This document shows positions 1 to 64,000 of a stretch of 64,000 nt of DNA, in pieces. Below the pieces are notes generated by a model. It was not told the origin of the DNA, made no database searches, and saw only the letters and a program-made list of their open reading frames with translations. The stretch spans positions 32,001 through 96,000 of the IMG/VR virus record IMGVR_UViG_3300025914_000009, one strand, 5' to 3'. A program made the position numbers and the translations under genes. The stretch comes from a virus. Positions within the stretch are counted from its first letter, which is position 1. Every line of letters starts with the position of its first letter.

Positions 1-756
1 ACCTGTATAATCTTGACACTGTGCTACACTATTACTTCCTATAATCTTTATACTTCCAAATGCATTTCCATCTACTGAGATTATGAAGCTACCTGGTATG
101 AAACTAGCTGCAATGTTAGCAGTCTTGCTTCCCCCTGGGATTACTGGATAAGCTCCTGATACATACTGATTATTATTCGGTGGATAATTATCGTATTGTA
201 CTGCCAGAATAGCAGCTCCACCTGTAGATGCATTATTAGTTACAGTAACCTGTGGAGAAGCAGTAGTAGTTGTTGTAGTTGTAGTAGATGTTGTAGATGA
301 AGTACTCGTACTTGTTGTAGTACTAGTACTTGTAGAAGTACTCGTTGAAGTAGTTGTGGAAGTACTTGTACTTGTGGTTGTAGAGGTTGTAGTAGAAGTT
401 GTGGTGCTAGTTGTACTTGTTGTACTTGTAGTACTTGTAGAAGTAGTGGTTGTAAATGGCCCTACTTTCATTCTTCTTGCTATCTTAAACTCTCCACCAG
501 TTAATGCTTTCACCCTGGATACTATTGCAGGAAAACCATAGGGGCAATAGAAATCCTGGTTCCATCTAAGATTATTTAGAATCTCCTTATAATACAATAG
601 CTGCCTTACCCTTATATAAGGGAGGGGCTTTATGGTCATAAAGGCAGTATTTTGCCAAGCATTTTTTCCGTACTGAGCAAGAACTGCATCAATTGAGCAT
701 ATAGCATCTTCGAGATTATCACAATCTGTACAGGTCTTTAGAAGATAACTAAACAT
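1..756 (-). CDS. Probable virion protein with long Thr/Ser low-complexity tract (runs off the left edge)
   Basis: ATG at 756, MFSYLLKTCTDCDNLEDAICSID..., Thr/Ser tract at ~262-450; lies in the structural operon; absent from the ORF track because it is truncated. Confidence 0.75.
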   Translation of the reverse strand, partial: MFSYLLKTCTDCDNLEDAICSIDAVLAQYGKNAWQNTAFMTIKPLPYIRVRQLLYYKEILNNLRWNQDFYCPYGFPAIVSRVKALTGGEFKIARRMKVGPFTTTTSTSTTSTTSTTSTTTSTTTSTTTSTSTSTTTSTSTSTSTSTTTSTSTSSTTSTTTTTTTTASPQVTVTNNASTGGAAILAVQYDNYPPNNNQYVSGAYPVIPGGSKTANIAASFIPGSFIISVDGNAFGSIKIIGSNSVAQCQDYTG

Positions 757-890
757 TTAAGCAATAGTTTGTAAGCACTTTTTTGTTGCAATTTATCCCA
801 ACATTCTCTACAGTAACCATTTATGAGCTGGCAAGCAGCGGCATAAGTATTGCAGTCTGGGTTTTTGCATTTAGTTGATTGGCATCCCAT
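738..890 (-). CDS. Small Cys-rich hypothetical protein (50 aa)
   Basis: MGCQSTKCKNPDCNTYAAACQLINGYCRECWDK...; fills the gap between co-oriented genes. Confidence 0.55.
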   Translation of the reverse strand: MGCQSTKCKNPDCNTYAAACQLINGYCRECWDKLQQKSAYKLLLKCLVIF

Positions 891-901
891 AATCTTTGGT
901 T

Positions 902-1474
902 TTAGCACCAGAGGGTATTTGTAGTTCCTCTACATCTTCCTCTAATAAAGTTATCCAACATTGTATTTGCATCCTGGTACAGCTTCATGGCCAGGATATT
1001 ATTACATTGATTTGAAGCTGAAATAGCAGCTTGAATATAGAACCAGATTTCATCAAGAACTTTCATCTGCTCAATCTTTACATCTCTATTGCATTCTATC
1101 AGATCAGTCTTTAAAAAGGCTTTCCCGAACTTTTGCTCTATGCGAGTAGTTCTGAGAAAACTTTTCTCAATATTGAAGTCTATAGCAGGGCTTATAGATT
1201 GTTTGATTGTCCATATTCCGTCAGGGAGATCAGTAAGCATGCTTGGGTCAGTGACACAAGTCAAGTTGAGGTTATTTCCATTAAGGAAAAGAACTTCACT
1301 CTTGACAAAAGATACTGTTGCCTTAGGAAAGGAAGGAGGAGTAATCTCATATGTGGGATTAGTCACAACGAAATTACTTGGATAAAAGGAGACATCCGCA
1401 ACAGCCATTGTCAAAGTGTTGTGGGTATCTACTGTTGTGAAATCCAGTATTGGTGAAGTTTGTGGAATAGGCAT
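902..1474 (-). CDS. Hypothetical structural-module protein
   Basis: 190 aa ORF, start overlaps endolysin stop. Confidence 0.7.
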   Translation of the reverse strand: MPIPQTSPILDFTTVDTHNTLTMAVADVSFYPSNFVVTNPTYEITPPSFPKATVSFVKSEVLFLNGNNLNLTCVTDPSMLTDLPDGIWTIKQSISPAIDFNIEKSFLRTTRIEQKFGKAFLKTDLIECNRDVKIEQMKVLDEIWFYIQAAISASNQCNNILAMKLYQDANTMLDNFIRGRCRGTTNTLWC

Positions 1475-1986
1475 TAGACATTAACATATTTTGTTCCTGG
1501 AATGAAGTCTCCACTGTTATACTTTTGGAAGAGCTGCTGCCAGGTATTTCCGAATGTTTTCTGTAGGTGAGGATAATCTTTAATGGAAGACCACTTTCCT
1601 CCCCACTCCCAACCAGCTTGTTCAAATACTTTCACTACTTCCAGCCAGTCAGCTACACCATCTCTATCATTATCCTTTTTCATATCCCAGGAGGTCTCAT
1701 CATATACTCCATCTCCATTAGTATCATAAACTAAGCAAAAGTCAATAGCAAGTCCATAATTATGATAGCTGCTCCCCCCACGGGCATTTGTAACAATCTG
1801 TCCTGGTGTAGTTCTCCCTTGAGCATATAGGGCGTTCTGCTCATCTATTGTCCTTAGTCCCTGAGGGACTGCTATAGCAACGGTCTTAGGGAGTGGTGCT
1901 TCTGCTTTTTCGATTAGTGCTTTTACCTCATCTCTCACCTTTGGATGGAGTAGGGCTATCCTAGCTTCTGACTTAGTATGTCTCAT
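1474..1986 (-). CDS. M15-family L-Ala-D-Glu peptidase endolysin (CwlK/Ply500-like)
   Basis: Motifs GLRTIDEQNALYAQGRT, SYHNYGLAIDF, WEWGGKW, DYPHLQ. Confidence 0.92.
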   Translation of the reverse strand: MRHTKSEARIALLHPKVRDEVKALIEKAEAPLPKTVAIAVPQGLRTIDEQNALYAQGRTTPGQIVTNARGGSSYHNYGLAIDFCLVYDTNGDGVYDETSWDMKKDNDRDGVADWLEVVKVFEQAGWEWGGKWSSIKDYPHLQKTFGNTWQQLFQKYNSGDFIPGTKYVNV

Positions 1987-2002
1987 TGGTTATTTTTTAA
2001 AA

Positions 2003-2042
2003 TAAAAAAGGAGAGAGAGCCTTGAATTGCTCTGCTCTCCTT
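2003..2042 (-). terminator. Intrinsic terminator
   Basis: Minus strand AGGAGAGCAGAGC...GCTCTCTCTCCT followed by T-run. Confidence 0.65.
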
Positions 2043-2061
2043 AACTGCCAGGTTCAGATTA

Positions 2062-3219
2062 TTATGGTATTAGGGTTGTAGTAGAAGTGGTTGAAGTTGA
2101 AGTGGTTGAAGTTGTAGTAGTAGTAGTTGGATTAGTTCCACTCACATCAGTTGGTGCTCCAAGTGCTGCAGTAAGGGCAGTTTCGAATGTTCCACCAGTT
2201 CCTGTTGGGAAGGCTACAATTACTGTAGAATCCTGAGGAACTCCAGGGTTCCATGTATTCAGGTATTCATCATAAGGATAGTACTTGATGTAGTAAGTAT
2301 CATAGAACGTACCATCAGTTACATAGCTGGTAAACAGCTGATCCCAAGATGCATACTTGTATTGATGTTTGAACTGATTAACTTGGTAGCTCCATAAGTT
2401 CTTTTCAAGCTGCTTGATTTCTGCAGAAGATCCGGAAGGATAATCTGATCTTTGAACTACTGTAGATGTAGCTACTATATCACAGGCATTGCTTACAATG
2501 AAATCCTGAGTTGTGACAGGCCCTTTGATCACGAAAGCTCTGAACCAGAGTCTGTCGTATTCATAAGGATAAGCTTCGAAGTCACAAGGGTTTCCATAGA
2601 CTGTCAGAGGCTTTTCAGTTATATACAGCTGAGAGCTTGATCCTGTTCCAAATCTTGAGAAGGTCAGGAAGGTAGAAAGTGCAGGGTCTGCATTTCCTTT
2701 TGCAACAGCTGCATCCACAAAATTCTGCAGAGCAGTTCCTGTAACACTACTACAAGGGTTAGCACCACATGAGCAACATGGAGTATCTACCACGAATGAT
2801 CTTGTAAGACCATTGAAGAATCCAGTATCAATATAACTTGAGTGAAGTACGAAGGCAAAGGTGATCTGCTCACTGCATTCAAGAGCCCATGAGCTAACGG
2901 ATTGTACCTGTGTTGGCACGTTTGATACAGCAGTTATTTTGTACCACTCAATAACCTTGGTAGAAGTGATCTTATCAGATCTTTTACTTCCAAGTTGGTT
3001 ACCTACTGTACCAAATCCTACTGCATTATTTGAAGGTAATACTTCGATTCTACCTTGAGCAATGTAGAAGTACTTTGCTGCTGCTATATTACCAGAGGTG
3101 GCAATTGAATAGTCAGGACGAAAAAGCCCAATTTGACCTGGTGTAAGGTCTTGGGTAGATCCTGTGGAAGCCAGAGTTCCTGATGTGGCAACAAACAGCG
3201 TTGTTAATGAGAAATCCAT
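2062..3219 (-). CDS. Putative auxiliary capsid/structural protein with C-terminal Thr/Ser tail
   Basis: 385 aa; third gene downstream of MCP as in crAss-like capsid modules; ends TTTTTTSTTSTSTTSTTTLIP. Confidence 0.6.
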   Translation of the reverse strand: MDFSLTTLFVATSGTLASTGSTQDLTPGQIGLFRPDYSIATSGNIAAAKYFYIAQGRIEVLPSNNAVGFGTVGNQLGSKRSDKITSTKVIEWYKITAVSNVPTQVQSVSSWALECSEQITFAFVLHSSYIDTGFFNGLTRSFVVDTPCCSCGANPCSSVTGTALQNFVDAAVAKGNADPALSTFLTFSRFGTGSSSQLYITEKPLTVYGNPCDFEAYPYEYDRLWFRAFVIKGPVTTQDFIVSNACDIVATSTVVQRSDYPSGSSAEIKQLEKNLWSYQVNQFKHQYKYASWDQLFTSYVTDGTFYDTYYIKYYPYDEYLNTWNPGVPQDSTVIVAFPTGTGGTFETALTAALGAPTDVSGTNPTTTTTTSTTSTSTTSTTTLIP

Positions 3220-3240
3220 TTAGATATAGATTTTACGTGA

Positions 3241-3969
3241 TTATTCAGATGTTCTTATTCTTTCTTGGGTGTACTGGACTGCAGGATTATTTTCAGTATC
3301 CATTGCTAACTCCTGTACTGTAAGGTTAAGTAGTTCATCCTCAAGATATTCTGGCAGCTCACAGTCTACATGAGTAGAAGTAGTACCATCAAATTTTATA
3401 TATCCTGGGAAGTCTACCTTTTGGGGATATCTTATGTAGCTTACATAAATAGTCTTCGGAGTGAAGGTTCCATCTGTGTAGACACTTAAATTGAACTGGG
3501 CTATTGAAGAAAAGCTCTCTTCGTATTCAAAAGAGGGCCTATAGTTCGTGTTGATAAGCAGACTAATAACATCAGAATGCTTTACAAGATCCTTATTTAC
3601 GTATATGACCTTATCTTTACACGTCCCCTTGGAAGCTATAAAGTACGAGTCTATATAGAACATGTACTGGGGAGTAAGTAGTGTAAGATCAGCTGTCCAC
3701 TTATTCAGATCTGGATCAGTTAGAGTAAGGCTCAGAGGATGACTTCTCATGGGCTCTATTAAAACTTCAAGATCCTCATATCTCTTCTTGAAGCTATCTA
3801 ACCCGAGACCCGAAGGATTATTCGAGTCCATTTTTAGTTTAACCAGCTTGAGCTGGGCTTCATTCAGAGCGAGGATCTTGTTTTCTAAAGGTATAATCTG
3901 ATGTTCGAGAGCTGCTACCTTATTTAACTTAAGGTCTATCTTATATAACAGGCTCTCTACTGGGATCAT
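3241..3969 (-). CDS. Putative crAss-like ring/connector protein
   Basis: 242 aa, LNEAQ...YIRYPQKV...CELPEYLEDEL pattern and position downstream of MCP. Confidence 0.6.
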   Translation of the reverse strand: MIPVESLLYKIDLKLNKVAALEHQIIPLENKILALNEAQLKLVKLKMDSNNPSGLGLDSFKKRYEDLEVLIEPMRSHPLSLTLTDPDLNKWTADLTLLTPQYMFYIDSYFIASKGTCKDKVIYVNKDLVKHSDVISLLINTNYRPSFEYEESFSSIAQFNLSVYTDGTFTPKTIYVSYIRYPQKVDFPGYIKFDGTTSTHVDCELPEYLEDELLNLTVQELAMDTENNPAVQYTQERIRTSE

Positions 3970-4967
3970 ACTTCAGCAAGTTTTTTTACTTTTAACTTTT
4001 TCTCCAGTTCGAGTAAATCTTCCTGGTTTATTTCATCCATGAGGTGATCAATTAATTCTTGTTTATCTCTAAACACTTCCAGTTCTCCTTCATATACACG
4101 TCCACCTTTCTTCTCTTTGTAGATCTGGTGTTTGAAAGCTTGCTCTACTAAGTCTCTCACATATAAGGAGTCATCTTTCAGGTCTGCATATAAGCTGAAC
4201 ACTTTAACTGGATCTTTACCTTTGTGTACTCCATTGTCTACCTGGTTCTTTTTCAGGAAGTTATCTACAAGATTGTACACAGTTTCTTCTTTTGCACTAT
4301 CACCTACGGGCAGATCAAGTAGTCTTGCGACCTTCTTACGCTTTTCAAGAGACCAGCTATCAAACTTAATGATAGCATCATTAGCAGTCTTCTTTTTTCT
4401 GTACTGAAGAGCACTTTCAACATCCTCATCATTCACATAGTATTGTGTATCATGAGAATATTCTCCTCTCTCATAAGCAGCAAGTGAAGAGGCAATGCGT
4501 GGATCTGCAGCTAACCACAAATAAGTGATGTGCTGCCAGGGATCTTCCAGATTGAAGATGTTATCTCCATCTGCCAGCTTTACTGGTTCCACATGCGCTG
4601 TTCCTTTTTTAGATGTATAGTTGTAATACTCAGAAGTTGGTGACAGGTCAATTCCCGTAGCTTCTTCAAGCTTTTTTCTCAATGCTTTTACCTTCTCCTG
4701 CTCAAGCTTTCTAAGCTGAGGGTCTTCTATCTTGAGAATGTATTTAGCATGCTCATCTAGGCCATTTCTGTACTTCCCACTAAGTTCCTTAAATGGAAGC
4801 ATCATCTTGGTTGTACCAGGAGCTCTACTCATCCCTCTCTGTCTTAGAGATTTCTCCATAGTAGGGAATGCACCATCAAAGTCCTTCGGTATTACACTAA
4901 TCTTACCGATCTTACCCATAAGTAGTTGATTATTTGGTTTACTGTACCCCTGGTGGTCATGATCCAC
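3966..4967 (-). CDS. Capsid-module protein directly after MCP (true start probably the MGKIGK Met at ~4919)
   Basis: Long ORF; synteny with crAss-like capsid module. Confidence 0.6.
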   Translation of the reverse strand: MDHDHQGYSKPNNQLLMGKIGKISVIPKDFDGAFPTMEKSLRQRGMSRAPGTTKMMLPFKELSGKYRNGLDEHAKYILKIEDPQLRKLEQEKVKALRKKLEEATGIDLSPTSEYYNYTSKKGTAHVEPVKLADGDNIFNLEDPWQHITYLWLAADPRIASSLAAYERGEYSHDTQYYVNDEDVESALQYRKKKTANDAIIKFDSWSLEKRKKVARLLDLPVGDSAKEETVYNLVDNFLKKNQVDNGVHKGKDPVKVFSLYADLKDDSLYVRDLVEQAFKHQIYKEKKGGRVYEGELEVFRDKQELIDHLMDEINQEDLLELEKKLKVKKLAEV

Positions 4968-4990
4968 ATGCTTCTTAGGAAGGGGTATTT

Positions 4991-5032
4991 TGAAAAGAGG
5001 GCCCTGGAGGCGGGAAGTTTCAGGGCTCTCTT
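4991..5032 (-). terminator. Terminator after major capsid gene
   Basis: GAGAGCCCTG...CAGGGCCCTC hairpin followed by TTTT on minus strand. Confidence 0.6.
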
Positions 5033-5049
5033 CTCGGAAGGTTTCCTCA

Positions 5050-6594
5050 TTAGAACTGAGGAACTTCTTCTATAACGACGCAACGTGATAAATCTTCTAT
5101 AAAGACATCGTATCTATCATCCATGAAGATAGTATAACCATCAAACATGTTGGCAGCTGAGTGACCTTGTGATCTCATAGCTCCAAGGTGATGTCTACGC
5201 CCATCAATATATCCCCATGTCATTGAGGGTCTTCCCTTCATTCTTACTTCTCTGATATTGTTTCTCAGAGATCCATCTCCCTCAGGGGAAATGTCAAAGA
5301 CAAGGAATAATGGAGTTGATTTCTTATTCTGACCGAACTCAAGGTTAGATTGAGGTAAATCCAGTTCTTTTAAGTGAACCAGCTCAATTCTACCTGTTTC
5401 ACGAGTTACCATGCTTGAGAAGGCATAGTTTAGTGTTAGTTTCTGTTCAGCACCCTGAATGAATCTTGTATCAGCAATGATAGTAAGACCACTATTGAGA
5501 GCATCATCTTTCAGAGCTTGGTCGAATACATCGAACCCTGCTTCATTAGTGTATATCTTAACTCTTCTTTGTGCTACATCTACACGTCTGTAGAACAGAT
5601 CTCCAAACACAGCACGGAAGATATTAGTTGAGAACTCACCTCTGTTATACTGAACAAGGTTACCATTGTTTCTCATTCTGTAGTAAACTCCAGAAGATAC
5701 TTTCTTAACCTCTTGCTTAGAACCTCTTGTCTTCACGATACCTGGTTTACCCCAGATCATCTTTTGTACTTTCAGATCAAGCATTGCTTTTCTCATCCAG
5801 AACTCAATGAAAGGTTCCCATCTGATATCATGACGAGTAACTGGTTTCTCGTTTCTCTTACCATTGATGTACACCATCAGGTCAAGAGGCATACCATCTT
5901 TGTTCTTGAGCATACGATCATCTGCCCAACCAGTGATAGTATGTTTGTAACCTACAGCTGAACCTAAAGATTCATACATTGTGATCTTTTCAGCCATACG
6001 AGGAAGACCAGGAAGATCTTCATCGAACTCACCAATTGATTGATTTACAAGAGTAAACTCAATACCAGGTTCAAGGAATGTAGGATCAACGAACTCAACT
6101 TTAGGATTGCTCGATACAAGCGTGGCAGTGTAAAGGAATCCCATGTTGTAAGGCTGCGGATCTCTTATGATAGCAAATTGCTGACCATAGATCTTGTGTG
6201 GAGTGATGATCATATTCTGAGTGAACTCAGCTGAATCCATCACGAACTGGAACTCCTGACCATCAATACCTGGAGTGGTAAGATTCAGTGTGCTCGTAGG
6301 AACCTCGATGATCTTAGGGAATTTGTATGGTACTTCTACTTCCCATTGCCATGCATCAGAGTTGGTATCAATGTAGAACGGAGTAGACTTGTTGATCATG
6401 TCCAGGAAGTCATTGGCATACAATGAGCTCTGTGTATAAATGGAGATAATCTTCTTATCATAGTCCGCAGGATCTGTGGTATGGAAAGACTCCAGGTGAT
6501 TTGTGTCTGTGAGCTTACCAATAGCACGTTTGTCCATTGAAGCTACCCTGGCATAGGCAAAACCAGTAAAACCAGGTATTGTTTGTAAAGCCAT
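5050..6594 (-). CDS. Major capsid protein (crAss-like)
   Basis: 514 aa, follows acidic scaffold and portal; size and position typical of crAss-like MCP; followed by a terminator. Confidence 0.85.
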   Translation of the reverse strand: MALQTIPGFTGFAYARVASMDKRAIGKLTDTNHLESFHTTDPADYDKKIISIYTQSSLYANDFLDMINKSTPFYIDTNSDAWQWEVEVPYKFPKIIEVPTSTLNLTTPGIDGQEFQFVMDSAEFTQNMIITPHKIYGQQFAIIRDPQPYNMGFLYTATLVSSNPKVEFVDPTFLEPGIEFTLVNQSIGEFDEDLPGLPRMAEKITMYESLGSAVGYKHTITGWADDRMLKNKDGMPLDLMVYINGKRNEKPVTRHDIRWEPFIEFWMRKAMLDLKVQKMIWGKPGIVKTRGSKQEVKKVSSGVYYRMRNNGNLVQYNRGEFSTNIFRAVFGDLFYRRVDVAQRRVKIYTNEAGFDVFDQALKDDALNSGLTIIADTRFIQGAEQKLTLNYAFSSMVTRETGRIELVHLKELDLPQSNLEFGQNKKSTPLFLVFDISPEGDGSLRNNIREVRMKGRPSMTWGYIDGRRHHLGAMRSQGHSAANMFDGYTIFMDDRYDVFIEDLSRCVVIEEVPQF

Positions 6595-6620
6595 CTTTAC
6601 GCTATTATTTTGTTATAGGA

Positions 6621-7889
6621 TTATTGGGAAAACCAAGATTTGGGTTGAGCTTCTTCCTCTGTCTTCTTATTACCACCAGTTTTCATGGCAGTCTTCTTAA
6701 GACCTTTGAAGAGTTCATTACTTTCTTTAGATACTGCCTTTTTGGCTAATTTCGTAAGTTGAGGATCTTCTTTCAAAAGTTGCATAAGCATAGCTACTTT
6801 AACTCTAAGTTCGTGATTTTCAGGTCTCTTCAGATCCATTATATCCTTGTCAAAAGTTGTAAGTAGTTCCCCATCGGGGGTTTGGAATCTGTCCTGGGTG
6901 AGATAGGCATATGTATTCTCAGCGAACTTCTTATCTACAGGGATTCCATCAAAATCTTTATTTTTCATCTTATCAGAAAGGATTCTGCCAACATTGTTGA
7001 CATACTCAGTTTTGATCTGCTGCTTTCTGGTAATTTCTTCTTGCTTTCTGGCTGCGGCCTCTGTGATTTCCTTTTCCTCTTTGGCTACCAGGATCTTTTG
7101 AGCTTCTGTAGCTTCATCGAGTAAGTCATTATAATTCTTTAGCTGAGTAACTCTTTTCTCGATATATTCAGAAGATCTACCTTCTGATCTGTACAACTCT
7201 CTCACAATTCTTTCCTGATTACCTTCATCGGTAAGGTCAATTTCTTTGATACCTTCTACTTTAGTATAGCGGCTCAGATAGTCAACTGGGTTAATACCTT
7301 TTACAAAGACATTTTCAAACATGTCCTTATAATTATCGCCAAACCTTGCAAGGAACTTATCTATTACTTGGGAAGCTTGCTTTCTTGATTCGTACTGGAA
7401 TCTATCGAGCAGTTCTTCCGGAGTACCTACTTCTATACCCTCCTCATCTTCATCGAGATTAAAGATACCATGATTCACAAGCTCTTGAGCTATTGTGTTG
7501 AACATGTTCTCCTCACCCTCTTCAGTAGTAGCTTCTTCCTCTGTTTCCTTAGGGGAATCTTTGGGAGATTTGGCTGGAGGTTTAGTTCCTTCCTCTTCGG
7601 TTTCTTCTGATCTTTCTTCAAGAACATCATAGATATCCTTGTCTTTTATCTCAGGAGTTTCTTCCTCAGTTTCTTCTTCTTCTTCTATAACCTCTTCTTT
7701 CTTCTTTACAGGTGGTTGCTTCTTAACTGCCTTCTTAACAGATACCTCTTCTTCAGTTTCTGTTTTGGAAGGTATTACCTTTATATCTTCAGGATCAGAG
7801 CTAAGGAATGCTTCCCCAGCTTGGATCTCTTCTGTAGACATGATTCCAAAGTCACCTGCAGAGAAAGAAAATTGTTCTCTGTCCGCCAT
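6621..7889 (-). CDS. Putative scaffolding protein
   Basis: Highly acidic, coiled-coil-like 422 aa ORF between portal and MCP. Confidence 0.65.
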   Translation of the reverse strand: MADREQFSFSAGDFGIMSTEEIQAGEAFLSSDPEDIKVIPSKTETEEEVSVKKAVKKQPPVKKKEEVIEEEEETEEETPEIKDKDIYDVLEERSEETEEEGTKPPAKSPKDSPKETEEEATTEEGEENMFNTIAQELVNHGIFNLDEDEEGIEVGTPEELLDRFQYESRKQASQVIDKFLARFGDNYKDMFENVFVKGINPVDYLSRYTKVEGIKEIDLTDEGNQERIVRELYRSEGRSSEYIEKRVTQLKNYNDLLDEATEAQKILVAKEEKEITEAAARKQEEITRKQQIKTEYVNNVGRILSDKMKNKDFDGIPVDKKFAENTYAYLTQDRFQTPDGELLTTFDKDIMDLKRPENHELRVKVAMLMQLLKEDPQLTKLAKKAVSKESNELFKGLKKTAMKTGGNKKTEEEAQPKSWFSQ

Positions 7890-7922
7890 ATTTAGTTGAT
7901 TTTATTGGTTTTCAACAGGATG

Positions 7923-7953
7923 TAAAATTATGTGTATTTATATTACCAGCAAA
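7923..7953 (-). promoter_or_regulatory. Bacteroidota sigmaA-type promoter for scaffold/MCP
   Basis: TTTG-N19-TAATTTTA on minus strand. Confidence 0.55.
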
Positions 7954-7996
7954 GACTTTGCTCCTAAAAGGCTGATTAATATTGCTTAATATAGCA

Positions 7997-8329
7997 TTAG
8001 GATTCATCATCCGATTCGAAAGATTCACCTGTTTCATTATAGACAGGCCAGTCTCCCTCACATAGTCTCATTTCAACAACTGCTTTCTCCCATCTTTCAC
8101 AGAGTTCTTCAAAGGATTCAGCTACCAGGATCTTCTCTCCATCATACATCTGGACTATGCTCTTAGTAGAAGTATATCCAATTACCTTATATATTTCCCC
8201 TACCGGAAGGGCCATTGCTCTCCATACCCATTGTTTGGACTTAGCAATGATGCCCATATCCATTTCCTCCAGCTCCATGTCTTCCTCCGAGACAAGCTTT
8301 ACCTTGGCTTTCAGTTTTAATAGACTCAT
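7997..8329 (-). CDS. Hypothetical protein
   Basis: 110 aa ORF coupled to portal stop. Confidence 0.6.
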   Translation of the reverse strand: MSLLKLKAKVKLVSEEDMELEEMDMGIIAKSKQWVWRAMALPVGEIYKVIGYTSTKSIVQMYDGEKILVAESFEELCERWEKAVVEMRLCEGDWPVYNETGESFESDDES

Positions 8330-10917
8330 TATTTAGATTTTGATTTCTTTGCCTGGGCCTTCTTAGCCTTGATATCCATTCTCTTCATCTGGAGCTGAGC
8401 TTGGATTTTCTCCTTATCTAGCGCGATCTTTCTGAGCTCCATCGCAATATAATCATTCGACTCTTTGGCCTTCTGCTGGATTTGAGATAGTTTAAGTTGG
8501 TATTCCCTATCCTTACCAATGCTTTCTTGTGTAAGTCTATTAGCTTCTGCGATATCTTCATCTCCTGCATTTTCAATTGGGTTCATTGCACTTCTTTCTT
8601 TGGCTGCTGCTGCTATTAGAGCAATCTCCTTCTTATTAAGTCTATCCAGCTCATTTTGCCCGGCTTCAAATTCTTTATCTAATTGATCCTGGATGGCTGC
8701 CTGTTCCTGCTCATGCTGGAACATAGCTTGCTGCTGCTGTTGATCCTGTTGCTTAAGCTGTTGTTCTTGTTGCTGCATTGCTTCCATTTTCTCCTTTAAG
8801 GACTTGAATACTTGCTTCATTGTCCTGATAGAGTTGGTAGTATATAGTACAGATATTTCATATGGAGTAGCTCCATTCTGTAGCATTGGTTGAGCAAGCT
8901 GTCTGAGATCTTCAAAGGCTTTTTGATCCTGGGCTCTGGTAGTAACAAATACCTGTAGATCCCTAAGGGTGATGTCTTCAGAGTTAACTCTAATGAAGGC
9001 TTGTTCTCCTTCTGTATTGATATAGGAAATGGTTGACTCTGGTTTCTTTACTTCTATATGCTGAACTGCATCCAGAATAGCTTGATATACATCATTTAAT
9101 ACATACTCATGTTGTGCAAAGTATGGTTCTGTCTGAGCATAGGATTGAGATAAGGCAGTATTTGTACCTGTAGCAGTTTGAGTTGCAGCTACTCCACCTG
9201 TTCTTTCTCTGGTAATACCTACCAGTTCCCATGCTTCCTGTTTAAGCTGCATAGCCAGAGTGTATCTGCTTTGGATTTCAGCAGTCCTTGTCCAGTCTAT
9301 ATTCTTAAACATGTTGAAGTTAGATGGACTCTTCAGGTTTTCAGGAGAGTCATCTACTATAACAACCCCTCTTTTTCTGGCCTCCTGCTCCCAGATATCC
9401 AGTGCATCCTGAGCATCCCCATCCTTAGGGATAGGAATGTGCCTCATAGACATAAGGTACACATTACCAATTTCCTTCTCCAGCAGCTTATAGAGCTGGT
9501 TCATACATACATTGTACAGAATCTGATAAGGTTTTAGTAGGTCAATTAAGCTCTTAGCTTCATTTATGTTCTTGATCTCATGAACTACTCCAATAATAGG
9601 GCAGTAGTTCAGAAGTTCAAAGGGCTCCACATTATATACATCAGATCCAATCTTGTAGCCTTTATACCATTGGTTTATATAGTTCCACTCGATTGATACC
9701 TGGTTTGGTACTCTCTTATAAGACTCATCTACTAAAGTGGTCTGTTCTACTCCCTCTTCGTCCTTAAATATCAGTCTCCCCACTTTCTTTTTTGAGCACC
9801 AATAGGCTTGAACTACTACATACTTATTACCAAAAGTATTTACATTGGATGATAAGCCAAGAAAGTCATTAAGAGGATCCACGTTCTCTTTGAGCATTGA
9901 CTCAACCAGAAGTCTTTGTTGTACTATAAATGGGGAATAAGTATCATATTTGATTGATTCCCATCCACTTACGTTAGGATTCTCAAAGTTCGATTCCCTT
10001 GGGGAGAATAGAGAGAGTTCTCTTACACCTTTTCTTAAGTGATCAATCTCTTTCTTATCCAGATCAAATCTCTCAATAATCTCACTAAGCTCCATTACAT
10101 GCACTGTCCCTGCAGCAAAGGCATCTTTAAGATACTTCTTATCAGGAAGAGTCAAGAACCATACATTCTTTGGGTTTAGATTTTCTACTCCTACCCCCAG
10201 CTTTGAGTTAGTCTCATATATGTGATAGAACTCTCTTGAGCAGATTAAAAGATCTCTAAAGCAATCTTCTGAGATCTCCTTCATGTTCATCTGCATCTTC
10301 ATGGCTTCCAAAACATGATTTCCCCATTTCTCTGCAGTAGAAGTATAGTCAGTCAGATACTCTGATACCTTCTCCATTGTAAGTTGTTCCAGATCCTGAT
10401 CATTAGAAGGACTGCCTTGTCCTTGTACTCCTGACTGAACAGCAATCTTAGACTTAGCTTGTTCCATTATGAATTGCTGTAATATCTCAGTCTTGAATTG
10501 AAGCTCCTCATTTTTTGAATCATCATCAAAAGCCTTAACCCTAGCTACATCTGGTCTTCTTGTAAGCTCTCCTAACATGGTATTCATAGGAGGGTTTAAG
10601 ATAGGATAGTGCTTCACATAGTTAGGGAGTTCTACATCTCTTACTACTGTATCTGCAAAGGATCTAAGTTCAGGATCATCTGTATCATTAATATAGAAAT
10701 CCTGTGGTCTGAGAATCCCCTTTACCAGGTTATAGTTATTTACAAAGGTATCTTTACCTTTAATAAATTGAGAGTAGGCCACATTGGCAAAGTAGTCCAT
10801 ATTGGACTTTATCCAGTCATCTGTTCCTTTCTCTGCTTCTGGTACGAACTGATCAGGATAAATGTTCCACCTTGCCCAGTCAAGGTTCTGATCCTTTGAG
10901 TGAATGATTATAGGCAT
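8329..10917 (-). CDS. Portal protein
   Basis: 862 aa directly after terminase, Gln-rich coiled-coil C-terminus typical of podovirus/crAss portals. Confidence 0.85.
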   Translation of the reverse strand: MPIIIHSKDQNLDWARWNIYPDQFVPEAEKGTDDWIKSNMDYFANVAYSQFIKGKDTFVNNYNLVKGILRPQDFYINDTDDPELRSFADTVVRDVELPNYVKHYPILNPPMNTMLGELTRRPDVARVKAFDDDSKNEELQFKTEILQQFIMEQAKSKIAVQSGVQGQGSPSNDQDLEQLTMEKVSEYLTDYTSTAEKWGNHVLEAMKMQMNMKEISEDCFRDLLICSREFYHIYETNSKLGVGVENLNPKNVWFLTLPDKKYLKDAFAAGTVHVMELSEIIERFDLDKKEIDHLRKGVRELSLFSPRESNFENPNVSGWESIKYDTYSPFIVQQRLLVESMLKENVDPLNDFLGLSSNVNTFGNKYVVVQAYWCSKKKVGRLIFKDEEGVEQTTLVDESYKRVPNQVSIEWNYINQWYKGYKIGSDVYNVEPFELLNYCPIIGVVHEIKNINEAKSLIDLLKPYQILYNVCMNQLYKLLEKEIGNVYLMSMRHIPIPKDGDAQDALDIWEQEARKRGVVIVDDSPENLKSPSNFNMFKNIDWTRTAEIQSRYTLAMQLKQEAWELVGITRERTGGVAATQTATGTNTALSQSYAQTEPYFAQHEYVLNDVYQAILDAVQHIEVKKPESTISYINTEGEQAFIRVNSEDITLRDLQVFVTTRAQDQKAFEDLRQLAQPMLQNGATPYEISVLYTTNSIRTMKQVFKSLKEKMEAMQQQEQQLKQQDQQQQQAMFQHEQEQAAIQDQLDKEFEAGQNELDRLNKKEIALIAAAAKERSAMNPIENAGDEDIAEANRLTQESIGKDREYQLKLSQIQQKAKESNDYIAMELRKIALDKEKIQAQLQMKRMDIKAKKAQAKKSKSK

Positions 10918-10920
10918 CTG

Positions 10921-13017
10921 TTATATAAATAATTTTGATCTTCTTCTACCATTATTATATCTGATTGGAGAAGAGTTTGAGAAGTCGATTACTTTGTTTG
11001 TGCTTTTTTGTCCCTTGAAGTAAGCTTCAAATCTGGGATCTTTCTTTTCTGTGGATACTACGAACTGTGGATTAAGATGATCCGCCAGGGCAATGGCCAG
11101 CTCCGCAGCTACTATACGGTCATAGTTCCCTTCCTCTGAGTTGAAGTTAATAATTTCTTCCAAGAGCATAGGATCAAATACTCTGGTTACTCCCAGGGTC
11201 TCTATATTCTTCTCCTCTTCTCTGAAGATGACATCATCCAGATAAGATTTAAGTAGACCATCCAGGTGGTTCCTGATCCTATCACTCGATCTATGAATAC
11301 CATAATCCCTTCTAACTGAGGTATTTGGAACTATTTCTCTAAGCCAGCTCGGTTGAGGGGCCAGGTATCTTGCAGCTTCTCCTTTCTTGAGCATATAATC
11401 TATAAAGCTATACTCATCATTTTCACAAAGGGTATAGGCATTATAGTACTTAATGAGGAGTCTGGCAGTCTCATTCCACTTGTCTTTACTATCTGGCCTG
11501 GCTACATAAGAAGCTACAAATAGGTTTTGATATCTATCCGAGGCAATGTCATGTACCCTTTTAAAGATATACACTGCCCCAAGGGAGTCTGAATATTCAG
11601 ATCTACTCTGTCTATAAGGGTCAACTCCAGCTGTATAGAGTCCGAATGGTGGTTCATCATCTATTGGGAACTCCCAAATGACTGGAGGAGCATCAAGTGA
11701 AGTTGTGCTATCTGCAGGAAACTTGCTGATTGGTAGTTTATCACTGAACTTATGGCAAATCTTTTCTCCATCATGATATAAGTCTACCGGAGTACCAGTC
11801 TTCCCAAGGGCAGTAAGTCTATTCTTTTGAGCTTTAGCAGCTTCGATATTAAAGTCATTCTTTGTAAGAACCAGGAAGCTATCAGATGGAACCAGAGGCC
11901 AGAAGGCTTTGAACTTCAATACAGTCTTCTGATTACCAGATTTTATAGCTCTTGCATATTCTTTTTCCCACCACTCCCTAGCCTTCTCATAGTTGGTTAC
12001 CAGAATGGTAATTCTTTCTAAGTCAGGGTGTTGTATTCCCAAATAATCAGATAGCTTCATTGGATCCTTGTACTTGATCTTAGCCATTAAGGCATCAATG
12101 AATCTACCCATCTTTGTTCCTGGTATTTCAGGATTATCAAAGGGGAGTATGTTATAGGCTTCAGGGTGAAGGAACACTTCAGATGCCTCTTTACCTTTTT
12201 CCATATCACCCCCAGTGCCTGCTATCATAGCAAGACAGGAAGGTTTATCTTCTTTGGATGTACCAGACCACCAGGCACCTTCAGAGTCTTTGAAACAGGC
12301 AATGAAGTTTCTAATGGTACCAATTTCATCTATAAGATGGAAACCAGGTCTAGCTCCTACTGCTGCATCGCTCTTTGATCCTTCTTCAAAGTTTCTTATC
12401 TGTATAGATGATTGAGAAGATAAAGGAGATGTTATCCCTGTCTTCTTATCTTTCCAACCAGCCTTTATTTCTTTTTTCCAGTCATTAACAATCCTTTGCT
12501 TCTGCAGGATTGGATGTAGATTGATCAGACCATCTTCTACCTTATCAGTAGCAAGCTTGATATATGTACCATTACCTGCACTGATGATAGCTTCTGATTT
12601 GTCAAAGAGAGTGTACTGATAACCAGCTCTTGAGCCAGCCATGATAGATTTCCCGAAGTCACGAGATCCAACCAGGGCATAGAACTTACCTTTCTGTTCA
12701 CATTGAGTAAAGTCATCAGCTATTATCCACTCAATGTCCCTGAGATAGGGAGTATCAATAATTCTGATCTTCTTATTAAGTCTTTCATTTTCAATGTACA
12801 TGGCGATTTTCCAGTACACTGTGTGCCAATAGAGCCATCCAGAAATGTATACTTTCCCATCTGCCAGATAAAAGCCTTCCTTCATCCTACGCTTTTCTTC
12901 AGTCCAGTACTCCCTAAAGGTTTCCATAGCTGCTTCATCTGTAGGATCGTAAATAGGTTCTACCTGGTCGGGGAACCAAATGTTTTTAGTTTTCTGGGTA
13001 TACTTCTGGTCTATCAT
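10921..13017 (-). CDS. terL: Terminase large subunit
   Basis: Walker A-like GSRDFGKS, Walker B LIDEIG, GTGG coupling motif, nuclease GVDPY and YDRIVA. Confidence 0.92.
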   Translation of the reverse strand: MIDQKYTQKTKNIWFPDQVEPIYDPTDEAAMETFREYWTEEKRRMKEGFYLADGKVYISGWLYWHTVYWKIAMYIENERLNKKIRIIDTPYLRDIEWIIADDFTQCEQKGKFYALVGSRDFGKSIMAGSRAGYQYTLFDKSEAIISAGNGTYIKLATDKVEDGLINLHPILQKQRIVNDWKKEIKAGWKDKKTGITSPLSSQSSIQIRNFEEGSKSDAAVGARPGFHLIDEIGTIRNFIACFKDSEGAWWSGTSKEDKPSCLAMIAGTGGDMEKGKEASEVFLHPEAYNILPFDNPEIPGTKMGRFIDALMAKIKYKDPMKLSDYLGIQHPDLERITILVTNYEKAREWWEKEYARAIKSGNQKTVLKFKAFWPLVPSDSFLVLTKNDFNIEAAKAQKNRLTALGKTGTPVDLYHDGEKICHKFSDKLPISKFPADSTTSLDAPPVIWEFPIDDEPPFGLYTAGVDPYRQSRSEYSDSLGAVYIFKRVHDIASDRYQNLFVASYVARPDSKDKWNETARLLIKYYNAYTLCENDEYSFIDYMLKKGEAARYLAPQPSWLREIVPNTSVRRDYGIHRSSDRIRNHLDGLLKSYLDDVIFREEEKNIETLGVTRVFDPMLLEEIINFNSEEGNYDRIVAAELAIALADHLNPQFVVSTEKKDPRFEAYFKGQKSTNKVIDFSNSSPIRYNNGRRRSKLFI

Positions 13018-13313
13018 TATATTTCACCTTTCTCAATTGGAGAGAGCTCCTGATCTCCTCTAACTGAAGGAGACTTAGCTTCTTCTTTATCTCTGAGTTT
13101 ATCTATTGCTTCTACAATTAATATATAGTCTTTCAGAGTCTCTCTTATTGACTTTACCTGCTCTTCGATCTTGGATACTACTTTATCTCCCAGCATACGA
13201 TCTTTGAGCTTGTGTATAGGCTGATTACAATATTCGCGAATCTCTTTGGCTTTCTTCTCCAGCCACTCAAGCTCCATCCCTATATAGTTATTACTCGTCT
13301 TCTTAGTAGCCAT
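13017..13313 (-). CDS. Hypothetical protein, possible terminase small subunit
   Basis: 98 aa helical ORF translationally coupled to terL. Confidence 0.45.
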   Translation of the reverse strand: MATKKTSNNYIGMELEWLEKKAKEIREYCNQPIHKLKDRMLGDKVVSKIEEQVKSIRETLKDYILIVEAIDKLRDKEEAKSPSVRGDQELSPIEKGEI

Positions 13314-13584
13314 CTTCTTCCTCCTCTTCCTGAAATAGCTTATCCAGGTTTTGTCCCTCTTTAAGTACCCTATCTACCTCAGTATCTGAGACAATATTCA
13401 TTTCCATTTCAGCTCTGTATTTCTCCAAAGCAAACAGAAACTCTTTATCTGTCAGACCCCATATATCCCCATAGTCCCCCAGGGCAGTTGCGATATGCTG
13501 GCCCAGAGTATTATTAGGGTACTCTTTCTTCAGGCTCTCCAGGATATGGATGGCCTGATTATATGGTAATGCTTTCTTCGCCAT
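13303..13584 (-). CDS. Hypothetical protein
   Basis: 93 aa ORF in operon. Confidence 0.6.
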   Translation of the reverse strand: MAKKALPYNQAIHILESLKKEYPNNTLGQHIATALGDYGDIWGLTDKEFLFALEKYRAEMEMNIVSDTEVDRVLKEGQNLDKLFQEEEEEDGY

Positions 13585-13594
13585 ACTCTTTGTT

Positions 13595-13783
13595 TTATAC
13601 TATTGTCAGTCCCGATGCTTTAGCTGTAGATTCATTTACACTTGGCTCAAGTGCATCTACCAGCCTGTCAATATATCTGTTTACTTTGTACTTAATTTCT
13701 CCATCAATTCCTTCAGTTGCAACTAGTTGTGCAAAGAATCTGATTGACTCGACTATCTCGAATGAATTAATTGGTGCTCCCAT
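13595..13783 (-). CDS. Hypothetical protein
   Basis: 62 aa ORF in operon. Confidence 0.55.
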   Translation of the reverse strand: MGAPINSFEIVESIRFFAQLVATEGIDGEIKYKVNRYIDRLVDALEPSVNESTAKASGLTIV

Positions 13784-13803
13784 ATTTAGTTGTTTGGTTT
13801 TGT

Positions 13804-13992
13804 TTAGATTAATGTATATATGTTCTCATCTGTAAGCTCTGAGTCATCCTGCGGCCTTTCTACAGGGTCTAAGATAATTGTCTTGTTGTCAGTATCTACT
13901 ATAATATCTACAACATCATACTGCATTGACAATCTGGTAAGTACTACCATTAGATCTCTTATCTTAACATTACTTAGCCTGGCTACTTTCAT
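13804..13992 (-). CDS. Hypothetical protein
   Basis: 62 aa ORF in operon. Confidence 0.55.
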   Translation of the reverse strand: MKVARLSNVKIRDLMVVLTRLSMQYDVVDIIVDTDNKTIILDPVERPQDDSELTDENIYTLI

Positions 13993-14290
13993 CTTCCAGT
14001 TTTTTGATTATTTCTAACTCTTCTTCCTGAGTCATGTGAGCTTTCCATTTCCCCAAGGGGCATTCCTGAGATAGGGCTCTGGTCTTAAGATGTAGGTCAC
14101 AACCACATACTGTGCAGTGAAAATCTGGTCTGAAGGTCTTATAATTATTGATCTCTTTCTGAGCCTCAGAGTTTAGAAGGCAATGATTTCTGCATATATC
14201 CTCTCTCTGATTAGCCACATCTTCTATCTCCTTCTTAACGAAAATGGAGTTCCAGGTTCCTTCTAATATTCCTTTAAGACTTATTTTCAT
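13970..14290 (-). CDS. Zn-finger protein
   Basis: CRNHC...CTVCGC...CPLGKW. Confidence 0.65.
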   Translation of the reverse strand: MKISLKGILEGTWNSIFVKKEIEDVANQREDICRNHCLLNSEAQKEINNYKTFRPDFHCTVCGCDLHLKTRALSQECPLGKWKAHMTQEEELEIIKKLEDESSQAK

Positions 14291-14648
14291 ATCCTCCCTT
14301 TTTGGTTTTCATATAGGCAACTGTGGCCTTGAGCTTTTCCATCATGTTATTCCAAGTCTCCATATTCCTGATTTCCTCAGGTCTATCTTTAAGCTTAGCT
14401 TCCATATTGAAGATAAGTATTTCCAACTTCTGTATCTTCCTTCTAATCTTATTAGGAGAGGTCATGAACTTTCCAAATCCTGAGATCTCTACCTGTTCAT
14501 GATCTACCATTGCATCTCTTGCATCTTTAAACTGAAACATAATAACTTTCTCTACTATGTCTTCAGGAACTAAGGTCTTTATAGCAGTCCTTGTTATAAG
14601 AACACCTTTCAACTTGTCAGCATCTATACTACTCTGATTCTTTTGCAC
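14274..14648 (-). CDS. HU/IHF-like DNA-binding protein
   Basis: QVEISGFGKF signature. Confidence 0.75.
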   Translation of the reverse strand: MQKNQSSIDADKLKGVLITRTAIKTLVPEDIVEKVIMFQFKDARDAMVDHEQVEISGFGKFMTSPNKIRRKIQKLEILIFNMEAKLKDRPEEIRNMETWNNMMEKLKATVAYMKTKKGGYENKS

Positions 14649-14988
14649 TTCCTGCCAGGTTTATTTGTAACTGAATATCTTTTGAAAAGTCAAGAGCAAT
14701 CTTTGGATTCACTCTATATTTCATATCTATCTGTACAAGAAAGCCAGCCTTCACAAGTTCCTGCTTCATATTCTCCAGAGATGCAAGTGAGCTATTAAAC
14801 ATCTCAACAAACTCCTTTCTAGCCGCAGGGGATGTTATGCTCCCTCGGGCAGCTGTGAATGCCAGGAGGTATAGCTGCTTTTGTGGAAGTCTTACTTCAT
14901 TCAGAGCAAGCAGTACAGAATAATACTTTATTGCCTTTTCCACCTCAGTAGCTACCTCTCTTCGTATTTTCTGCACAATTACCTTCAT
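14629..14988 (-). CDS. Putative winged-helix DNA-binding protein
   Basis: LENMKQELVKAGFLVQ...YRVNP pattern. Confidence 0.55.
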   Translation of the reverse strand: MKVIVQKIRREVATEVEKAIKYYSVLLALNEVRLPQKQLYLLAFTAARGSITSPAARKEFVEMFNSSLASLENMKQELVKAGFLVQIDMKYRVNPKIALDFSKDIQLQINLAGSAKESE

Positions 14989-15098
14989 GTAGCTTGGTTT
15001 TCTTTTACAAAGTTATGGGCTTTTTTGGAAGTAATATATAACTCTTTGGGATGTAATGCTATAAAAAGCAAAAATCCTCCCAATATGAGAGGATCTTG

Positions 15099-15170
15099 AG
15101 GCAGATATCTGAATCGAACAGATGTATAGGGCTTTTGCAGAACCCGACCTTTCCACTTGGCTAATCTGCC
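15099..15170 (-). tRNA. tRNA-Cys(GCA)
   Basis: Cloverleaf, loop CT-GCA-AA, TTCGA T-loop. Confidence 0.9.
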
Positions 15171-15173
15171 TTA

Positions 15174-15249
15174 TGCACGTATCGGGGGAATCGAACCCAG
15201 TCCTCCTACAGTTTTGGAGACTGCTTGGCCACCATGGCCTGACACGTGT
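15174..15249 (-). tRNA. tRNA-Trp(CCA)
   Basis: Loop CT-CCA-AA. Confidence 0.85.
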
Positions 15250-15253
15250 GTAG

Positions 15254-15324
15254 ACTACCCTGCAAGATTCGAACTTGCGTTCTAACATCCGTAGTGTTGA
15301 GTCCTTCCACTGAACGAAGGGTAG
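15254..15324 (-). tRNA. tRNA-Arg(ACG)
   Basis: Loop CT-ACG-GA. Confidence 0.9.
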
Positions 15325-15327
15325 TGG

Positions 15328-15398
15328 GGTGGAGTGCAGAGTCGAACTGCCTTACCTGGTTCACAGCCAAGTCCATTCACCGAATTGGTATCTCCACA
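15328..15398 (-). tRNA. tRNA-His(GTG)
   Basis: Loop CT-GTG-AA; ends approximate. Confidence 0.85.
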
Positions 15399-15399
15399 G

Positions 15400-15471
15400 A
15401 TGCCCCTGGAGGAATCGAACCTACCATCATGAGATCCAAAAGCTCACGCCCTTCCATTGTGCTAAGGGGCA
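15400..15471 (-). tRNA. tRNA-Gln(TTG)
   Basis: Loop TT-TTG-GA with a 31:39 mismatch. Confidence 0.8.
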
Positions 15472-15482
15472 TTAAAAAAATG

Positions 15483-15554
15483 TGGTACAGAGTGGACTTG
15501 AACCACCAACGCCCAGCTCTTCAGGCTGGCGCTCTACATTGGAGCTACTGCACC
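15483..15554 (-). tRNA. tRNA-Phe(GAA)
   Basis: CCAGC CT-GAA-GA GCTGG. Confidence 0.92.
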
Positions 15555-15559
15555 ATATG

Positions 15560-15631
15560 AGCCTGAGCAGGAACTCGAATCCTGTTCTGATGCTTACAAG
15601 GCAACTGCACCACCATCAGTGCTTCTCAGGC
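15560..15631 (-). tRNA. tRNA-Thr(TGT)
   Basis: Loop CT-TGT-AA. Confidence 0.88.
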
Positions 15632-15636
15632 TTATG

Positions 15637-15712
15637 TTGGGTGAATAGGATTCGAACCTACGCTTTCAGCCTCCCAAAGGCTGCCGGAAAAACCTGGCTT
15701 CCGTACCACCCA
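15637..15712 (-). tRNA. tRNA-Pro(TGG)
   Basis: CAGCC TT-TGG-GA GGCTG. Confidence 0.9.
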
Positions 15713-15715
15713 ATA

Positions 15716-15752
15716 TAAAAGAAAAACCCCCAGTCTTGGTAGAAAGGGGGTT
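15716..15752 (-). terminator. Attenuator terminator of tRNA operon A
   Basis: AACCCCC...GGGGGTT followed by TTTCTTTT between leader ORF and first tRNA. Confidence 0.8.
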
Positions 15753-15773
15753 GACATGCAAGAGCTTTATATC

Positions 15774-15848
15774 CTATACATACATGACAACTCCCTTCCC
15801 TGGTTGAGGGCAGAAGGTAAACCACGTATGACGAAATACTTTATTCAT
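15774..15848 (-). CDS. Leader peptide A (MNKVFRHTWFTFCPQPGKGVVMYV)
   Basis: 24 aa ORF just after promoter; codons 5-16 use only F,R,H,T,W,C,P,Q, the downstream tRNA set. Confidence 0.85.
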   Translation of the reverse strand: MNKVFRHTWFTFCPQPGKGVVMYV

Positions 15849-15852
15849 AATG

Positions 15853-15884
15853 CAAATATATGGTGAATATTTTAATCCACCAAA
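15853..15884 (-). promoter_or_regulatory. Bacteroidota sigmaA promoter, tRNA operon A
   Basis: TTTG-N20-TATATTTG. Confidence 0.85.
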
Positions 15885-15890
15885 AAAAAG

Positions 15891-15975
15891 TTGCACAGGT
15901 CAGATTCGAACTGACAAAGGCTAAAGCCCCGAGTTTTACAGACTCAGAAGGATCTCCCACTCCTGTCGCAGTGCA
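15891..15975 (-). tRNA. tRNA-Tyr(GTA)
   Basis: Loop CT-GTA-AA, long variable arm. Confidence 0.85.
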
Positions 15976-15980
15976 ATGTA

Positions 15981-16065
15981 AGAGGAGAGCAGTGGCCCTG
16001 ATCCACATCCCCGAGGGAACAGTCAGCTTAGCAGGCTGCTCCTACATCGTGTAGGTTTACTCTCC
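15981..16065 (-). tRNA. tRNA-Ser(GCT)
   Basis: Loop CT-GCT-AA, long variable arm, atypical T-loop. Confidence 0.8.
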
Positions 16066-16072
16066 TTATAAG

Positions 16073-16165
16073 AGGAAGGCTGAGGACTCGAACCCCACTC
16101 CTGCTCATCGCCGAGCCCTAGTTTTCAAGACTAGTCGCCGCTCCTGTGCAGCTGCATAACCTTCC
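16073..16165 (-). tRNA. tRNA-Ser(TGA)
   Basis: CTAGT CT-TGA-AA ACTAG, long variable arm. Confidence 0.88.
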
Positions 16166-16171
16166 TTATAG

Positions 16172-16245
16172 TATCCCTGGTAGGACTTGAACCTACAGAA
16201 CTCAGATTTTAAGTCTGATATGGTTACCTATTACATCACAGGGAT
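16172..16245 (-). tRNA. tRNA-Leu(TAA), short variable arm
   Basis: TCAGA CT-TAA-AA TCTGA. Confidence 0.85.
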
Positions 16246-16250
16246 AAGTG

Positions 16251-16323
16251 TACCGAGGATGGGATTCGAACCCACACTTTTCAGTTCCTAAGACTGTTGC
16301 CTCTCCCGTTGGGCTACCAAGGT
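16251..16323 (-). tRNA. tRNA-Leu(TAG), short variable arm
   Basis: Loop CT-TAG-GA. Confidence 0.85.
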
Positions 16324-16327
16324 ATGT

Positions 16328-16363
16328 AAAACAAAAAACCCAGCTGTAGAAACAGACTGGGCT
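16328..16363 (-). terminator. Attenuator terminator of tRNA operon B
   Basis: GCCCAGTCTGTTTCTACAGCTGGGTTTTTTG on minus strand. Confidence 0.8.
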
Positions 16364-16385
16364 AAAAAATAAAGTCTAATGAACT

Positions 16386-16454
16386 TTACATACTATACCC
16401 AGCCTGTCTGTGTAACAGGAGTGAACTGGAATAGTATGATAGAAGATTGAACAT
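16386..16454 (-). CDS. Leader peptide B (MFNLLSYYSSSLLLHRQAGYSM)
   Basis: 22 aa ORF just after promoter; codons 4-14 are only Leu/Ser/Tyr, the downstream tRNA set. Confidence 0.85.
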   Translation of the reverse strand: MFNLLSYYSSSLLLHRQAGYSM

Positions 16455-16458
16455 GATG

Positions 16459-16490
16459 CAAATGTAATAACTCTTTTTGAATTTTCCAAA
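16459..16490 (-). promoter_or_regulatory. Bacteroidota sigmaA promoter, tRNA operon B
   Basis: TTTG-N20-TACATTTG. Confidence 0.85.
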
Positions 16491-16499
16491 TAATTCTAG

Positions 16500-16573
16500 T
16501 GGAGCTAAAGAGAATCGAACTCTTCTCAGGCTCCTTGCAAGGGAGCTTCGCCAGCCTTGGAACATGTAACCCC
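16500..16573 (-). tRNA. tRNA-Ala(TGC)
   Basis: GCTCC CT-TGC-AA GGAGC; G3:U70 present. Confidence 0.9.
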
Positions 16574-16679
16574 TAAATCTGAAGCATAACCTTTCTACCT
16601 TCTCTGTAAACAGCTTTATTACAGTTATGAAATTGTATACCAGTAGATTGTACATGCTCCAGAGGTTCTTTCAAACCAG

Positions 16680-16752
16680 TTGCCTGAGGTGGGATCGAAC
16701 CACCAGCCTTCTTCGTATCAGGAAGTTGCTCAGACCATTGAGCTACCAGGCA
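16680..16752 (-). tRNA. tRNA-Ile(GAT)
   Basis: Loop CT-GAT-AC. Confidence 0.88.
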
Positions 16753-16844
16753 ATTTGATATAGGGGAAGAGGTGGTTCTTACACAGCCCACCTTCAGAAG
16801 TGTGCTTCTTCCAGGTTTTCACCCTCCCCCACTATATCTTCTAG

Positions 16845-16918
16845 TTGTCCCTAAGGGAGTTGAACCCTTGATCTTCTCATTATGAGTGAGCTGCTCTGAC
16901 CACCTGAGCTAAGGGACG
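16845..16918 (-). tRNA. tRNA with CAT anticodon, probably Ile2 (lysidine type)
   Basis: Loop CT-CAT-AA; body CCCTTAGCTCAG..GGTCAGAGCAG resembles bacterial Ile2; leader C contains an ATA codon. Confidence 0.75.
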
Positions 16919-16925
16919 ATTTGAG

Positions 16926-16998
16926 CCGAGAGTGGGGGATTCGAACCCCAACCTTCACCTTGACAGGGTGATACTGCAGCCATTACACCACACCCTCG
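16926..16998 (-). tRNA. tRNA-Asp(GTC)
   Basis: TCACC CT-GTC-AA GGTGA; ends approximate. Confidence 0.85.
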
Positions 16999-17087
16999 GA
17001 TTAGCCACATGCCGGACAATTACTTGACTGCTGTTAGAAACCAGCTGGTTTCCATCTTTTTTGTCCGCATGTAGCTTTAATTATTTG

Positions 17088-17161
17088 TACTCCCAGTGGG
17101 AATTGAACCCTACATTTTTACCTTGAAAGGGTAATGTCCTTACCATTTAGACGATGGGAGC
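17088..17161 (-). tRNA. tRNA-Glu(TTC)
   Basis: TTACC CT-TTC-AA GGTAA. Confidence 0.9.
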
Positions 17162-17182
17162 ATAGCTCCTCACCCTCCTTTA

Positions 17183-17395
17183 TTACATTAGCCATCTTAT
17201 CAATAGTTTAGCCTCCATTACTGGAAGAAATTTCGCATCCTGTATGTCCCCCAGGGGAATGGAGAAATTAATGATTCCATCAATAGAACCTGTCCAAAGG
17301 TTAGTCATGTACAGCATCCTTTCTTTATCCACATACAAAAGCTCAGCCTTTGGATTTTTCTTATACAACTCCTTTTTAATTTCATTTAGTTCCAT
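17183..17395 (-). CDS. Hypothetical protein inside tRNA operon C
   Basis: MELNEIKKELYK...; start taken just after tRNA-Gly. Confidence 0.65.
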   Translation of the reverse strand: MELNEIKKELYKKNPKAELLYVDKERMLYMTNLWTGSIDGIINFSIPLGDIQDAKFLPVMEAKLLIRWLM

Positions 17396-17396
17396 G

Positions 17397-17467
17397 AGCA
17401 CCAACAGGGAGTCGAACCCTGCTCTCAGGCTTGGAAGGCTAGTGCATTACCGAAATGCTTCTGGTGC
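17397..17467 (-). tRNA. tRNA-Gly(TCC)
   Basis: Loop CT-TCC-AA. Confidence 0.85.
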
Positions 17468-17518
17468 ATAGAGGGGGACAGGTTATTTAATCCTTTAAGG
17501 GACTCCCCCAGACCCTGG

Positions 17519-17593
17519 TTGCGGGAGAGGGAATCGAACCCTCGTAGTTCAGCTTATGAGACTGAGCTGGCACCATCTCCAGTCTACCCCGCA
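17519..17593 (-). tRNA. tRNA-Met(CAT)
   Basis: TCAGT CT-CAT-AA GCTGA; fMet-like acceptor TGCGGGG but no triple G-C anticodon stem. Confidence 0.8.
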
Positions 17594-17841
17594 ATCTTTA
17601 ATTGTTTCTTTTCCTCCTCTGTCAAATCATAATCCTCTTTTACCAAAGTCAAAATTAAGTTAAGTTCCTCAGCAAATCTAATTCTTCCTCTAAAGACTAT
17701 TTCATCAAACCTCTTATTTCTGATAGACACTATACTAAAATCATGAGAGTCATTTTTTAATATAGTTATCTGATAAGAATCATCATGAAACTGCCATGGC
17801 AACCTCTGCTCGAAACCTAGTTCTAACAAGTGCTCTTTCAT
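17584..17841 (-). CDS. Hypothetical protein inside tRNA operon C
   Basis: 85 aa ORF between tRNA-Asn and tRNA-Met. Confidence 0.6.
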   Translation of the reverse strand: MKEHLLELGFEQRLPWQFHDDSYQITILKNDSHDFSIVSIRNKRFDEIVFRGRIRFAEELNLILTLVKEDYDLTEEEKKQLKIAG

Positions 17842-17842
17842 G

Positions 17843-17915
17843 AGGACAGTTTAGGGATCGAACCTAAGACCTAAGAGTTAACAGCTCTTTGCTACTGCCA
17901 CTGAGCTAACTGTCC
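17843..17915 (-). tRNA. tRNA-Asn(GTT)
   Basis: AAGAG CT-GTT-AA CTCTT. Confidence 0.9.
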
Positions 17916-17959
17916 ATTTCCAGTTTTGTACTCCACGCAGATACTGGTAAACTGACCTG

Positions 17960-18031
17960 AGGACTTACAAGGAATCCAACCTTGATAGCTTGCTTAGAAG
18001 GCAAGAGCTCTATGCATTGAGCTATAAGTCC
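17960..18031 (-). tRNA. tRNA-Arg(TCT)
   Basis: CTTGC CT-TCT-AA GCAAG. Confidence 0.88.
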
Positions 18032-18034
18032 ATG

Positions 18035-18107
18035 TTGTCCCACTTAGAATCGAACTAAGGTCGCTAGTTTGTAAGACTAGAGCACTCAACCACTGTGCTA
18101 TAGGACA
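18035..18107 (-). tRNA. tRNA-Val(TAC)
   Basis: CTAGT CT-TAC-AA ACTAG. Confidence 0.9.
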
Positions 18108-18113
18108 ATCTTG

Positions 18114-18185
18114 TTCCCCTGGAAGGGCTCGAACCTTCAACCTTCTCCTTAAGAGGGAGTAGCTCTACCATTAAGCTACAGAGGA
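18114..18185 (-). tRNA. tRNA-Lys(CTT)
   Basis: Loop CT-CTT-AA. Confidence 0.88.
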
Positions 18186-18197
18186 ATTTTATCTCTG

Positions 18198-18268
18198 TAC
18201 CCCCACCAAGGATCGAACTTGGTTCCACTGGTTAAAAGCCAGTTACTTCACCATAAAGCTTTGAGGGT
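18198..18268 (-). tRNA. tRNA-Lys(TTT)
   Basis: ACTGG CT-TTT-AA CCAGT. Confidence 0.88.
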
Positions 18269-18274
18269 AATTGT

Positions 18275-18312
18275 AAACAAAAATCCCCAGAGCTTATGGG
18301 CTCCAGGGACTC
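18275..18312 (-). terminator. Attenuator terminator of tRNA operon C
   Basis: GAGTCCCTGGAGC-CCATAA-GCTCTGGGGA-TTTTTG. Confidence 0.8.
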
Positions 18313-18334
18313 TTGTTTGCTGTTTATAAACCTG

Positions 18335-18415
18335 TTAATTAGCAGACAGTGGAATCCCTGGAGCAGATTTCTCTGCACCTCTTACAATCCCATTATCCAC
18401 TATTGAGTAAAACAT
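18335..18415 (-). CDS. Leader peptide C (MFYSIVDNGIVRGAEKSAPGIPLSAN)
   Basis: 26 aa ORF after promoter; codons 5-16 use only I,V,D,N,G,R(AGA),A,E,K, the downstream tRNA set. Confidence 0.85.
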   Translation of the reverse strand: MFYSIVDNGIVRGAEKSAPGIPLSAN

Positions 18416-18438
18416 TGTTTGCTTTTTTAAGATTTTAG

Positions 18439-18470
18439 CAAATATAATACCACTTTTTGACATGGCCAAA
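18439..18470 (-). promoter_or_regulatory. Bacteroidota sigmaA promoter, tRNA operon C
   Basis: TTTG-N20-TATATTTG. Confidence 0.85.
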
Positions 18471-18478
18471 TAATTCCA

Positions 18479-18898
18479 CTACTTTTTTTCTCCTAGCTCC
18501 CCTGGGGAAGATAGCTGATTAGAGTCACAAATTATACCCAGGACTGGCTGACCTATCTTCCCTGAACTCTGCCTCTTCTCCATAAACTCATCCAGCTTAG
18601 CTTCAAACTTCTTCCTTGGCCAGGTACACACAAACTCTCCATACATATCACTGACCACAATAGTCAGATCAAATCCTCCTTCAGCTACCTCCTCTACCTT
18701 CCTCTCTCTGGAAAATCCATCATGCCACATAAGCTTATGAAGATCTCTGGCAGGTATCCTAACCCAACCAGTAATCCAATCTATTGGCACAGGCTCCTCA
18801 GTAGTATCTTTATCTTCCTGTTCCATAGCCTTCTTAACAGAGAATCCATCATATATCTTCATAGGAAAGCTAAAGAACTCTTCAGTGAATTTACCCAT
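18479..18898 (-). CDS. Hypothetical protein
   Basis: 139 aa ORF with its own promoter. Confidence 0.7.
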   Translation of the reverse strand: MGKFTEEFFSFPMKIYDGFSVKKAMEQEDKDTTEEPVPIDWITGWVRIPARDLHKLMWHDGFSRERKVEEVAEGGFDLTIVVSDMYGEFVCTWPRKKFEAKLDEFMEKRQSSGKIGQPVLGIICDSNQLSSPGELGEKK

Positions 18899-18913
18899 AC
18901 TTTATATTTTATT

Positions 18914-18945
18914 CAAAGGTAATACGTTATAGTGGAATTTCCAAA
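18914..18945 (-). promoter_or_regulatory. Bacteroidota sigmaA promoter
   Basis: TTTG-N20-TACCTTTG. Confidence 0.8.
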
Positions 18946-19771
18946 TGGTGAATAAGTGAGAGAGACCTGTCAGTACTTATAGTACTTGCCCCTGGGAGTA
19001 CTTGGAAGTTAATAGATTTGAGCCCCCTACTAACGGTAGGTATCAGAAAAACTCGGGGTTTTGTCTCATAGGCTTTTTATATAACCTATTGATATATAAT
19101 TACTTAATCCCAATATCTTCGGTTAACCATGTTTTAAAACTTATGTATATCTATGAGTATGATGGTGACACCATCCCTTGACCCCTTGGCAAAATCGTCG
19201 TGCTGGGGGTATCCCCCCATGACCCCTTGGGGAAAGTGCGATTCAGATTATGTCACATCGCCTTGAAAATCAAGGATTTATGTTTTAAGGAGTCGAACCA
19301 AAGCCAGAGGTTGGGAACCAGTAGTACCAATACAGCGTGAGGAAAGCTCCTTATACATATATATAATGGTATAACCCTAAAACCCCATCAACATGGTACT
19401 AACAGCAGTCATAACAACAGCTTTAATAGTCTCTGCATTCATTTGGAACCACAAGATGAACAGAGCTAAGTGATTGATACACAATGAATTGGGACGGTCA
19501 GAGAGAGTTTGAGTACACTTTACAACTCATAACTCTCTCATTTTCTATTACTTAGTTAACCTGATGAGGAATAGTATACATTATGGCATTTATTACACCA
19601 CTACATATATGTTATCTACTATATTCCCTTAGGGAGGATATAGATAACCTTTTAGAGCTCAATATTAAAATGGTCTTCAAGCAGGGCTAAAATACTGTGA
19701 ATACTACAGAAAACAGTAGTTAGTTGACCTATTTTCGAATTAAATTTCTTCAACAATAAAACATCAAGACA

Positions 19772-20326
19772 ATGGCAGACACAAACACACAAACAACTGA
19801 ACAAGTTGCACAGCCAATGCAACAGGAGCCATCAGCTTTAGAAAGAGCTAAAATGGCTGACACAAGACAAGTTATTACTTTGGATGCTGAAGCAGCTTAT
19901 GATGAGCTTGAGCTATTTGGCACACAACCCGGTGAGTACAGAGAAGATTCACCAGTACAGGGTGAATACTGGAGATTTAAATTCAGAGGAGCAATTTGCA
20001 CTGTATCTCCTGAGTTTAAAGAGGCTTACGACAGTGGTAATCTGTTGAGCATTACAGCATCACCAACAGTATTTACAGTAACTAAAGCTGATCCTAACAA
20101 TGCTGGCAAGAAAATGGAGCAGGTTGGGTATGGTTACAGCCTGAGTTACAGCGATTTAGCCAAGAAACAGAAGGCACAAAAGGCTAAATTAGCTGCTAAA
20201 GAACTGGGCCTGAAAGCACAGGTACAGGAGCTTAAGATGGAGAAGAAGCTGGAGGCAATCAAAGCAGCTGATTTCAAAGTAGTGCTCACTGAAGATGAGA
20301 TGCAGGAGCTAATGGGAGCAATCTAA
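19772..20326 (+). CDS. Hypothetical protein (first long gene of plus arm)
   Basis: 184 aa ORF, A-rich leader, followed by terminator. Confidence 0.75.
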   Translation: MADTNTQTTEQVAQPMQQEPSALERAKMADTRQVITLDAEAAYDELELFGTQPGEYREDSPVQGEYWRFKFRGAICTVSPEFKEAYDSGNLLSITASPTVFTVTKADPNNAGKKMEQVGYGYSLSYSDLAKKQKAQKAKLAAKELGLKAQVQELKMEKKLEAIKAADFKVVLTEDEMQELMGAI

Positions 20327-20368
20327 TTTACATGGAAGAACACAAGGGATAAACTGATGATTCTAACT

Positions 20369-20400
20369 GGTCGGGGAGCTAAGGCTCTCCGATCTTTTTA
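20369..20400 (+). terminator. Intrinsic terminator
   Basis: GGTCGGGGAGC-TAAG-GCTCTCCGATC-TTTTT. Confidence 0.7.
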
Positions 20401-20659
20401 ATTAACTGAAAATCAAGAGTAATGAAGAAAATAGTCATAAAACAGTATAGCAAGAAGCCTTGTGGATCAACAATAGGAGCATTTGAGTATCATTATGGAG
20501 TCAACTATAATGGTAGCTACAACTACTCTATTGTCACAACAGCTGAATCTATAATGTATATGATTGAGGCTTTAAGAAAAGGTAATGAGGTAGAGTTTAT
20601 AGAAGCTAAAGAGCAGTAATGCTCTTTTTTCCAGCAGTACCACATAACTGTTTGATATT

Positions 20660-20755
20660 CAGCAGATTTCATCAACTTAAACCGTTCTTTTTACATCCAT
20701 TTAGCCCCAAAGCACAAAACGTTCTTTTATTAACCATTTAACCCAAGCACAAACA
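20660..20755 (+). repeat. Imperfect direct repeat (two ~38 bp copies)
   Basis: AACCGTTCTTTTTACATCCATTTAGCCCCAAAGCACAAA / AACGTTCTTTTATTAACCATTTAACCCAAGCACAAA upstream of ORF 20757. Confidence 0.6.
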
Positions 20756-20756
20756 T

Positions 20757-21140
20757 ATGTCATTTCAGATACATGACCTTAAGGGAAGGGCAATACCTAT
20801 AATTGAGCTGGAAAGGGAAGTCTGTGAGTTCTGGAATGTAAAGGAAGATGCAAGGTATTATGCTCATCCTGATATGCTATCACACTACACTAATAGCTGG
20901 TTTGATACTATTGGCTGGGCAATACGCTATCCTGAGAACTATATTAAAGGTTGGAATGATGTCAGATGTACATTATGGACAATACAAGCCAAAAGCCTCT
21001 ATGAGCATTTGTACGACAATGAGAACATGCAAACTCATATAGAGAGAATACAGGTCTTTCTAAAGCCTTATTATGATCTCATAGATCATTGGGAGTCAAA
21101 GGGTTATATTCCAGTAAAGATTGATGATAAAACTACGTAA
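20757..21140 (+). CDS. Hypothetical protein
   Basis: 127 aa ORF. Confidence 0.7.
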   Translation: MSFQIHDLKGRAIPIIELEREVCEFWNVKEDARYYAHPDMLSHYTNSWFDTIGWAIRYPENYIKGWNDVRCTLWTIQAKSLYEHLYDNENMQTHIERIQVFLKPYYDLIDHWESKGYIPVKIDDKTT

Positions 21141-21616
21141 TATGAAGCGTAACCTTATGGAATTAGGCTTTGTAATAGTGTTTTCCATAGTATACTGGTT
21201 ATGCGATAAAATGGAAAGGAGAAAATAATGTCAGATCAGAAAGATATAAGTAATGATCCTCTCACAGTGCTCATAGGACTTATCTTTAGGATACTATGGG
21301 CACTATTTATCCTTGCATGGTTAATTAAGGAGTGCAACTAAATACTACATAATATGCTAAGCGAACAAGATTTGATTAAGATGAGATTCCTCACGCTCCC
21401 CGGAGGATATCCAAGACTATCTATTCAATGCAATACGGTATTAGCTATTTACAGATCAACACTAATAGCAGCCCTGAGGGAATACCCTAGAAAAAGCAAA
21501 GAAAATGCTGCCAGAGCTAAGCTATTGCTATATTATTGCCTAAACTGATCCTTTGAAAGGCTTGTACCTTGTGAAAAAGTAAAACACATTGTTAACTCAT
21601 TAAATCCCCTAGAGCA

Positions 21617-22057
21617 ATGACTTACGATGATTTCGAAGAACTACCAGAAGAATTTCTCCAATCAGAGGCAGAACTGAGGAGAGAAAACAAAAGGCTTCTC
21701 AGGCTAATGAAGAAAGCTGAGAAGTGGCACGATAAGGAAATAGATGGATTAAGAGGCCAAATAAGAGAGCTTTTAGAAAAGAACATGGATTTAACCGAAA
21801 CCTGCAATCTGTTTGCCAGAGGTATTGACAGATTAAAGGATGAAAAGCACATTATTACAGAATCACACCACTGGACAAGAAAAGGAGCCAGAGGGCTAAA
21901 AGAAAGAATTGGAGATTTTACAAATGATGGTAAAAGGATAGTCACAATAGTACCAATGTTTACAGATCCCCAAGGGCATACAACTGAAGCTCTGATAGTA
22001 ACTGAGCATATAGAGAAAACCAAACCTAAACCAACAAAACTCTTTAATGACATATGA
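21617..22057 (+). CDS. Hypothetical coiled-coil protein
   Basis: 146 aa ORF. Confidence 0.7.
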   Translation: MTYDDFEELPEEFLQSEAELRRENKRLLRLMKKAEKWHDKEIDGLRGQIRELLEKNMDLTETCNLFARGIDRLKDEKHIITESHHWTRKGARGLKERIGDFTNDGKRIVTIVPMFTDPQGHTTEALIVTEHIEKTKPKPTKLFNDI

Positions 22058-22425
22058 CAAAGCAGACTAAAATACTGGCAGCTGCCATATTCATATTATT
22101 AATTATGACAATAGTAGCTGCTTATTTCGCCAAAAAGTCCATAGAGGGCAAGCAAAAGGAATCACAATTCCATCTCAGTGAGGGAACGAGCTTACTGAAT
22201 TTTAATAATAAGACAGTAAGACTTATCTATGTTGATAATTCAAAAGTCCTCACAATATATTTCACAGACAATAGTGTATTCAAAGTGGCTATTGGAGAAA
22301 GAGGGCTGGAATGGATCATAGTAGAAAATCAGATAATTAGAATAAATAAACATAAAAACCCTCAACAATGTTCAGAAAACTATTTGACAGGCTTACAGGG
22401 CATGTACCTGCAACCAGACAAGTAA
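22054..22425 (+). CDS. Hypothetical membrane-anchored protein
   Basis: N-terminal hydrophobic helix; ATGA overlap with upstream gene. Confidence 0.65.
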   Translation: MTKQTKILAAAIFILLIMTIVAAYFAKKSIEGKQKESQFHLSEGTSLLNFNNKTVRLIYVDNSKVLTIYFTDNSVFKVAIGERGLEWIIVENQIIRINKHKNPQQCSENYLTGLQGMYLQPDK

Positions 22426-22766
22426 TGACAACACACCGGTCACAAGGATATGTACTGGCAGCCAGAATGAGAACTGAAGAAGTTAAGCATGATGAAAAGG
22501 TTCTTGCTGATATAGACTGCGTGAGAATAACCAGTTTATCAGCTGTAGTGGGTGAAATTACCTTCTGTCCTGTATTAAGTATAAAAGTAAAGGAGATAGT
22601 GGAACAGGGAGATGGAAAAGAAATAGTTTCACACGAGCCTGTGGTAAAAGGAGGTCTTTTGGCACCTAAACAAGATGGCACATATAGGCTTAAAAATGTA
22701 CTACTTAAATCCAACGGAGTATTGAGTATCGAAGCTACACCTGCTACAAAATGGCAAAAAGCTTAA
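22368..22766 (+). CDS. Hypothetical protein
   Basis: 132 aa ORF. Confidence 0.6.
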   Translation: MFRKLFDRLTGHVPATRQVMTTHRSQGYVLAARMRTEEVKHDEKVLADIDCVRITSLSAVVGEITFCPVLSIKVKEIVEQGDGKEIVSHEPVVKGGLLAPKQDGTYRLKNVLLKSNGVLSIEATPATKWQKA

Positions 22767-23576
22767 ACGAGCAACCAAACAGCTATGTCCGAAGCAGACT
22801 ACCGCAAAATAGACCTGTAGCGACTAATTGAATCGCAAATGCAGACGAGAATTCTTAACATGGGCCCAATGTAAACCTCGCTCAAAAAGCAGGATAACAG
22901 ATTGGCAAAATGTTATAATTCCAAGTGTCTTGAGTGGTAGTTTGTTAGGACGTATTACAAAAGAAATTAATGTACCATTCCCAGAGGTATAACCAAACCT
23001 CCTAAATGAAAGGATCATTTAGCTTCCCAAGGGTGGGCTAAAGTAATTGGAAGACTACAATCTTCGCACAGACAATTACTTGAAGGGTACAGAGGGATTT
23101 CTGAGTGTTTATTTTTTCCATTCCTCTAGTGGCCCTACTATTGCTCAAGGGGGTAGGGTCACTTTTTCTCTGCTATCAAATCACAACAATATGAAGCAGA
23201 CACATTTTATTAGCAAAGAAGAGATCTTCACCATTGAGTTATCAGCATCCCTGCAGTATTGGCTAATAGTGCTAATGATGGACAAAGGGATATGGTATGC
23301 AAAATCCTTTACTGCTGACCAGAAAGGAATACATGGTGATTTTTACGACGAGAGATTTTAAACCACATATTATGGGATTAATTTTGTTCTTATCTATTCT
23401 CGTTGGACTTGTACTATTCAAGAAATGGCTTGATAAGATCTCCAAATGGTAAAATATTTTAAGGGTATCAGAGACCACTCGTTAAAAACCTGGGTAGCCT
23501 GATTTGTCTTAGGTAAGTCTGCCGACCTCCCTCTAGTTGAAGAGGGCTACCCTTTTTCTGAGGAAAATTATATAAA

Positions 23577-23912
23577 ATGAGAATAACAAGAACTAACCAA
23601 GTCACAGGTAGAACACACCAGTTGGATCTTGCAATAACTAAACATGACCTGTTAAAATGGATATGTGGAGAGCTTATCTTATCCCCGGGGGATGGAGAAT
23701 TTCTGACCTCTGGGATGCTTAGCCATGAGCTTGACAGCATAATTGCAGAATGGGAAATAGCAGAATATGCCCTTGAAGAAGAAGAAATTGAAGGTATAAT
23801 ACTATTAGACCCTGAGCAAGTTGAAGAGGTATTAAAACTTATTGCAGCATATAAGCCTGAAAGGCCCGTAAGAGTCTACAAATGTCTCTCATGTGACGAG
23901 AGATTAGTTTAG
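23577..23912 (+). CDS. Hypothetical protein
   Basis: 111 aa ORF. Confidence 0.6.
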   Translation: MRITRTNQVTGRTHQLDLAITKHDLLKWICGELILSPGDGEFLTSGMLSHELDSIIAEWEIAEYALEEEEIEGIILLDPEQVEEVLKLIAAYKPERPVRVYKCLSCDERLV

Positions 23913-23960
23913 GGTTTGGATCATCTACTGTCCAGGTGTTTCTACACCTGGTTCTAAATT

Positions 23961-24124
23961 ATTTCAGAGTGATCCTCTGAGAAACGCCAGTCCCTTTTTA
24001 GCCTTAGGGGGAAGTAGAGCTTAGTCAGAGGCTGATTTTGCTCACTTTGTGGGATTACACTCAACCCCTGAGGGGCTGGCAATGAACGCTTTACCAGTCA
24101 TCAGCATTCTGAGTCACTTGAAAT
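23961..24124 (+). ncRNA. Candidate rod-shaped ncRNA
   Basis: Terminal pairing ATTTCAGAGTGA/TCACTTGAAAT and inner GCCAGTCCCT/AGGGGCTGGC; intergenic. Confidence 0.45.
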
Positions 24125-24206
24125 TAAAGGGTTAGGAGGCACAGATGAAAGGGGTACTATTTATCCTGGATGACTGGTATTTTTAAACATTAACAATTTA
24201 AACTCC

Positions 24207-24509
24207 ATGAGTTCACTTACTAAAAGGAATCTCAAGAAGAAGATTACAAAAATGTCTATCAATGAGGTCATATCACTTATAGACATAGGAATTGCTAATG
24301 GAGCAATAGATGCTAAAGATGAAGATCTCGTAGAGTTAGCCTTTTTAGCTCAGCATCAGCATGAAAGGGCTGGAACTAAGTTTGCTGGTATGATAAATGA
24401 GGGCAGGATAGCACTTTTCTTCAATGCCCTTGATACTACTGTTCCCTTAGGGACAATAGTGGAAACAATACAAGTTGAGGGTATGCTGGTATGCAAAAAG
24501 ATTAAGTAG
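24207..24509 (+). CDS. Hypothetical protein
   Basis: 100 aa ORF. Confidence 0.65.
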   Translation: MSSLTKRNLKKKITKMSINEVISLIDIGIANGAIDAKDEDLVELAFLAQHQHERAGTKFAGMINEGRIALFFNALDTTVPLGTIVETIQVEGMLVCKKIK

Positions 24510-25052
24510 GCGCTTTTTCATAATTGAAAAGAGTACCTCCCGATATATCTATATCTTGGGAGCTTTTAAGATATTATCACTATGAATAAAGCCAAATAGG
24601 AAAAGGCACAATCTGATTTCCTATGAAAGCAAAGCCCCTAAGGCCGATTTGCTGATATCCTGTCATCTTTATAAGAGACAGAGATTTCAAGCTGTACCCC
24701 TGAAACCCACAGGGGGGAGGAGAGTTCCTCTCCCTTCTTATTTTAATAATATGGAAATAGTAGCATTTGACAAACTAGAACTAACTGCCAGTGAGATATA
24801 CTATGGCCTAGTGAAGGTGAATGAAGATGGAGACTATTACTATTATACCGAACCATGGAAGGAGAAGATATATGTCTGGTTACCACCACATGTAATCAGG
24901 GCTCACAATACAGGAAATCTGCGAACTTTAACTCTATTTGAGCACGAAGTAGGCCCATGGACTGTTCGTGAGTTTAGTATATATCTGGAGGAGACTTCAT
25001 ATATGCGCAAACAGAAACTACTAAAATTAACGAAACGAAAAAAACAAACTTT

Positions 25053-25172
25053 ATGAAGGTCAGAAAAACGATGGTAGCAATCCTAATTCTGGTGCTTGGT
25101 ATGATGGTGATCTCTTGTTCATCTTCTCGTAGGGGCTGTTATGCCACTCAGAAGTATGTCGGTTATCACTAA
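25053..25172 (+). CDS. Small putative lipoprotein (39 aa)
   Basis: MKVRKTMVAILILVLGMMVISC-SSSRRGCYATQKYVGYH; signal peptide and lipobox-like Cys. Confidence 0.55.
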   Translation: MKVRKTMVAILILVLGMMVISCSSSRRGCYATQKYVGYH

Positions 25173-25520
25173 AATTGAACATGGGTAGTTTTCTGCCCAT
25201 GTTTCCAACTTCTTTCACTGAAAAACAGTATTCACTATAATAGGATAATCAGTGATCTCATGTAAAAATTTCTCGAACAACAATTAAGCTCAAGGGGGAG
25301 GAATGAATACTGTCCTGCCCCTTTTTATATTATTGAAAATCCCTAAATATGAACTATAGTAGAAGATACCAGAAAAGAGCACATACTCAGGGCCTAATAA
25401 CAGGACTCATAATATTTGTGATGTTCTTTCTGGCAATTTTCGGACGATTTTTATGGTAGAACCCCTCAAACGGCTACCATGAACTAGGGAGGAGAATAAA
25501 TCTCTCCTCTCTTTCCATTA

Positions 25521-25629
25521 TGTCCCTTAACTCAACGGTAGAGTATTCCGATAGCTGCAAGGGTAATTATTAACTTTTAACCCTTTTTCAGTGAATCAGA
25601 AAGTACCTGTTCGATTCAGGTAGGGACAG
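25521..25629 (+). ncRNA. tRNA-like RNA with enlarged anticodon arm
   Basis: Acceptor TGTCCCT/AGGGACA, D arm, T arm ACCTG-TTCGATT-CAGGT; ~55 nt structured insert instead of the anticodon loop. Confidence 0.75.
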
Positions 25630-26579
25630 CTGTACAGCTTTAAGTATCAATGCTCTATAGGTGATCTACATGGAGAGATCACTAAATAGACAGTGTGCAA
25701 TAGTCTGAAACAGAGACTGCATAAGTGCTGGTAGTGGATAAGAAATACGCCACATTTAGAACATTGATACAGCTGTTGTATTGGTCAGCAAGGTACACCC
25801 TGAGAACGGATGTATCTTGTTTTGTTATGTCTGTCAAGTTGTTTTTTCATAGGATGTACCGCACAGCTGAAGTACAGAAGCTTGATCTGTATGGAGGCTG
25901 TGCATTTTTATTTCGAGTTACTAATACCTAGATATATGAGGCACAATGCTTACAGCTACCAACCGCAACTAAAAGTGGATTGCTACCACGTTGCCCAAGC
26001 CCCTAAGCTGTTCGTGAAAAGGGTAGAATTGCTTGAACTTATGAAAATGTGGTCACCTCATCACCCAAATGAAACCCTGTCCAAAGATGATGCTTACTAC
26101 GTAGAGTGTCAGGAAAGAGGGTTCGTTGACTGGAAAACTGCAAAAGTCTATACTTCCAAGCTACTGATCGGTAGAAACAATGTATTTGTTATTAAGATCC
26201 GTAAGCACTAAATCTGTAATGTAACAGTACAATTTTCTCATCTCAAGAAGAATCGTAGTACCAACTACGGTTTAATTGAGAACAGTTCCCCTTGTTCTCA
26301 GGGGGAACTTAAATTAAAAAAGGAGGTATGTATGATTCAGTTGACAGAAGGGGTTTATCTCTGGTTATCACCATGGAAGGTTGAGAGAATCGACCTAGAG
26401 GTATTGGAAGAGCCAGAAGATATGTTCTTTCTCAATTAAGCTTTCTCTCATCCCCTAAGGGAATAGATGTACACTATTCCTTGAAGGGAGATTATAGTTC
26501 GAACTATTTGGTTAACAATGAAATGTAGCGTGTTTTTATTTGTTAACATGCTAAACCTGGTTCTCTTGTAGCGGCTTAT

Positions 26580-27131
26580 ATGGCAGGAATAGTGAAAGTT
26601 CACCGACATGGTGACACATTTGCCACAATGAACCCAGCAACTGGGGAGTGGCAGGAAATGGTGAATGTAGTCTTCGTTGAAGAGGGAAGACAAGGTGTAA
26701 ATCGCACATTGTCAGACACTTCAGATTATCTAAGCCAAATGATGGGTGAAGATGTGGGTCTAAAGAACACAAGGACTCATACTCAGCCTGTTAAGAAAGA
26801 GGCAATAGATAAAGGTCTCTTCCCTGTAGGATTTGAAATGCCTGGTTATATCAATCGTGAGATGTATTCCACACCTCAGATGGCAAACCAGCAGGATAAA
26901 ATCCCAAGGGTAGTAGATGGGAAGATTACATACTTTAAGACAAGCATCGAGGCAACGCCTAAAGATGATGCAGATTACAGGATAGCAGTAGCCAATGTGG
27001 ATATTGTACCTCAGGAGTTGATAACTCAGGCAGCACAAAACCTGAGAGCAACTCAGGTGCGTACAATCCACAGAGCCCCAAATCCTGTCCTACAGAGCAC
27101 TAATGCTCCATTAAGACAGGAACAGGTATAG
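26580..27131 (+). CDS. Hypothetical protein
   Basis: 183 aa ORF followed by terminator-like hairpin. Confidence 0.75.
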   Translation: MAGIVKVHRHGDTFATMNPATGEWQEMVNVVFVEEGRQGVNRTLSDTSDYLSQMMGEDVGLKNTRTHTQPVKKEAIDKGLFPVGFEMPGYINREMYSTPQMANQQDKIPRVVDGKITYFKTSIEATPKDDADYRIAVANVDIVPQELITQAAQNLRATQVRTIHRAPNPVLQSTNAPLRQEQV

Positions 27132-27238
27132 AGATGTCAATTATTAGTATATCTCAAAAGCGGAAAGGAGTTTCTACTCCTTTCTTTTAGTGTTATGTTT
27201 TTAATGGGTGGGGAGGGACTAACAATCCCTCCTTTTTT

Positions 27239-27345
27239 CGTTTCTTAGCACAAGGGTAGTGTATTACTTCTCTGGGCCGTTTTTCTATAAGAGTAGTAAA
27301 TTGGAGTGAGAAGTAAGGGTGAGAGTTCGACCCTCTCAGAAACGG
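27239..27345 (+). ncRNA. tRNA-like RNA with enlarged anticodon arm
   Basis: Acceptor CGTTTCT/AGAAACG, D arm, 9 bp stem TTACTTCTC/GAGAAGTAA enclosing ~35 nt, T arm GAGAG-TTCGACC-CTCTC. Confidence 0.75.
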
Positions 27346-27414
27346 CGGATCTGTTTTAAAAGGTTATCAAAGAGTATATTTTGCGACGGCCCCTGTTTCT
27401 ACAGTGGGCCTCTT

Positions 27415-27477
27415 CTTATTACACTGGCTAGTGTATTCCTTAAGGGATAGTAAGGTTCGAATCCTTACATAATAGCG
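27415..27477 (+). ncRNA. Degenerate miniature tRNA-like element
   Basis: T arm GTAAGG-TTCGAAT-CCTTAC, small D-like and shrunken anticodon-like hairpins. Confidence 0.45.
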
Positions 27478-27590
27478 ACTTCACGAAGTGACCTTTGGTT
27501 GGGGCACAGAAGTCAATCACTATTGTTAAAAATGTCCTTACAGGACAGGGAACCATTCGAGAGGAGTTTCTACTCCTCTCACTCTTTTTT

Positions 27591-27663
27591 GGGTGTGTAG
27601 CTCAATGGATAGAGTGTCTGACTTCGGATCAGAAAGTTAAGGGTTCGAATCCCTTCATGCCCA
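27591..27663 (+). tRNA. tRNA-Arg(TCG)
   Basis: Canonical cloverleaf, TCTGA CT-TCG-GA TCAGA. Confidence 0.92.
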
Positions 27664-27855
27664 CAGGTTTTATGGCTAATGGTGTTTGATTAGTATTGCA
27701 AGAATTTAGCAATAATCAGTACTATTAAACGCGCCCTGAGTTTCTACTTGGGGCTCTTTTTTATTAACAAACTTAGTTTTTTTTTTAGAGCATATAATCG
27801 TTAGAGCCCTCTTGTGTCTACAGGAGGGCATTTTTAACCAAAAAAACCAAAAATT

Positions 27856-28563
27856 ATGACTAAGGTATATACCCCTGAAGGGAGCCTGCAGTTGAATCAC
27901 CAGCCTATATGGCAGGATGATACAGTCATTCCAGAGAAATACTACAAAAACCCTCAAAGCAGGCTGATAAAAAAGAGGGAAAAAGAAAGAGAGAAAGCAT
28001 CCTTCGAAAGGAAGTTTCAATTAACGGGATTAAAGGAAAGTACATGTCCTACACATGGAGTTCTTCCCATAAATAGATTTGGTGTTTTAGTAAGAAAAGG
28101 CAGGGCCTACGTAGATAAGCAATGTATAAAGTGTAAAAGTGCAAAACGACGAAAGATATCTACTAAAAGGAGGTCTACTGACCATAACATGAAGGAAAGA
28201 CAGAAAGAAGCAGTAAAGTTCCTTGCTGACTGGTATATAGATAGACTTTTAGTATGCTCCGGAATAAAGAAGGATCAAATAACTCCTGAAATGAGAGCAA
28301 GAAAAAGAATGGACTTAGAAGAGAAAAGGGAAAGGATAAAAAACCCGGGGGAAGTAAAGTATAAGACGAAAAAAAGCAGGAGGGGGAGAATGAAACTCTC
28401 TAAGTGGTATATAGATTCCATAATAAGGAATAGGAAATCATATAAAGGTGAAGAGATAACTGAGAAGATGAGAGAGAAAGTGAGAAATGAAATATATAAC
28501 AAAAGGCAGTCAGATGATAAAAGGTTCAGAGGAGTGAAACAAAGATTACAACAGGAAACTTAA
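27856..28563 (+). CDS. Basic nucleic-acid-binding protein with Zn-finger
   Basis: CPTHG...CIKC; internal repeat WYIDRLL/WYIDSII; K/R-rich. Confidence 0.6.
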   Translation: MTKVYTPEGSLQLNHQPIWQDDTVIPEKYYKNPQSRLIKKREKEREKASFERKFQLTGLKESTCPTHGVLPINRFGVLVRKGRAYVDKQCIKCKSAKRRKISTKRRSTDHNMKERQKEAVKFLADWYIDRLLVCSGIKKDQITPEMRARKRMDLEEKRERIKNPGEVKYKTKKSRRGRMKLSKWYIDSIIRNRKSYKGEEITEKMREKVRNEIYNKRQSDDKRFRGVKQRLQQET

Positions 28564-28657
28564 CAAATATAAAATGCAACTCAGGCCGTTTTTTTATAAT
28601 TCAGACCAGTAGGAGGGGTTTCTACCCCTCTTTTCATTTCATCATCAATCACCTAAT

Positions 28658-29491
28658 ATGAGATACAGAGCAAAAAATGATACAATTCTTGAGCATGAAG
28701 GAAAAGAAACCCTTACTGCCAAAGGGGACAAAGTATATGTCCAGCAATACAATGACAGATGGAAAGTTTTTAGTTTCTACAGCAGAAACATAGTTGTTTG
28801 TTGCACTAAAGATGAACTCATGGAATGGTTCTGTCCAGAAGATGAGTTCCAGAAACCCCCAAGGGAGAATAAATTTAGGGGTAGGTCATTTGGGAACAAA
28901 CTAATGACAGCTTTAATGCTAATAGCTCCTCTCATCACCACAGCTCAGATGAGTCCTGTAAAATGGAGTTATAATGCTGTAAGAGTAGACTCCAACTACT
29001 TTGAATTCCATCTAAGAGCTGATATCTATAGAGGATGGTGGATATATGAACCTAATAGACAAGAAGCATGTCCATATTCACCAATAGTTACCTTTGAGAG
29101 ATCCCCCCTTATGAAGCCTATAGAAAAACTATGCGTAATAGAATATGCCTATTATGCTGACAATGAAGAAATTGAGGGTGTAAATCCTCCACTGTGTCCT
29201 GTACCACAATATAAAACCAGTGTAATTTTTGTACAATTATTTAAAATGCCCATAAACAGGCTAGGGACTGTAAAAGGACAGATTATCTACCAGGCATTAG
29301 GAAGATATGTAATAGAACCTCCTATAACTGAGCAGTTTAGTATTAATGTAGGAGATGATTCAAACCTCGTGAGAACCAATTGTACTGCCGGTATTGCTAC
29401 TATTTACCCCAAGAGGACTATGAGAAAAGTACTCTGGTGGATAAGACATCCATTTGGCCCATCTTATATCAGCAAAAAAATTGTACCATAA
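28658..29491 (+). CDS. Protein containing DsbD N-terminal-like domain
   Basis: TAQMSPVKWSY...FHLRADIYRGWWIY resembles Bacteroidota DsbD-N; internal signal-like segment MTALMLIAPLITTAQ. Confidence 0.6.
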   Translation: MRYRAKNDTILEHEGKETLTAKGDKVYVQQYNDRWKVFSFYSRNIVVCCTKDELMEWFCPEDEFQKPPRENKFRGRSFGNKLMTALMLIAPLITTAQMSPVKWSYNAVRVDSNYFEFHLRADIYRGWWIYEPNRQEACPYSPIVTFERSPLMKPIEKLCVIEYAYYADNEEIEGVNPPLCPVPQYKTSVIFVQLFKMPINRLGTVKGQIIYQALGRYVIEPPITEQFSINVGDDSNLVRTNCTAGIATIYPKRTMRKVLWWIRHPFGPSYISKKIVP

Positions 29492-29881
29492 CTCTAGGGG
29501 AGCGAGAGGAGGGAATTGTTCATCCTTCAAAGGGTTAGCCCTCTATCACAAACTCCCCTATTCTTTAAATTATGAAACAAAAAAGAAAACAACGCGAAGA
29601 GCCCCTATTTTGGGGTATCGTAGGAATATTACTAGCATTTTATATGATATATCAAACATATAATATGCGTTAAAGATTGTCTGCACTTGATGTTGAAAAA
29701 TCCAAGTACCAGGGAATGATGTTCCCACAGCTCTGTGGAAGCTTAAGAGGGGGAAGGCAGACAAGAGTATAGACTTGTCCGTCTGATAGTCCAGTTACAT
29801 AAAAAGTGTTGTTCTGGTTGACATAACTATCAGGCTTTGTGCATCTCAACCATGGTTTGGTCTTAAGTGCACAGCCAATAG

Positions 29882-30301
29882 GTGTCTTCTCCCTTTTTAT
29901 TCAGTCATTTATTAAATCAACATAAAATGAAGAAAAAAGACCAAACCAAAGAAGCAAGTGAGGGAATATCAATAATTGAGGTTCCCTTTACAGCACGAGA
30001 AAAGAAAGCTTTGGGTAAAATCCTCGAAACCCCTCACTGGGGAAGGAGGAAACTGAAGGACGAATTTATTGCCGACAATGGTAGGCTATCTGAAGAAGTA
30101 GATGCCTACATTATGGCTAATGGGAAGCGTAAGAGAGTTAATGAAGCAGTAAGTGATTCTGGATCAGCGAATGATCCTATAGGCTCTAAGGAGAATAAAA
30201 AGCTGAGTGAGCCTGTAAAAGCACCTACCTCTGAGCTCAGAATGCAAATCAAAGGTCTCAGAATAGAAGGTGATATTCTGGTTATTGAGCTCAATAAGTA
30301 G
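29882..30301 (+). CDS. Hypothetical protein (start probably MKKKDQ ~29927)
   Basis: ORF. Confidence 0.6.
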   Translation: MSSPFLFSHLLNQHKMKKKDQTKEASEGISIIEVPFTAREKKALGKILETPHWGRRKLKDEFIADNGRLSEEVDAYIMANGKRKRVNEAVSDSGSANDPIGSKENKKLSEPVKAPTSELRMQIKGLRIEGDILVIELNK

Positions 30302-31342
30302 TTTTAACTAATTCGGATCAGGAGTAGGACAAACTCCAGAGAGGGGGGCATTGATAATACCAACTTTGTCCACCTCTCAATTCATTTCTGATTAGTAGCA
30401 ACGATCAGAACCATCGGCAGAGCTGATGATATGGGCAAGAAACAAGCTAAACTGATCCAAAATAGAGTACCTCTATAGAGCAGATACACTTGAGGATCTA
30501 ACTTCTGTATTTCTTCCCATATAAAGCCACACACCACATATTCAAAGTAGTGGGGCCAAAGATATTTAATTTTTCTACAGTAAGGGACGTCTGAAACGTC
30601 GATTTAACCAAGAAAGGAGGGGTGTTTCTACACTCCTCTTCTTATTTAACTAAAAACATTAATACATGAAAAAGGAAAGATTTTTTAATATTGTTCATTG
30701 GGCATCATTCTGCTCTGTGGGACTTTTTGTGTGCTGGGCAATGATTATCTACTTCAGCCACTGGGATGAAGTTATGACTTCTAAAACACAGTTCATGTTG
30801 CAATGGAAGCCATTACTAGGCATATTCTTAAGCTTCGCATGTCAAATTGCTAGTAGTATACTATTAAACAGGGAAAAATGAAACTAGAATTCCCTCTTAC
30901 TGTAGCATACAATAAAGAAGACAAAAAGATTGGATGTGTCCTTTTGCAACCAGCAATGGGCGCCACACTTCCCTCAGGGGTAGTATCAAGCCTATTCGAT
31001 ACAGACAGTTGGGAATTAAGTCCTGTTAAATTAAAGCTGTATACCCTTCATAATCAAGAGCAGTTTGATCTCATGGTTAAAATCACTAAAGAAGCCAGAA
31101 AATCATGAACAATCATTTGGAAGAAGTATGTCAAATGGGCCAAGGGGCTAAATGTTGTAAATTCTTAACATTAGGCCCTGAGGGGTTTGCTTGCGCAAAA
31201 ACTGATCCAGCTTTGTATGCCGGGATTATTGCTACATGGCACCTTAGTCCACATGTTGCTCAAGGAGACAACTGTGAAGGAGCCCAAGGCTCTGTTTTAA
31301 ACAAAAAAAGATAGTCTATTAATTCACATAAAATACACGAAA

Positions 31343-31975
31343 ATGGAAACAAACCAAGCAACACTTGCAGACCTTGCTAAGTATGACATCTATGTAGTAG
31401 CAGACCGTTCAGGTTCAATGGGAAACACAGACATGCCAAATGGCAGAAGTCGTTGGAAAGCTGCTGAAGAAGGCACTATCGCAGTAGCTTCTAAAGCAAT
31501 CCAGTATGATCAGGATGGTATTACTGTAGGCATATTTGGTGGAAACACTATCAAACTTATTGATAATGTGAAGGATACTGCTGCAATCCAGAAAATCTTC
31601 ACAGAAAATGAGCCTGCTGCCGGCACTCCCACTGATCAGATGTTAAATCAGGTATTTGACAGGTACTTTGCTGCCAAAGCTGCAGGTAACAATCCTAAAC
31701 CAATCTTACTGGCAGTAATTACCGACGGTGAGCCTAATGACAGAGGTGCTACTAAAAAGGCTATTGTTGAAGCTACCAAAAAGATGGACAAAGATGAGGA
31801 AATTGCTATCTCTTTCCTGCAGATAGGAAATGATCCTTCTGCCGCCAGCTTTCTGGCTGAATTGGATGATGAACTGGTAGACAAAATGGGTGCTAAGTTC
31901 GACATTGTTGATACAAAGAAACTGGAAGATGTTGAAAACATCACAGAGACTCTGCTCGCAGCAATAAATGATTAG
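31343..31975 (+). CDS. vWA domain protein
   Basis: MIDAS DRSGSM, GTPT, ITDGEP. Confidence 0.88.
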   Translation: METNQATLADLAKYDIYVVADRSGSMGNTDMPNGRSRWKAAEEGTIAVASKAIQYDQDGITVGIFGGNTIKLIDNVKDTAAIQKIFTENEPAAGTPTDQMLNQVFDRYFAAKAAGNNPKPILLAVITDGEPNDRGATKKAIVEATKKMDKDEEIAISFLQIGNDPSAASFLAELDDELVDKMGAKFDIVDTKKLEDVENITETLLAAIND

Positions 31976-32716
31976 TGATTCTTCCAAGCAGGTTAAGGAT
32001 GAATAATTCTTAACTTTATCTCCTGCTCCCTGAGGGAAATGGGAGAGCTTAAGTCATTGAAGCTCATATACAACAATATCCCCATAGCTTACCAGAGCCA
32101 TTCCTGAAAGGAGATAAGGATCAAAATGCATACGAAGTTCACGTACTCCGTGGTATGCTAATACTTCACTTATTCTCTTGCTGGTACAAGAGACAGGAGA
32201 TTATTTTCTAACACTAAAAATCATTTATTATGGGATCTTTCTTATTTGGAGCAGTATGTGGTTTAGTTGTAGGAATGGTATTTGGCCACGGTATATGGAC
32301 ATGGATAAAAACCATAGCTGATAAAAATCAAACCAAAACTCCATAGTCATGGCACTCTTAACTGGACTAATTCTCCTATTTGGTGCTGTTATAGGTTTTG
32401 TAGTAGCTTGGCATTGGCAAAGGGCAAAGTACGAGAAGGTTTTAAAGGTTTTAGGTAGTCAGATGCATGCTAGTAGCAATAGCACACCGTCTTAAGATAT
32501 ATGGCTAAGCACAAGAATTACAGCGAAGAAGCAGTTGTAAGTCAACTGAATCAGAAGTCAGACATTCTGATCCCTAAGGATACTAAGAAGATCCTCATGC
32601 TCTTTGGTAGTCAATCCAGAGGAGATGTGGGTATCAAATCCCGTGGGAAGATAGACTTCTTACATAAGTACCATGGATATGTACGTCTGTGGGTAACCTC
32701 ATTTAAAAACTAAGTC

Positions 32717-33139
32717 ATGATCGACCACACAGCTATTTTAAGCGGAGCTTTATTCGATTACAATGATTGGGTAGTGAAGCAAACCAATGTTTCTGTGGTT
32801 CCTGCTGAACTGAGAGGTATATTCTATAATAAGTTGATAACAAGACTTAAGGATGGATATGACTCAATTGACCTCAGAGCAGCAATTAAGCCCGATCATC
32901 TTGTTATATCCTTTACTTCCCGTGGGTACATTGCAAGCCTTTCTTTTGTTAATGAAAGACATGCTTATACAGCTTCCCTCAGGAATCAAATCTTGGATGG
33001 TCTTGAAAAGGCTCTAGTTGAAATAGATGTAACCAGTTTTCAGGACAAGTTTTCTTATGAGCTAAGTAAAGTGATTTTGGAAGCAAAAAAATGTTTCAAT
33101 TATGGAAGACAACAAACCCCAAGGGGAGGATCAGAGTAA
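32717..33139 (+). CDS. Hypothetical protein
   Basis: 140 aa ORF. Confidence 0.65.
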   Translation: MIDHTAILSGALFDYNDWVVKQTNVSVVPAELRGIFYNKLITRLKDGYDSIDLRAAIKPDHLVISFTSRGYIASLSFVNERHAYTASLRNQILDGLEKALVEIDVTSFQDKFSYELSKVILEAKKCFNYGRQQTPRGGSE

Positions 33140-33539
33140 AGAGGCTAAAAAGGTAGACGAAAGATACCAGAAGGGTCTCAGAACTCTCACTGCCTTAATG
33201 GGAGGGCCTGATTGGGCAAAAGCAACAAAACTATCTAAGGCAGAAATGCCTGAGGTTCTTGCAAGAATTATCCAGAAGAAGAAAGAAGCTCTCATGGTAA
33301 CCTTCGAACAAAGCTATGAGAAGATTGTAGAGAGAAAAAAGCATCTGGACAAAACTATTGCTGACAAGGAAAGAGAACTGCAGAAGATCATTACTGAAGA
33401 AAAGAAAGTCTTCAACAAGGAAGTAGATGTCCTTAGAACCCTCTTTACTAAAATTGATGAAATTGAAAAAGAGTATTTCGCAGATTTGATGAGCGGAGAT
33501 ACTGAGTCAGAAGATTATACTGAACCTTCTAAAGAGTAG
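33102..33539 (+). CDS. Hypothetical coiled-coil protein
   Basis: 145 aa ORF. Confidence 0.65.
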   Translation: MEDNKPQGEDQSKEAKKVDERYQKGLRTLTALMGGPDWAKATKLSKAEMPEVLARIIQKKKEALMVTFEQSYEKIVERKKHLDKTIADKERELQKIITEEKKVFNKEVDVLRTLFTKIDEIEKEYFADLMSGDTESEDYTEPSKE

Positions 33540-33542
33540 CCT

Positions 33543-33809
33543 ATGCAACAAGGTAGCTTAATAATGCTGGCCAAACCTCTAACAAAGAAGGACTATGAGT
33601 TGGCCAGAAAACTTGGCACCCCAATGCCTGCAAAGGATGTATTTTATACCATTTCGAGAGGGCCATTTTTGATCTATTGTCATATACAGAAAAAAAGTAC
33701 TTTGACAATTCAAATTGAAGAATTGGGAACAGGTTTTTACGATCCATCGTTCTTTATTGAGGTACAGGCACCTATGAAAATTGATCTAAATGAGATTTTA
33801 GTCATCTAA
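33543..33809 (+). CDS. Small paralogous-family protein 1
   Basis: MQQGSL...FIEVQAP; similar to 33821 and 35625 ORFs. Confidence 0.65.
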   Translation: MQQGSLIMLAKPLTKKDYELARKLGTPMPAKDVFYTISRGPFLIYCHIQKKSTLTIQIEELGTGFYDPSFFIEVQAPMKIDLNEILVI

Positions 33810-33820
33810 AACCATTTCGT

Positions 33821-34093
33821 ATGAAAAAGGGAAGTATCGTCGAACTAAAGGAAGACTTCTATTCAGGTACAGAAGAAATGCTACTACTCTCTACTATGGG
33901 CTACCCTCTATTACTACATCATACTCCTTATGTACTCAGTAATGATCCTATTGAATACACTTGTGGAAGCTGTGGAAAAATCCATGTAGCAATAGAATTA
34001 GAGGAATTTCCCGAACTAGCCTTCAATGGAGAACATTTTGAAGAAGTACTTGCACCCCAAGAGGTAGAACTTGCAGCATTATTAGATACTTAA
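33821..34093 (+). CDS. Small paralogous-family protein 2
   Basis: MKKGSIV...FEEVLAP. Confidence 0.65.
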   Translation: MKKGSIVELKEDFYSGTEEMLLLSTMGYPLLLHHTPYVLSNDPIEYTCGSCGKIHVAIELEEFPELAFNGEHFEEVLAPQEVELAALLDT

Positions 34094-34185
34094 ACACATT
34101 GACTCCAGGTACTATAGTCAAGTTAAGTGCAGAACACGGCGTAGAGCCAGTGTAATGCTGGTTCTACGTCTTTTAAAAGTGAGTT

Positions 34186-34734
34186 ATGGAATCATCCGAT
34201 AAAGTAAAGGCGATTTATAATGTTACTGATACCCATATATATGGGTTCTTTAACGAATATAGGTACTTGTCCAACTTTCATTTACATTCGATTGAATATG
34301 AAGGGATTCTGTATCCTTCGAATGAAAATGCTTACCAAGCAGCCAAGATTGACTATCAAGGGCATATGCAGCAAAAGTATCAAAGGATGAAGTTTGCTGA
34401 ATTAACTCCAAGTCAAGCTAAAAGTGCTGGCCGCTCAGTGTCCTTAAGGGAAGACTGGTTACAAAAGATACCAAATGATCAGATAGTATTTGATACATCT
34501 GGAGTCTTGATAGAGCAGGTAAGAGACAAGATAATGTATGACCTAAATGAAATCAAATTCTCCAATCCTCATCTCAGGAACCTTCTTCTGTCAACGGAGG
34601 ATAAGTATCTTGAGGAAACCAATTGGTGGAGAGATGACTATTGGGGAGTACATAACGGTAAAGGTCTAAACAAACTTGGCAGAATCCTGATGAAGATCAG
34701 AGATGAAGCTAAAGCTAAAAAGGAGGCAGCATGA
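34186..34734 (+). CDS. NADAR (YbiA-like) hydrolase
   Basis: YLSNF, ENAYQAAK, EETNWWRDDYWG, GLNKLGRILMKIR. Confidence 0.9.
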   Translation: MESSDKVKAIYNVTDTHIYGFFNEYRYLSNFHLHSIEYEGILYPSNENAYQAAKIDYQGHMQQKYQRMKFAELTPSQAKSAGRSVSLREDWLQKIPNDQIVFDTSGVLIEQVRDKIMYDLNEIKFSNPHLRNLLLSTEDKYLEETNWWRDDYWGVHNGKGLNKLGRILMKIRDEAKAKKEAA

Positions 34735-35051
34735 AAACTTTAACAGATGTCAGGAATTTCTTAAATGAGATTCCTGATGAAAAATGGTGCATGAACAGCT
34801 TTGAAAATGCACAGGGTCAAAGATGTGCTTTAGGGCATATAAACCATGCACTTTGTGGAAATGCTGTACCATCCTTGCAGGATTGCAGTGAAGGGACATA
34901 TGGGCCTTCAATCTCACTCCTTCCTTCTGCAAGCTTTGCGCTGACAGTCGTAAAAGCCAATAATGGTCATTACACCTCAGCTAAAGGGAATACTCCGAGA
35001 GAAAGAGTAGTTAACCTCATTGATGAAGAACTAAAGAAGAAGAATACATGA
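34731..35051 (+). CDS. Hypothetical protein, paralog of 42916
   Basis: IPDEKWC...RCALGH...TPRERV. Confidence 0.65.
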   Translation: MKTLTDVRNFLNEIPDEKWCMNSFENAQGQRCALGHINHALCGNAVPSLQDCSEGTYGPSISLLPSASFALTVVKANNGHYTSAKGNTPRERVVNLIDEELKKKNT

Positions 35052-35623
35052 GTCTAAAATTCACCCGGTCAAAGACCGAAGAGCATTATTTTACTTCTGA
35101 TTATCACTGGGGTCATACTAATGTCTTGAAATACGATGGTAGACCATTCGAAAGTATCGAAAATCATGACAAATATATTGTGGAATGCCACAACAGAGTT
35201 GTCAGACCAACAGACCATTTATGGTTCTTAGGTGACCTATCCCTTGGGGATCTAAAGGAGGCTGAACTCATGCTCAGAGATATGAATGGGATTAAGCACT
35301 TCATCAAAGGCAACCATGATCATAATGAGACTATTGATATATACAAGAGATGTGGTATATATCATGGTGAACAGATCACCATTGTCATTGATGGGCAGAA
35401 GATCATTCTTAACCATTGCAGGATGTATGTATGGCCAAACTCCCATCATGGATCTTGGAATGTACATGGGCATTCACATGGTACTCTTGACAATGCCCCC
35501 TGGGGGAAGAGTATGGACGTGTGCATCGCCATAAGGCATTATTACCCAATATCATACCCAGGGATAGGCACTATTATGACCACCAAAGACATTTTGATAA
35601 CTGATCACAGGAGAAAAGAGTAA
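35048..35623 (+). CDS. Calcineurin-like metallophosphoesterase
   Basis: SDYHWGH, LGD, GNHD, HGHSH. Confidence 0.92.
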   Translation: MSLKFTRSKTEEHYFTSDYHWGHTNVLKYDGRPFESIENHDKYIVECHNRVVRPTDHLWFLGDLSLGDLKEAELMLRDMNGIKHFIKGNHDHNETIDIYKRCGIYHGEQITIVIDGQKIILNHCRMYVWPNSHHGSWNVHGHSHGTLDNAPWGKSMDVCIAIRHYYPISYPGIGTIMTTKDILITDHRRKE

Positions 35624-35624
35624 C

Positions 35625-35903
35625 TTGTTAAAAATCAGTGTTATGCAAAAAGGATCTTTAGTAAAATATATAGGCGGCCAATGTGAATTTGGCAAGCTTG
35701 TATACCCTCTCTCTAAAGAAGAGGTATATACAATATCTGGTATATATCTCGGTCTCTTCTTAGGTCAAGCTAAGGGAGCAGTGACTTTAGAAGAAGCTGA
35801 TGGTTATGGATTCATAATGAATATGTTTGAAGAGATTCAACCACCTATAACTTCTGAAGAAATTTTGGAAGCCGTAGAAGAAAATGTAGTTTTACAAGAT
35901 TAA
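35625..35903 (+). CDS. Small paralogous-family protein 3
   Basis: MQKGSLV...FEEIQPP. Confidence 0.65.
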   Translation: MLKISVMQKGSLVKYIGGQCEFGKLVYPLSKEEVYTISGIYLGLFLGQAKGAVTLEEADGYGFIMNMFEEIQPPITSEEILEAVEENVVLQD

Positions 35904-35906
35904 ATT

Positions 35907-36482
35907 CTATCTGTAGAATCTGGACATATCCCTTTGTTTGGGAGATGACTGATAAGTACAAGATTCTCCATGATAGGTAAATGTGTAGCCTTTTGCAGAT
36001 TTCCCTTTACCTGCAAGGATTCTATGAATAGTTGCTATGTGAAGAGAAAGTGCTTTGGCACAAGTCTTCATAGTTGGAAAAGTGGCAAAGAGAGACAAAT
36101 CATGAATAAGATAAACATCAACTGACTTTACTCTTTTATGATGAGCTTCTCTGATCTTTTCGGCAGTTTTCTGAGAGCACTGAAAGTTTTCACCATTTGG
36201 TTCATAAATGTTGTAACCATATTCAGGAAGGTGAGAATTATGTTGTGAAATATAATAGACTTCTCTGGCTATCCTGTTCTCAAAAGTGCATTCTTCAAGT
36301 ACATAGAAAGAAAATTTGTCTTTTCCATACTTGTTATAAGAACTTTGAAGATGGATAGAAAAATGGGTACCTTTACTCAACTGACGAAAATGTGAATACT
36401 TTCTAGTCTTTGGAGATTTTGTAGAACCTATATAAACCTTATTGTTAACCAGGTTCTTTATTGCATATATGTAAGCTTTCAT
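35907..36482 (-). mobile_element. Free-standing GIY-YIG homing endonuclease
   Basis: YIYAIKNLVNNKVYIGST, C-terminal NUMOD1/HTH-like segment; inverted relative to neighbours. Confidence 0.9.
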
Positions 36483-36486
36483 AACA

Positions 36487-36518
36487 TGAAGTTACACATT
36501 TGACAGCAAAAAACCAAA
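36487..36518 (-). promoter_or_regulatory. Bacteroidota-type promoter for the GIY-YIG gene
   Basis: TTTG-N20-TAACTTCA just upstream of the ATG. Confidence 0.55.
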
Positions 36519-36530
36519 TATTTCGACAAG

Positions 36531-38237
36531 ATGTTTGACAGCAAAAAGACACAGTTATTCTCCATGCCGGAGAAGAAGAAAACGACATCTGACTCACCAT
36601 TTGTGCAAGCAGGTCTCAAAAAGAAAGCTCAAGTCCTATCAGGAAATGGAGCTATCAAGTATTCTACAACAGGGAATGCTTTTGTAGACCAGTTTGGTAA
36701 GATGGGAGAGTACAAAAAGCCCAGATCTTTCTCTGATATAGAAAAAGATTGCGAAGCTCTATGGGCAATTGATCCTTTGAGGGCAATCAAGATGAGCTTT
36801 TACATACGTACAATTACCAGACCTACCGACTTATTAGGAAAAACTACTTCCATTACCCAGAGGGGTGCTGAGCTTAAGCATGAGGGTATAATGAGGCTTA
36901 TATGGTTGGCTACTAAAGATCAGCAAGCTTTCATAAAGAATCTATGGGTTCTTCCAGTCCTCGGATCATGGAAAGATATTATTACAATGCTTCAGTATGA
37001 TCTTGTATATCATGGATGGGGAGGTAGAGTTTTACCATGGGTAAGATTTGGTGATCTACTATTATCTGCCCTTGGGGATAAGAATACTTGTGAACTGGTA
37101 AAGAAATACATACCTAGTATCAAGACCAATTCAAAATGTACTACTGTAGAAGCACAGGCTGATACCATGATTGCCAAATGGCTTTGCGGACTTCTATATC
37201 CTGAATATGTAGATAGTCCTGATGAGGTGCATGGTAAGTTTCATAAAAAGTACAGGAAGATGAAAACCTCAGGTACTGCTCATGAATGGCAAAAGCTTAT
37301 TTCTCAGAAGAAATTCGATAGAATAGACTTTGGTAAGATTCATGGGCGTGCTTTATCACTCCTTGTAAGGAGTAAATTCCTGAAGCGTCAAGGCTTACAG
37401 GATAAATATGCGGCATGGGTTAAGAAGCCTACTACAGAGGTTAAATACACAGGATATGTCCATGAGCTGTTCTCAGAACTCTTCCGAGGAAGTATGAGTG
37501 CAAAATACCCAACCTTGGCAAGTGTTCCAGAACATATGAGAGATACTATCAACAAACAGTTTGTGACCCTGGTTAACAAAGGTAAATCAGAGGATCATAC
37601 CACCTCTCTGATTGTTGTTAGAGATACCTCAGGCTCAATGATGTCCACAGCTACGGGCACTAACATGTCTTCCTATGGAATCTCAAAGGCATTAGGGTTA
37701 TACTTTGCAGAGTTCTTGGAGGGCCCATTTGCAAACTCTTGGATAGAATTTAACAGCGGAGCCAAGATGCACCAATGGACAGGTAAGACCCCGATTGAAA
37801 AATGGTTCAATGACACAAGTTCTGTTGTGGGAGGTACTGATTTTCAATCAGTTGTGAAATTATTCTGCCAAATAAAGGCTCAGGGAGTTCCTGAATCTCA
37901 ATTCCCCTCAGGGATTCTATGTATTTCGGATGGTGAGTTCAATCCTGCCATGGCAAGCAAGACCAATGTAGAAAGCATGCTACTTACTCTAAGAAATGCT
38001 GGTTTCAGTGAGGATTATGTAAGTAACTTTGTTATTGTCTTCTGGAACATACCTAATCAGTATTATGGAGCCATGTCTAGAACAAAGTTCGAAACATATG
38101 GAAGTATCTCAAATGTATTCTACTTTGGGAGTTATTCAGCCTCTATAGTAGCCTTCTTAACATCCAAAATTCGAACAGCTGCAGAGCTGGTAGATGTAGC
38201 TCTTGATCAGGAAGTATTAAACTTAGTAAAGCTTTAG
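36531..38237 (+). CDS. Ro60/TROVE-like helical protein with C-terminal vWA domain (DUF2828-like)
   Basis: N-terminal SGNGAIKYSTTGNAFVDQF, GSWKD, vWA DTSGSM, GGTDF, ISDGEF; 568 aa, similar in size and layout to Ro60. Confidence 0.75.
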   Translation: MFDSKKTQLFSMPEKKKTTSDSPFVQAGLKKKAQVLSGNGAIKYSTTGNAFVDQFGKMGEYKKPRSFSDIEKDCEALWAIDPLRAIKMSFYIRTITRPTDLLGKTTSITQRGAELKHEGIMRLIWLATKDQQAFIKNLWVLPVLGSWKDIITMLQYDLVYHGWGGRVLPWVRFGDLLLSALGDKNTCELVKKYIPSIKTNSKCTTVEAQADTMIAKWLCGLLYPEYVDSPDEVHGKFHKKYRKMKTSGTAHEWQKLISQKKFDRIDFGKIHGRALSLLVRSKFLKRQGLQDKYAAWVKKPTTEVKYTGYVHELFSELFRGSMSAKYPTLASVPEHMRDTINKQFVTLVNKGKSEDHTTSLIVVRDTSGSMMSTATGTNMSSYGISKALGLYFAEFLEGPFANSWIEFNSGAKMHQWTGKTPIEKWFNDTSSVVGGTDFQSVVKLFCQIKAQGVPESQFPSGILCISDGEFNPAMASKTNVESMLLTLRNAGFSEDYVSNFVIVFWNIPNQYYGAMSRTKFETYGSISNVFYFGSYSASIVAFLTSKIRTAAELVDVALDQEVLNLVKL

Positions 38238-38328
38238 GGGCAGCTACAGCAAACACTATATTATACAGATTAATGCTGAACAAAATCCTGAGTGTTCTGA
38301 AGTTTCCCAGACAGGTGAATGCTGTCCC
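38237..38328 (+). ncRNA. ACAGCAAA cassette 0
   Basis: Stem GGGGCAGC/GCTGTCCC, ACAGCAAA at 38246; starts at the stop codon of the Ro-like gene. Confidence 0.7.
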
Positions 38329-38393
38329 GTATACTCTCTAAAAGCCTTTGGGTGAATGGATGGATTAAAAGGATTTAGAGGCAGGGGTGAAAA

Positions 38394-39008
38394 TTGAGAT
38401 CCCCTGTCTCTTTTTTTAAATTCTATATTATGAAGCTATCTGAAAAGGGTAAAGATATCATTGAGGTCTTCATATTTAACATGAAATGGATCTTGCTTGC
38501 TTTCCTTATCAAATTAGGATGGGATCTTATGGTTCTAGCCTATTTTGTATACAGTCAGCCTGAACTCACTCAAGCCCAGCTGATGCATTTCATTGAGGAT
38601 GTGGATATTACAATGATTGCAATCCTTATAAAGATGATGATAGCAGGTGGTTATAACTCTTCTATATCCAAGAAACATGATTTTGATTCAGAGAATATTA
38701 GTAGTGGGCAGTTAAAGATTAAGATGGGTACATCTATCATAGGTATCTCTTCTGTTCATATGCTAAAAGTATTCATGGAGTCAGAGAATTTGACTGTGGA
38801 AGAAATATGGAAGAAAACTATTGTCCACTGTGCTTTTATTGTTGGAGGACTAGCACTATCTTTGATTGATTATTTACACTGTAAAACAGAATCTCATGAG
38901 ACAATACCTACTTCTGGCTCTTTGCCTCATGTTAATAACATGGGGATGTCTGGAGAACACTCATTTCCACAGATACAAGAAAGCAAAGGTTTACACGGAG
39001 AGAAATGA
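38394..39008 (+). CDS. UPF0114/YqhA-like membrane protein
   Basis: DVDITMIAILIKMMIAGGYNSSISK and LKIKMGTSIIGISSVHMLKVF; several TM helices; start probably ~38430. Confidence 0.75.
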   Translation: MRSPVSFFKFYIMKLSEKGKDIIEVFIFNMKWILLAFLIKLGWDLMVLAYFVYSQPELTQAQLMHFIEDVDITMIAILIKMMIAGGYNSSISKKHDFDSENISSGQLKIKMGTSIIGISSVHMLKVFMESENLTVEEIWKKTIVHCAFIVGGLALSLIDYLHCKTESHETIPTSGSLPHVNNMGMSGEHSFPQIQESKGLHGEK

Positions 39009-39324
39009 TGATGGATCAGTCTTTCTTTACTATTACATATTAGCTACCTCCAATAACTATGGAGGGTCAAGCTATTATTATTACTCCAGTAGGACTGCTG
39101 TTACTACATTCTCCCCTGCGGGCTGGTCAAACTCATCAATTGACCCAGTGAGCAAATTTGAAAACCTCAAGGAGGAGGATAAGGAGGTTGATGTTGATCT
39201 TGATGAAGAAGTTAATGGAGATATGATGGAAGAGATGCAAGACGATCCTGATATTTCAGAGGTAGGAGATGACTCAGCAGGTGATTCCTCTGGAGATTCA
39301 TCAGGGGATGGTTCAGGTGACTAA
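38866..39324 (+). CDS. Exported/lipoprotein-like protein with acidic tail
   Basis: MRQYLLLALCLMLITWGC signal; D/S/G-rich C-terminus. Confidence 0.55.
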   Translation: MIIYTVKQNLMRQYLLLALCLMLITWGCLENTHFHRYKKAKVYTERNDDGSVFLYYYILATSNNYGGSSYYYYSSRTAVTTFSPAGWSNSSIDPVSKFENLKEEDKEVDVDLDEEVNGDMMEEMQDDPDISEVGDDSAGDSSGDSSGDGSGD

Positions 39325-39330
39325 TTTCAA

Positions 39331-40200
39331 AAGGGCACATACAGCAAACATTATAACAATTCACCTACATTTGAATTAAAAGTGTGCCCTGTTAAGGTCT
39401 GCAACAGCAAATATATCCTTGTGGCACTGGGGGTCAGTGGTGGAAATCCACTCTGTGGGGAAACCCAAAGTAGCTTAGTACTTAGAGCACCAGTTGGAGA
39501 AAAAATGCAGACCTGTTAAGATACCTAACAGCAAACAATTTGATCCTCTTGTGGATTAGTAGCTTAATTGGTAAAGCGCCCAATTGATAATTGGGAGATC
39601 CTAGTTCAATTCTAGGCTTTAAAGAGGTATCTGATAAGGGTTCTTACAGCAAATATTAGCAAATGGAAACCTTTGGTCGGAGGTTCAAATCCTCCCCTCC
39701 CAACCAGATTTGGTGTCACCCTAAGGTGTTCAGGACAGCCAAATCTGGTGACTAATCAACCTGACCATATCTGGTTGGGAGGTAGCTCAGTCTGGTTAGA
39801 GCAGAGGATGCAACAAAAGAACCCTGATAAGGAGACTTACAGCAAAACAACTCAACTTTCAACCGTTTATTTGAAATAGAGAGTCTCCTGATAAAGTGCC
39901 ACACAGCAAATATTAATTCTTTTTCAACAAAGACCGCCCCTGGATGGGAGGAAGCTAAAGAGGTTCGATTCCTCAGGCACTTGATAAGGTGAGCAGCAGC
40001 ATTTAACTAAATAATGGCCCTAAGGTTGGGAAAACTGAAACAGTCATACCGATACTCTCATAGGTTAATACGAAAAGAGTAGTGTCAAAGGCCCCAAGGG
40101 GTACTGGCGGCTATACAAAGAATATGCTCATCTGATAAGGTCACATACAGCAAAAAGCTAAAAGCAATCATCTTGTAAATGATAAAAACTGTGACCTGAT
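39331..40200 (+). ncRNA. Tandem array of 8 stem-closed ACAGCAAA RNA cassettes (Y-RNA-like)
   Basis: Each unit: 7-9 bp closing stem, ACAGCAAA (39341, 39404, 39528, 39646, 39839, 39903, variant 39996, 40147), variable payload, complementary strand, linker G(A/T)TA. Confidence 0.85.
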
Positions 40201-40354
40201 AAGTAGAGTCTGAAAACCTAAAACATTAATTACGTACCCCCACTACAGGTTGGACTATTTCTATTATCCTACGCCAAGTTCATTGACATATGGTTGGTGA
40301 ATTATCTCCTGTTTGATTTGATAGTAGTGGTGGTATGTCTAAAACCACATTAAC

Positions 40355-40732
40355 ATGACCCCTGAACAGGTAAGAGATCTATGTATCAATATAGACATGA
40401 AATGTCTTGGTAATGATTCGTTCTACCTAAGGATAGAAAGGGATAATGAGCAACCTGTCGATGGGAGAGTCTTTATTCAGGTTAATTACAGTGCTCCTTG
40501 CATAAAGACTGGTGAGTTGAGACAATGGAGTGGTAGAAAGTGGTATCTTTCCAGACACATGACTCAAGATGAAGTGATTAAGACAGCATTTGCTGCTTTC
40601 AAGGCTGCAGTAGAACATGAGATTCTGGAAGGGTTTAGCGTAGGGGGAAAATTACTATTCAATCCTCATGTTGACTTTACAGAATTATTATCTATCTCCC
40701 AGAGGGAGGTAAAAAGAACAGAACAAACTTAA
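40355..40732 (+). CDS. Phage hypothetical protein
   Basis: GRKWYLSRHMT...EHEILEGF. Confidence 0.75.
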   Translation: MTPEQVRDLCINIDMKCLGNDSFYLRIERDNEQPVDGRVFIQVNYSAPCIKTGELRQWSGRKWYLSRHMTQDEVIKTAFAAFKAAVEHEILEGFSVGGKLLFNPHVDFTELLSISQREVKRTEQT

Positions 40733-40742
40733 AGATTTACTT

Positions 40743-41234
40743 ATGAAGCCGATGGTTATTACAGAAGACTTGGCAACAATTGGAATGAGAGTAATGAGAG
40801 GCCCTAGCTGGGCGTGAGGGGATCAGGATGGAGGGATAGGCGGTAAAGGAACCATTACTAAATTACTACAAAATGGTTGGGTAATGGTAAAGTGGGATAA
40901 TAGCACCTCTGATGCTCTATATAGAGTAGGACATGGTGGTGATTATGATCTTGTGATGTATGATCCCTTTACTAGCACTGGGATTAATCTCGCAAACCCT
41001 TATTCCAAAAGAGTTAGCCAAGCAAACCAAGCTCTACAAAGCTTGTCGGAAAGTATTAAGAAAACCACTTCTTTAACAGAAAAATCAAATACAAAACATG
41101 GAAACACAAACACAGGATCAGGCAGCAACAGACCAAACCCCATTAAAGTACGCCGCCCTATTAGCACAATCGAAGGATCAAAAAGACGAAGCAGAGCGCC
41201 AATTAAATGTGGAAGAGGCTCAGCAAGATCTTGA
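40743..41234 (+). pseudogene. MIB/HERC2-domain gene interrupted by in-frame TGA (pseudogene or readthrough)
   Basis: IGMRVMRGPSWA*GDQDGG...WVMVKWD...YRVGHGGDYDL; TGA at 40815 where Trp is conserved. Confidence 0.7.
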
Positions 41235-41406
41235 TTCCGCGATCCTTAACCAGAAAAGATCCATTTCTGGAGCAACAAGAAGGCTGCAGGAAATTAAGGG
41301 AAGGTTCCCTCTGGACATTGATGCAATCATTGATGCACAGACAGAACTGAGAGATCTGCAATTAGGTCTTACTGACTTAAATGCCCTGAAAGTAGAGTTA
41401 TTCTAA
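41098..41406 (+). CDS. Hypothetical coiled-coil protein
   Basis: 102 aa ORF. Confidence 0.65.
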   Translation: METQTQDQAATDQTPLKYAALLAQSKDQKDEAERQLNVEEAQQDLDSAILNQKRSISGATRRLQEIKGRFPLDIDAIIDAQTELRDLQLGLTDLNALKVELF

Positions 41407-41894
41407 GGTACACTATGTACTATTTTCTGGGAAGGAGAGCACACTTACTCTTTCCCAGTTTTTTTTGTAAAGAAGGGATATGAGAGCAGCTAATATTCAA
41501 CAGGGCCCCGAGGGAGAGAATGGAGGATGCTTAACATTGATTATCATTATCTTAATCATGATCCTTCTAAAAATATGTATTGGAAGATAGTTATGAAACA
41601 GGGTTAATTTTGAAGTCAACAAAAGGCTTAAACCACAAAATCCCTGAATATGGTAAAAGGAAGAAGATACAGGCTGGTTTATTCCAATAGGCCCCCTTTT
41701 GACACTAGACCATATGGTCTATATGTCTATACCAATAACTTCGAAGGTCTGGTAAGAGTGATATGCAGAACTGAGATTGAAGAGGCCCGAAAAAGAGTGA
41801 AGGCGAACAAAAGAGGAACCTTTTACAAGTATACTCCATCAAAAGAGTATATGCGTGCATTAAATAAATTTCATAGTCATTAAAATTCAGACTC

Positions 41895-42686
41895 ATGTTA
41901 AAGTTAAACAAGTTACTGGCACTAGTAGAGTCCTCTACTCCTGTATTCAGAAAACTTATTGCAGAATACAAACTCTTTTTCGAAAAGAAACAAGGTGAAT
42001 TTCAAGGTGTTCGAAAGACTTACACCCCAAGGGAAGGTACAAAGGATGAGCCTTCTATGCGACAGTTTAAACAAGTTGTTACTACTATTCAGGAGAAGCT
42101 CAAATATATGGAACAAAACTCCTTTGAGCACCTAAATAATGTTATGTCTGTAGAAGCTACAAATGCTTCAGGTGCAGCAAAGGCAGAATTGGTAGTAAAT
42201 GGTATCAGCTTTGGAAAGCTATCTACGCTAGAGCTTATGAAGCTTAAGTCTATTCTCGAAAAGGAGGGACTGGAAGCTATGTATGCAACTATACCTGTAA
42301 GAAGTGATGCTGAGATATGGAACCCTACTATTGATCCTCTCTATCAAAATAGAGAGATCATGGAAACTCCAATGCAGACAGGTGTTAGTAAGAGTATTGA
42401 GAAAGAGGAGTATATTCTGGCAGATCCCAATCTAAAGAATATGGCAGACACTTCAAGATATACTCCGGTGAAATCTGTGAAGAATACTATTGTTGATTTG
42501 GGAGATTATACACTGCAACACTTCTCAGGGGAATCTACTCATAAGTATAGAGCCAGCATACTTAAGAAAAGAAGTGATTTACTGGAAGCTATCAATGGTG
42601 CTATCAAAGAGGCTAATGATGTACCTGTAGTTCAATCAGAATTCAGTGCTTTCAAGTTATTTGATTATCTTCACGGCGAAGATTAA
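41895..42686 (+). CDS. Conserved 263 aa helical protein
   Basis: KLN...GVRKTYTP...FSG...EAN...FDYL; resembles, from memory only, a family found near TROVE/Y-RNA loci. Confidence 0.7.
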   Translation: MLKLNKLLALVESSTPVFRKLIAEYKLFFEKKQGEFQGVRKTYTPREGTKDEPSMRQFKQVVTTIQEKLKYMEQNSFEHLNNVMSVEATNASGAAKAELVVNGISFGKLSTLELMKLKSILEKEGLEAMYATIPVRSDAEIWNPTIDPLYQNREIMETPMQTGVSKSIEKEEYILADPNLKNMADTSRYTPVKSVKNTIVDLGDYTLQHFSGESTHKYRASILKKRSDLLEAINGAIKEANDVPVVQSEFSAFKLFDYLHGED

Positions 42687-42915
42687 ATTCTCTTTTATGC
42701 CTAAATCTAAAAGGTTAAGACCTTCCAGTACCCCTGGGAGGCAAAAGAACTCCAACTGTCAGAAAAGTGTTGCTAAAAACTTTGTAACTTTGGACACCAA
42801 AGGGTTTAAAAAAGAACCCAATTTGTGGCTTCAAGGATGCATAGAGATTAGCAATATGAAGGGTAACTACCCTACGCAGGAGGTAATACAATCACGTAAC
42901 TAAAAACATTGTGAG

Positions 42916-43389
42916 ATGGATGTACAATATTTTATAGATAAGTTTGGGGCTATTCCTGAAGAACAATGGACAACTGAGTGCTATCAAGATAACCAAAACA
43001 GGAGATGTGCTCTTGGTCACTGCTCTCCAAATGTTATGAGTAAGTATAAAGATGAACGAGTGGAGAGCTTTGTTGAGATAGCAGAGAGTCAAGAGGAAGA
43101 AGGCAGAGTGCTTTTGCAGTTATTTTGGGATCATGAGCTCTGTGTTCCACCAGTGAATGATGGATACGAGATAAGGTACACACAAGGTACCCCAAAGCAA
43201 AGAATCCTAGCTGCCCTAAGGGATATACAGAAGAAGGAACAGATGAAGACTGCTTCTATAATTCCTCTTTGCTCAGAGTGTGGCAAACCTATCACAGAAT
43301 GTGATTGTGAAGAAGAGATTGACGAGGAAGAAGATTGGGGCGCAGGAGCTGCAGAAGAGGTAGATCATATAGTACTAGAAGTTATTTAA
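42916..43389 (+). CDS. Hypothetical protein, paralog of 34731 with CxxC/acidic tail
   Basis: IPEEQW...RCALGHC...TPKQRI. Confidence 0.65.
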   Translation: MDVQYFIDKFGAIPEEQWTTECYQDNQNRRCALGHCSPNVMSKYKDERVESFVEIAESQEEEGRVLLQLFWDHELCVPPVNDGYEIRYTQGTPKQRILAALRDIQKKEQMKTASIIPLCSECGKPITECDCEEEIDEEEDWGAGAAEEVDHIVLEVI

Positions 43390-43400
43390 ATATTTGACCT

Positions 43401-43471
43401 AGACTTAGACTTAGACTTAAGCTCAAATCAGTCCCCAGACGATTTAGACTTAGACTTGTGTCAAAAGACTT
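43401..43471 (+). repeat. AGACTT hexamer repeats (6 copies)
   Basis: 3 tandem at 43401, 2 tandem at 43446, 1 at 43466. Confidence 0.8.
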
Positions 43472-43490
43472 AGGTTCAGAACAACAAAAT

Positions 43491-43925
43491 AAGATGTCAG
43501 GTAGTTAATTAAATCCATAGGTCGCAGGTTTGAATCCTGTCTCCGCCTCTGTTCCGTAGCATTTTTTGTTTAAACGGCTGGTGTTTCTACATTAGCCTCA
43601 TTTTAAACCAAATACTCATCATATGGCAGGAAAAGCTGGTGGTAAAGGTGGCAGAAAGATCGGAAGAAACAAGCGTAGAAATGAAAGAAAAGGTAGTCCA
43701 ATCTCCCTTTTTGTTAGAGGAAAGATCACTGCGCACAAGTATTGGGAATTAACTGGGTTGTCTTCTCGTATTAAGCAGAGAGAAGCTGCCTAAAGTATCT
43801 ATTGTCCAATAATAGACAAGTCCAGAGAACTGAGTTTCTACTCCCTTCTCTGGCATTCAAGGCGGAGTAGTTCAGTTGACAGAACAATGGAATAATATTA
43901 GCTTAAGGCTACTTGAAAACATCTT
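43491..43925 (+). ncRNA. Split, circularly permuted tRNA-like RNA enclosing a small ORF
   Basis: 3' half (TCCAT, T arm, CTCCGCC) at 43514-43547; 5' half (GGCGGAG, D arm, ATGGA) at 43861-43891; outer stem AAGATGT-CAGGTAG/CTACTTG-ACATCTT. Confidence 0.7.
43623..43793 (+). CDS. Small basic G/K/R-rich protein (56 aa)
   Basis: MAGKAGGKGGRKIGRNKRR...KQREAA. Confidence 0.6.
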   Translation: MAGKAGGKGGRKIGRNKRRNERKGSPISLFVRGKITAHKYWELTGLSSRIKQREAA

Positions 43926-43952
43926 GACAGTGAAAAACTGTATTAATTACAG

Positions 43953-43991
43953 GGAGGGCGGATAGGATAGATTCCCCCCTCCCCTTTTTTT
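43953..43991 (+). terminator. Intrinsic terminator
   Basis: GGGAGGG...CCCTCCC followed by T-run. Confidence 0.7.
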
Positions 43992-44008
43992 CTTCTTATC
44001 TATCACAA

Positions 44009-44102
44009 GGCGAAGTATGCAAATTGGTAAAGCAGTCCTCGTTGAGAGGATGGGACTAAATTCTGGGTAATGTCCATGGTAGTTCGAATCTATCCCTCGC
44101 CA
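44009..44102 (+). ncRNA. Leu-type tRNA-like RNA with non-canonical anticodon loop
   Basis: Acceptor GGCGAAG/CCTCGCC, D loop AAATTGGTAAA, long variable arm, loop CGTTGAG lacks U33. Confidence 0.6.
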
Positions 44103-44115
44103 CTAAAATTCTTTT

Positions 44116-44349
44116 ATGAAAAGACTTCTTTATTTATGTATCATTCTCCTATCCTTTGGGGGATGTGGTGAGAAAAAGCCTATAAAGGGTGATTGGATCT
44201 GGGTTCATATTGATACAGATCTTAGTGAATTCAATGGTAAAATCATCTCACAAATGATTCCCGGAGATGGAGATCAGATAACTATTGTTTTTACTGACAC
44301 AACTAGAGTTACTCTTAAAGCCTGCTCTAATCTTAAACTCTACAAGTAA
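44116..44349 (+). CDS. Putative lipoprotein
   Basis: MKRLLYLCIILLSFGGC lipobox-like signal. Confidence 0.6.
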   Translation: MKRLLYLCIILLSFGGCGEKKPIKGDWIWVHIDTDLSEFNGKIISQMIPGDGDQITIVFTDTTRVTLKACSNLKLYK

Positions 44350-44846
44350 TGAAACCATATTTTGCTAAATATCTTCCTATAGAAGGAGAAATAAAAGAAG
44401 GGGATATAGTACTTATAAAGGGAATATTACAGTTCTACTTTGTTGATCGGGTGAAAGAAACCCCTAGTGAAAAGTATAAGCTCTTCCTCTGTGGTAGAGA
44501 TATACAAATAGGAGACTATATTCATGGTTTGAGAGAAGGAGGATGGGATACTGAACATCAGGGAATTGCTTTGGAACAGGACAGAGGTTACTTTTTTATA
44601 GAAGGTATTATCGAAGGGGGGTTGCGCAAATTCAGACTTAGACAATGTTTCAAAGTAATAGGAGAAATATCTCCTGAAGCCAAAGTACAGGAAGGAGATG
44701 AGTTTGATTATGGAGAAGTATTAATAAGCTATTGTTGTGAGAAAGGAGATGAGTGTGATAAGCATTTTGGAGAGCAATTATGTTCAGCACCCCATGAAAT
44801 ACTAAATCTTATTAAGATTAAGTGTCCTTGGGGTCATTTTCATTAA
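44349..44846 (+). CDS. Hypothetical protein
   Basis: 165 aa ORF. Confidence 0.65.
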   Translation: MKPYFAKYLPIEGEIKEGDIVLIKGILQFYFVDRVKETPSEKYKLFLCGRDIQIGDYIHGLREGGWDTEHQGIALEQDRGYFFIEGIIEGGLRKFRLRQCFKVIGEISPEAKVQEGDEFDYGEVLISYCCEKGDECDKHFGEQLCSAPHEILNLIKIKCPWGHFH

Positions 44847-45289
44847 AAATTCATGCAATGAAGACGTATAAAGGCTTGATTCTCAAGCGTTCAGATATCC
44901 CAGACAATGGGATATTTGTTTTTGGGGCCAATACTGAAGGTAGGCATAGCAAGGGAGCTGCTTTGGTGGCTTATAGGCACTTTGATGCAGAGTATCGTAA
45001 TCCTCAAGGCCCCCAGGGAAGATCATATGCAATAATTACCAAAGACTTACGTAAAAAGGTTCATCCTTCTATTCCAAGGTTCTATATAGAGTCAGAGATT
45101 AGAGCTTTGTATAAATTTGCAGAGCGCCATACTCATCTGGAGTTCTATATAGCTTATGGTACTGGAAAGAATTTGAATGCTTATTCCCCTCAGGAAATGG
45201 CAGACATGTTCTCCAAATTCCCTATTCCTGAGAATGTAGTATTCAATGAGGAGTTCTCCAAATTGTTAACATTAAAAACTGCAGCATGA
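44822..45289 (+). CDS. Macrodomain-like phage protein (IFVFGxN family)
   Basis: IFVFGANTEGRHSKGAA...QGRSYAI; start probably ~44858. Confidence 0.65.
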   Translation: MSLGSFSLKIHAMKTYKGLILKRSDIPDNGIFVFGANTEGRHSKGAALVAYRHFDAEYRNPQGPQGRSYAIITKDLRKKVHPSIPRFYIESEIRALYKFAERHTHLEFYIAYGTGKNLNAYSPQEMADMFSKFPIPENVVFNEEFSKLLTLKTAA

Positions 45290-46163
45290 GTGAAGAGATA
45301 AAGCCTGGTTGGCAAACCGCATTGTTCCTTATTTTCTTTGTATTATTGCAGTTGTTAGCTTTGCTCCCTATTTACTTAATTTTAAAAAGCTTACAATGAG
45401 TGAACAACAAGAGAAAAAGACCACCCTTGGGGATCCTATGTATGTAGAGTCTCTAATGACCCCTGATGAGTGGTCAAGGAGAAGGAGGGAATACCCATCT
45501 ACTAGCCACTTTCATTACCATGAGGTTAATAGATTGAAAACCAACTCATTCAAGTGGAGATTTGGTATGGGTGAACGCCTTAGCCCTACTGAGATTGGTA
45601 ATATCAACATGAATCTTGATTATTTACGTAAAAAATTCAAAGTATGATAACACTTAACGTAGTATTAATAATGCTACTATGGTTAATATTAGGACTTTTC
45701 ATCTGCCATAAAGCCAATTGGTTCAAACATTTTGGTAATGGTTATGATCCAGAGCCAGCTGCTTGTATATTTGCAGTATTATGTGCTCCAGTTGTATTCA
45801 TAGTAAACTTTATAAACCGATTCTTCATCCAAAAATGGCACTAATGAGAAAGAACAAAAAGCACCTTAGGTTTTATAATAGATGTATAGAAGGACGTGAC
45901 ATGTGGAAGTTTACTAAGGAGGGTGGTATAAGTCCTCTTTATGGATTATGTCATGCAGTAGATTTAGGTCTGATTGATGAACAGACATTTGATCGTTTTC
46001 ACCCAACTGAGGATGATATTAAGTGGCTCAACTGGGAGGGTTATAGCACAGCATTTTGGGGATTAGGTAAAGAAGATGCTGAGATAATGGAATTTACTCC
46101 TTTAAGACAAACAATTGTACTTTTCATGGCTGCTATAAAAGGGGAGCTATAAAAACACAACTT

Positions 46164-46589
46164 ATGAATCCAGAAATCAAAAAAAAGTGGCTAGAAGCTC
46201 TTAAAAGTGGTAGATATAAAAGGGTAAAGGGACAGCTAAAACACAGAGAAGGAGAGACTGTTAAACACTGTTGTCTTGGTGTCCTTTGTGAGCTTCATCA
46301 TGAAATGACTGGTGAAGGAAATTGGGATAATAATAGCATGGAAGGATATTTCTCAAAAACTAACTCTATTGATAATAGTGCTCTTGTTCTCCCTGCGATA
46401 GTGAGAGATTGGGCAGGGTTAGATAGTCAAAATGCCCTTTTCGTACTAGATGATGATGAACTCAGGGAAAAGGCAAGGAAGATGTCAAATGATTATATTC
46501 TGACAGAGGCTAGTCTTACTGAAATAAATGATCTGTCTGAAGAAAAAGACTTCTCTGATGTGATTCCTTTCATAGAAAAACTATTCTAA
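46164..46589 (+). CDS. Phage hypothetical protein
   Basis: WLEALKSGRY...GQL...CCLGVLCE. Confidence 0.7.
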   Translation: MNPEIKKKWLEALKSGRYKRVKGQLKHREGETVKHCCLGVLCELHHEMTGEGNWDNNSMEGYFSKTNSIDNSALVLPAIVRDWAGLDSQNALFVLDDDELREKARKMSNDYILTEASLTEINDLSEEKDFSDVIPFIEKLF

Positions 46590-46590
46590 T

Positions 46591-47157
46591 ATGTATACAA
46601 ATCATACAGGGGGAGCCAAAGGAGCAGATGCAACATGGAAGGAGCTAGGAAAACCCCATGGGGTGAATACGATAGACTGGAGACCTCATCATGTGGCCAG
46701 AATAGCTCTTGGGGATGAAAAGTATAATCAAATGATTGAGGCAGTAAAGTCAGCAGCTGAGGTACTTAAGAGACCATGGCAGTTTCCTGGAGACACACTT
46801 GTTCACAGAAACTATCTTCAGCCCCTTAATGCTCAGGCCATCTATGCAGTTTCTTATATCATAGCCCCAGGGGAAATAGACTTCAAAGGCTTTGAGAACA
46901 AGACTGGTAAGGAGATAGTAGCTGGAGGTACTGGTTGGGCTGTAGAAATGGCTATTCAGATGAAGAAGCCTGTGTATGTCTATGATATGAGTACTGATCA
47001 TTGGTATAAATGGGATAGTGCATTTGGTAGATTCTTTGAGCTTCCTGAAGCTCCTACTCTTACAACAATCTTTGCTGGTATAGGATCAAGATTTCTAACC
47101 CCTAAGGGGTATTCTGCAATTGATGATGTATACAAAAAAACTTTCAAGTATGAATGA
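46591..47157 (+). CDS. SLOG-superfamily (DprA/Smf-like) protein
   Basis: HTGGAKGAD, GGTGWAVEMA, FAGIGSR. Confidence 0.7.
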   Translation: MYTNHTGGAKGADATWKELGKPHGVNTIDWRPHHVARIALGDEKYNQMIEAVKSAAEVLKRPWQFPGDTLVHRNYLQPLNAQAIYAVSYIIAPGEIDFKGFENKTGKEIVAGGTGWAVEMAIQMKKPVYVYDMSTDHWYKWDSAFGRFFELPEAPTLTTIFAGIGSRFLTPKGYSAIDDVYKKTFKYE

Positions 47158-47364
47158 AATATTTCTGATTCAGCGGATTTGGATAGATTCTCTTGAAAAT
47201 CAATCAAGCAATGCAGTAGGATATGAACCTATAGGATGGTTGCCCACTGAAAAAGAAGCTCAGGATTTTGTTTCCAAAGGTAGGATGTTCACTCGTGCAG
47301 ATTGCTGGGCCATAGGTTATGTAGAGAAAGAGATGCCTCAATTCACCTATAAAAAGCTAACAAA

Positions 47365-48162
47365 GTGTACTACGTAATACAAGAAAACCTGTTCAGAGAA
47401 TATGGTTTCAAAGCACTCATAAGTCATTTAAATAAAATGAGAGAGAGAAAGGGAGAAGGTTGTGAACCAATCTATGATCCTGAACCTAATCATGAAATAG
47501 TTAAGTATATTCCCTTCTCTGAACACCTAGAGGTTAAAACCTCAAGAAAAGATGTATTCTTCTTTGGATCCACTAATGCTGGGCTAGTAGCCAGGAAGAA
47601 GTATGACTGGACTCCAGGTCATTTTATCAATGAGAACTTTACTATGGAGAAATACCTACCTGCCTTTGGAGAACACATGCTAAATTCTGATGGGAAGATT
47701 ATAGCAACTGACACTATTTTTACTGAGCCAGAGCATTTCTTTTGTAGACCCTTGGGGGATGGGAAAGAGTTCACAGGCCAATTATTTAATATAAAGCAAT
47801 GGTATGATTATGTATGGGATAATACCGATCTTTTAGAAAAGTGCCCAAATGTGCTTGTAGCTTCTCCAAAAACTACCCAACAGGAAATCAGGTGCTGGAT
47901 GATTGATGGTGAACCAGTTACCATCAGTCAGTACAAAATAGGTTCTCGTGGTAACTACTTAAATATGGATCACAATGATGAAGCTATTATCTTTGCTCGT
48001 AAAATGGCTAAGATCTTCCAACCTGCCAGGGCTTTCTGCCTTGATATATGCCTCTATAATGATGAGTACTACATCGTGGAGTTGGGGTGTATTAACCACT
48101 GTGGCTTTTACGATGCTAATATGGGTAAACTTATTGATGCGCTTGAAAAAATGAAATTCTGA
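47365..48162 (+). CDS. ATP-grasp domain protein
   Basis: FFCRP...KEFTG, EIRCW, FCLD, IVELGCINHCGFY. Confidence 0.75.
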   Translation: MYYVIQENLFREYGFKALISHLNKMRERKGEGCEPIYDPEPNHEIVKYIPFSEHLEVKTSRKDVFFFGSTNAGLVARKKYDWTPGHFINENFTMEKYLPAFGEHMLNSDGKIIATDTIFTEPEHFFCRPLGDGKEFTGQLFNIKQWYDYVWDNTDLLEKCPNVLVASPKTTQQEIRCWMIDGEPVTISQYKIGSRGNYLNMDHNDEAIIFARKMAKIFQPARAFCLDICLYNDEYYIVELGCINHCGFYDANMGKLIDALEKMKF

Positions 48163-48371
48163 TGAAAACAAAAAACTCCTATCTTGTTGAATATAAGATA
48201 GATAATGGTACACTTAGAAAAGAGGCTATAGATGTTGAGATAGAGGATGATATGTCAGCAGTCGATATAATGACATGTTTACAGAGAAAACTACACTATC
48301 AACCCGGAAATGTTTATATTTCACAAGTGTCATTACTTGCTTCTTTTCCAATTAACAAATAAAAATTATGT

Positions 48372-48788
48372 ATGACAGGAATTATAATCGGGAGATTTCA
48401 AGTACCTTTCCTCCATCCAGGGCACCTTCACCTGATCGCAACCTCAATAAGGGAATGCGATGAGACAATCATTTTGCTGGGTACCCCGGCTCCAACTGTT
48501 GAGTCTATAAATGATGAAAGAAATCCTTATGGACTCCCTTCCAGAATAAGGATGCTTCAACAGATCTTTCCTCAAGTGAAGATCCAAGTTTTATATGATT
48601 CCCCTACTGATGAGTTTTGGTCAATGGATGTGGATCATATAGCATCCAAGTATAAAAATCCAATCCTTTATCACTCCAGGGACAGCTTCAAAAATCACTA
48701 TGTGGGGAAGATTCCCCTAAAGGAAGTAGAAGAGGTGCCTGGGTTTTCGGGCACCAAACTAAGACAGCATGGAAGTATTCAAAGTTAA
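48372..48788 (+). CDS. NMN adenylyltransferase-like nucleotidyltransferase (NadM/NadR type)
   Basis: GRFQVPFLHPGH (HxGH), RNP, SGTKLR. Confidence 0.8.
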   Translation: MTGIIIGRFQVPFLHPGHLHLIATSIRECDETIILLGTPAPTVESINDERNPYGLPSRIRMLQQIFPQVKIQVLYDSPTDEFWSMDVDHIASKYKNPILYHSRDSFKNHYVGKIPLKEVEEVPGFSGTKLRQHGSIQS

Positions 48789-48834
48789 AGTACAGATAAA
48801 GTAGTTAGTGTTAAGGTTTGACAGCGAAATGGAA

Positions 48835-48935
48835 AGTCAGATAGCTCAGTTGGTTAGAGTACCTGCTAGGGCTTGATCGAAAGATCAACGAAGCTGCCGC
48901 ACAGGAGGTCAGGAGTTCGAATCTCCCTCTGACTT
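48835..48935 (+). ncRNA. tRNA-like RNA with enlarged anticodon arm capped by GAAA
   Basis: Acceptor AGTCAGA/TCTGACT, D arm GCTC-AGTTGGTTA-GAGT, insert TTGATC-GAAA-GATCAA, T arm with TTCGAAT. Confidence 0.75.
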
Positions 48936-49195
48936 CATGAAAAGAAGAAAGAAAGCTAGAGGTCTAAGGTACAAGTTAGATTACATAGCCTTCTGGAAAA
49001 CTAAAGGGATATATGGGCAAACTAGAATAGATCGCATGAGAGAAAGAAAAAGAAGAAGATTTGAAAAGTGGTTTGAAAGGAAGAAGCAGAGAAAATATGG
49101 CCCTTGGTGGCAGAATGGAAGAATGGTACAGTGGTGCGAATATCCAGAAGGTTCAATATGTGATTATCCTTGCAATGGTGATTGCTAGGATTGAT

Positions 49196-49253
49196 AGGGG
49201 GATAGCTCAGTGGTAGAGCATTCTTGTCGGAAGTTCGATTCTTCCTCCCCCTA
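49196..49253 (+). ncRNA. tRNA-like RNA with no anticodon arm
   Basis: AGGGGGA-TA-GCTC-AGTGGTA-GAGC-ATTCTTGTC-GGAAG-TTCGATT-CTTCC-TCCCCCT-A; ends 2 nt before the polB ATG. Confidence 0.8.
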
Positions 49254-49255
49254 CA

Positions 49256-51268
49256 ATGGATGTAGAAATCTATGATATAGAATGTTTAGCAGGAATGTTC
49301 CTGTATTGTGGGTTTAATCCCACAACTGAAACATGGGTAGAATTTGAGATTTCGGAGTACAGAAATGATCTTTTTGCGCTCTCAAAGCATCTACAGTCCC
49401 TAAGGGGTGTGTATGGCATATCCTATAATGGATTAAGCTATGATTGTCAGGTGCTGCAGTTTATTATGGATAATCATCAGAGATGGATTGACTATGATAA
49501 TATTAGAACCTTGAACATTATTAAAAAGTTCTCCAACAAGATTATTGACGATCAGAAGTATGATCTGTTTCCTCCCTATAGAGAAGAGGATATAGACAAT
49601 ACTCAGATAGATCTGCTAAAGATCCACCACTTCGACAATGAGAATAAGAGAACATCTTTGAAATGGCTAGAGTTCTCTATGGACTTCTACAACGTGGAAG
49701 AGATGCCTTATCATCACACTCAGGAGAAATTCACTCCTGATGAGATACAGGAGATTAAGGATTATTGTAGAAATGACGTAGAGGCTACTTATGAATTTTG
49801 GAAGTACACCATTGGGGAAATTGAACATGACGAGTATAAAGGCAAGAACAAAGTACAGGACAGGCTTGATCTGATTGAGGAGATGAAATTTCCTACCAAA
49901 GCTCTCTCATGGAGTGACGTTAAGATTGGTGATGAGATTAACAAGAAAGTGTATTGTGAGCTTACTAGCTTGACTACCAGACAGTTGTATGATCTTAAAA
50001 AGAAAAGGAAACCTACGAAGAGGTTCAATTATGGAGATTGTATACCAGATTATGTTACCTTTAGAACTAAACCCTTTCAGGAGTTCTTTGAGAAGATGAA
50101 AAAGGTGAGGGTAAATCTGGCTAAAAAAGAGGAATACCCTTTCAGTATCAATGGGTTACATCTGCTCATTGCTAAAGGAGGAATCCATTCCAGCGAAAAG
50201 AATAGGATAGTAATACCCAAATGGAATGAGATTCTGATGGATGCAGATATTGGTTCTCAATACCCCTGGTCTATCATTAAGAGAAAGTTATTTCCTTCCC
50301 ATTTGAGCACAGCATGGCTGGTAGGCTATGAGAGTACTTTTAAAAAGAGGATCAGCTATAAGAAGCTGGCTCAGAACCCAGACATTCCTAAGAGGGATAA
50401 AAGGAAATATAAAGGGCTCAGTGAGATGCTAAAGTTAGCCCTAAATGGAGGAGGTTTTGGTAAGACTAATGAGAAGAACTCATGGCAGTACGATCCTTTC
50501 GTGCAATTTAGCTGTACCATAGGTAATCAGTTTGAGATCCTAATGCTTATTGAAGATCTGCTAATAGCTGGTATTCAGACTATTAGTGCTAATACTGATG
50601 GTATAGTATGTTTATTTGACAAGAGTTTGGAAGAGACTTACTATAATACCTGCTACGCATGGGAAAAGAAGGTAGGAAACAATGAACAGGGTAAGCTGGA
50701 GTATACTCAGTACAGTAAAATGATTCAGGCTACTGTGAATGACTATCTGGCTATAAAGCTTGATGGAGAGGTGAAGAAGAAAGGTGACTTCCTTACCAGT
50801 TTTCCGGTAGAGAAGAATAAGAGTAGAAAGATTATCAATCTCGCACTGGAGAAGTGGTTTGTTAATGGTATTAGAGCAGGCATTACTATCAGACAGCATT
50901 TAAATATCTTTGATTTCTGTATAGGAGTAAAGGCTTCTAAACAATTCCATTATGAAACTATTGATAAAGAGGGGCAGAAAGAAGTGTTTGACAGAATGAT
51001 AAGGTATTATGTGTCTACAGATGGAAAGAAGCTACTAAAGATCAAGAATGAGAACTCAGAAGCTGATGGTAATGATGTAACACAATGTGAAGCAGGAGAG
51101 TGGAAGTGTACAGTGATAAACAAGGTAGATACCAATAAGCCTATAGCAGAGTATAATATCAACTATGATTATTATATAAACAAGGCTGAAGAGCGTATCT
51201 ATGCAATTGAAAAAGGAAGGAAAAGAAAAGGTGGAAGACCAGATCCTAACCAAACAACATTATTTTGA
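49256..51268 (+). CDS. Family B DNA polymerase
   Basis: Exo YDIE, YNGLSYD, YCRNDV; polymerase DIGSQYP, KLALNGGGFGK, NTDG. Confidence 0.9.
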   Translation: MDVEIYDIECLAGMFLYCGFNPTTETWVEFEISEYRNDLFALSKHLQSLRGVYGISYNGLSYDCQVLQFIMDNHQRWIDYDNIRTLNIIKKFSNKIIDDQKYDLFPPYREEDIDNTQIDLLKIHHFDNENKRTSLKWLEFSMDFYNVEEMPYHHTQEKFTPDEIQEIKDYCRNDVEATYEFWKYTIGEIEHDEYKGKNKVQDRLDLIEEMKFPTKALSWSDVKIGDEINKKVYCELTSLTTRQLYDLKKKRKPTKRFNYGDCIPDYVTFRTKPFQEFFEKMKKVRVNLAKKEEYPFSINGLHLLIAKGGIHSSEKNRIVIPKWNEILMDADIGSQYPWSIIKRKLFPSHLSTAWLVGYESTFKKRISYKKLAQNPDIPKRDKRKYKGLSEMLKLALNGGGFGKTNEKNSWQYDPFVQFSCTIGNQFEILMLIEDLLIAGIQTISANTDGIVCLFDKSLEETYYNTCYAWEKKVGNNEQGKLEYTQYSKMIQATVNDYLAIKLDGEVKKKGDFLTSFPVEKNKSRKIINLALEKWFVNGIRAGITIRQHLNIFDFCIGVKASKQFHYETIDKEGQKEVFDRMIRYYVSTDGKKLLKIKNENSEADGNDVTQCEAGEWKCTVINKVDTNKPIAEYNINYDYYINKAEERIYAIEKGRKRKGGRPDPNQTTLF

Positions 51269-51291
51269 TAACAAAGAAGTGGAGGTTTTAA

Positions 51292-51645
51292 ATGAAAGAG
51301 TTTAGGTTTTACACAAAAGGGGAAGGACATGAGCAAACCTGGTGGATTGATCTATGTGCATACATTGCCCAAGGGGGTAACCCAGCTGATTTACAAATGG
51401 TAGCAGGGGCTGATGATTTTCTTGATATATTGAGCGGAGAAAACATGGAAGATGAAGTAAAACTCCAGATCTCTGAACAGAAACAAAAAGGGTTCTATGA
51501 GCTCAAACGATGTGATGAGATACCTACTGTGTCTGGTAGGTACTATTTTGATGACATGTCAGACAATCTTATGTGGTTATGTCCAGTTATTATGTGGATA
51601 TTTGAAGGAAGGTATCCAGAAACTATTTACTATAAACCAATCTGA
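51292..51645 (+). CDS. Conserved hypothetical protein
   Basis: MVAGADDFLD...WLCPV...YPETIY. Confidence 0.7.
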   Translation: MKEFRFYTKGEGHEQTWWIDLCAYIAQGGNPADLQMVAGADDFLDILSGENMEDEVKLQISEQKQKGFYELKRCDEIPTVSGRYYFDDMSDNLMWLCPVIMWIFEGRYPETIYYKPI

Positions 51646-52273
51646 TATGAAGCCTCCATTCTATTCCTCGAAAGCATTTGTGAATTTACCAGGTTGTAAT
51701 TCCGATGCTTCGATTTTCTCCCAAATTGTCTTTTATTCAGATGATAGCTCAGGTTATGATGCTACTCTAAAGTTAAGAGACTGCGGGAACTCTATTCACT
51801 TCGCTGTTGGGTTAAACGATGAAGGGGATAGATCATATGAGAACAGCTTATTCAAAGTAGAAGCTCTTATTAAGGAGTTGGTAGCTTTCAGGGATGCTCT
51901 GGTTCAGGCTAAGAGCATTTATGATGAAAGAGCAAAGGTAGAAGAACTTGAGAGACAGCAATATATGAGTAAAAATGAAAATCATGAAATGGATCCAAGG
52001 CATAGCCATCCTCCTGATATCAGCAGTGTTAATTATTCCACTGATAATTCTGTTAGAGGATTGGAGGACTTACAGGCAGCAGTCAATGTTGTACCAAATC
52101 TTTAGTGATAATGAAGACTACAACACAGATAGTAGACGAAGAGTTTGAGTATCTTAGAGACAAAGCATATTTGGAAGCTGAGAAATATGAAAGAGAAACC
52201 AGACTTATGCAGGAGATCTTCGAAGTGGAGCACGCAAGAGTGGTATTAGGAAAAGTGAGAAAAACTCGCAAAA

Positions 52274-52945
52274 ATGTCCAATATGCAACAGTCTCAACAA
52301 GAGCAAAACGCCCAAGGTTTATCCGTGTTCAATCTTACCATAGAAGGATTCAGGCAGCTACAGACTTATGGAATAGATCTAAACCATCTATTCATACTGG
52401 AATGCCTTTCTGAAGGCACTGATGTAGAAAAGCACATGAGTTCTTCTAAGGTAGCAGCATGGAAACAAAATTTGTATAGGAAAAGCCTCATAACTGAAAA
52501 AGGAGAGGTTACTGTCTTAGGTAAAGAATTACTTGTAGCATTATCTTCTGCCAGACCCCCGGGGGAAGTAGTGAGGAAGATTAGGAAGGAGGTAGATGAG
52601 TTATTCGAGTTGTGGTGGAAAGCTTATCCTCCTACTGATATGTTTGAATACAAAGGTAGATCATTCAGTGGCTCAAGGGGTTTGAGGCAGAAAAAGGAGG
52701 ACTGTAAGAAGAAATTCAATGAGATCTTACTTGAGGGAGAGCATAGTGCTGAAGATCTTATAAGAGCTTTAGAGAGGGAAATCACTTTGAAAAAGGAGCA
52801 ATCTGTGAAAGACAATGAGAATAAGATGAAGTATATGCAGAATAGTGCAACATATCTTAACCAAAGAACATATGAGAATTTTATGTACCCTAAGGAAGGT
52901 TTTGTGATTGCTAAAATCACATCACCTGGAGCAGTGGACATCTAA
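52274..52945 (+). CDS. Putative replication-associated protein
   Basis: FELWWKAYPP...YMQNSATYLNQ resembles replication-initiator C-termini. Confidence 0.55.
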   Translation: MSNMQQSQQEQNAQGLSVFNLTIEGFRQLQTYGIDLNHLFILECLSEGTDVEKHMSSSKVAAWKQNLYRKSLITEKGEVTVLGKELLVALSSARPPGEVVRKIRKEVDELFELWWKAYPPTDMFEYKGRSFSGSRGLRQKKEDCKKKFNEILLEGEHSAEDLIRALEREITLKKEQSVKDNENKMKYMQNSATYLNQRTYENFMYPKEGFVIAKITSPGAVDI

Positions 52946-53099
52946 ACTCAGCTGAAAAAGGGATAATAGTAAGCATACCAACCCAGTATCCCTGCGAGAG
53001 TATAGGCTCAACACCCCGGAGGACTGCTTATACTGAAATATTCCTCTCGTAAATGAGAGGTCACAGTCCTGCCTGCTGTAGGTTGGTTTTTAACTAATT

Positions 53100-53261
53100 A
53101 AGATCTAAGGAGGATCGGATATCAACACTAAGATCACACCTGTCCCACGCTCCAATGGCTTAGTAGGAGAAGAGTCATTGCCCTGCAAGTTACGTTCAGA
53201 CTACTAGCTTGAGGCACGGATCAGGCTCAACCCTTTGAGATATCCCACCTCCTTAGGTCTT
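53100..53261 (+). ncRNA. Candidate rod-shaped ncRNA (~160 nt)
   Basis: AAGATCTAAGGAGG/CCTCCTTAGGTCTT and GGATATC/GATATCC terminal stems. Confidence 0.5.
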
Positions 53262-53405
53262 TAAATTTTGACCTATGAAAGGATTAGTTTTTATCTTAAT
53301 GTTACTATTTTGCGCGGTAACATTTCTTCCATTACTAGCCTTAATCATAGATGGATGTAGTTATGGGGAAGACAGTCTTATTTATAAAATGTATAAACAA
53401 ATCTA

Positions 53406-54089
53406 ATGAGTAATCTTGTCATCATTGTCCCTTCAAGAGGAAGACCTAGCTTGATGAAAAGGTTTCTGGATAGCTGGAAACTGACAACTCAGGGGAAATC
53501 TACCATAAGAATAGGGTTAGATGCTAATGACCCTAATCTAATGGATTACATTAAATCTGAACGAAATGTCTATAAGACAGTGTTTACCAGCCAATTAGAG
53601 TTAAATCAAAAGAATAATTTGCTAGCAATGAGTGAGATAGAAGATGGTGCTAATATAGTAGGTTTGTTGAGTGATGATTTTATATTCCATACACTGGGAT
53701 GGGAAGATAAGATCATTGAATGGCAGGATCAGAATAAGGGAATATGTTATGGAAATGACCTTTTACAGGGGGCTGCTTTACCAACAGCACCTTTTATTCA
53801 TGAAGATATTATTCTCCCTCTGGGGTATACAGCTCCTCCCATTCTAAAGCATTATTATATTGATAACTACTGGCTTGAGTTAGGTTTACGTCTTGAGAAG
53901 ATCAAATATCTTCCAGATATTGTAATAGAACATAGTCACTGGAGCAACAAAAAAGCAATTAAAGATCTAACTTACAGCCAGTCAGAGGCCCTAATGGGTG
54001 AAGATAAGAAAGCTTGGGATCACTACAGAGAAACTAAATTATCTAATGACGTACAAAAAATACAATTATGGCACAAAAAACTAAAGTAG
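53406..54089 (+). CDS. GT-A fold (family 2-like) glycosyltransferase
   Basis: IIVPSRGRP, SDD, HYYIDN, EHSH. Confidence 0.8.
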   Translation: MSNLVIIVPSRGRPSLMKRFLDSWKLTTQGKSTIRIGLDANDPNLMDYIKSERNVYKTVFTSQLELNQKNNLLAMSEIEDGANIVGLLSDDFIFHTLGWEDKIIEWQDQNKGICYGNDLLQGAALPTAPFIHEDIILPLGYTAPPILKHYYIDNYWLELGLRLEKIKYLPDIVIEHSHWSNKKAIKDLTYSQSEALMGEDKKAWDHYRETKLSNDVQKIQLWHKKLK

Positions 54090-54271
54090 AAGTGAAAGCA
54101 GGTTACAGCACTTGCACTCTATTATTTATCACTTTCCTGGTTCTCAAATTATGTGGAGTAATCAACTGGTCTTGGTGGTGGATAACTGCACCAATATGGG
54201 GGCCTCTTGCAATCATTGCTCTGCTAATGCTTATTGGACTTATTGGTATGATAGTTACAAAGAAAATCTAA
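54068..54271 (+). CDS. Small membrane protein
   Basis: FLVLKLCGVINWSWWWITAPIW. Confidence 0.7.
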   Translation: MAQKTKVEVKAGYSTCTLLFITFLVLKLCGVINWSWWWITAPIWGPLAIIALLMLIGLIGMIVTKKI

Positions 54272-54444
54272 TATGACAAATCTCGAAAAAGCAACCAGAG
54301 CTACTATCCTGCAGTTTGCTCTTGATAATATAGGGGCTACAGAGCTAAATCCTGTCAAGCAGGCAAGAGATCTGGGAGAGGCCCTCGAAGTAGAAATGGA
54401 TGATGGAGTAAAGAAGATAGTAACAATCAATGTAACAGATTCAG

Positions 54445-55527
54445 ATGAGTGATTTTGATGACTTAGCAGGAGAAGTTCAGAGTGGCATGGATGGTGCCAA
54501 TGCTGGTGTACCAATGGGGTTTCAGAGGCTGAACAATCACATAAGTATCAGAAAATCAACTAAGTATTTAATAGGAGGCTACACTGGTAGTGGCAAAACT
54601 GCTCTACTGGATGATGCCTTTGTGTTAAATCCACTAGATTGGTACATTAGGAATTATAGTACTACGAGAATAAGACTGAAGTTAGTTTACTTTTCTATGG
54701 AGAGAAGAAAGAACTTCAAGTTGGCTAAGTGGATTTCCAGAAAGATATTCATGGATCATGGAGTACTTATTCCTGTGACCAGGTTAATGGGTTGGTGCCC
54801 AAGGGATCAGAGGCTAACTCCTGATGAGCATGATCTGTTCCTAATGCACAGAGAGTATATTGAGGCTCTTATGGAAGTGATTATCATGATGGATTACCCA
54901 GAGAATCCCACAGGGATAAGGAAGTACATGAGGGAATTATATCTGAGGCACGGTAGGGAGGAACAGGTTACAGAGCATAAAAGGATATATATACCAAATG
55001 ATCCTAATTTGATTATCATGAAGATCAAAGATCACTCTGGTCTGATAAAGAAAGAGAGTGGTCTTGCTACTAAAAAAGATGTGATAGATAAAGCATCTGA
55101 AGATGATCGAATGGAAAGGGATTATTATGGGGGTTCTATAGTAGAGGTTTCTCAGTTCAATAGAGATATCTCAAGTCCCCTAAGGCTCAAATCAGGTGAT
55201 GTAGAGCCAATGCTTGAGGATTTTAAGGACACTGGAGCTACTCAGGAGGATTCAGATGTGGTTTTATCACTATTTGATCCTATGAGATATAAGGTTCCAG
55301 ACCCCTCAGGGTATGATCTATCCTTACTCCGCTCCAGAGATGGAATGAAGATGTATAGATCCTTAAAAATCCTGAAGAATTCCTATGGCTCAGATGATAT
55401 TAGGATAGGTCTTGCATTCCAACCTGTTGTAGGCATGTTTAAGGAAATGCCAAAGATAGGAGATATGACTCCAGAAGTCTATGAAACTATTTTGAACAAT
55501 ACGTTCTTTTTACCAGAAAACAGATAA
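54445..55527 (+). CDS. DnaB-like replicative helicase
   Basis: GGYTGSGKT, YFSME, SQFNR, EDFKDTG, ILKN. Confidence 0.88.
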   Translation: MSDFDDLAGEVQSGMDGANAGVPMGFQRLNNHISIRKSTKYLIGGYTGSGKTALLDDAFVLNPLDWYIRNYSTTRIRLKLVYFSMERRKNFKLAKWISRKIFMDHGVLIPVTRLMGWCPRDQRLTPDEHDLFLMHREYIEALMEVIIMMDYPENPTGIRKYMRELYLRHGREEQVTEHKRIYIPNDPNLIIMKIKDHSGLIKKESGLATKKDVIDKASEDDRMERDYYGGSIVEVSQFNRDISSPLRLKSGDVEPMLEDFKDTGATQEDSDVVLSLFDPMRYKVPDPSGYDLSLLRSRDGMKMYRSLKILKNSYGSDDIRIGLAFQPVVGMFKEMPKIGDMTPEVYETILNNTFFLPENR

Positions 55528-55528
55528 T

Positions 55529-56377
55529 ATGATTAAAACCATCAATTTGAACACAGGAGAGGGATATACTAAAACCGTATTCCCTGATTCTCAGCCTCAT
55601 ATTCACGTAGATGTAGCTTTGGAAGAGTACCTGGCCAGAGTAATAGTGTCTCTGGACTCCCCAGCAAAACTTCTTGAGCTATGTATGATATCTAGTGCTT
55701 TAGATCATCATAAGACTATCTCAAAGAGTGAGCTCCACATTACCTACTTATTGGGTGCCAGATCTGATAGAAATCATGATCTTCCCTTAGGGAGCAGCTT
55801 TGGTCTGAAAGTGATAGCAGATATCATTAATTCCCTTGAGTTCTTGGATGTATATCTCTATGATCCTCATTCAGATGTAGCCCCTGCTTTAATCAAAGGT
55901 TCAATTGTGGTTAATAATAGGGAGCTGGTGGAGGCTTATGATAAAAAGGATACAATTCTTATTGTTCCTGATGCAGGTGCTTCCAAAAAGGCACACAAAT
56001 ATGCTGAGTGGAATCCAAATATTAAAGAATCCATACAGTGTATAAAGCATAGAGACCTTTCTAATGGTAAAATAACTCTTGAAGTTCTTAACCCTGCAAC
56101 ATGTGCTGGGAGGCATTGTGTGATTATTGATGATATCTGTGATGGGGGTGGAACTTTCATTGCTATTGCTAAGCAGCTTAGAGATCAGGGATGGAATCCT
56201 CTTTCTATGACTCTCATAGTTACTCATGGGATTTTCTCCAAAGGATTTGAGCCACTGGAAGAGTATTTTGATGAGATAATATGCTCAGACTCACTAGGAG
56301 TATGGATACATACAGGTAAAGTCAAAATAAAACAAATAGCTTATGACCCAGACAAATATGGAATTAATGCAGGATGA
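55529..56377 (+). CDS. PRPP synthetase-like protein (Prs/Adps)
   Basis: FPDSQ, YLLGARSDR, DPHS, PDAGA, IIDDICDGGGTF, THGIFS. Confidence 0.9.
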   Translation: MIKTINLNTGEGYTKTVFPDSQPHIHVDVALEEYLARVIVSLDSPAKLLELCMISSALDHHKTISKSELHITYLLGARSDRNHDLPLGSSFGLKVIADIINSLEFLDVYLYDPHSDVAPALIKGSIVVNNRELVEAYDKKDTILIVPDAGASKKAHKYAEWNPNIKESIQCIKHRDLSNGKITLEVLNPATCAGRHCVIIDDICDGGGTFIAIAKQLRDQGWNPLSMTLIVTHGIFSKGFEPLEEYFDEIICSDSLGVWIHTGKVKIKQIAYDPDKYGINAG

Positions 56378-56786
56378 ATATCTAAGACCTGGGGCCTCTT
56401 ATAGCAGACTCATAATGGAATATTACAAGCACAAGAGCCTCTGTGTAGGTTTTGACTTTGATGGTACTGTTCATGATTATCATAATAATGGATCTACCTA
56501 TCATCTTGTAATTCAATTACTAAGGGATTTAAAGGAAATAGGTTGCACTATTATCTGCTGGACTGCTTACAAGGATCATGCTTATATAATGAGATTCCTT
56601 GAAGACAACAATATTCCTTTTGATGGAATAAATACAGATGGCATCAAACTCCCCTGGGAAAGCAGGAAACCATTCTTCAGTGCTCTTCTGGATGACAGGG
56701 CTGGTCTCATCCAGGTATATAATGACCTAAAAGACCTTGTGACAACAGTAAAAAGAGAAAAAAATGATAGACCAGAATGTGGTTGA
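56343..56786 (+). CDS. HAD-like phosphatase
   Basis: FDFDGT, CWTA, LLDDRAG. Confidence 0.8.
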   Translation: MTQTNMELMQDEYLRPGASYSRLIMEYYKHKSLCVGFDFDGTVHDYHNNGSTYHLVIQLLRDLKEIGCTIICWTAYKDHAYIMRFLEDNNIPFDGINTDGIKLPWESRKPFFSALLDDRAGLIQVYNDLKDLVTTVKREKNDRPECG

Positions 56787-57054
56787 TTACATGGTTGCTA
56801 ACAATGGCAACTATAACTACCGTAAAGCAGCAGAAGAGTTAATGGAACTAGCTTTAGTCTTAATACAGACAAGTAACAAGAAAATCTCAGGTGCTCCTGA
56901 TGAACAAGAGATTATAGACGAGATAGGAGATGTGGAGATCAGGATGGAAGTATTAAGAAGGCTATTTCCAAAGGACAAAATTGAGAAAAGGATCGAGTTT
57001 AAGATGGATAAATTCCGAGGTTACATAACAACTAAAAAGTATTCTAAATTTTAA
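56764..57054 (+). CDS. MazG-like nucleotide pyrophosphohydrolase
   Basis: EELMEL...DEIGDV. Confidence 0.7.
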   Translation: MIDQNVVDYMVANNGNYNYRKAAEELMELALVLIQTSNKKISGAPDEQEIIDEIGDVEIRMEVLRRLFPKDKIEKRIEFKMDKFRGYITTKKYSKF

Positions 57055-57056
57055 TT

Positions 57057-57551
57057 ATGAAAGTAGTACAGGCACCACAAAGAGCAGACTGGTACATACC
57101 AGTCAGTATATTTTTGGCAGGATCAATTGAGATGGGACTAGCATCAGGATGGCAGGAAGAGGCAATTGAGTTATTTGAGAAATTCATTCCAAAGAAGCTG
57201 AACAATAAGTATCAGATTCTCAATCCCCGAAGGGATGACTGGGACAATAGTTGGGATAACTCTTTTGAAGATCCAACATTTAGTCAGCAGGTAAACTGGG
57301 AGCTCAGAGGTCTTGAGAAGGCTGATATGAGACTCTTCTATTTTGATCCAGGAACAATCTCTCCCATCAGCCTACTTGAGTTAGGTAGATATGGATTCAG
57401 TGGAACGGTTGTAGTATGCCCTGAGGGGTATGAAAGGAAGGGAAATGTAGATATCTTCTGTGACAGAATGAGCATTATGCAAAAGGATACGCTTGAAGAA
57501 GCAGCAAAGTACATAATTAAACAAACTAAAAGCAGGGCAAGTTATGGGTAA
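57057..57551 (+). CDS. Nucleoside 2-deoxyribosyltransferase-like protein
   Basis: IFLAGSIEMG, NPRR, QVNWE, SPISLLELG. Confidence 0.85.
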   Translation: MKVVQAPQRADWYIPVSIFLAGSIEMGLASGWQEEAIELFEKFIPKKLNNKYQILNPRRDDWDNSWDNSFEDPTFSQQVNWELRGLEKADMRLFYFDPGTISPISLLELGRYGFSGTVVVCPEGYERKGNVDIFCDRMSIMQKDTLEEAAKYIIKQTKSRASYG

Positions 57552-57843
57552 AACAGAAATCACACCTGGAGCCAAACTTAAATGTATTTTCTCACAGAAG
57601 CTTCCTGGAAAAGAGTATGCTCCTGCATTGAAACAAGATCAAGAGTATGAATGTAAGAGTATCCATCTGGACTCTAAAGGTAATCCTCACATTGATGTGG
57701 GTCTGCCTTTGGAGCTAAATTATGTAAAAAGTTATGCTACGGGAGAGGAACTTCCTGGTACAACTCATTGGTGTCACCCGAACAGGTTTGTTGTAACTGA
57801 GCAACCTGCTCACAAATATGCTGATGGAGGTCAGTATTTTTAG
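57544..57843 (+). CDS. Hypothetical protein
   Basis: 99 aa ORF. Confidence 0.65.
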   Translation: MGKTEITPGAKLKCIFSQKLPGKEYAPALKQDQEYECKSIHLDSKGNPHIDVGLPLELNYVKSYATGEELPGTTHWCHPNRFVVTEQPAHKYADGGQYF

Positions 57844-57845
57844 TT

Positions 57846-59411
57846 ATGAAAATCAATCCACTGAATCTGATAGATTTCTATAAGGCTGATCACAGGAGAC
57901 AATATCCTAAGGATACTACTCTTGTTTTCTCCAATTTTACTCCACGGAAGAGCAGAATCCCTGGTGTTGATCATGTAGTATTCTTTGGTTTACAATACTT
58001 TATCAAAGAATATCTGATCAAACAGTGGAATGAAAACTTCTTCCAAAAACCACTAGATGATGTTGTTAAGTCTTTCAACCGTCGCAAGGATAGTTCACTT
58101 GGGCCCAATTCCATTGGTAGTGATCATATTGTTGCTCTTCATGAACTGGGGTATCTCCCTTTACAAATTATGGCTCTACCTGAAGGCTCGAAAGTCCCAA
58201 TCAGAGTACCCCCTCTTATAATGTGGAATACCAGACCTGAGTTCTTCTGGTTGGTAAACTATCTAGAAACCTGTATGTCAGCCTCTTTATGGCAAGGTTC
58301 TACCTCTGCTACACTGGCTGCTGAATATAGGAAATTGCTCAATAGCTGGGCTCTTAAGACTGGTAGCCCTAAACAGATCAATGAGTTTGTGCAGTGGCAA
58401 GGCCATGACTTCTCCTTTAGAGGCATGAGCAGTATTGAATCTGCAGCAATCTCAGGAGCAGGACATCTTTTATCTTTCACAGGTACTGATACTGTCCCAG
58501 CCATAGATTTCCTTGAAGAGTACTACAATGCAGATGCAGATAGTGAGCTCATAGGTGGTTCTGTACCAGCAACCGAGCACTCTGTAATGTGTATGGGTAT
58601 GCAGGGAGGCGAGTTTGAGACATTTAAGAGACTTATTACTGAAATATACCCCTCAGGGATAGTGAGTATAGTCTCCGACACATGGGATCTCTGGACAGTT
58701 CTAACTGATTATTTACCAAGGCTTAAGGATGTAATTCTGGCAAGAGAAGGTAAGGTGGTTATCAGACCTGATTCAGGTGATCCTGTGGATATTATCTGTG
58801 GACTTCCTCCAGATTCAGCCAGTCTCCTAGGGAATGGTAAATGGCTACATACATACAAAGGTGGTGTAAAAGAGGGGAGTCCTCAACAGAAAGGTGTAAT
58901 AGAACTCCTCTGGGACATCTTCGGAGGTAAAATCAATGAAAATGGATACAAAGAGCTTGACTCTCATATTGGCGCTATCTATGGGGATTCCATTAATTTG
59001 GATCGGGCTAACTCAATTTGTCAAAGATTGGAAGCTAAGGGCTTTGCTTCAACTAATATTGTTCTGGGTATCGGTAGTTATACTTATCAGTATAATACTC
59101 GTGATACACAAGGCTGGGCTATGAAAGCTACCTATGGGGAGCTTCTCCCAACACCTTATCATAATGTCCCTGTAGAAAGAGAGATCTTTAAGGATCCAAT
59201 AACTGATGATGGAACTAAGAAGTCTGCTAAAGGTCTTATAGCTGTATATAAAGTATATGATGATCCAGAGTCAGATAATTATAGCTATCACATGACTGAT
59301 CAGGCTACTTGGGATATGGTAAAAAATTGTGCTCTTAAGCCAGTCTTTATAGACGGAAAACTGATGATAGATGATAGTCTTGCTAATATTCGGGCAAGAG
59401 TAGCAATGTAA
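57846..59411 (+). CDS. Nicotinamide phosphoribosyltransferase-like protein (NAMPT/Namat)
   Basis: DFYKADH, HDFSFRG, PATEHSVMC, SIVSDTWD, IRPDSGDP, YGDSI, KKSAKG. Confidence 0.93.
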   Translation: MKINPLNLIDFYKADHRRQYPKDTTLVFSNFTPRKSRIPGVDHVVFFGLQYFIKEYLIKQWNENFFQKPLDDVVKSFNRRKDSSLGPNSIGSDHIVALHELGYLPLQIMALPEGSKVPIRVPPLIMWNTRPEFFWLVNYLETCMSASLWQGSTSATLAAEYRKLLNSWALKTGSPKQINEFVQWQGHDFSFRGMSSIESAAISGAGHLLSFTGTDTVPAIDFLEEYYNADADSELIGGSVPATEHSVMCMGMQGGEFETFKRLITEIYPSGIVSIVSDTWDLWTVLTDYLPRLKDVILAREGKVVIRPDSGDPVDIICGLPPDSASLLGNGKWLHTYKGGVKEGSPQQKGVIELLWDIFGGKINENGYKELDSHIGAIYGDSINLDRANSICQRLEAKGFASTNIVLGIGSYTYQYNTRDTQGWAMKATYGELLPTPYHNVPVEREIFKDPITDDGTKKSAKGLIAVYKVYDDPESDNYSYHMTDQATWDMVKNCALKPVFIDGKLMIDDSLANIRARVAM

Positions 59412-59440
59412 TCTATTAGTTAAAATTAAATTTTAATCAC

Positions 59441-60286
59441 ATGTTCAAATTACTAAGAAGAGTAGCTAACCCAATAGTAGCTATTACTAAATCTGACGCT
59501 GCGATAGTTCGTGAAATTCACGATGATTTTGAAACAGCTTCTCAGAAAGCCTTAAATGAGGCTAAAAAGATCCTTGAGAGTTTGAATAATGCAGATGCTA
59601 AAGCTCAGGTAGATGCTTTAAAATCTGCAGGGTTTAATAATGTCCCTATAGTAAAGCAATGGCACGCAGAGGACTTGAAAAGGGCTGAGGCTGAGAAGAG
59701 AATTGCTGCTGTGGAAAAATATGCCATAAAATATCCTGGTCAGAAGTTCATCTTTATAGATCAGGTTAAGGCTATTTGCCAAAAGTACGGTCTTCTATGT
59801 GTTCCTGCATATAAATACAAAGGAGATGTTCCTCAAAAGAACATCTTGGAAATCAGCAAGTTCAAGGCTCTTCCAGAAGATACTTATCTGGAACAAACTA
59901 ATCGCTTTAGTGACAGAGTAGAGTTCGACTTTACTAAGAGGCACAACTTTGTTGATAGCAAACAAGCTCAAAAGATGAGAGATGATGTCAACCGTAGAAA
60001 CTCTTATCTACTGAATGACCAGAGCTTATGGCCTACTGGAACGGCTTTGCCTAGCTACCCTTCCTATACCTCTATGCCAACATTCACCTCAGTCCCATTA
60101 TTTATCTGTGCCCCTAAGGGAGATTTGATAGTGGATGATAATGACAAAGTGCACAATGGGGTCTTTATGAGTAGGGAGATCAAAGATCCTATTGTCCTGC
60201 ACTATGTGGGTGATGGTTTCCTGATTGTCTCTAAATGGGGCCCTGAGGCTGAAGATAAAGATCTCGTGAATGAAAATATGAACTAA
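59441..60286 (+). CDS. Hypothetical protein
   Basis: 281 aa ORF ending DPIVLHYVGDGFLIVSKWG. Confidence 0.7.
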   Translation: MFKLLRRVANPIVAITKSDAAIVREIHDDFETASQKALNEAKKILESLNNADAKAQVDALKSAGFNNVPIVKQWHAEDLKRAEAEKRIAAVEKYAIKYPGQKFIFIDQVKAICQKYGLLCVPAYKYKGDVPQKNILEISKFKALPEDTYLEQTNRFSDRVEFDFTKRHNFVDSKQAQKMRDDVNRRNSYLLNDQSLWPTGTALPSYPSYTSMPTFTSVPLFICAPKGDLIVDDNDKVHNGVFMSREIKDPIVLHYVGDGFLIVSKWGPEAEDKDLVNENMN

Positions 60287-60690
60287 TGGGACTATTGGAA
60301 GCTCAGATAAAAGCTGCCTTGGCTATTCAAAGGACTGAGGCAGCTCTTTCAGAAGCAAGAGGTAATCTAGCTACGCATTTCCCTGCTGAAAGTAGAGAAC
60401 ATATGGATGCCTTTCTTGCCTATATAGATTCTCTAATCAGTATTTCCATATCCCTAGGGAGGGTAAAAGAACTTCACGAAAACTGCCTAAAAGATGACCA
60501 AAGAAACACGCAAAAAGAGGGCTGAAATCCTCGAAAAGATTAGGAAATCTGAGGAAAAAGAGGTAAATTTGATACCTTTTTCACCTCAATCTTCTAACCA
60601 ATTCTTTCTGGGTTTCAAACTTAATAGTGACAAGGTAAATCAAATGTGGAGATGGGATACCCTCGAAGATGTTAAATTGTAAATTCATAT

Positions 60691-61386
60691 ATGGCTAACA
60701 AAACTATCAGAGATTATCACAAGATTTGCTTGGTAAGCCCCCCAGGGAAGGGTAAGACTTTCAGCTTTAGGAACATGAGTGAATCTACTACAGGATTTGT
60801 GAATGCTGAGAATAAACCTTTGCCTATTGAGAGAACTTTCAAACACTATGCAAAGCCAAAGAAGTTTGCAGGAGCTTTAAAAGCTATTGAGGATTATGCA
60901 AAGAATCCAGAAATAGACTGCATAGTAGTAGATAGCATGTCTGAAATATTTAACATGTTACTTGAAGAGATGAGAGTTAACTTTAGGGGATTTGATGTAT
61001 GGGATAATTATAATAGAGGTATTAGTAAACTTATGAACTTGGTCAAATCTGTGGAAAAGGAAATGTTCCTCACTGCTCACTATGAAGTGATAAACATTGA
61101 GGGAGAACCTGAGAAAAGGATTAAGACTAAAGGTAAAGAGTGGGAAGGCATGATCGAGAAAGAGTTTACCATTGTCCTGTATGCTGATAGTAAGTTTGAA
61201 AATGATAAACCAAAGTACTTCTTCAAACTGGCTGCTGAAGGTACAAGCGCTAAGTGCCCTCCAGGGGTGTTTGGTACTGATGTGTTCAAAATACCTAATG
61301 ATAGCAATGAAGTTCTGAAGAAAGTAGTCGAATTTGCAAAGAAGTCTGAGAGACAAGTAACTGATACAGAAGCTTTATTTAATTAA
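60691..61386 (+). CDS. AAA-family ATPase (Sak4/AAA_24-like)
   Basis: SPPGKGKT, IVVDS, TAH. Confidence 0.8.
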   Translation: MANKTIRDYHKICLVSPPGKGKTFSFRNMSESTTGFVNAENKPLPIERTFKHYAKPKKFAGALKAIEDYAKNPEIDCIVVDSMSEIFNMLLEEMRVNFRGFDVWDNYNRGISKLMNLVKSVEKEMFLTAHYEVINIEGEPEKRIKTKGKEWEGMIEKEFTIVLYADSKFENDKPKYFFKLAAEGTSAKCPPGVFGTDVFKIPNDSNEVLKKVVEFAKKSERQVTDTEALFN

Positions 61387-61399
61387 TAAAAAGTAATAT

Positions 61400-62233
61400 A
61401 TGAGTAAGATCTTCGAAAAACTTTTAGAAGACTTCAAGAAAGCTAATTTGGCTGCTAAGGAAAAACTGGCAGCCAAATATGGCTTTTCTAGCACTAGTGA
61501 ATATCTTAAATATCTGGAATCCCAGATTGCTGTAGATACAGCACTAGTTGAGGTGAAGACTACTACACCTAAAACAAAAAAGAAAACCAAGGTAGTAGAA
61601 CGTATCACCGTACATAATGTACATATCCTTGATGCCTCAGGGAGTATGTCAGGCCCCAAGTTTAATGCAGCCCTCACAGGTATAAATAAGGAAGTAGAAG
61701 AGATGAGAAAGGATAACTCTACTGACGTTACCCAAACTGTGGTACATTTCTCCGATCCTTATGATATCCAGACAGCTTTCTGGAAGACTCCTCTAGGGAA
61801 AGTAGGAACCTTTCATGCTGTGACAAGGGGTTCTACTGCACTCCTGCAGACTGTAGGTGAAACACTTACAAAGCTTCTCTCCGAGGCTAATGGTAAGGAT
61901 AAAGTTCTAGTGAAGATCTTCACAGATGGTCAGGAGAACTCTACAGCAATGAACTCGCCATGGAGAAGCACTAAAGCAGTAGCAGATCTCATCAAAGAAT
62001 GCGAGGCTAAAGGTTTCACTATTACCTTTGTTGGTACAGAGGAAGATGTAGCTTACGTCATAAGACTATTATCTGTTGACAAAACCAATACCCTTTCTCA
62101 TAAAAACACTGCAGAAAGCATTGGTGCTACTTATATGATGTCTACTGTGGCAACTGCTAAGTTCAGAAGTTCTGCTTCTCGCGGGGAAGATGTGAGCCGT
62201 GGATTCTATAGTAAGGAAACTGGTACATTATAA
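61400..62233 (+). CDS. vWA domain protein
   Basis: LDASGSM, GSTAL, FTDGQEN. Confidence 0.85.
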   Translation: MSKIFEKLLEDFKKANLAAKEKLAAKYGFSSTSEYLKYLESQIAVDTALVEVKTTTPKTKKKTKVVERITVHNVHILDASGSMSGPKFNAALTGINKEVEEMRKDNSTDVTQTVVHFSDPYDIQTAFWKTPLGKVGTFHAVTRGSTALLQTVGETLTKLLSEANGKDKVLVKIFTDGQENSTAMNSPWRSTKAVADLIKECEAKGFTITFVGTEEDVAYVIRLLSVDKTNTLSHKNTAESIGATYMMSTVATAKFRSSASRGEDVSRGFYSKETGTL

Positions 62234-62244
62234 ACTACACACAT

Positions 62245-62808
62245 ATGACAAAATTCAGAGATCTAAAAGTTGGTGAGAAACTGAGCGAAACTCAGTACTA
62301 TTCAGTGGTTAAGATTGTGGGAGATAAGGTACAATTGAAAGCAGACAATGGAGAGGATATAGTTCTTAATAAAGGCTATGTAGAAAATCTCCTGACTTCC
62401 TCAACTCAGTTCGAAAGAGAGGAAGCCATAACTAAAACAGACGCAGCAGCCCTATTTCTGGCTTCCCCAGGGGTTGTTATGACTGTTAATTTTAACACTC
62501 AGGTTAAGGAAAAAGATGCCATCGAGCAATTAAGAGACATCTATCCTAACAAAGGTGGGAAAATGACCAGTGAGGCAGATTATACAAAGAAAGTAAAAGA
62601 GATCATCTCTTCTGTAATCACTGGTAAAGAGAGAACAATGGTAGGAAGACACTATGGTTCTCAGAATGAGTTTGGAAGAGTTAGCTTCATTGATATGGAA
62701 GTTGATAAAGATCCTTCCAAACCTGACTATGATTCCAGAACAAGACAGGTTGACCCCCGCACAATTAACTGGATGATCATAAGAAGTGTTAAGTATAAAA
62801 TAAAGTAA
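62245..62808 (+). CDS. Hypothetical protein
   Basis: 187 aa ORF. Confidence 0.7.
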   Translation: MTKFRDLKVGEKLSETQYYSVVKIVGDKVQLKADNGEDIVLNKGYVENLLTSSTQFEREEAITKTDAAALFLASPGVVMTVNFNTQVKEKDAIEQLRDIYPNKGGKMTSEADYTKKVKEIISSVITGKERTMVGRHYGSQNEFGRVSFIDMEVDKDPSKPDYDSRTRQVDPRTINWMIIRSVKYKIK

Positions 62809-62812
62809 GCAT

Positions 62813-63670
62813 ATGAGTATCAAAGGTAAAGCAAGAGAGCAAAAGGAGTTTGTAAAGAAAACTGGGTTCTTTGAAGGAGAAGTGATAGCTATTAATCCTG
62901 ACAGGGAAAAGCTGGAGAAGATTCTCAGTACAACACTGGAAAAAGATCCAGAATATTTAGGTAAGGAAGATAAAGATGGGAGAGAAATTGTGAAATTAAA
63001 CATTGTGGCATGGATCAGGGATGTGAAAACAGGAGAACTTCGGAGTATCAGATTCTTTTTGAAAGATGTGGAGAAGGAAAATAAGGATAAGACCAAAAAG
63101 CAGTATATCAATGATGTTGGTATGACTACTTGGGCAGATGATCCCAAGAATCTTGCTGATTGGTTTACATCCAGGTCATATAGAGTGGCCCATGAAGGTG
63201 AAGAGGAATTATATAACTTTGCTATTACCTGGCTGAATAAGCTTGATACCAGAGATGCTGAGACAGTTTTAGCATTTGACTGGACTAAACTGATGAGAGG
63301 AAATGTCAAGGAGATCGCAGACCAGATAAATGGTGAATATAGTGGTACAATATGCTGCCTGGTGACTATGAGGACTGTCGATAAGGAAGGTGCACCAATG
63401 GAGTATGAACAAGTGTATAATAAAGAGTTCCTGCCTGGTTATGCTATGAAGCAGATCAGATTGAGGAAGATTGATAATAGCTTCATAGAAGGAGCTAGAG
63501 GAACTGAGAAGAAGAAAAGAACCAAACTGCAGAAGTTTGTTCTAAACATTGTTGACCCTCAGTATGGAATAAAAGATCATTTTACACTTGGAGAACTAAC
63601 TCCATATGATTCTACTAAGAATATTACATCTGGAAATTCAGTGATCGCTGAAGACGATACAAGCTATTAG
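62813..63670 (+). CDS. Replication-module protein (possible ssDNA-binding protein)
   Basis: 285 aa, acidic C-terminus EDDTSY, upstream of primase. Confidence 0.55.
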   Translation: MSIKGKAREQKEFVKKTGFFEGEVIAINPDREKLEKILSTTLEKDPEYLGKEDKDGREIVKLNIVAWIRDVKTGELRSIRFFLKDVEKENKDKTKKQYINDVGMTTWADDPKNLADWFTSRSYRVAHEGEEELYNFAITWLNKLDTRDAETVLAFDWTKLMRGNVKEIADQINGEYSGTICCLVTMRTVDKEGAPMEYEQVYNKEFLPGYAMKQIRLRKIDNSFIEGARGTEKKKRTKLQKFVLNIVDPQYGIKDHFTLGELTPYDSTKNITSGNSVIAEDDTSY

Positions 63671-63741
63671 TTCATGATTCGGTTTTTTTTTCATTTTGAC
63701 CCTGCTATTCCTAGCGGGGTTTTTCTTTTTAACTTTGTATC

Positions 63742-64000
63742 ATGATAAAAGGAGCTAAAAGAGTAGACCTCTCTATTGATACTATCCTTGAGAAGGTGAG
63801 TGAGTATGAGATATACAGATACTATATTGGTCATGATTTTGTGCTAGGAAAGACATTCTGTTCCCCTTTTAGGAAGGAGAGCGATCCTAGCTTCTCTGTA
63901 ATAGTTTCTAAATCAGGGAGATTGCATCATCTTGATTATGGAGACTCTACAAAGAGGGGGGATTGTGTAGATCTTGTTAGGCAAATGTATATGGGTATTA
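63742..64000 (+). CDS. DNA primase, N-terminal part (runs off right edge)
   Basis: MIKG...EYEIYRYY...FCSPFRKESDPSFSV...DYG...GDCVDLV Zn-binding-like domain. Confidence 0.75.
   Translation, partial: MIKGAKRVDLSIDTILEKVSEYEIYRYYIGHDFVLGKTFCSPFRKESDPSFSVIVSKSGRLHHLDYGDSTKRGDCVDLVRQMYMGI

What the first reader, a model, noticed from the sequence alone, without database searches (positions are those of the whole stretch)
18275..18470. Leader C reads IVDNGIVRGAEK ahead of the 12-tRNA operon
Codons ATA GTG GAT AAT GGG ATT GTA AGA GGT GCA GAG AAA map onto Ile2/Ile, Val, Asp, Asn, Gly, Arg(TCT), Ala, Glu and Lys tRNAs. The ATA codon supports the Ile2 call for the CAT tRNA at 16845. Leader GCTCCAGGGATTC pairs over 13 bp with terminator arm GAGTCCCTGGAGC.
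Basis: seen in the sequence. Interest (0 to 1): 0.9.

Follow-up and report, generated by a model that had tools for sequence, protein, structure and literature searches.

The report
Codon-matched attenuator gating phage tRNA operon
In front of a block of 12 tRNA genes, this crAss-like phage carries a tiny test gene spelled in the codons those tRNAs read and wired to a switchable transcription stop, so it probably makes these tRNAs only when ribosomes read those codons slowly.

Summary
On the minus strand, 18470..18279 holds five parts in order:
- a Bacteroidota-type promoter;
- a 26-codon ORF, MFYSIVDNGIVRGAEKSAPGIPLSAN;
- an antiterminator helix of 13 bp (12 Watson-Crick pairs and one G-U);
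- an intrinsic terminator;
- then 12 tRNA genes.

ORF codons 5-16 use only amino acids carried by those 12 tRNAs.

The element is conserved in 9 distinct related phage loci. Covariation supports the antiterminator: 8 of 12 pairs change on both sides, and 0 of 500 shuffles reach the observed score. The terminator is also supported. The gap from stop codon to terminator arm stays at 20-25 nt while ORF length varies from 24 to 36 codons.

In a simple ribosome-footprint folding scan, only stalls at codons 5-14 switch the terminator off.

Two sister leaders in the same window precede the other tRNA blocks. One is a Leu/Ser/Tyr run; the other is FRHTWFTFCPQP. Arginine codons split by isoacceptor: AGR in leader C, CGY in leader A.

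It works like a trp/his-type leader-peptide attenuator, but it controls tRNA genes and samples about ten amino acids. My literature searches found no published account. This scan's own notes report the same design in other phage genomes. There are no expression data and the host is unknown.

The parts
18439..18470 (-). Bacteroidota-type promoter-like site, TTTG-N20-TATATTTG
   Evidence: the strict pattern TTTG-N18-21-TAnnTTTG has 4 hits in 64 kb, all on the minus strand. They lie before leaders A, B and C and before the 139-aa gene. Expected 1.56; 5 of 100 shuffles reach 4. The site is conserved upstream of the leader ORF in 8 of 9 related loci, with a variant -7 box in L023. The transcription start is not mapped.
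18335..18415 (-). Leader ORF, 26 codons plus TAA: MFYSIVDNGIVRGAEKSAPGIPLSAN
   Evidence: It starts at the first ATG after the -7 box, preceded by an A-rich stretch. An ORF of 24-36 codons is conserved in 9 distinct loci. In the six closest loci, third codon positions vary twice as often as first or second positions in codons 1-16: 8/16 against 4/16 and 4/16.
18368..18403 (-). Regulatory codon run, codons 5-16 (IVDNGIVRGAEK)
   Evidence: 12 of 12 codons belong to the amino-acid and isoacceptor class of the downstream 12 tRNAs. Homologous runs are 8-18 codons long in the 9 loci, with one Leu codon interrupting the run in L023. Modelled stalls at codons 5-14 abolish the terminator.
18384..18402 (-). 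Region 1: candidate 5' arm of a protector (1:2) helix, overlapping the regulatory codons
   Evidence: RNAfold MFE of the full leader pairs it with region 2 in 9 of 9 loci. On alignment A2, 80% of cells pair against 36-49% when the partner is slid, but covariation is not significant: 2 pairs change on both sides, and 31 of 500 shuffles reach the observed percent paired. This is inferred, not shown.
18340..18367 (-). Region 2; holds the antiterminator arm GCTCCAGGGATTC (18364..18352), inside the ORF at codons 18-22
   Evidence: It pairs either with region 1 or with region 3.
18300..18312 (-). Region 3: GAGTCCCTGGAGC, partner of the antiterminator arm and 5' arm of the terminator
   Evidence: Antiterminator helix on A2: 12 pairs, 94.4% of 108 cells paired, 8 pairs changed on both sides, 0 of 500 shuffles reach the covariation score, slid controls 22-62%. 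It starts 20-25 nt after the stop codon in 9 of 9 loci.
18279..18293 (-). Region 4: terminator 3' arm GCTCTGGGG (18293..18285), then A and a run of five U (18283..18279)
   Evidence: Terminator hairpins of -19.4 to -22.1 kcal/mol in 9 of 9 loci. On A3, 12 pairs with 94.3% of 106 cells paired, 3 pairs changed on both sides, covariation score reached by 0 of 500 shuffles.
16499..18268 (-). The controlled block, 12 tRNAs: Lys(TTT), Lys(CTT), Val(TAC), Arg(TCT), Asn(GTT), Met(CAT), Gly(TCC), Glu(TTC), Asp(GTC), CAT tRNA (candidate Ile2), Ile(GAT), Ala(TGC). Two small ORFs lie between them.
   Evidence: The same tRNA order follows the leader in related loci.
16328..16490 (-). Sister leader B: promoter 16490..16459, ORF 16454..16386 (MFNLLSYYSSSLLLHRQAGYSM), hairpin plus U-run. 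It precedes Leu(TAG), Leu(TAA), Ser(TGA), a Ser(GCT)-like element (anticodon read by eye) and Tyr(GTA).
   Evidence: Its run of 11 Leu/Ser/Tyr codons is the longest among 651 ORFs. Homologues are present in L003, L008 and L017.
15716..15884 (-). Sister leader A: promoter 15884..15853, ORF 15848..15774 (MNKVFRHTWFTFCPQPGKGVVMYV), hairpin plus U-run. It precedes Pro, Thr, Phe, Gln, His, Arg(ACG), Trp and Cys.
   Evidence: Its run of 12 is the longest of 651 ORFs; the next is 7. Homologues are present in L003, L008, L016, L020 and L023.

Best explanation
Leader C is a ribosome-mediated (leader-peptide) transcription attenuator that gates a 12-gene tRNA operon of a crAss-like phage.

**Proposed sequence of events**
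1. Host RNA polymerase starts at the Bacteroidota-type promoter, and a ribosome translates the 26-codon leader.
2. If codons 5-16 (Ile-ATA/ATT, Val, Asp, Asn, Gly, Arg-AGA, Ala, Glu, Lys) are decoded quickly, the ribosome runs over region 2. Region 3 is then left to pair with region 4, and transcription stops at the U-run before tRNA-Lys.
3. If any of the matching charged tRNAs is scarce, the ribosome stalls on region 1. Region 2 is free and pairs with region 3 (the antiterminator), and polymerase reads into the tRNA genes.

The result would be negative feedback on the supply of exactly the tRNA species the operon encodes. Leaders B and A would do the same for the other two blocks.

**Shown here:** the parts, their conservation, the covariation of the antiterminator and terminator, and the codon-tRNA match.

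**Inferred:** translation of the ORF, the protector helix, stalling as the signal, and what depletes the tRNAs (heavy phage demand or host tRNA-cleaving defences).
For: 1. **All parts are present in the classical order**: promoter, short ORF, alternative helices and intrinsic terminator, 10 nt before the first tRNA.
2. **Codon match.** The core is 12 of 12 class-matched. Across 9 distinct homologous leaders the sequence varies (VRGAEK, NARGNEKK, MARGIEKDG, ERAMGKK) but stays in the class, with one exception in L023.
3. **Sister leaders.** B has 11 of 11 Leu/Ser/Tyr codons and A has 12 of 12 Pro/Thr/Phe/Gln/His/Arg-CGN/Trp/Cys codons. Each sits before its own tRNA block and has the longest such run among 651 ORFs. 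In L020 and L023 the block order is permuted and each leader stays with its block.
4. **Isoacceptor specificity.** Arg codons in leader C cores are AGR in 11 of 11 cases, and Arg(TCT) is in block C. In leader A cores they are CGY in 5 of 5 cases, and Arg(ACG) is in block A, although CGN makes up only 13% of Arg codons in the phage's long ORFs.
5. **Covariation.** Antiterminator: 8 of 12 pairs change on both sides, 94.4% of cells pair, 0 of 500 shuffles reach the covariation score. Terminator: covariation score reached by 0 of 500 shuffles.
6. **Geometry.** The gap from stop codon to region 3 is 20-25 nt in 9 of 9 loci while the ORF is 24-36 codons.
7. **Coding signature.** Codons 1-16 show excess third-position variation, and codons 17-26 do not; there the RNA pairing is the constraint.
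8. **Footprint scan.** With no ribosome, P(terminator) is at least 0.84 in 9 of 9 leaders. In the window, only stalls at codons 5-14 drop it below 0.5. In all 9 loci the flipping positions lie inside the matched run or at most 2 codons upstream of it.
Against: - There are no expression data. No RNA run holds this DNA, the transcription start is unmapped, and the host is unknown and uncultured.
- Leader C's own composition is only modestly unusual: P of about 0.009, and longer ORFs reach runs of 13-17.
- The protector helix has no significant covariation.
- The untranslated leader truncated before region 4 favours the antiterminator (0.86), so the default state depends on folding kinetics.
- Modelled stalls at codons 15-16 (Glu, Lys) do not flip the switch.
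- GGT needs four-way U34 wobble by Gly(UCC).
- L023 has a Leu CTA codon inside the run.
- In the same crude equilibrium model, 3 of 4 leader B homologues never flip, and one leader A (L008) is antiterminated without a ribosome.
- The 9 loci are relatives, so the counts are not independent events.
- Codons 2-4 (Phe, Tyr, Ser) belong to the other blocks.
Confidence: 0.8

Rival explanations
1. The attenuator is real but senses general translation capacity or amino-acid supply (starvation, ribosome shortage, host shut-off) rather than the particular tRNA species of its operon.
For: Any slowdown of the ribosome on region 1 would have the same effect in the model. Classical attenuators respond to charged tRNA, which also falls on amino-acid starvation. 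Codons 2-4 belong to other blocks.
Against: - The 20 amino acids are partitioned among three leaders exactly as the tRNAs are partitioned among three blocks.
- Arg codons split by isoacceptor between leaders C and A, which amino-acid sensing does not explain.
- Each leader travels with its block when the order is permuted.
Confidence: 0.1
2. The hairpin and U-run are a plain, constitutive or leaky terminator or processing signal, and the small ORF is untranslated or incidental. Its conservation would then reflect RNA structure only.
For: Region 1 is strongly conserved at the nucleotide level and can pair with region 2, so part of the 'peptide' conservation could be RNA conservation. There is no expression evidence.
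Against: - A promoter lies between the upstream gene and the ORF.
- The ORF stays open in 9 of 9 loci despite indels.
- Replacements stay in the class when the sequence changes.
- Codons 1-16 show excess third-position variation.
- The stop-to-region-3 spacing is constant.
- The two sister leaders have runs with P of about 1e-7.
- A terminator 10 nt before the first gene of an operon with its own promoter makes little sense unless it is conditional.
Confidence: 0.06
3. The leader product acts in trans, either as a functional micro-peptide or as a terminated leader RNA working as a small RNA, as reported for peTrpL/rnTrpL of Sinorhizobium. Gating of the tRNA genes would be secondary.
For: Abstracts in the listings (PMC7298713, PMC6614838) show that attenuator leaders can have trans functions. 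The N-terminal two thirds of the peptide are conserved.
Against: The C-terminal third and the peptide length vary freely. Composition is conserved rather than sequence. Three different peptides share only the design.
Confidence: 0.04

Closest known systems
Leader-peptide (ribosome-mediated) transcription attenuators of amino-acid operons: trpL, hisL, pheL, and the multivalent thrL and ilvL leaders. The mechanism is recalled from textbooks; abstracts of PMC1183508 and PMC3082878 were seen in the listings.
   Same: Short ORF right behind the promoter, a run of regulatory codons, mutually exclusive 1:2 / 2:3 / 3:4 helices, and an intrinsic terminator before the first structural gene. The regulatory codons overlap region 1.
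   Different: - The controlled genes are tRNAs, not biosynthetic enzymes.
- The leader samples about ten amino acids, once or twice each, instead of repeating one to three.
- The match is at isoacceptor level (Arg AGR versus CGY).
- The element is carried by a phage, in three copies that partition all 20 amino acids.
- No Rfam leader family reaches its threshold. His_leader scores 18.8 bits against a gathering score of 49, E 0.48.
The inducible tRNA array (trn operon) of Anabaena sp. PCC 7120 (PMC8421152 and PMC10272220; passages read)
   Same: A supernumerary tRNA array that is normally silent and is induced when translation is impaired.
   Different: That array is controlled at the promoter by direct repeats bound by the repressor TrcR. 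Neither paper contains the terms 'leader peptide' or 'attenuat' (0 occurrences each). It is bacterial and plasmid-borne, not phage-borne.
T-box riboswitches (recalled)
   Same: They couple the tRNA charging state to an antiterminator/terminator choice upstream of translation-related genes.
   Different: T-boxes bind uncharged tRNA directly and need no ORF. No T-box or any other Rfam family reaches threshold here. Here the sensor is a translated ORF.

Membership tests
Leader-peptide transcription attenuator | Short ORF in the 5' leader, close behind a promoter | tested here: met
   26-codon ORF at 18415..18335, starting at the first ATG after the promoter-like site 18470..18439. Present in 9 of 9 loci.
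Leader-peptide transcription attenuator | Regulatory codons that correspond to the product of the controlled genes | tested here: met
   12 of 12 core codons are of the class of the 12 downstream tRNAs. Arg codons are isoacceptor-specific. One codon (GGT) needs superwobble.
Leader-peptide transcription attenuator | Intrinsic terminator between the leader ORF and the first structural gene | tested here: met
   Hairpin plus U-run at 18314..18279, -21.0 kcal/mol. Values are -19.4 to -22.1 kcal/mol in 9 of 9 loci. Covariation is shown.
Leader-peptide transcription attenuator | Antiterminator helix that shares a strand with the terminator and has its other strand inside or next to the ORF | tested here: met
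   13-bp helix, 18364..18352 with 18312..18300. 8 of 12 aligned pairs change on both sides, and 0 of 500 shuffles reach the covariation score.
Leader-peptide transcription attenuator | Anti-antiterminator (1:2) helix overlapped by the regulatory codons | tested here: inconclusive
   Present in the MFE of 9 of 9 full leaders. 80% of cells pair against 36-49% when slid, but covariation is not significant.
Leader-peptide transcription attenuator | Read-through depends on translation and rises when the cognate charged tRNA is scarce | not testable with these tools
   There is only a thermodynamic footprint scan. No RNA runs are available.
Curated Rfam leader or T-box families | Score at or above the family's gathering threshold | tested here: not met
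   nothing reaches a gathering score in 18260-18480. The best leader hit is His_leader at 18.8 bits against 49.
tRNA-Ile2 (lysidine, anticodon CAU) for the tRNA at 16844-16918 | Decodes AUA after C34 is modified to lysidine, with TilS identity elements | not testable with these tools
   Indirect only. ATA is in 9 of 9 leaders. A tRNA-Ile(TAT) occupies the same slot in L008. By eye, the D-arm resembles the Ile tRNAs in A4, but overall similarity to the L008 tRNA is low.

The most novel reading that the evidence does not exclude
Phages carry a self-tuning translation supply. Each tRNA operon is autoregulated by a 'checklist' leader peptide that samples, codon by codon and isoacceptor by isoacceptor, exactly the tRNAs it controls. 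This would be the first leader-peptide attenuation of tRNA genes and the most multivalent attenuator known. It could also act as a counter-defence sensor that switches on replacement tRNAs when host anticodon nucleases or phage-driven demand deplete particular tRNA species.
Probability: 0.7. Interest if true: 0.9.

Novelty: new variant of a known kind. Interest (0 to 1): 0.85.

Why it matters
Phage tRNA genes are usually discussed as a fixed codon-usage supplement or as decoys against tRNA-cleaving defences. How their expression is controlled is largely unknown.

A leader that reads out the decoding speed of its operon's own codons would give phages demand-driven control of tRNA supply. It would extend the classical attenuation paradigm from amino-acid biosynthesis to the tRNA pool itself.

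The idea is directly testable with reporter fusions. It also offers a compact, natural, isoacceptor-specific sensor of tRNA availability. In addition it gives an independent way to assign function to odd phage tRNAs, such as the CAT tRNA read as Ile2.

Tried and rejected
**Routes that gave little or nothing**
- I obtained related loci with the search for related loci instead: 1 viral locus and 15 metagenome loci. Of the 16, L004=L005 and L007=L008=L009 are duplicates in the leader. L011-L015 and L018 lack the leader or tRNA region and were not used for leader C.
- tblastn of the 139-aa protein against GenBank phages gave no match. The first viral scan with the single protein gave none.
- DNA-pattern scans of viral contigs added L020 and L023. 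They also gave one chance hit, L025, with no tRNAs and a different context, which I dropped. One pattern had 0 hits.

**Checks that did not extend the finding**
- PHROGs gave no family for the 139-aa, 85-aa, 73-aa, 119-aa or leader ORFs. Only terminase and portal were named.
- In the gut crAss-like phages cr111_1 and cr112_1, I saw by eye no clear codon-matched leader before the tRNA arrays. One has a 13-codon ORF without a U-run terminator and the other a 4-codon ORF. This was not a systematic test.
- I recalled that the E. coli tRNA-Phe genes pheV and pheU might have a Phe-rich leader. Reading their upstream regions in K-12 showed none, so I dropped the idea.
- The sigma-70-type promoter scan was uninformative: 12 sites found against 11.9 expected. 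Its terminator scan did not list the leader terminators.
- Covariation of the protector helix was not significant.
- No RNA holder was listed for this DNA. X1 and X2 are DNA runs that may be the source sample.

**Literature**
- The searches found no paper on leader-peptide attenuation of tRNA genes. The library lacks most subscription journals.
- Supplements were not opened or needed.

Full report
**Context.** The window is bases 32001-96000 of a 124,983-bp virus record. Its large ORFs include a terminase and a portal of the crAss-like PHROG families 6681 and 6547. The only nucleotide matches in GenBank phages are tRNA-sized pieces, some of them in Crassvirales.

ARAGORN finds 21 tRNA genes on the minus strand between 18268 and 15098. 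At a relaxed threshold there are 24, adding Ala(TGC) at 16573..16499, Ser(TGA) at 16165..16072 and Trp(CCA) at 15247..15175 (weak Rfam hits). The finding lies in the 210-nt gap between a 139-aa gene (18898..18479) and the first tRNA, Lys(TTT).

**Observation.** On the minus strand the gap reads as follows:
- TTTG-N20-TATATTTG at 18470..18439;
- an A-rich stretch;
- ATG at 18415;
- 26 codons, MFYSIVDNGIVRGAEKSAPGIPLSAN;
- TAA at 18337..18335;
- 22 nt;
- GAGTCCCTGGAGC;
- CCATAA;
- GCTCTGGGG, then A and TTTTT.

The quoted codons are codons 5-16. GCTCCAGGGATTC (codons 18-22) pairs with GAGTCCCTGGAGC over 13 positions, 12 Watson-Crick and one G-U. The latter also forms the 5' arm of the hairpin plus U-run, at -21.0 kcal/mol. 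The twelfth tRNA (Ala) needs the relaxed ARAGORN setting.

**Chance.** I grouped codons by the tRNA block that carries their amino acid:
- C: K, V, N, M, G, E, D, I, A and Arg-AGR;
- B: L, S, Y;
- A: P, T, F, Q, H, W, C and Arg-CGN.

In 38 long ORFs of the window these classes make up 0.579, 0.186 and 0.235 of codons. A run of 12 class-C codons in a 25-codon ORF has iid P of about 0.009. Leader C is the only one of 448 ATG-ORFs of 15-40 codons with such a run, the next best being 10. Longer ORFs reach 13-17. Alone, leader C is suggestive, not compelling.

**Sister leaders.** The strict Bacteroidota-type promoter pattern occurs four times in the 64 kb, all on the minus strand: before the 139-aa gene and before three short ORFs (expected 1.56, 5 of 100 shuffles reach 4).

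The other two ORFs are these:
- MFNLLSYYSSSLLLHRQAGYSM (16454..16386) precedes Leu, Leu, Ser, a Ser(GCT)-like element whose anticodon I read by eye in the alignment, and Tyr.
- MNKVFRHTWFTFCPQPGKGVVMYV (15848..15774) precedes Pro, Thr, Phe, Gln, His, Arg(ACG), Trp and Cys.

Each is followed by a GC hairpin and a U-run. Their runs of 11 class-B and 12 class-A codons are the longest among 651 ORFs of at least 15 codons (next best 9 and 7). Their iid probabilities are about 8e-8 and 3e-7. Three leaders thus partition the 20 amino acids exactly as the three tRNA blocks do.

**Relatives.** Related DNA came from the search for related loci and from pattern scans.

Nine distinct loci carry the same arrangement of homologous gene or promoter, leader ORF and a tRNA array in the same order. 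The leader peptides are:

| Locus | Leader C peptide |
|---|---|
| L003 | MYYSIVDNGIMRGAEKSAPGVSLSTM |
| L006 | MLHSIVDNGIIRGAEKSALGVLFLLD |
| L017 | MFYSIVDNGMIRGAEKSAPGILFI |
| L023 | MLHSYMIVDNGINLRGAEKSASGFLLSDIIV |
| L020 | MYSSYIVVDNGMARGIEKDGSGILLSDTELI |
| L004 | MFSFIVVDNGINARGNEKKASGVSVLSKKKKRKKGY |
| L008 | MYRIIGVDRVINARGNEKKASGVHLLS |
| L010 | MYQIIGVDNIERAMGKKALGVQLLSRRDFTS |

The sequence of the core changes but its class membership does not, apart from one Leu codon in L023. Leader B recurs in L003, L008 and L017. Leader A recurs in L003, L008, L016, L020 and L023. In L020 and L023 block A lies before block C, and each leader stays with its own block.

Arg codons in leader C cores are AGR in 11 of 11 cases. 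In leader A cores they are CGY in 5 of 5 cases, although CGN is only 13% of Arg codons in the phage's long ORFs. This matches Arg(TCT) in block C and Arg(ACG) in block A, and it argues for sensing of tRNA species rather than of amino acids.

**RNA structure.**
- **Antiterminator.** On the 9-sequence alignment A2, the region 2 to region 3 helix has 12 aligned pairs. Of 108 cells, 94.4% pair. 8 pairs change on both sides and 0 of 500 shuffles reach the covariation score. Slid controls give 22-62%.
- **Terminator.** On A3 there are 12 pairs with 94.3% of 106 cells paired and 3 pairs changed on both sides. The covariation score is reached by 0 of 500 shuffles, the count of such pairs by 21 of 500, and the measure of further pair types by 430 of 500. 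L020 is out of register in that alignment and counts against the structure.
- **Terminator strength.** Hairpins are -19.4 to -22.1 kcal/mol in 9 of 9 loci.
- **Protector.** RNAfold of each full leader also pairs the regulatory codons (region 1, 18402..18384) with region 2, in 9 of 9 loci. That gives the classical 1:2 / 2:3 / 3:4 layout. For this helix 80% of cells pair, against 36-49% when slid, but covariation is not significant. Its 5' strand is nearly invariant. I treat it as inferred.

**Signs of translation.**
- The ORF is open in 9 of 9 loci, with lengths of 24-36 codons.
- Region 3 begins 20-25 nt after the stop codon in all nine loci.
- In the six closest loci, variable columns in codons 1-16 number 4, 4 and 8 of 16 for codon positions 1, 2 and 3.
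- In codons 17-26 all three positions vary alike (7/10, 7/10, 7/9), as expected where RNA pairing is the constraint.

**Footprint scan.** I masked nt -15 to +12 around each A-site codon and computed equilibrium pair probabilities.
- For the window's leader C, P(terminator) is 1.00 without a ribosome. It is at most 0.29 for stalls at codons 5-14, and 0.98-1.00 for stalls at codons 2-4 and 15-27.
- In all 9 leader C homologues P(terminator) without a ribosome is at least 0.84. The flipping positions lie inside the matched run or at most 2 codons upstream of it.
- Leader A behaves the same way in 5 of 6 loci. L008 is antiterminated without a ribosome.
- Leader B flips in the window but not in L003, L017 or L008.
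- The model is crude. It assumes equilibrium, ignores kinetics and uses an assumed footprint.
- The untranslated leader truncated before region 4 favours the antiterminator (0.86). Whether an untranslated leader terminates is therefore a kinetic question left open.

**Comparison with what is known.** The layout is that of trp/his-type leader-peptide attenuators. No Rfam family reaches its gathering score: His_leader scores 18.8 against 49, and there is no T-box.

Six literature searches found no account of leader-peptide attenuation of tRNA genes. The nearest functional analogue is the stress-induced trn array of Anabaena, which is controlled by the repressor TrcR at its promoter. Passages of PMC8421152 and PMC10272220 were read, and neither paper contains 'leader peptide' or 'attenuat'.

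My recollection of a Phe leader before E. coli pheU/pheV was not borne out by the K-12 sequence. This scan's own unchecked notes describe the same design in several other large phage genomes. I did not test those.

**Verdict.** It works like a classical attenuator and meets its structural criteria. Translation dependence and the protector helix remain untested. It is a new variant of a known kind. It controls tRNA genes, is highly multivalent and isoacceptor-specific, and is carried by a phage in three copies.

The main caveats are these:
- There are no expression data.
- The host is unknown. The Bacteroidota assignment is inferred from the promoter type and the crAss-like genes; the DNA runs holding it are rhizosphere metagenomes.
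- The 9 loci are related, so they are not independent.
- Several steps of the mechanism are inferred.

Noticed in passing
window 15853-15884, 16459-16490, 18439-18470, 18914-18945 (all minus strand): The strict Bacteroidota-type promoter pattern occurs only at these four sites in 64 kb, so the tRNA region and the 139-aa gene may be the only host-polymerase units in the window. Promoters B and C also share a 39-nt stretch at 82% identity.
   Followed up: partly
window 17584-17841 (-) and 17183-17404 (-): Two small ORFs (85 and 73 aa) sit inside the 12-tRNA operon, between Asn and Met and between Gly and Glu. Neither matches a PHROG family. Related loci have different insertions at such gaps.
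   Followed up: no
L008 7050-7775 and 9599-9890: In this relative, leaders B and A do not follow a promoter directly. Each starts at an ATG that overlaps the stop codon (TAATG) of an upstream ORF, about 190 aa and 32 aa respectively. They may therefore be translationally coupled to it.
   Followed up: no
L020 (reverse strand) between tRNA-Lys(TTT) and tRNA-Lys(CTT); L021 4356-4796: ORFs are inserted between tRNA genes. The one in L020 looks HNH-endonuclease-like by eye (Cys pairs and an HH-N motif; label recalled, not tested). The one in cr111_1 is annotated as a homing endonuclease.
   Followed up: no
window 16171-16245 and 16250-16323 (-): Both tRNA-Leu genes are only 74-75 nt long, so they lack the long variable arm usual for bacterial tRNA-Leu.
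   Followed up: no
window 27591-27664 (+) and 44009-44103 (+): Two further tRNA genes lie outside the array on the other strand: Arg(TCG), and a 95-nt Gln(TTG) that is unusually long.
   Followed up: no
window 15071-15097 (-): A terminator-like hairpin with a T-run lies directly after tRNA-Cys, at the end of the whole array.
   Followed up: no
window 16844-16918 (-) and homologues in A4: In the candidate Ile2 (CAT) tRNA family, position 1:72 is mismatched or weak in several members: C/A in the window, A/A in L006, U-A in L017. This was read by eye.
   Followed up: no

Follow-up and report, generated by a model that had tools for sequence, protein, structure and literature searches.

A circularly permuted tRNA-like domain occupies positions 43491-43925 of the window, the whole 64,000-nt stretch of the 125-kb genome of a large soil phage that was analysed here (IMG/VR record IMGVR_UViG_3300025914_000009), and it belongs to an RNA family that is widespread in phages and previously undescribed. 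The locus probably encodes a YrlA-type tRNA mimic of a phage family that is tied to DUF7873 and often accompanied by a Ro60-fold protein, with a linker between the acceptor strands that would be processed out.

The permuted domain and its conservation

The elements of the domain follow one another in the order anticodon-stem 3' strand, T arm, acceptor 3' strand, 313 nt, acceptor 5' strand, D arm and anticodon-stem 5' strand (Table 1), and a bulged outer helix replaces the anticodon loop. A split permuted tRNA with such an outer stem had been described in a sequence-only reading of this DNA; it is present as described, with some coordinates refined, and the 313 nt counted there between the halves lie at 43548-43860, between the acceptor strands. 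The permuted cloverleaf was also recovered in the minimum free energy (MFE) fold of 43470-43945 (-125.9 kcal/mol, z -2.45, with 1 of 100 shuffles as good). Furthermore, the tertiary pairs U8-A14, G15-C48, G18-U55 and 19-56 can form, as read from the sequence. When both strands of the 125-kb genome were scanned in full for permuted tRNAs under strict settings, the locus was the single site returned. Neither ARAGORN nor Rfam made a call at 43491-43925, as expected because of the 313-nt interruption, and an Rfam scan of the site alone gave just three chance-level matches.

Every helix is kept in two related phages (L002 and L003). Both sides changed in 16 of 52 pairs, which none of 500 shuffles equalled, and 97.4% of cells pair in the three-locus alignment. 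Among these two-sided changes are 4 of 7 pairs in the acceptor, 2 of 5 in the T stem and 3 of 7 in the distal part of the outer helix. The earlier reading had staked its claim on the conservation of this pairing, and pairing across the insert is indeed kept through compensatory changes. As the strict scan is unique in the genome and the pairing covaries in relatives, the locus is more than a chance arrangement. Pattern scans found no relatives beyond these two, and blastn against GenBank phages gave no match; two further candidates (L014 and L015) lie in coding sequence and were rejected as chance matches. From four DNA runs of relatives came partial contigs, one of them with 309 nt replacing a 279-nt part of the insert, and both acceptor strands occurred together in none of these contigs.

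Table 1 Features of the locus and its neighbourhood, in window coordinates
Feature	Position	Strand	Basis or remark
Ro60-like protein, 568 aa: helical TROVE-type ring and vWA domain with MIDAS motif	36531-38237	+	Pfam, PHROG, AlphaFold/Foldseek
DUF7873 protein, 263 aa, marks the RNA family	41895-42686	+	Pfam PF25283, E 5.7e-33
Leader: TTGACC arm (43394-99), inverted partner GTCAA (43460-64), NAGNYT hexamers between and around	43394-43480	+	Conserved
AGACTT copies	43401, 43407, 43413, 43446, 43452, 43466	+	
Outer helix, 5' strand	43491-43509	+	Partner 43897-43925; two-sided changes in relatives
tRNA-like domain, 3' half (anticodon-stem 3' strand, variable loop, T arm, acceptor 3' strand, U73, C74)	43514-43549	+	Sequence, covariation, strict scan
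Anticodon-stem 3' strand TCCAT	43514-43518	+	Sequence
Variable loop AGGTC	43519-43523	+	Sequence
T arm GCAGG-TTTGAAT-CCTGT	43524-43540	+	Sequence
Acceptor 3' strand CTCCGCC	43541-43547	+	Sequence; then T73 C74 (43548-49)
Acceptor linker (insert), 313 nt	43548-43860	+	Predicted excised; family linker lengths compared
Hairpin 1, GUUUCUAC top, then UCAUUUU; terminator-like	43576-43597	+	Terminator scan
Gene, 56-aa basic protein	43623-43793	+	15 homologues, codon-position pattern
Hairpin 2, GUUUCUAC top, 7 nt before acceptor 5' strand; no U tract after	43822-43853	+	Covariation
tRNA-like domain, 5' half (acceptor 5' strand, U8 A9, D arm, A26, anticodon-stem 5' strand)	43861-43891	+	Sequence, covariation
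Acceptor 5' strand GGCGGAG	43861-43867	+	Sequence; then TA
D arm GTTC-AGTTGACA-GAAC	43870-43885	+	Sequence; then A
Anticodon-stem 5' strand ATGGA	43887-43891	+	Sequence
Outer helix, 3' strand	43897-43925	+	MFE fold, covariation
Hexamers TAGCTT AAGGCT within outer helix 3' strand	43899-43910	+	
AAA bulge, 3 nt, outer helix 3' strand	43916-43918	+	MFE fold
G+C-rich hairpin, conserved loop GGATAGGATAGATTCC, then T run	43952-43991	+	Sequence; kept in L002 and L003
Second tRNA-like gene, long variable arm, non-canonical anticodon loop	44009-44103	+	ARAGORN 'tRNA-Gln', 95 nt; Rfam tRNA, 31.6 bits

An RNA family downstream of DUF7873 genes

The upstream DUF7873 protein has 92 homologues on phage-size contigs, and a same-strand RNA of this kind lies just downstream of the DUF7873 gene in 72 of 81 phage loci. 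A family scanner, which selects for pairing and requires a 7-bp acceptor, matched 62 of the 81 loci. Covariance model R1, built from 24 short-linker members, gave a match directly after the DUF7873 gene at 69 of 80 loci (E ≤ 0.01), 24 of them by construction; the locus studied here, L085 and L097 were added from the scanner to give the total of 72. A relaxed scan of 1.25 Mb gave 113 matches, all on the DUF7873 strand and none on the other. The pairing of DUF7873 with the RNA was found in large phages from at least 26 IMG/VR datasets, where it often heads tRNA gene arrays. The sequence-only reading had linked the 263-aa protein to TROVE/Y-RNA loci and had suggested a look at the neighbourhoods of its homologues. 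Most of these neighbourhoods contain the permuted RNA with repeats in its leader, and 40 of the 81 loci also encode a Ro60-fold protein on the same strand within 8 kb, in agreement with that link.

Conservation extends over the whole family. An alignment of 31 distinct sequences has 95.4% of its cells paired and shows two-sided changes at 20 of 21 pairs (7 of 7 in the acceptor), and none of 500 shuffles was as good; the covariation counts rest on the fit of this alignment to the R1 model. The 19-56 pair covaries among 40 distinct members (C56 with GG in 34, U56 with GA in 6, none discordant). In these members a 7-bp acceptor is followed by N73-C74, where C74 is invariant (40/40) and N73 is U in 33 and G in 7. 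The outer helix takes the form of a helix, a 3-nt bulge on the 3' strand and a second helix in 26 of the 40, although its shuffle control is modest (real duplex among the best 5 of 100 shuffles in 26/40; mean z -2.28).

The leader is a further family feature. NAGNYT hexamers average 5.65 per 130-nt leader across the family versus 1.28 in control windows, so the repeats pointed out in the earlier reading, as possible binding sites of the 263-aa protein, are conserved as a class. The leader at the locus holds seven, two more hexamers follow the anticodon-stem 5' strand, and nowhere else on the two strands of the 125-kb genome do three or more AGACTT copies fall within 80 nt, as the six in 43401-43471 do. 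This leader is nearly invariant in the two relatives. Of 40 distinct members, 29 have both a TTGACN and an N'GTCAA arm, and each of the three TCGAC arms has GTCGA as its partner. These arms are suggestive only, their sixth pair being complementary in 19 of the 29 with one additional G-U; in the window's clade this pair is a mismatched C-T. A leader fold drawn on three sequences had 0 compensatory pairs and was dropped in favour of these arms.

The locus itself combines a same-strand upstream DUF7873 gene, arms and hexamers, a bulged outer helix, and a 7-bp acceptor followed by U73 and C74. Its T arm starts 840 nt past the DUF7873 stop (131-387 nt in other members), and a 157-aa ORF lies between DUF7873 and the RNA in the window's clade. 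R1 gave no match to 43491-43925; it and Rfam miss this RNA because the 313-nt linker is longer than the models span. R1 does match the window's other YrlA-like RNA, at 39666-39811 (49.8 bits).

Defining traits of the YrlA class include binding by Ro60/Rsr, modification by TruB/DusA and a GNCGAAN0-1G motif near the 5' end, the proposed Ro60 contact (Chen et al. 2014; Rfam RF02553). Among the short-linker positional orthologues, three of the four loci scanned match Rfam YrlA (E 4.5e-7 to 4.7e-4, 35.5-45.9 bits). None of the four reached the Rfam gathering threshold of 69 bits and the RNA of the locus gave no match, so the earlier label 'Y-like' is borne out at sub-threshold scores. No G.CGAA occurs on the + strand of 42676-44008, and the ACAGCAA ... 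CTGATAAG motif that flanks nine Y-like modules beside the Ro-like gene is absent at the locus.

The 568-aa protein encoded upstream matches Pfam DUF7788 and DUF2828 and PHROG 850 ('RNA-binding protein'), and its DxSxS motif is invariant in 40 homologues. Its AlphaFold model (pLDDT 88.8) was compared with the PDB by Foldseek, and the top 11 matches were all Ro60/TROVE/Rsr structures (best 1yvr, E 3e-6, TM 0.49/0.52). Pfam TROVE has no match in the genome, this protein included. This protein is a possible partner of the RNA. Its gene lies on the same strand, 5.3 kb upstream of the RNA (the YrlA criterion is about 4 kb), and one complete relative has DUF7873 and the RNA without a Ro-like gene; given this distance and this relative, Ro binding may not be the point. 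For DUF7873, a profile search against the PDB gave chance-level matches only, comparison with the Atlas gave leads of up to 0.82 only, and a literature search found nothing.

Downstream of the RNA, the G+C-rich hairpin at 43952-43991 likely marks the 3' end of the transcript. Similar hairpins were seen by eye at other family loci. The second tRNA-like gene, at 44009-44103, is kept in the relatives, in which the size of its anticodon loop differs.

The acceptor linker and its predicted processing

Linker lengths at 62 family loci range from 16-29 nt (32 loci) through 59-131 nt (25) to 203-403 nt (5). The short linkers are unstructured and A/U-rich in most members, with MFE values of 0 to -0.7 kcal/mol in 30 of 31 distinct linkers of 16-29 nt and -2.2 in the remaining one (L147). 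No ORF is present in the linker at 57 of the 62 loci, and a conserved 56-aa gene inside it is confined to the window's clade. The range of 16 to 403 nt and the gene in one clade indicate, at the level of sequence comparison, that the acceptor linker lies outside the functional RNA. It appears to be dispensable or excised, since its length varies so widely, the short forms are unfolded, C74 is invariant, and the L002 linker starts with TCTA and ends with CAATTCAA, as short linkers do.

The insert of the locus had been read as containing two GTTTCTAC hairpins and a 56-aa ORF, and both are present. Substitution patterns mark the ORF as coding: across three loci there are 19-26 differences at codon position 3 versus 3-7 at positions 1 and 2, and 14-22 synonymous versus 7-9 non-synonymous codon changes. 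The protein has 15 homologues and no Pfam, PHROG or NCBIfam family. Its predicted model is helical (pLDDT 70.9) with 0 Foldseek matches in the PDB, and comparison with the Atlas gave no match (best score 0.75). A metagenome scan with the protein found six loci, two identical to L002; the other four are distant homologues, and the permuted tRNA occurs in none of them.

Both insert hairpins are topped by GTTTCTAC, a GU/AC stem top with a UUCU loop. This sequence occurs 13 times in the window versus 2.07 expected (0 of 100 shuffles reach 13) and 15 times in the genome, where 10 of 15 copies were judged by eye to be hairpin tops. Hairpin 2 is kept in both relatives, with two-sided changes in 6 of 12 pairs. 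Hairpin 1 with its U tract could end part of the transcripts between the halves, which would count against the processing proposed below. It is the sole terminator-like site called in 43200-44300, and hairpins of the same type elsewhere in the genome precede T runs at gene ends. These two observations would fit halves made as separate transcripts and assembled in trans, the first ending at hairpin 1 and the second covering the ORF and the 5' half. We regard this as unlikely, because L002 lacks a hairpin between the 3' half and the ORF and that of L003 is degenerate, hairpin 1 ends only about 25 nt before the ATG with no + strand promoter-like site called there, and the short-linker relatives have no room for a second promoter.

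Under the preferred reading, that of a YrlA-type mimic with a processed linker, the + strand would be transcribed probably as one transcript with upstream genes. This transcript would contain, in order, the hexamer leader, one outer-helix strand, the 3' half, the linker, the 5' half, the two further hexamers with the other helix strand, and the terminator. A small gene, together with a hairpin of its own, may have come to occupy this linker in the window's clade. Since the domain resembles a complete pre-tRNA (7-bp acceptor, 5-bp T stem, intact elbow), host RNase P would be expected to cut at G+1 (43861). Trimming of the 3' side back to U73-C74 (43548-49), followed by completion to CCA, would give a 5' piece predicted to end in ...CUCCGCCUCCA with an untemplated CA. 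These steps would release an mRNA for the 56-aa protein that has a protective hairpin 2 at its end. What remains would be a nicked RNA of two pieces, joined by about 36 base pairs, which may serve as a tRNA-mimic ligand for DUF7873, the Ro-like protein or both.

Linker removal by RNase P and 3' trimming is proposed by analogy with the YrlA of Mycobacterium smegmatis. According to PMC4201824, that RNA has a 7-bp acceptor stem, which its authors name as the determinant of cleavage, is cut by RNase P RNA in vitro, and is present in vivo in two halves (82 and 65 nt), the encoded C being followed by an added CA. The same paper counts against cleavage as well, reporting that RNase P does not cut S. 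Typhimurium YrlA or D. radiodurans Yrn1.

Two of the three bacterial Y RNAs tested there were left uncut, a result that would also suit a one-piece RNA, in which the clamp and the outer helix tie the two sides of the small mRNA in cis, shielding it from end-dependent nucleases or gating its translation. In such an RNA the ORF would sit in a loop closed by about 36 bp, and transcription should continue into the 5' half since hairpin 2 has no U tract. This is a credible but rather doubtful alternative: with no linker ORF in 57 of 62 members, the clamp did not evolve for an mRNA, and the 7-bp acceptor (the M. smegmatis determinant named in PMC4201824), the single-stranded flanks and the invariant C74 correspond to the needs of tRNA-processing enzymes.

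Going beyond the mimic with a processed linker, we tentatively consider a new phage ribonucleoprotein. DUF7873 would read the period-6 NAG hexamers of the leader and the 3' flank, the CCA-tailed two-piece domain would engage host tRNA machinery or act as a decoy for tRNA-targeting defences, the Ro-like ring would be an optional third partner, and the excised linker would, in the window's clade, have been turned into an mRNA. If so, production of the small basic protein would be coupled directly to the processing of the mimic by RNase P and at its 3' side, and a gene would be expressed inside a Y RNA.

Meaning and comparison with known systems

Bacterial and phage Y RNAs are already known. Here, a YrlA-type tRNA mimic as a fixed neighbour of DUF7873 gives this protein a testable role and offers a second candidate partner beside Ro60. 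The variation of the linker favours the view that two-piece, CCA-tailed Y RNAs are a general form and not peculiar to M. smegmatis. Furthermore, if the processing model holds, both ends of a small mRNA would be set by tRNA-processing enzymes acting on a non-coding RNA. A literature search returned no description of an mRNA set by the processing of a non-coding RNA; some of these phages may be among those with YrlA RNAs tabulated in PMC4201824.

The phage RNA shares with YrlA the order of T arm, acceptor-like stem and D arm, the pairing of the RNA ends as a long stem in the place of the anticodon arm, the retained tRNA tertiary pairs, and a gene for a Ro60-type protein on its own strand. In M. 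smegmatis the RNA has a 7-bp acceptor and an encoded C (PMC4201824), and the phage family has a 7-bp acceptor and the invariant C74. On the other hand, the phage family lacks GNCGAA and scores 35-46 bits against a 69-bit gathering score. Its leader and 3' flank carry NAGNYT hexamers, its constant neighbour is DUF7873 rather than Ro60, its Ro-like protein is of the DUF2828/DUF7788 type without a Pfam TROVE match, and a protein gene sits in the linker of the window's clade. The hexamers bring to mind TRAP, which binds (G/U)AG triplet repeats in the trp leader. The likeness concerns the hexamers only, with many NAG triplets at regular short spacing in a single-stranded leader, and it differs in the 6-nt spacing of the phage leader and in that no TRAP-like protein was identified.

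In the circularly permuted ssrA genes of alpha-proteobacteria and cyanobacteria, a two-piece tmRNA arises as an intervening segment is excised and the pieces stay paired. The locus has the same topology, in which the T arm and the acceptor 3' strand precede the acceptor 5' strand, and its halves resemble tRNA-Arg(UCU); other matches to the D-arm and anticodon-stem pattern of the 5' half are phage tRNA-Arg(UCU) genes (65 of 66 by ARAGORN calls). A two-piece tmRNA-like RNA, or a chance or decayed tRNA gene split by insertion, is nevertheless vanishingly improbable. Pair 3:70 is C-G and not the G-U of tmRNA, no tag reading frame or pseudoknot region lies downstream, ARAGORN and Rfam made no tmRNA call at the site, and a full D arm and anticodon stem are present. 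Moreover, a normal tRNA split by an insertion would still have its 5' half upstream, and the compensatory changes together with the 72 of 81 family loci exclude decay or chance.

The permuted tRNA genes of Cyanidioschyzon merolae also have the 3' half before the 5' half, with an intervening sequence that joins the acceptor ends and that RNase P and RNase Z remove. Those genes give a normal tRNA by way of circularisation at a bulge-helix-bulge motif. A true permuted tRNA gene of this red-alga type, with the precursor circularised or religated at the outer helix into a decoding tRNA, perhaps a suppressor, would account for the permuted order and for the retention of all tRNA core features. The triplet before AAA-UCCAU also varies, being UUA, CCA or CUA in three loci. 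We consider this very improbable and rejected the suppressor-anticodon reading of these triplets with it. Reading of the three loci gave no restorable 7-nt anticodon loop and no bulge-helix-bulge motif, at the junction the family conserves the outer helix together with its 3-nt bulge, RtcB was not found in the phage genome, and the orthologues score as YrlA, not as tRNA.

Finally, in mitochondrial tRNA punctuation and in MALAT1/mascRNA, tRNA-like processing signals free neighbouring RNA. The predicted mechanism is alike in that an RNase P cut at a tRNA-shaped element would set the 3' end of the upstream mRNA. It differs in that the phage mRNA lies inside the tRNA-like element, between the acceptor strands, where one mimic would set both ends of the mRNA and itself survive as a two-piece RNA.

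A permuted tRNA-like RNA with conserved pairing

The window spans bases 32001-96000 of the source viral record, which is 124,983 bp long with a G+C content of 39%. Within the window, the minus strand carries a 21-gene tRNA array, and the plus strand several odd tRNA-like elements. At the site under study, the 3' half of a tRNA-like sequence precedes its 5' half, and the permuted cloverleaf is the exact minimum-free-energy (MFE) fold of 43470-43945 (z -2.45). The tertiary pairs U8-A14, G15-C48, and G18-U55 are possible, with A19-U56 in place of the usual G19-C56. Neither ARAGORN nor Rfam made a call at the site. It was the sole match, over both strands of the whole genome, of a strict custom scanner for the order T arm, acceptor, gap, acceptor, D arm, and anticodon stem.

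Layout of the permuted tRNA-like RNA and flanking elements (window positions)
Feature	Position	Strand	Basis
Leader, conserved, six AGACTT copies	43394-43480	+	sequence
Long (outer) helix, first strand	43491-43509	+	sequence
tRNA 3' half: TCCAT, AGGTC, T arm, CTCCGCC, U73, C74	43514-43549	+	sequence
Linker, 313 nt	between 3' half and 5' half	+	sequence
tRNA 5' half: GGCGGAG, UA, D arm, A, ATGGA	43861-43891	+	sequence
Long (outer) helix, second strand	43897-43925	+	sequence
G+C-rich hairpin and T run	43952-43991	+	sequence

The sequence-only reading had proposed that the permuted halves pair with each other, and two related phage contigs, L002 and L003, bear this out. Both retain the whole locus, with DUF7873 proteins (the 263-aa neighbour, see below) 74-75% identical to that of the window. 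In the alignment of the three loci, 152 of 156 cells pair (97.4%), and 16 of the 52 pairs have changed on both sides (by helix, acceptor 4/7, T stem 2/5, distal outer helix 3/7, and hairpin 2 of the linker 6/12). None of 500 shuffles came near the observed pairing, nor did any slid register. As pairing is kept despite linker lengths of 256, 313, and 403 nt, the two halves belong together. That they derive from separate transcripts split at hairpin 1 of the linker appears improbable: this hairpin is terminator-like in the window but missing in L002 and degenerate in L003.

An RNA family downstream of DUF7873

The 263-aa neighbour belongs to Pfam family DUF7873, and a profile built from 33 homologues retrieved 80 IMG/VR loci on contigs ranging from about 5 kb to 554 kb. 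According to the scanner, a permuted tRNA-like RNA lies at most 1200 nt past the stop codon of DUF7873 in 62 of 81 loci, the window included, representing 40 distinct sequences. When both strands were scanned under relaxed settings, all 113 matches fell on the DUF7873 strand. A covariance model built from 24 short-linker members (R1) matched at this position in 69 of the 80 loci (E ≤ 0.01; count taken from the result table), a number that includes the 24 by construction and in which long-linker members are only partly fitted. Together with L085, L097, and the window, which were found by the scanner, the RNA is present in 72 of 81 loci. Among the other nine, two end at the contig edge, L096 has a 5' half only (by eye), and six, on contigs of 158-554 kb, have nothing at the RNA position.

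For the best 42 R1 matches, which comprise 31 distinct sequences, pairing holds in 95.4% of cells, and both-sided changes occur in 20 of 21 pairs, including all seven acceptor pairs, with 0 of 500 shuffles as good in this alignment fitted to the model. Further, the 19-56 tertiary pair covaries without exception in the 40 distinct members (C with GG in 34, U with GA in 6). This family evidence runs against two other explanations. A true permuted decoding tRNA is very improbable, given also that the anticodon loop is not restorable and RtcB was not found in the genome. Even less credible is a tmRNA-like RNA, for which C3-G70 is present and a tag frame absent, or a decayed tRNA split by insertion, for which the order of the halves is wrong.

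The conserved features extend beyond the tRNA-like core. The leader follows one plan throughout the family (TTGACN, then two to four NAGNYT hexamers, then a ATCCTAGAT-like box at the centre, further hexamers, N'GTCAA, and further hexamers), with a mean of 5.65 hexamers per 130-nt leader versus 1.28 in control windows; AGACTT is the counterpart in the window's clade of AGCTTT or AGCATT in other members. The TTGACN/N'GTCAA arms occur in 29 of 40 members, with three TCGAC/GTCGA double changes, and their sixth pair is complementary in 19 of 29, plus one G-U, which is suggestive of a helix. Two extra hexamers lie 3' of the anticodon-stem 5' strand; since hexamers thus also occur in the transcribed, paired part of the RNA, they are RNA elements, and their array suggests a multimeric reader. 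The outer helix comprises two helices with a 3-nt, A-rich bulge between them in the 3' strand in 26 of 40 distinct members, and in 26 of 40 the outer duplex outperforms 95 of 100 shuffles.

In most loci the leader begins a few bases past the DUF7873 stop codon, a gap too small for a promoter, which points to co-transcription of the RNA with the DUF7873 gene. Only in the window's clade does a 157-aa ORF (42916-43389) intervene, with the leader beginning 5 nt past its stop; this ORF has an acidic, Cys-containing C-terminus and no family match. The RNA is frequently placed at the head of phage tRNA arrays, suggesting involvement in tRNA biology or in protection from systems that target tRNAs. About 30 tRNA genes lie immediately downstream of the RNA in L109. 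Two relatives carry further RNA elements close to the DUF7873 locus (L109 4526-5120 and L125 12797-13076), namely a phage tmRNA scoring 76.4 bits and a group I intron scoring 76.3 bits.

The linker and its putative excision

The linker is the least constrained part of the family. It measures 16-29 nt in 32 of 62 loci, where it is rich in A/U and has virtually no structure (of 31 distinct sequences, 30 have an MFE of 0 to -0.7 kcal/mol and one of -2.2), 59-131 nt with assorted hairpins in 25, and 203-403 nt in five. Across the 62 loci, a linker ORF of >25 aa was found in the window's clade only. This 56-aa ORF is a real gene: among the three loci, 19-26 differences fall at codon position 3 versus 3-7 at positions 1 and 2, and 14-22 codon changes are synonymous versus 7-9 non-synonymous. 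Fifteen homologues of the protein were found, while family, fold, and Atlas searches returned no match. Distant homologues on other phage contigs are ordinary genes without a permuted tRNA. Two stand directly 5' of a tmRNA-like 5' end (L011 225-350) and of a tRNA (L013 604-672), which hints at a tie between the protein family and tRNA-like genes. The L002 linker starts with TCTA and ends with CAATTCAA, as do short linkers of other members, and the small gene looks like a cassette that entered a short linker of older origin.

The GTTTCTAC hairpins are the general hairpin type of this phage (13 in the window versus 2 expected; 15 in the genome), mostly followed by a T run. Hairpin 2 is conserved, has no T run, and ends 7 nt ahead of the acceptor 5' strand. 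Four GUUUCUAC-topped hairpins, each with a T run, occur in a non-coding stretch at 27140-27850, together with tRNA-Arg(UCG) and two isolated hairpins that resemble T arms.

The acceptor length of 7 bp was a scanner requirement. The linker flanks are constrained (N73 is U in 33/40 and G in 7/40, C74 in 40/40, and A is usual at 76), together a pre-tRNA signature. PMC4201824 describes a Mycobacterium smegmatis YrlA (Y RNA-like A) with a matching 7-bp acceptor stem, which is cleaved in vitro by RNase P RNA and is present in vivo as two halves of 82 and 65 nt, with CA appended after an encoded C that parallels C74 of the family. From this signature and this match we infer an RNase P cut, 3' trimming, and CCA completion: cleavage would fall just before G43861, and the 3' side would be trimmed back to C43549 before CCA is completed. 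The excised linker would be thrown away or, in the window's clade, freed as the small protein's mRNA, capped at its 3' end by hairpin 2. The mature product would be a two-piece tRNA mimic bearing the hexamer leader. We consider it unlikely that the RNA instead stays in one piece, as a clamp stabilising or gating the embedded mRNA.

Relation to YrlA and Ro60

Rfam YrlA matched the RNA after DUF7873 in three of four loci scanned (45.9, 39.4, and 35.5 bits; E 4.5e-7 to 4.7e-4), significant matches that are under the Rfam gathering score of 69 bits. A 568-aa Ro60 look-alike is encoded 5.3 kb upstream of the RNA (model pLDDT 88.8). Its best 11 PDB fold matches are all Ro60/TROVE/Rsr, its best PDB profile matches are Ro60 (E 0.0015), and its MIDAS motif is invariant; it has no Pfam TROVE match. 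Of the 81 DUF7873 loci, 40 have a Ro-like gene ≤8 kb away on the same strand; in about 25 of these (coordinates read by the author) it adjoins the start of DUF7873, many being close relatives from one dataset. Of five searched records without such a gene within 8 kb, two carry one elsewhere. Another of the five, the complete 175-kb phage genome G002 (the record of L097), which has terminal repeats, gave no Ro-like profile match, though DUF7873 and the RNA (203-nt linker) are present. Judged by architecture and model similarity, the RNA is thus YrlA-like; its constant companion, however, is DUF7873. The mature RNA could be a ligand of the Ro-like ring, of DUF7873, or of both.

About nine RNA modules lie directly 3' of the Ro-like gene (39330-40200), each a stem framed by 5' ACAGCAA and 3' CTGATAAGG or CTGTTAAGG. 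Among them are a YrlA-like RNA whose acceptor hairpin is 74 nt long (39666-39811; Rfam 31.9 bits, R1 49.8 bits), a tRNA body lacking the acceptor stem (39558-39618), and a GAAA-capped permuted tRNA (39396-39515, by eye). Their ACAGCAA...CTGATAAG frame was not found at the RNA described here. Directly 3' of that RNA, a tRNA-like gene with a 26-nt variable arm (44009-44103; ARAGORN call tRNA-Gln) has an anticodon loop of 5 nt in the window and L002 and 7 nt in L003, and counterparts stand after the RNA at other loci of the family (by eye). Two odd tRNA-like elements just ahead of the DNA polymerase gene (48835-48935 and 49196-49253) have, in one, 36 nt replacing the anticodon loop and, in the other, 4 nt replacing the whole anticodon arm.

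Our literature search found nothing on DUF7873, the hexamer leader, or a gene within a Y RNA acceptor linker; the supplementary tables of PMC4201824 may list some related phages. Jumbo-phage TROVE proteins with a tRNA-like partner receive a one-sentence mention (PMC7824862). PMC4201824 reports YrlA RNAs near Ro60 genes from >250 species of bacteria and phages (254 bacterial species, 22 phages), with mycobacteriophages among the phages named. The GNCGAA motif of YrlA was not found in the window's RNA.
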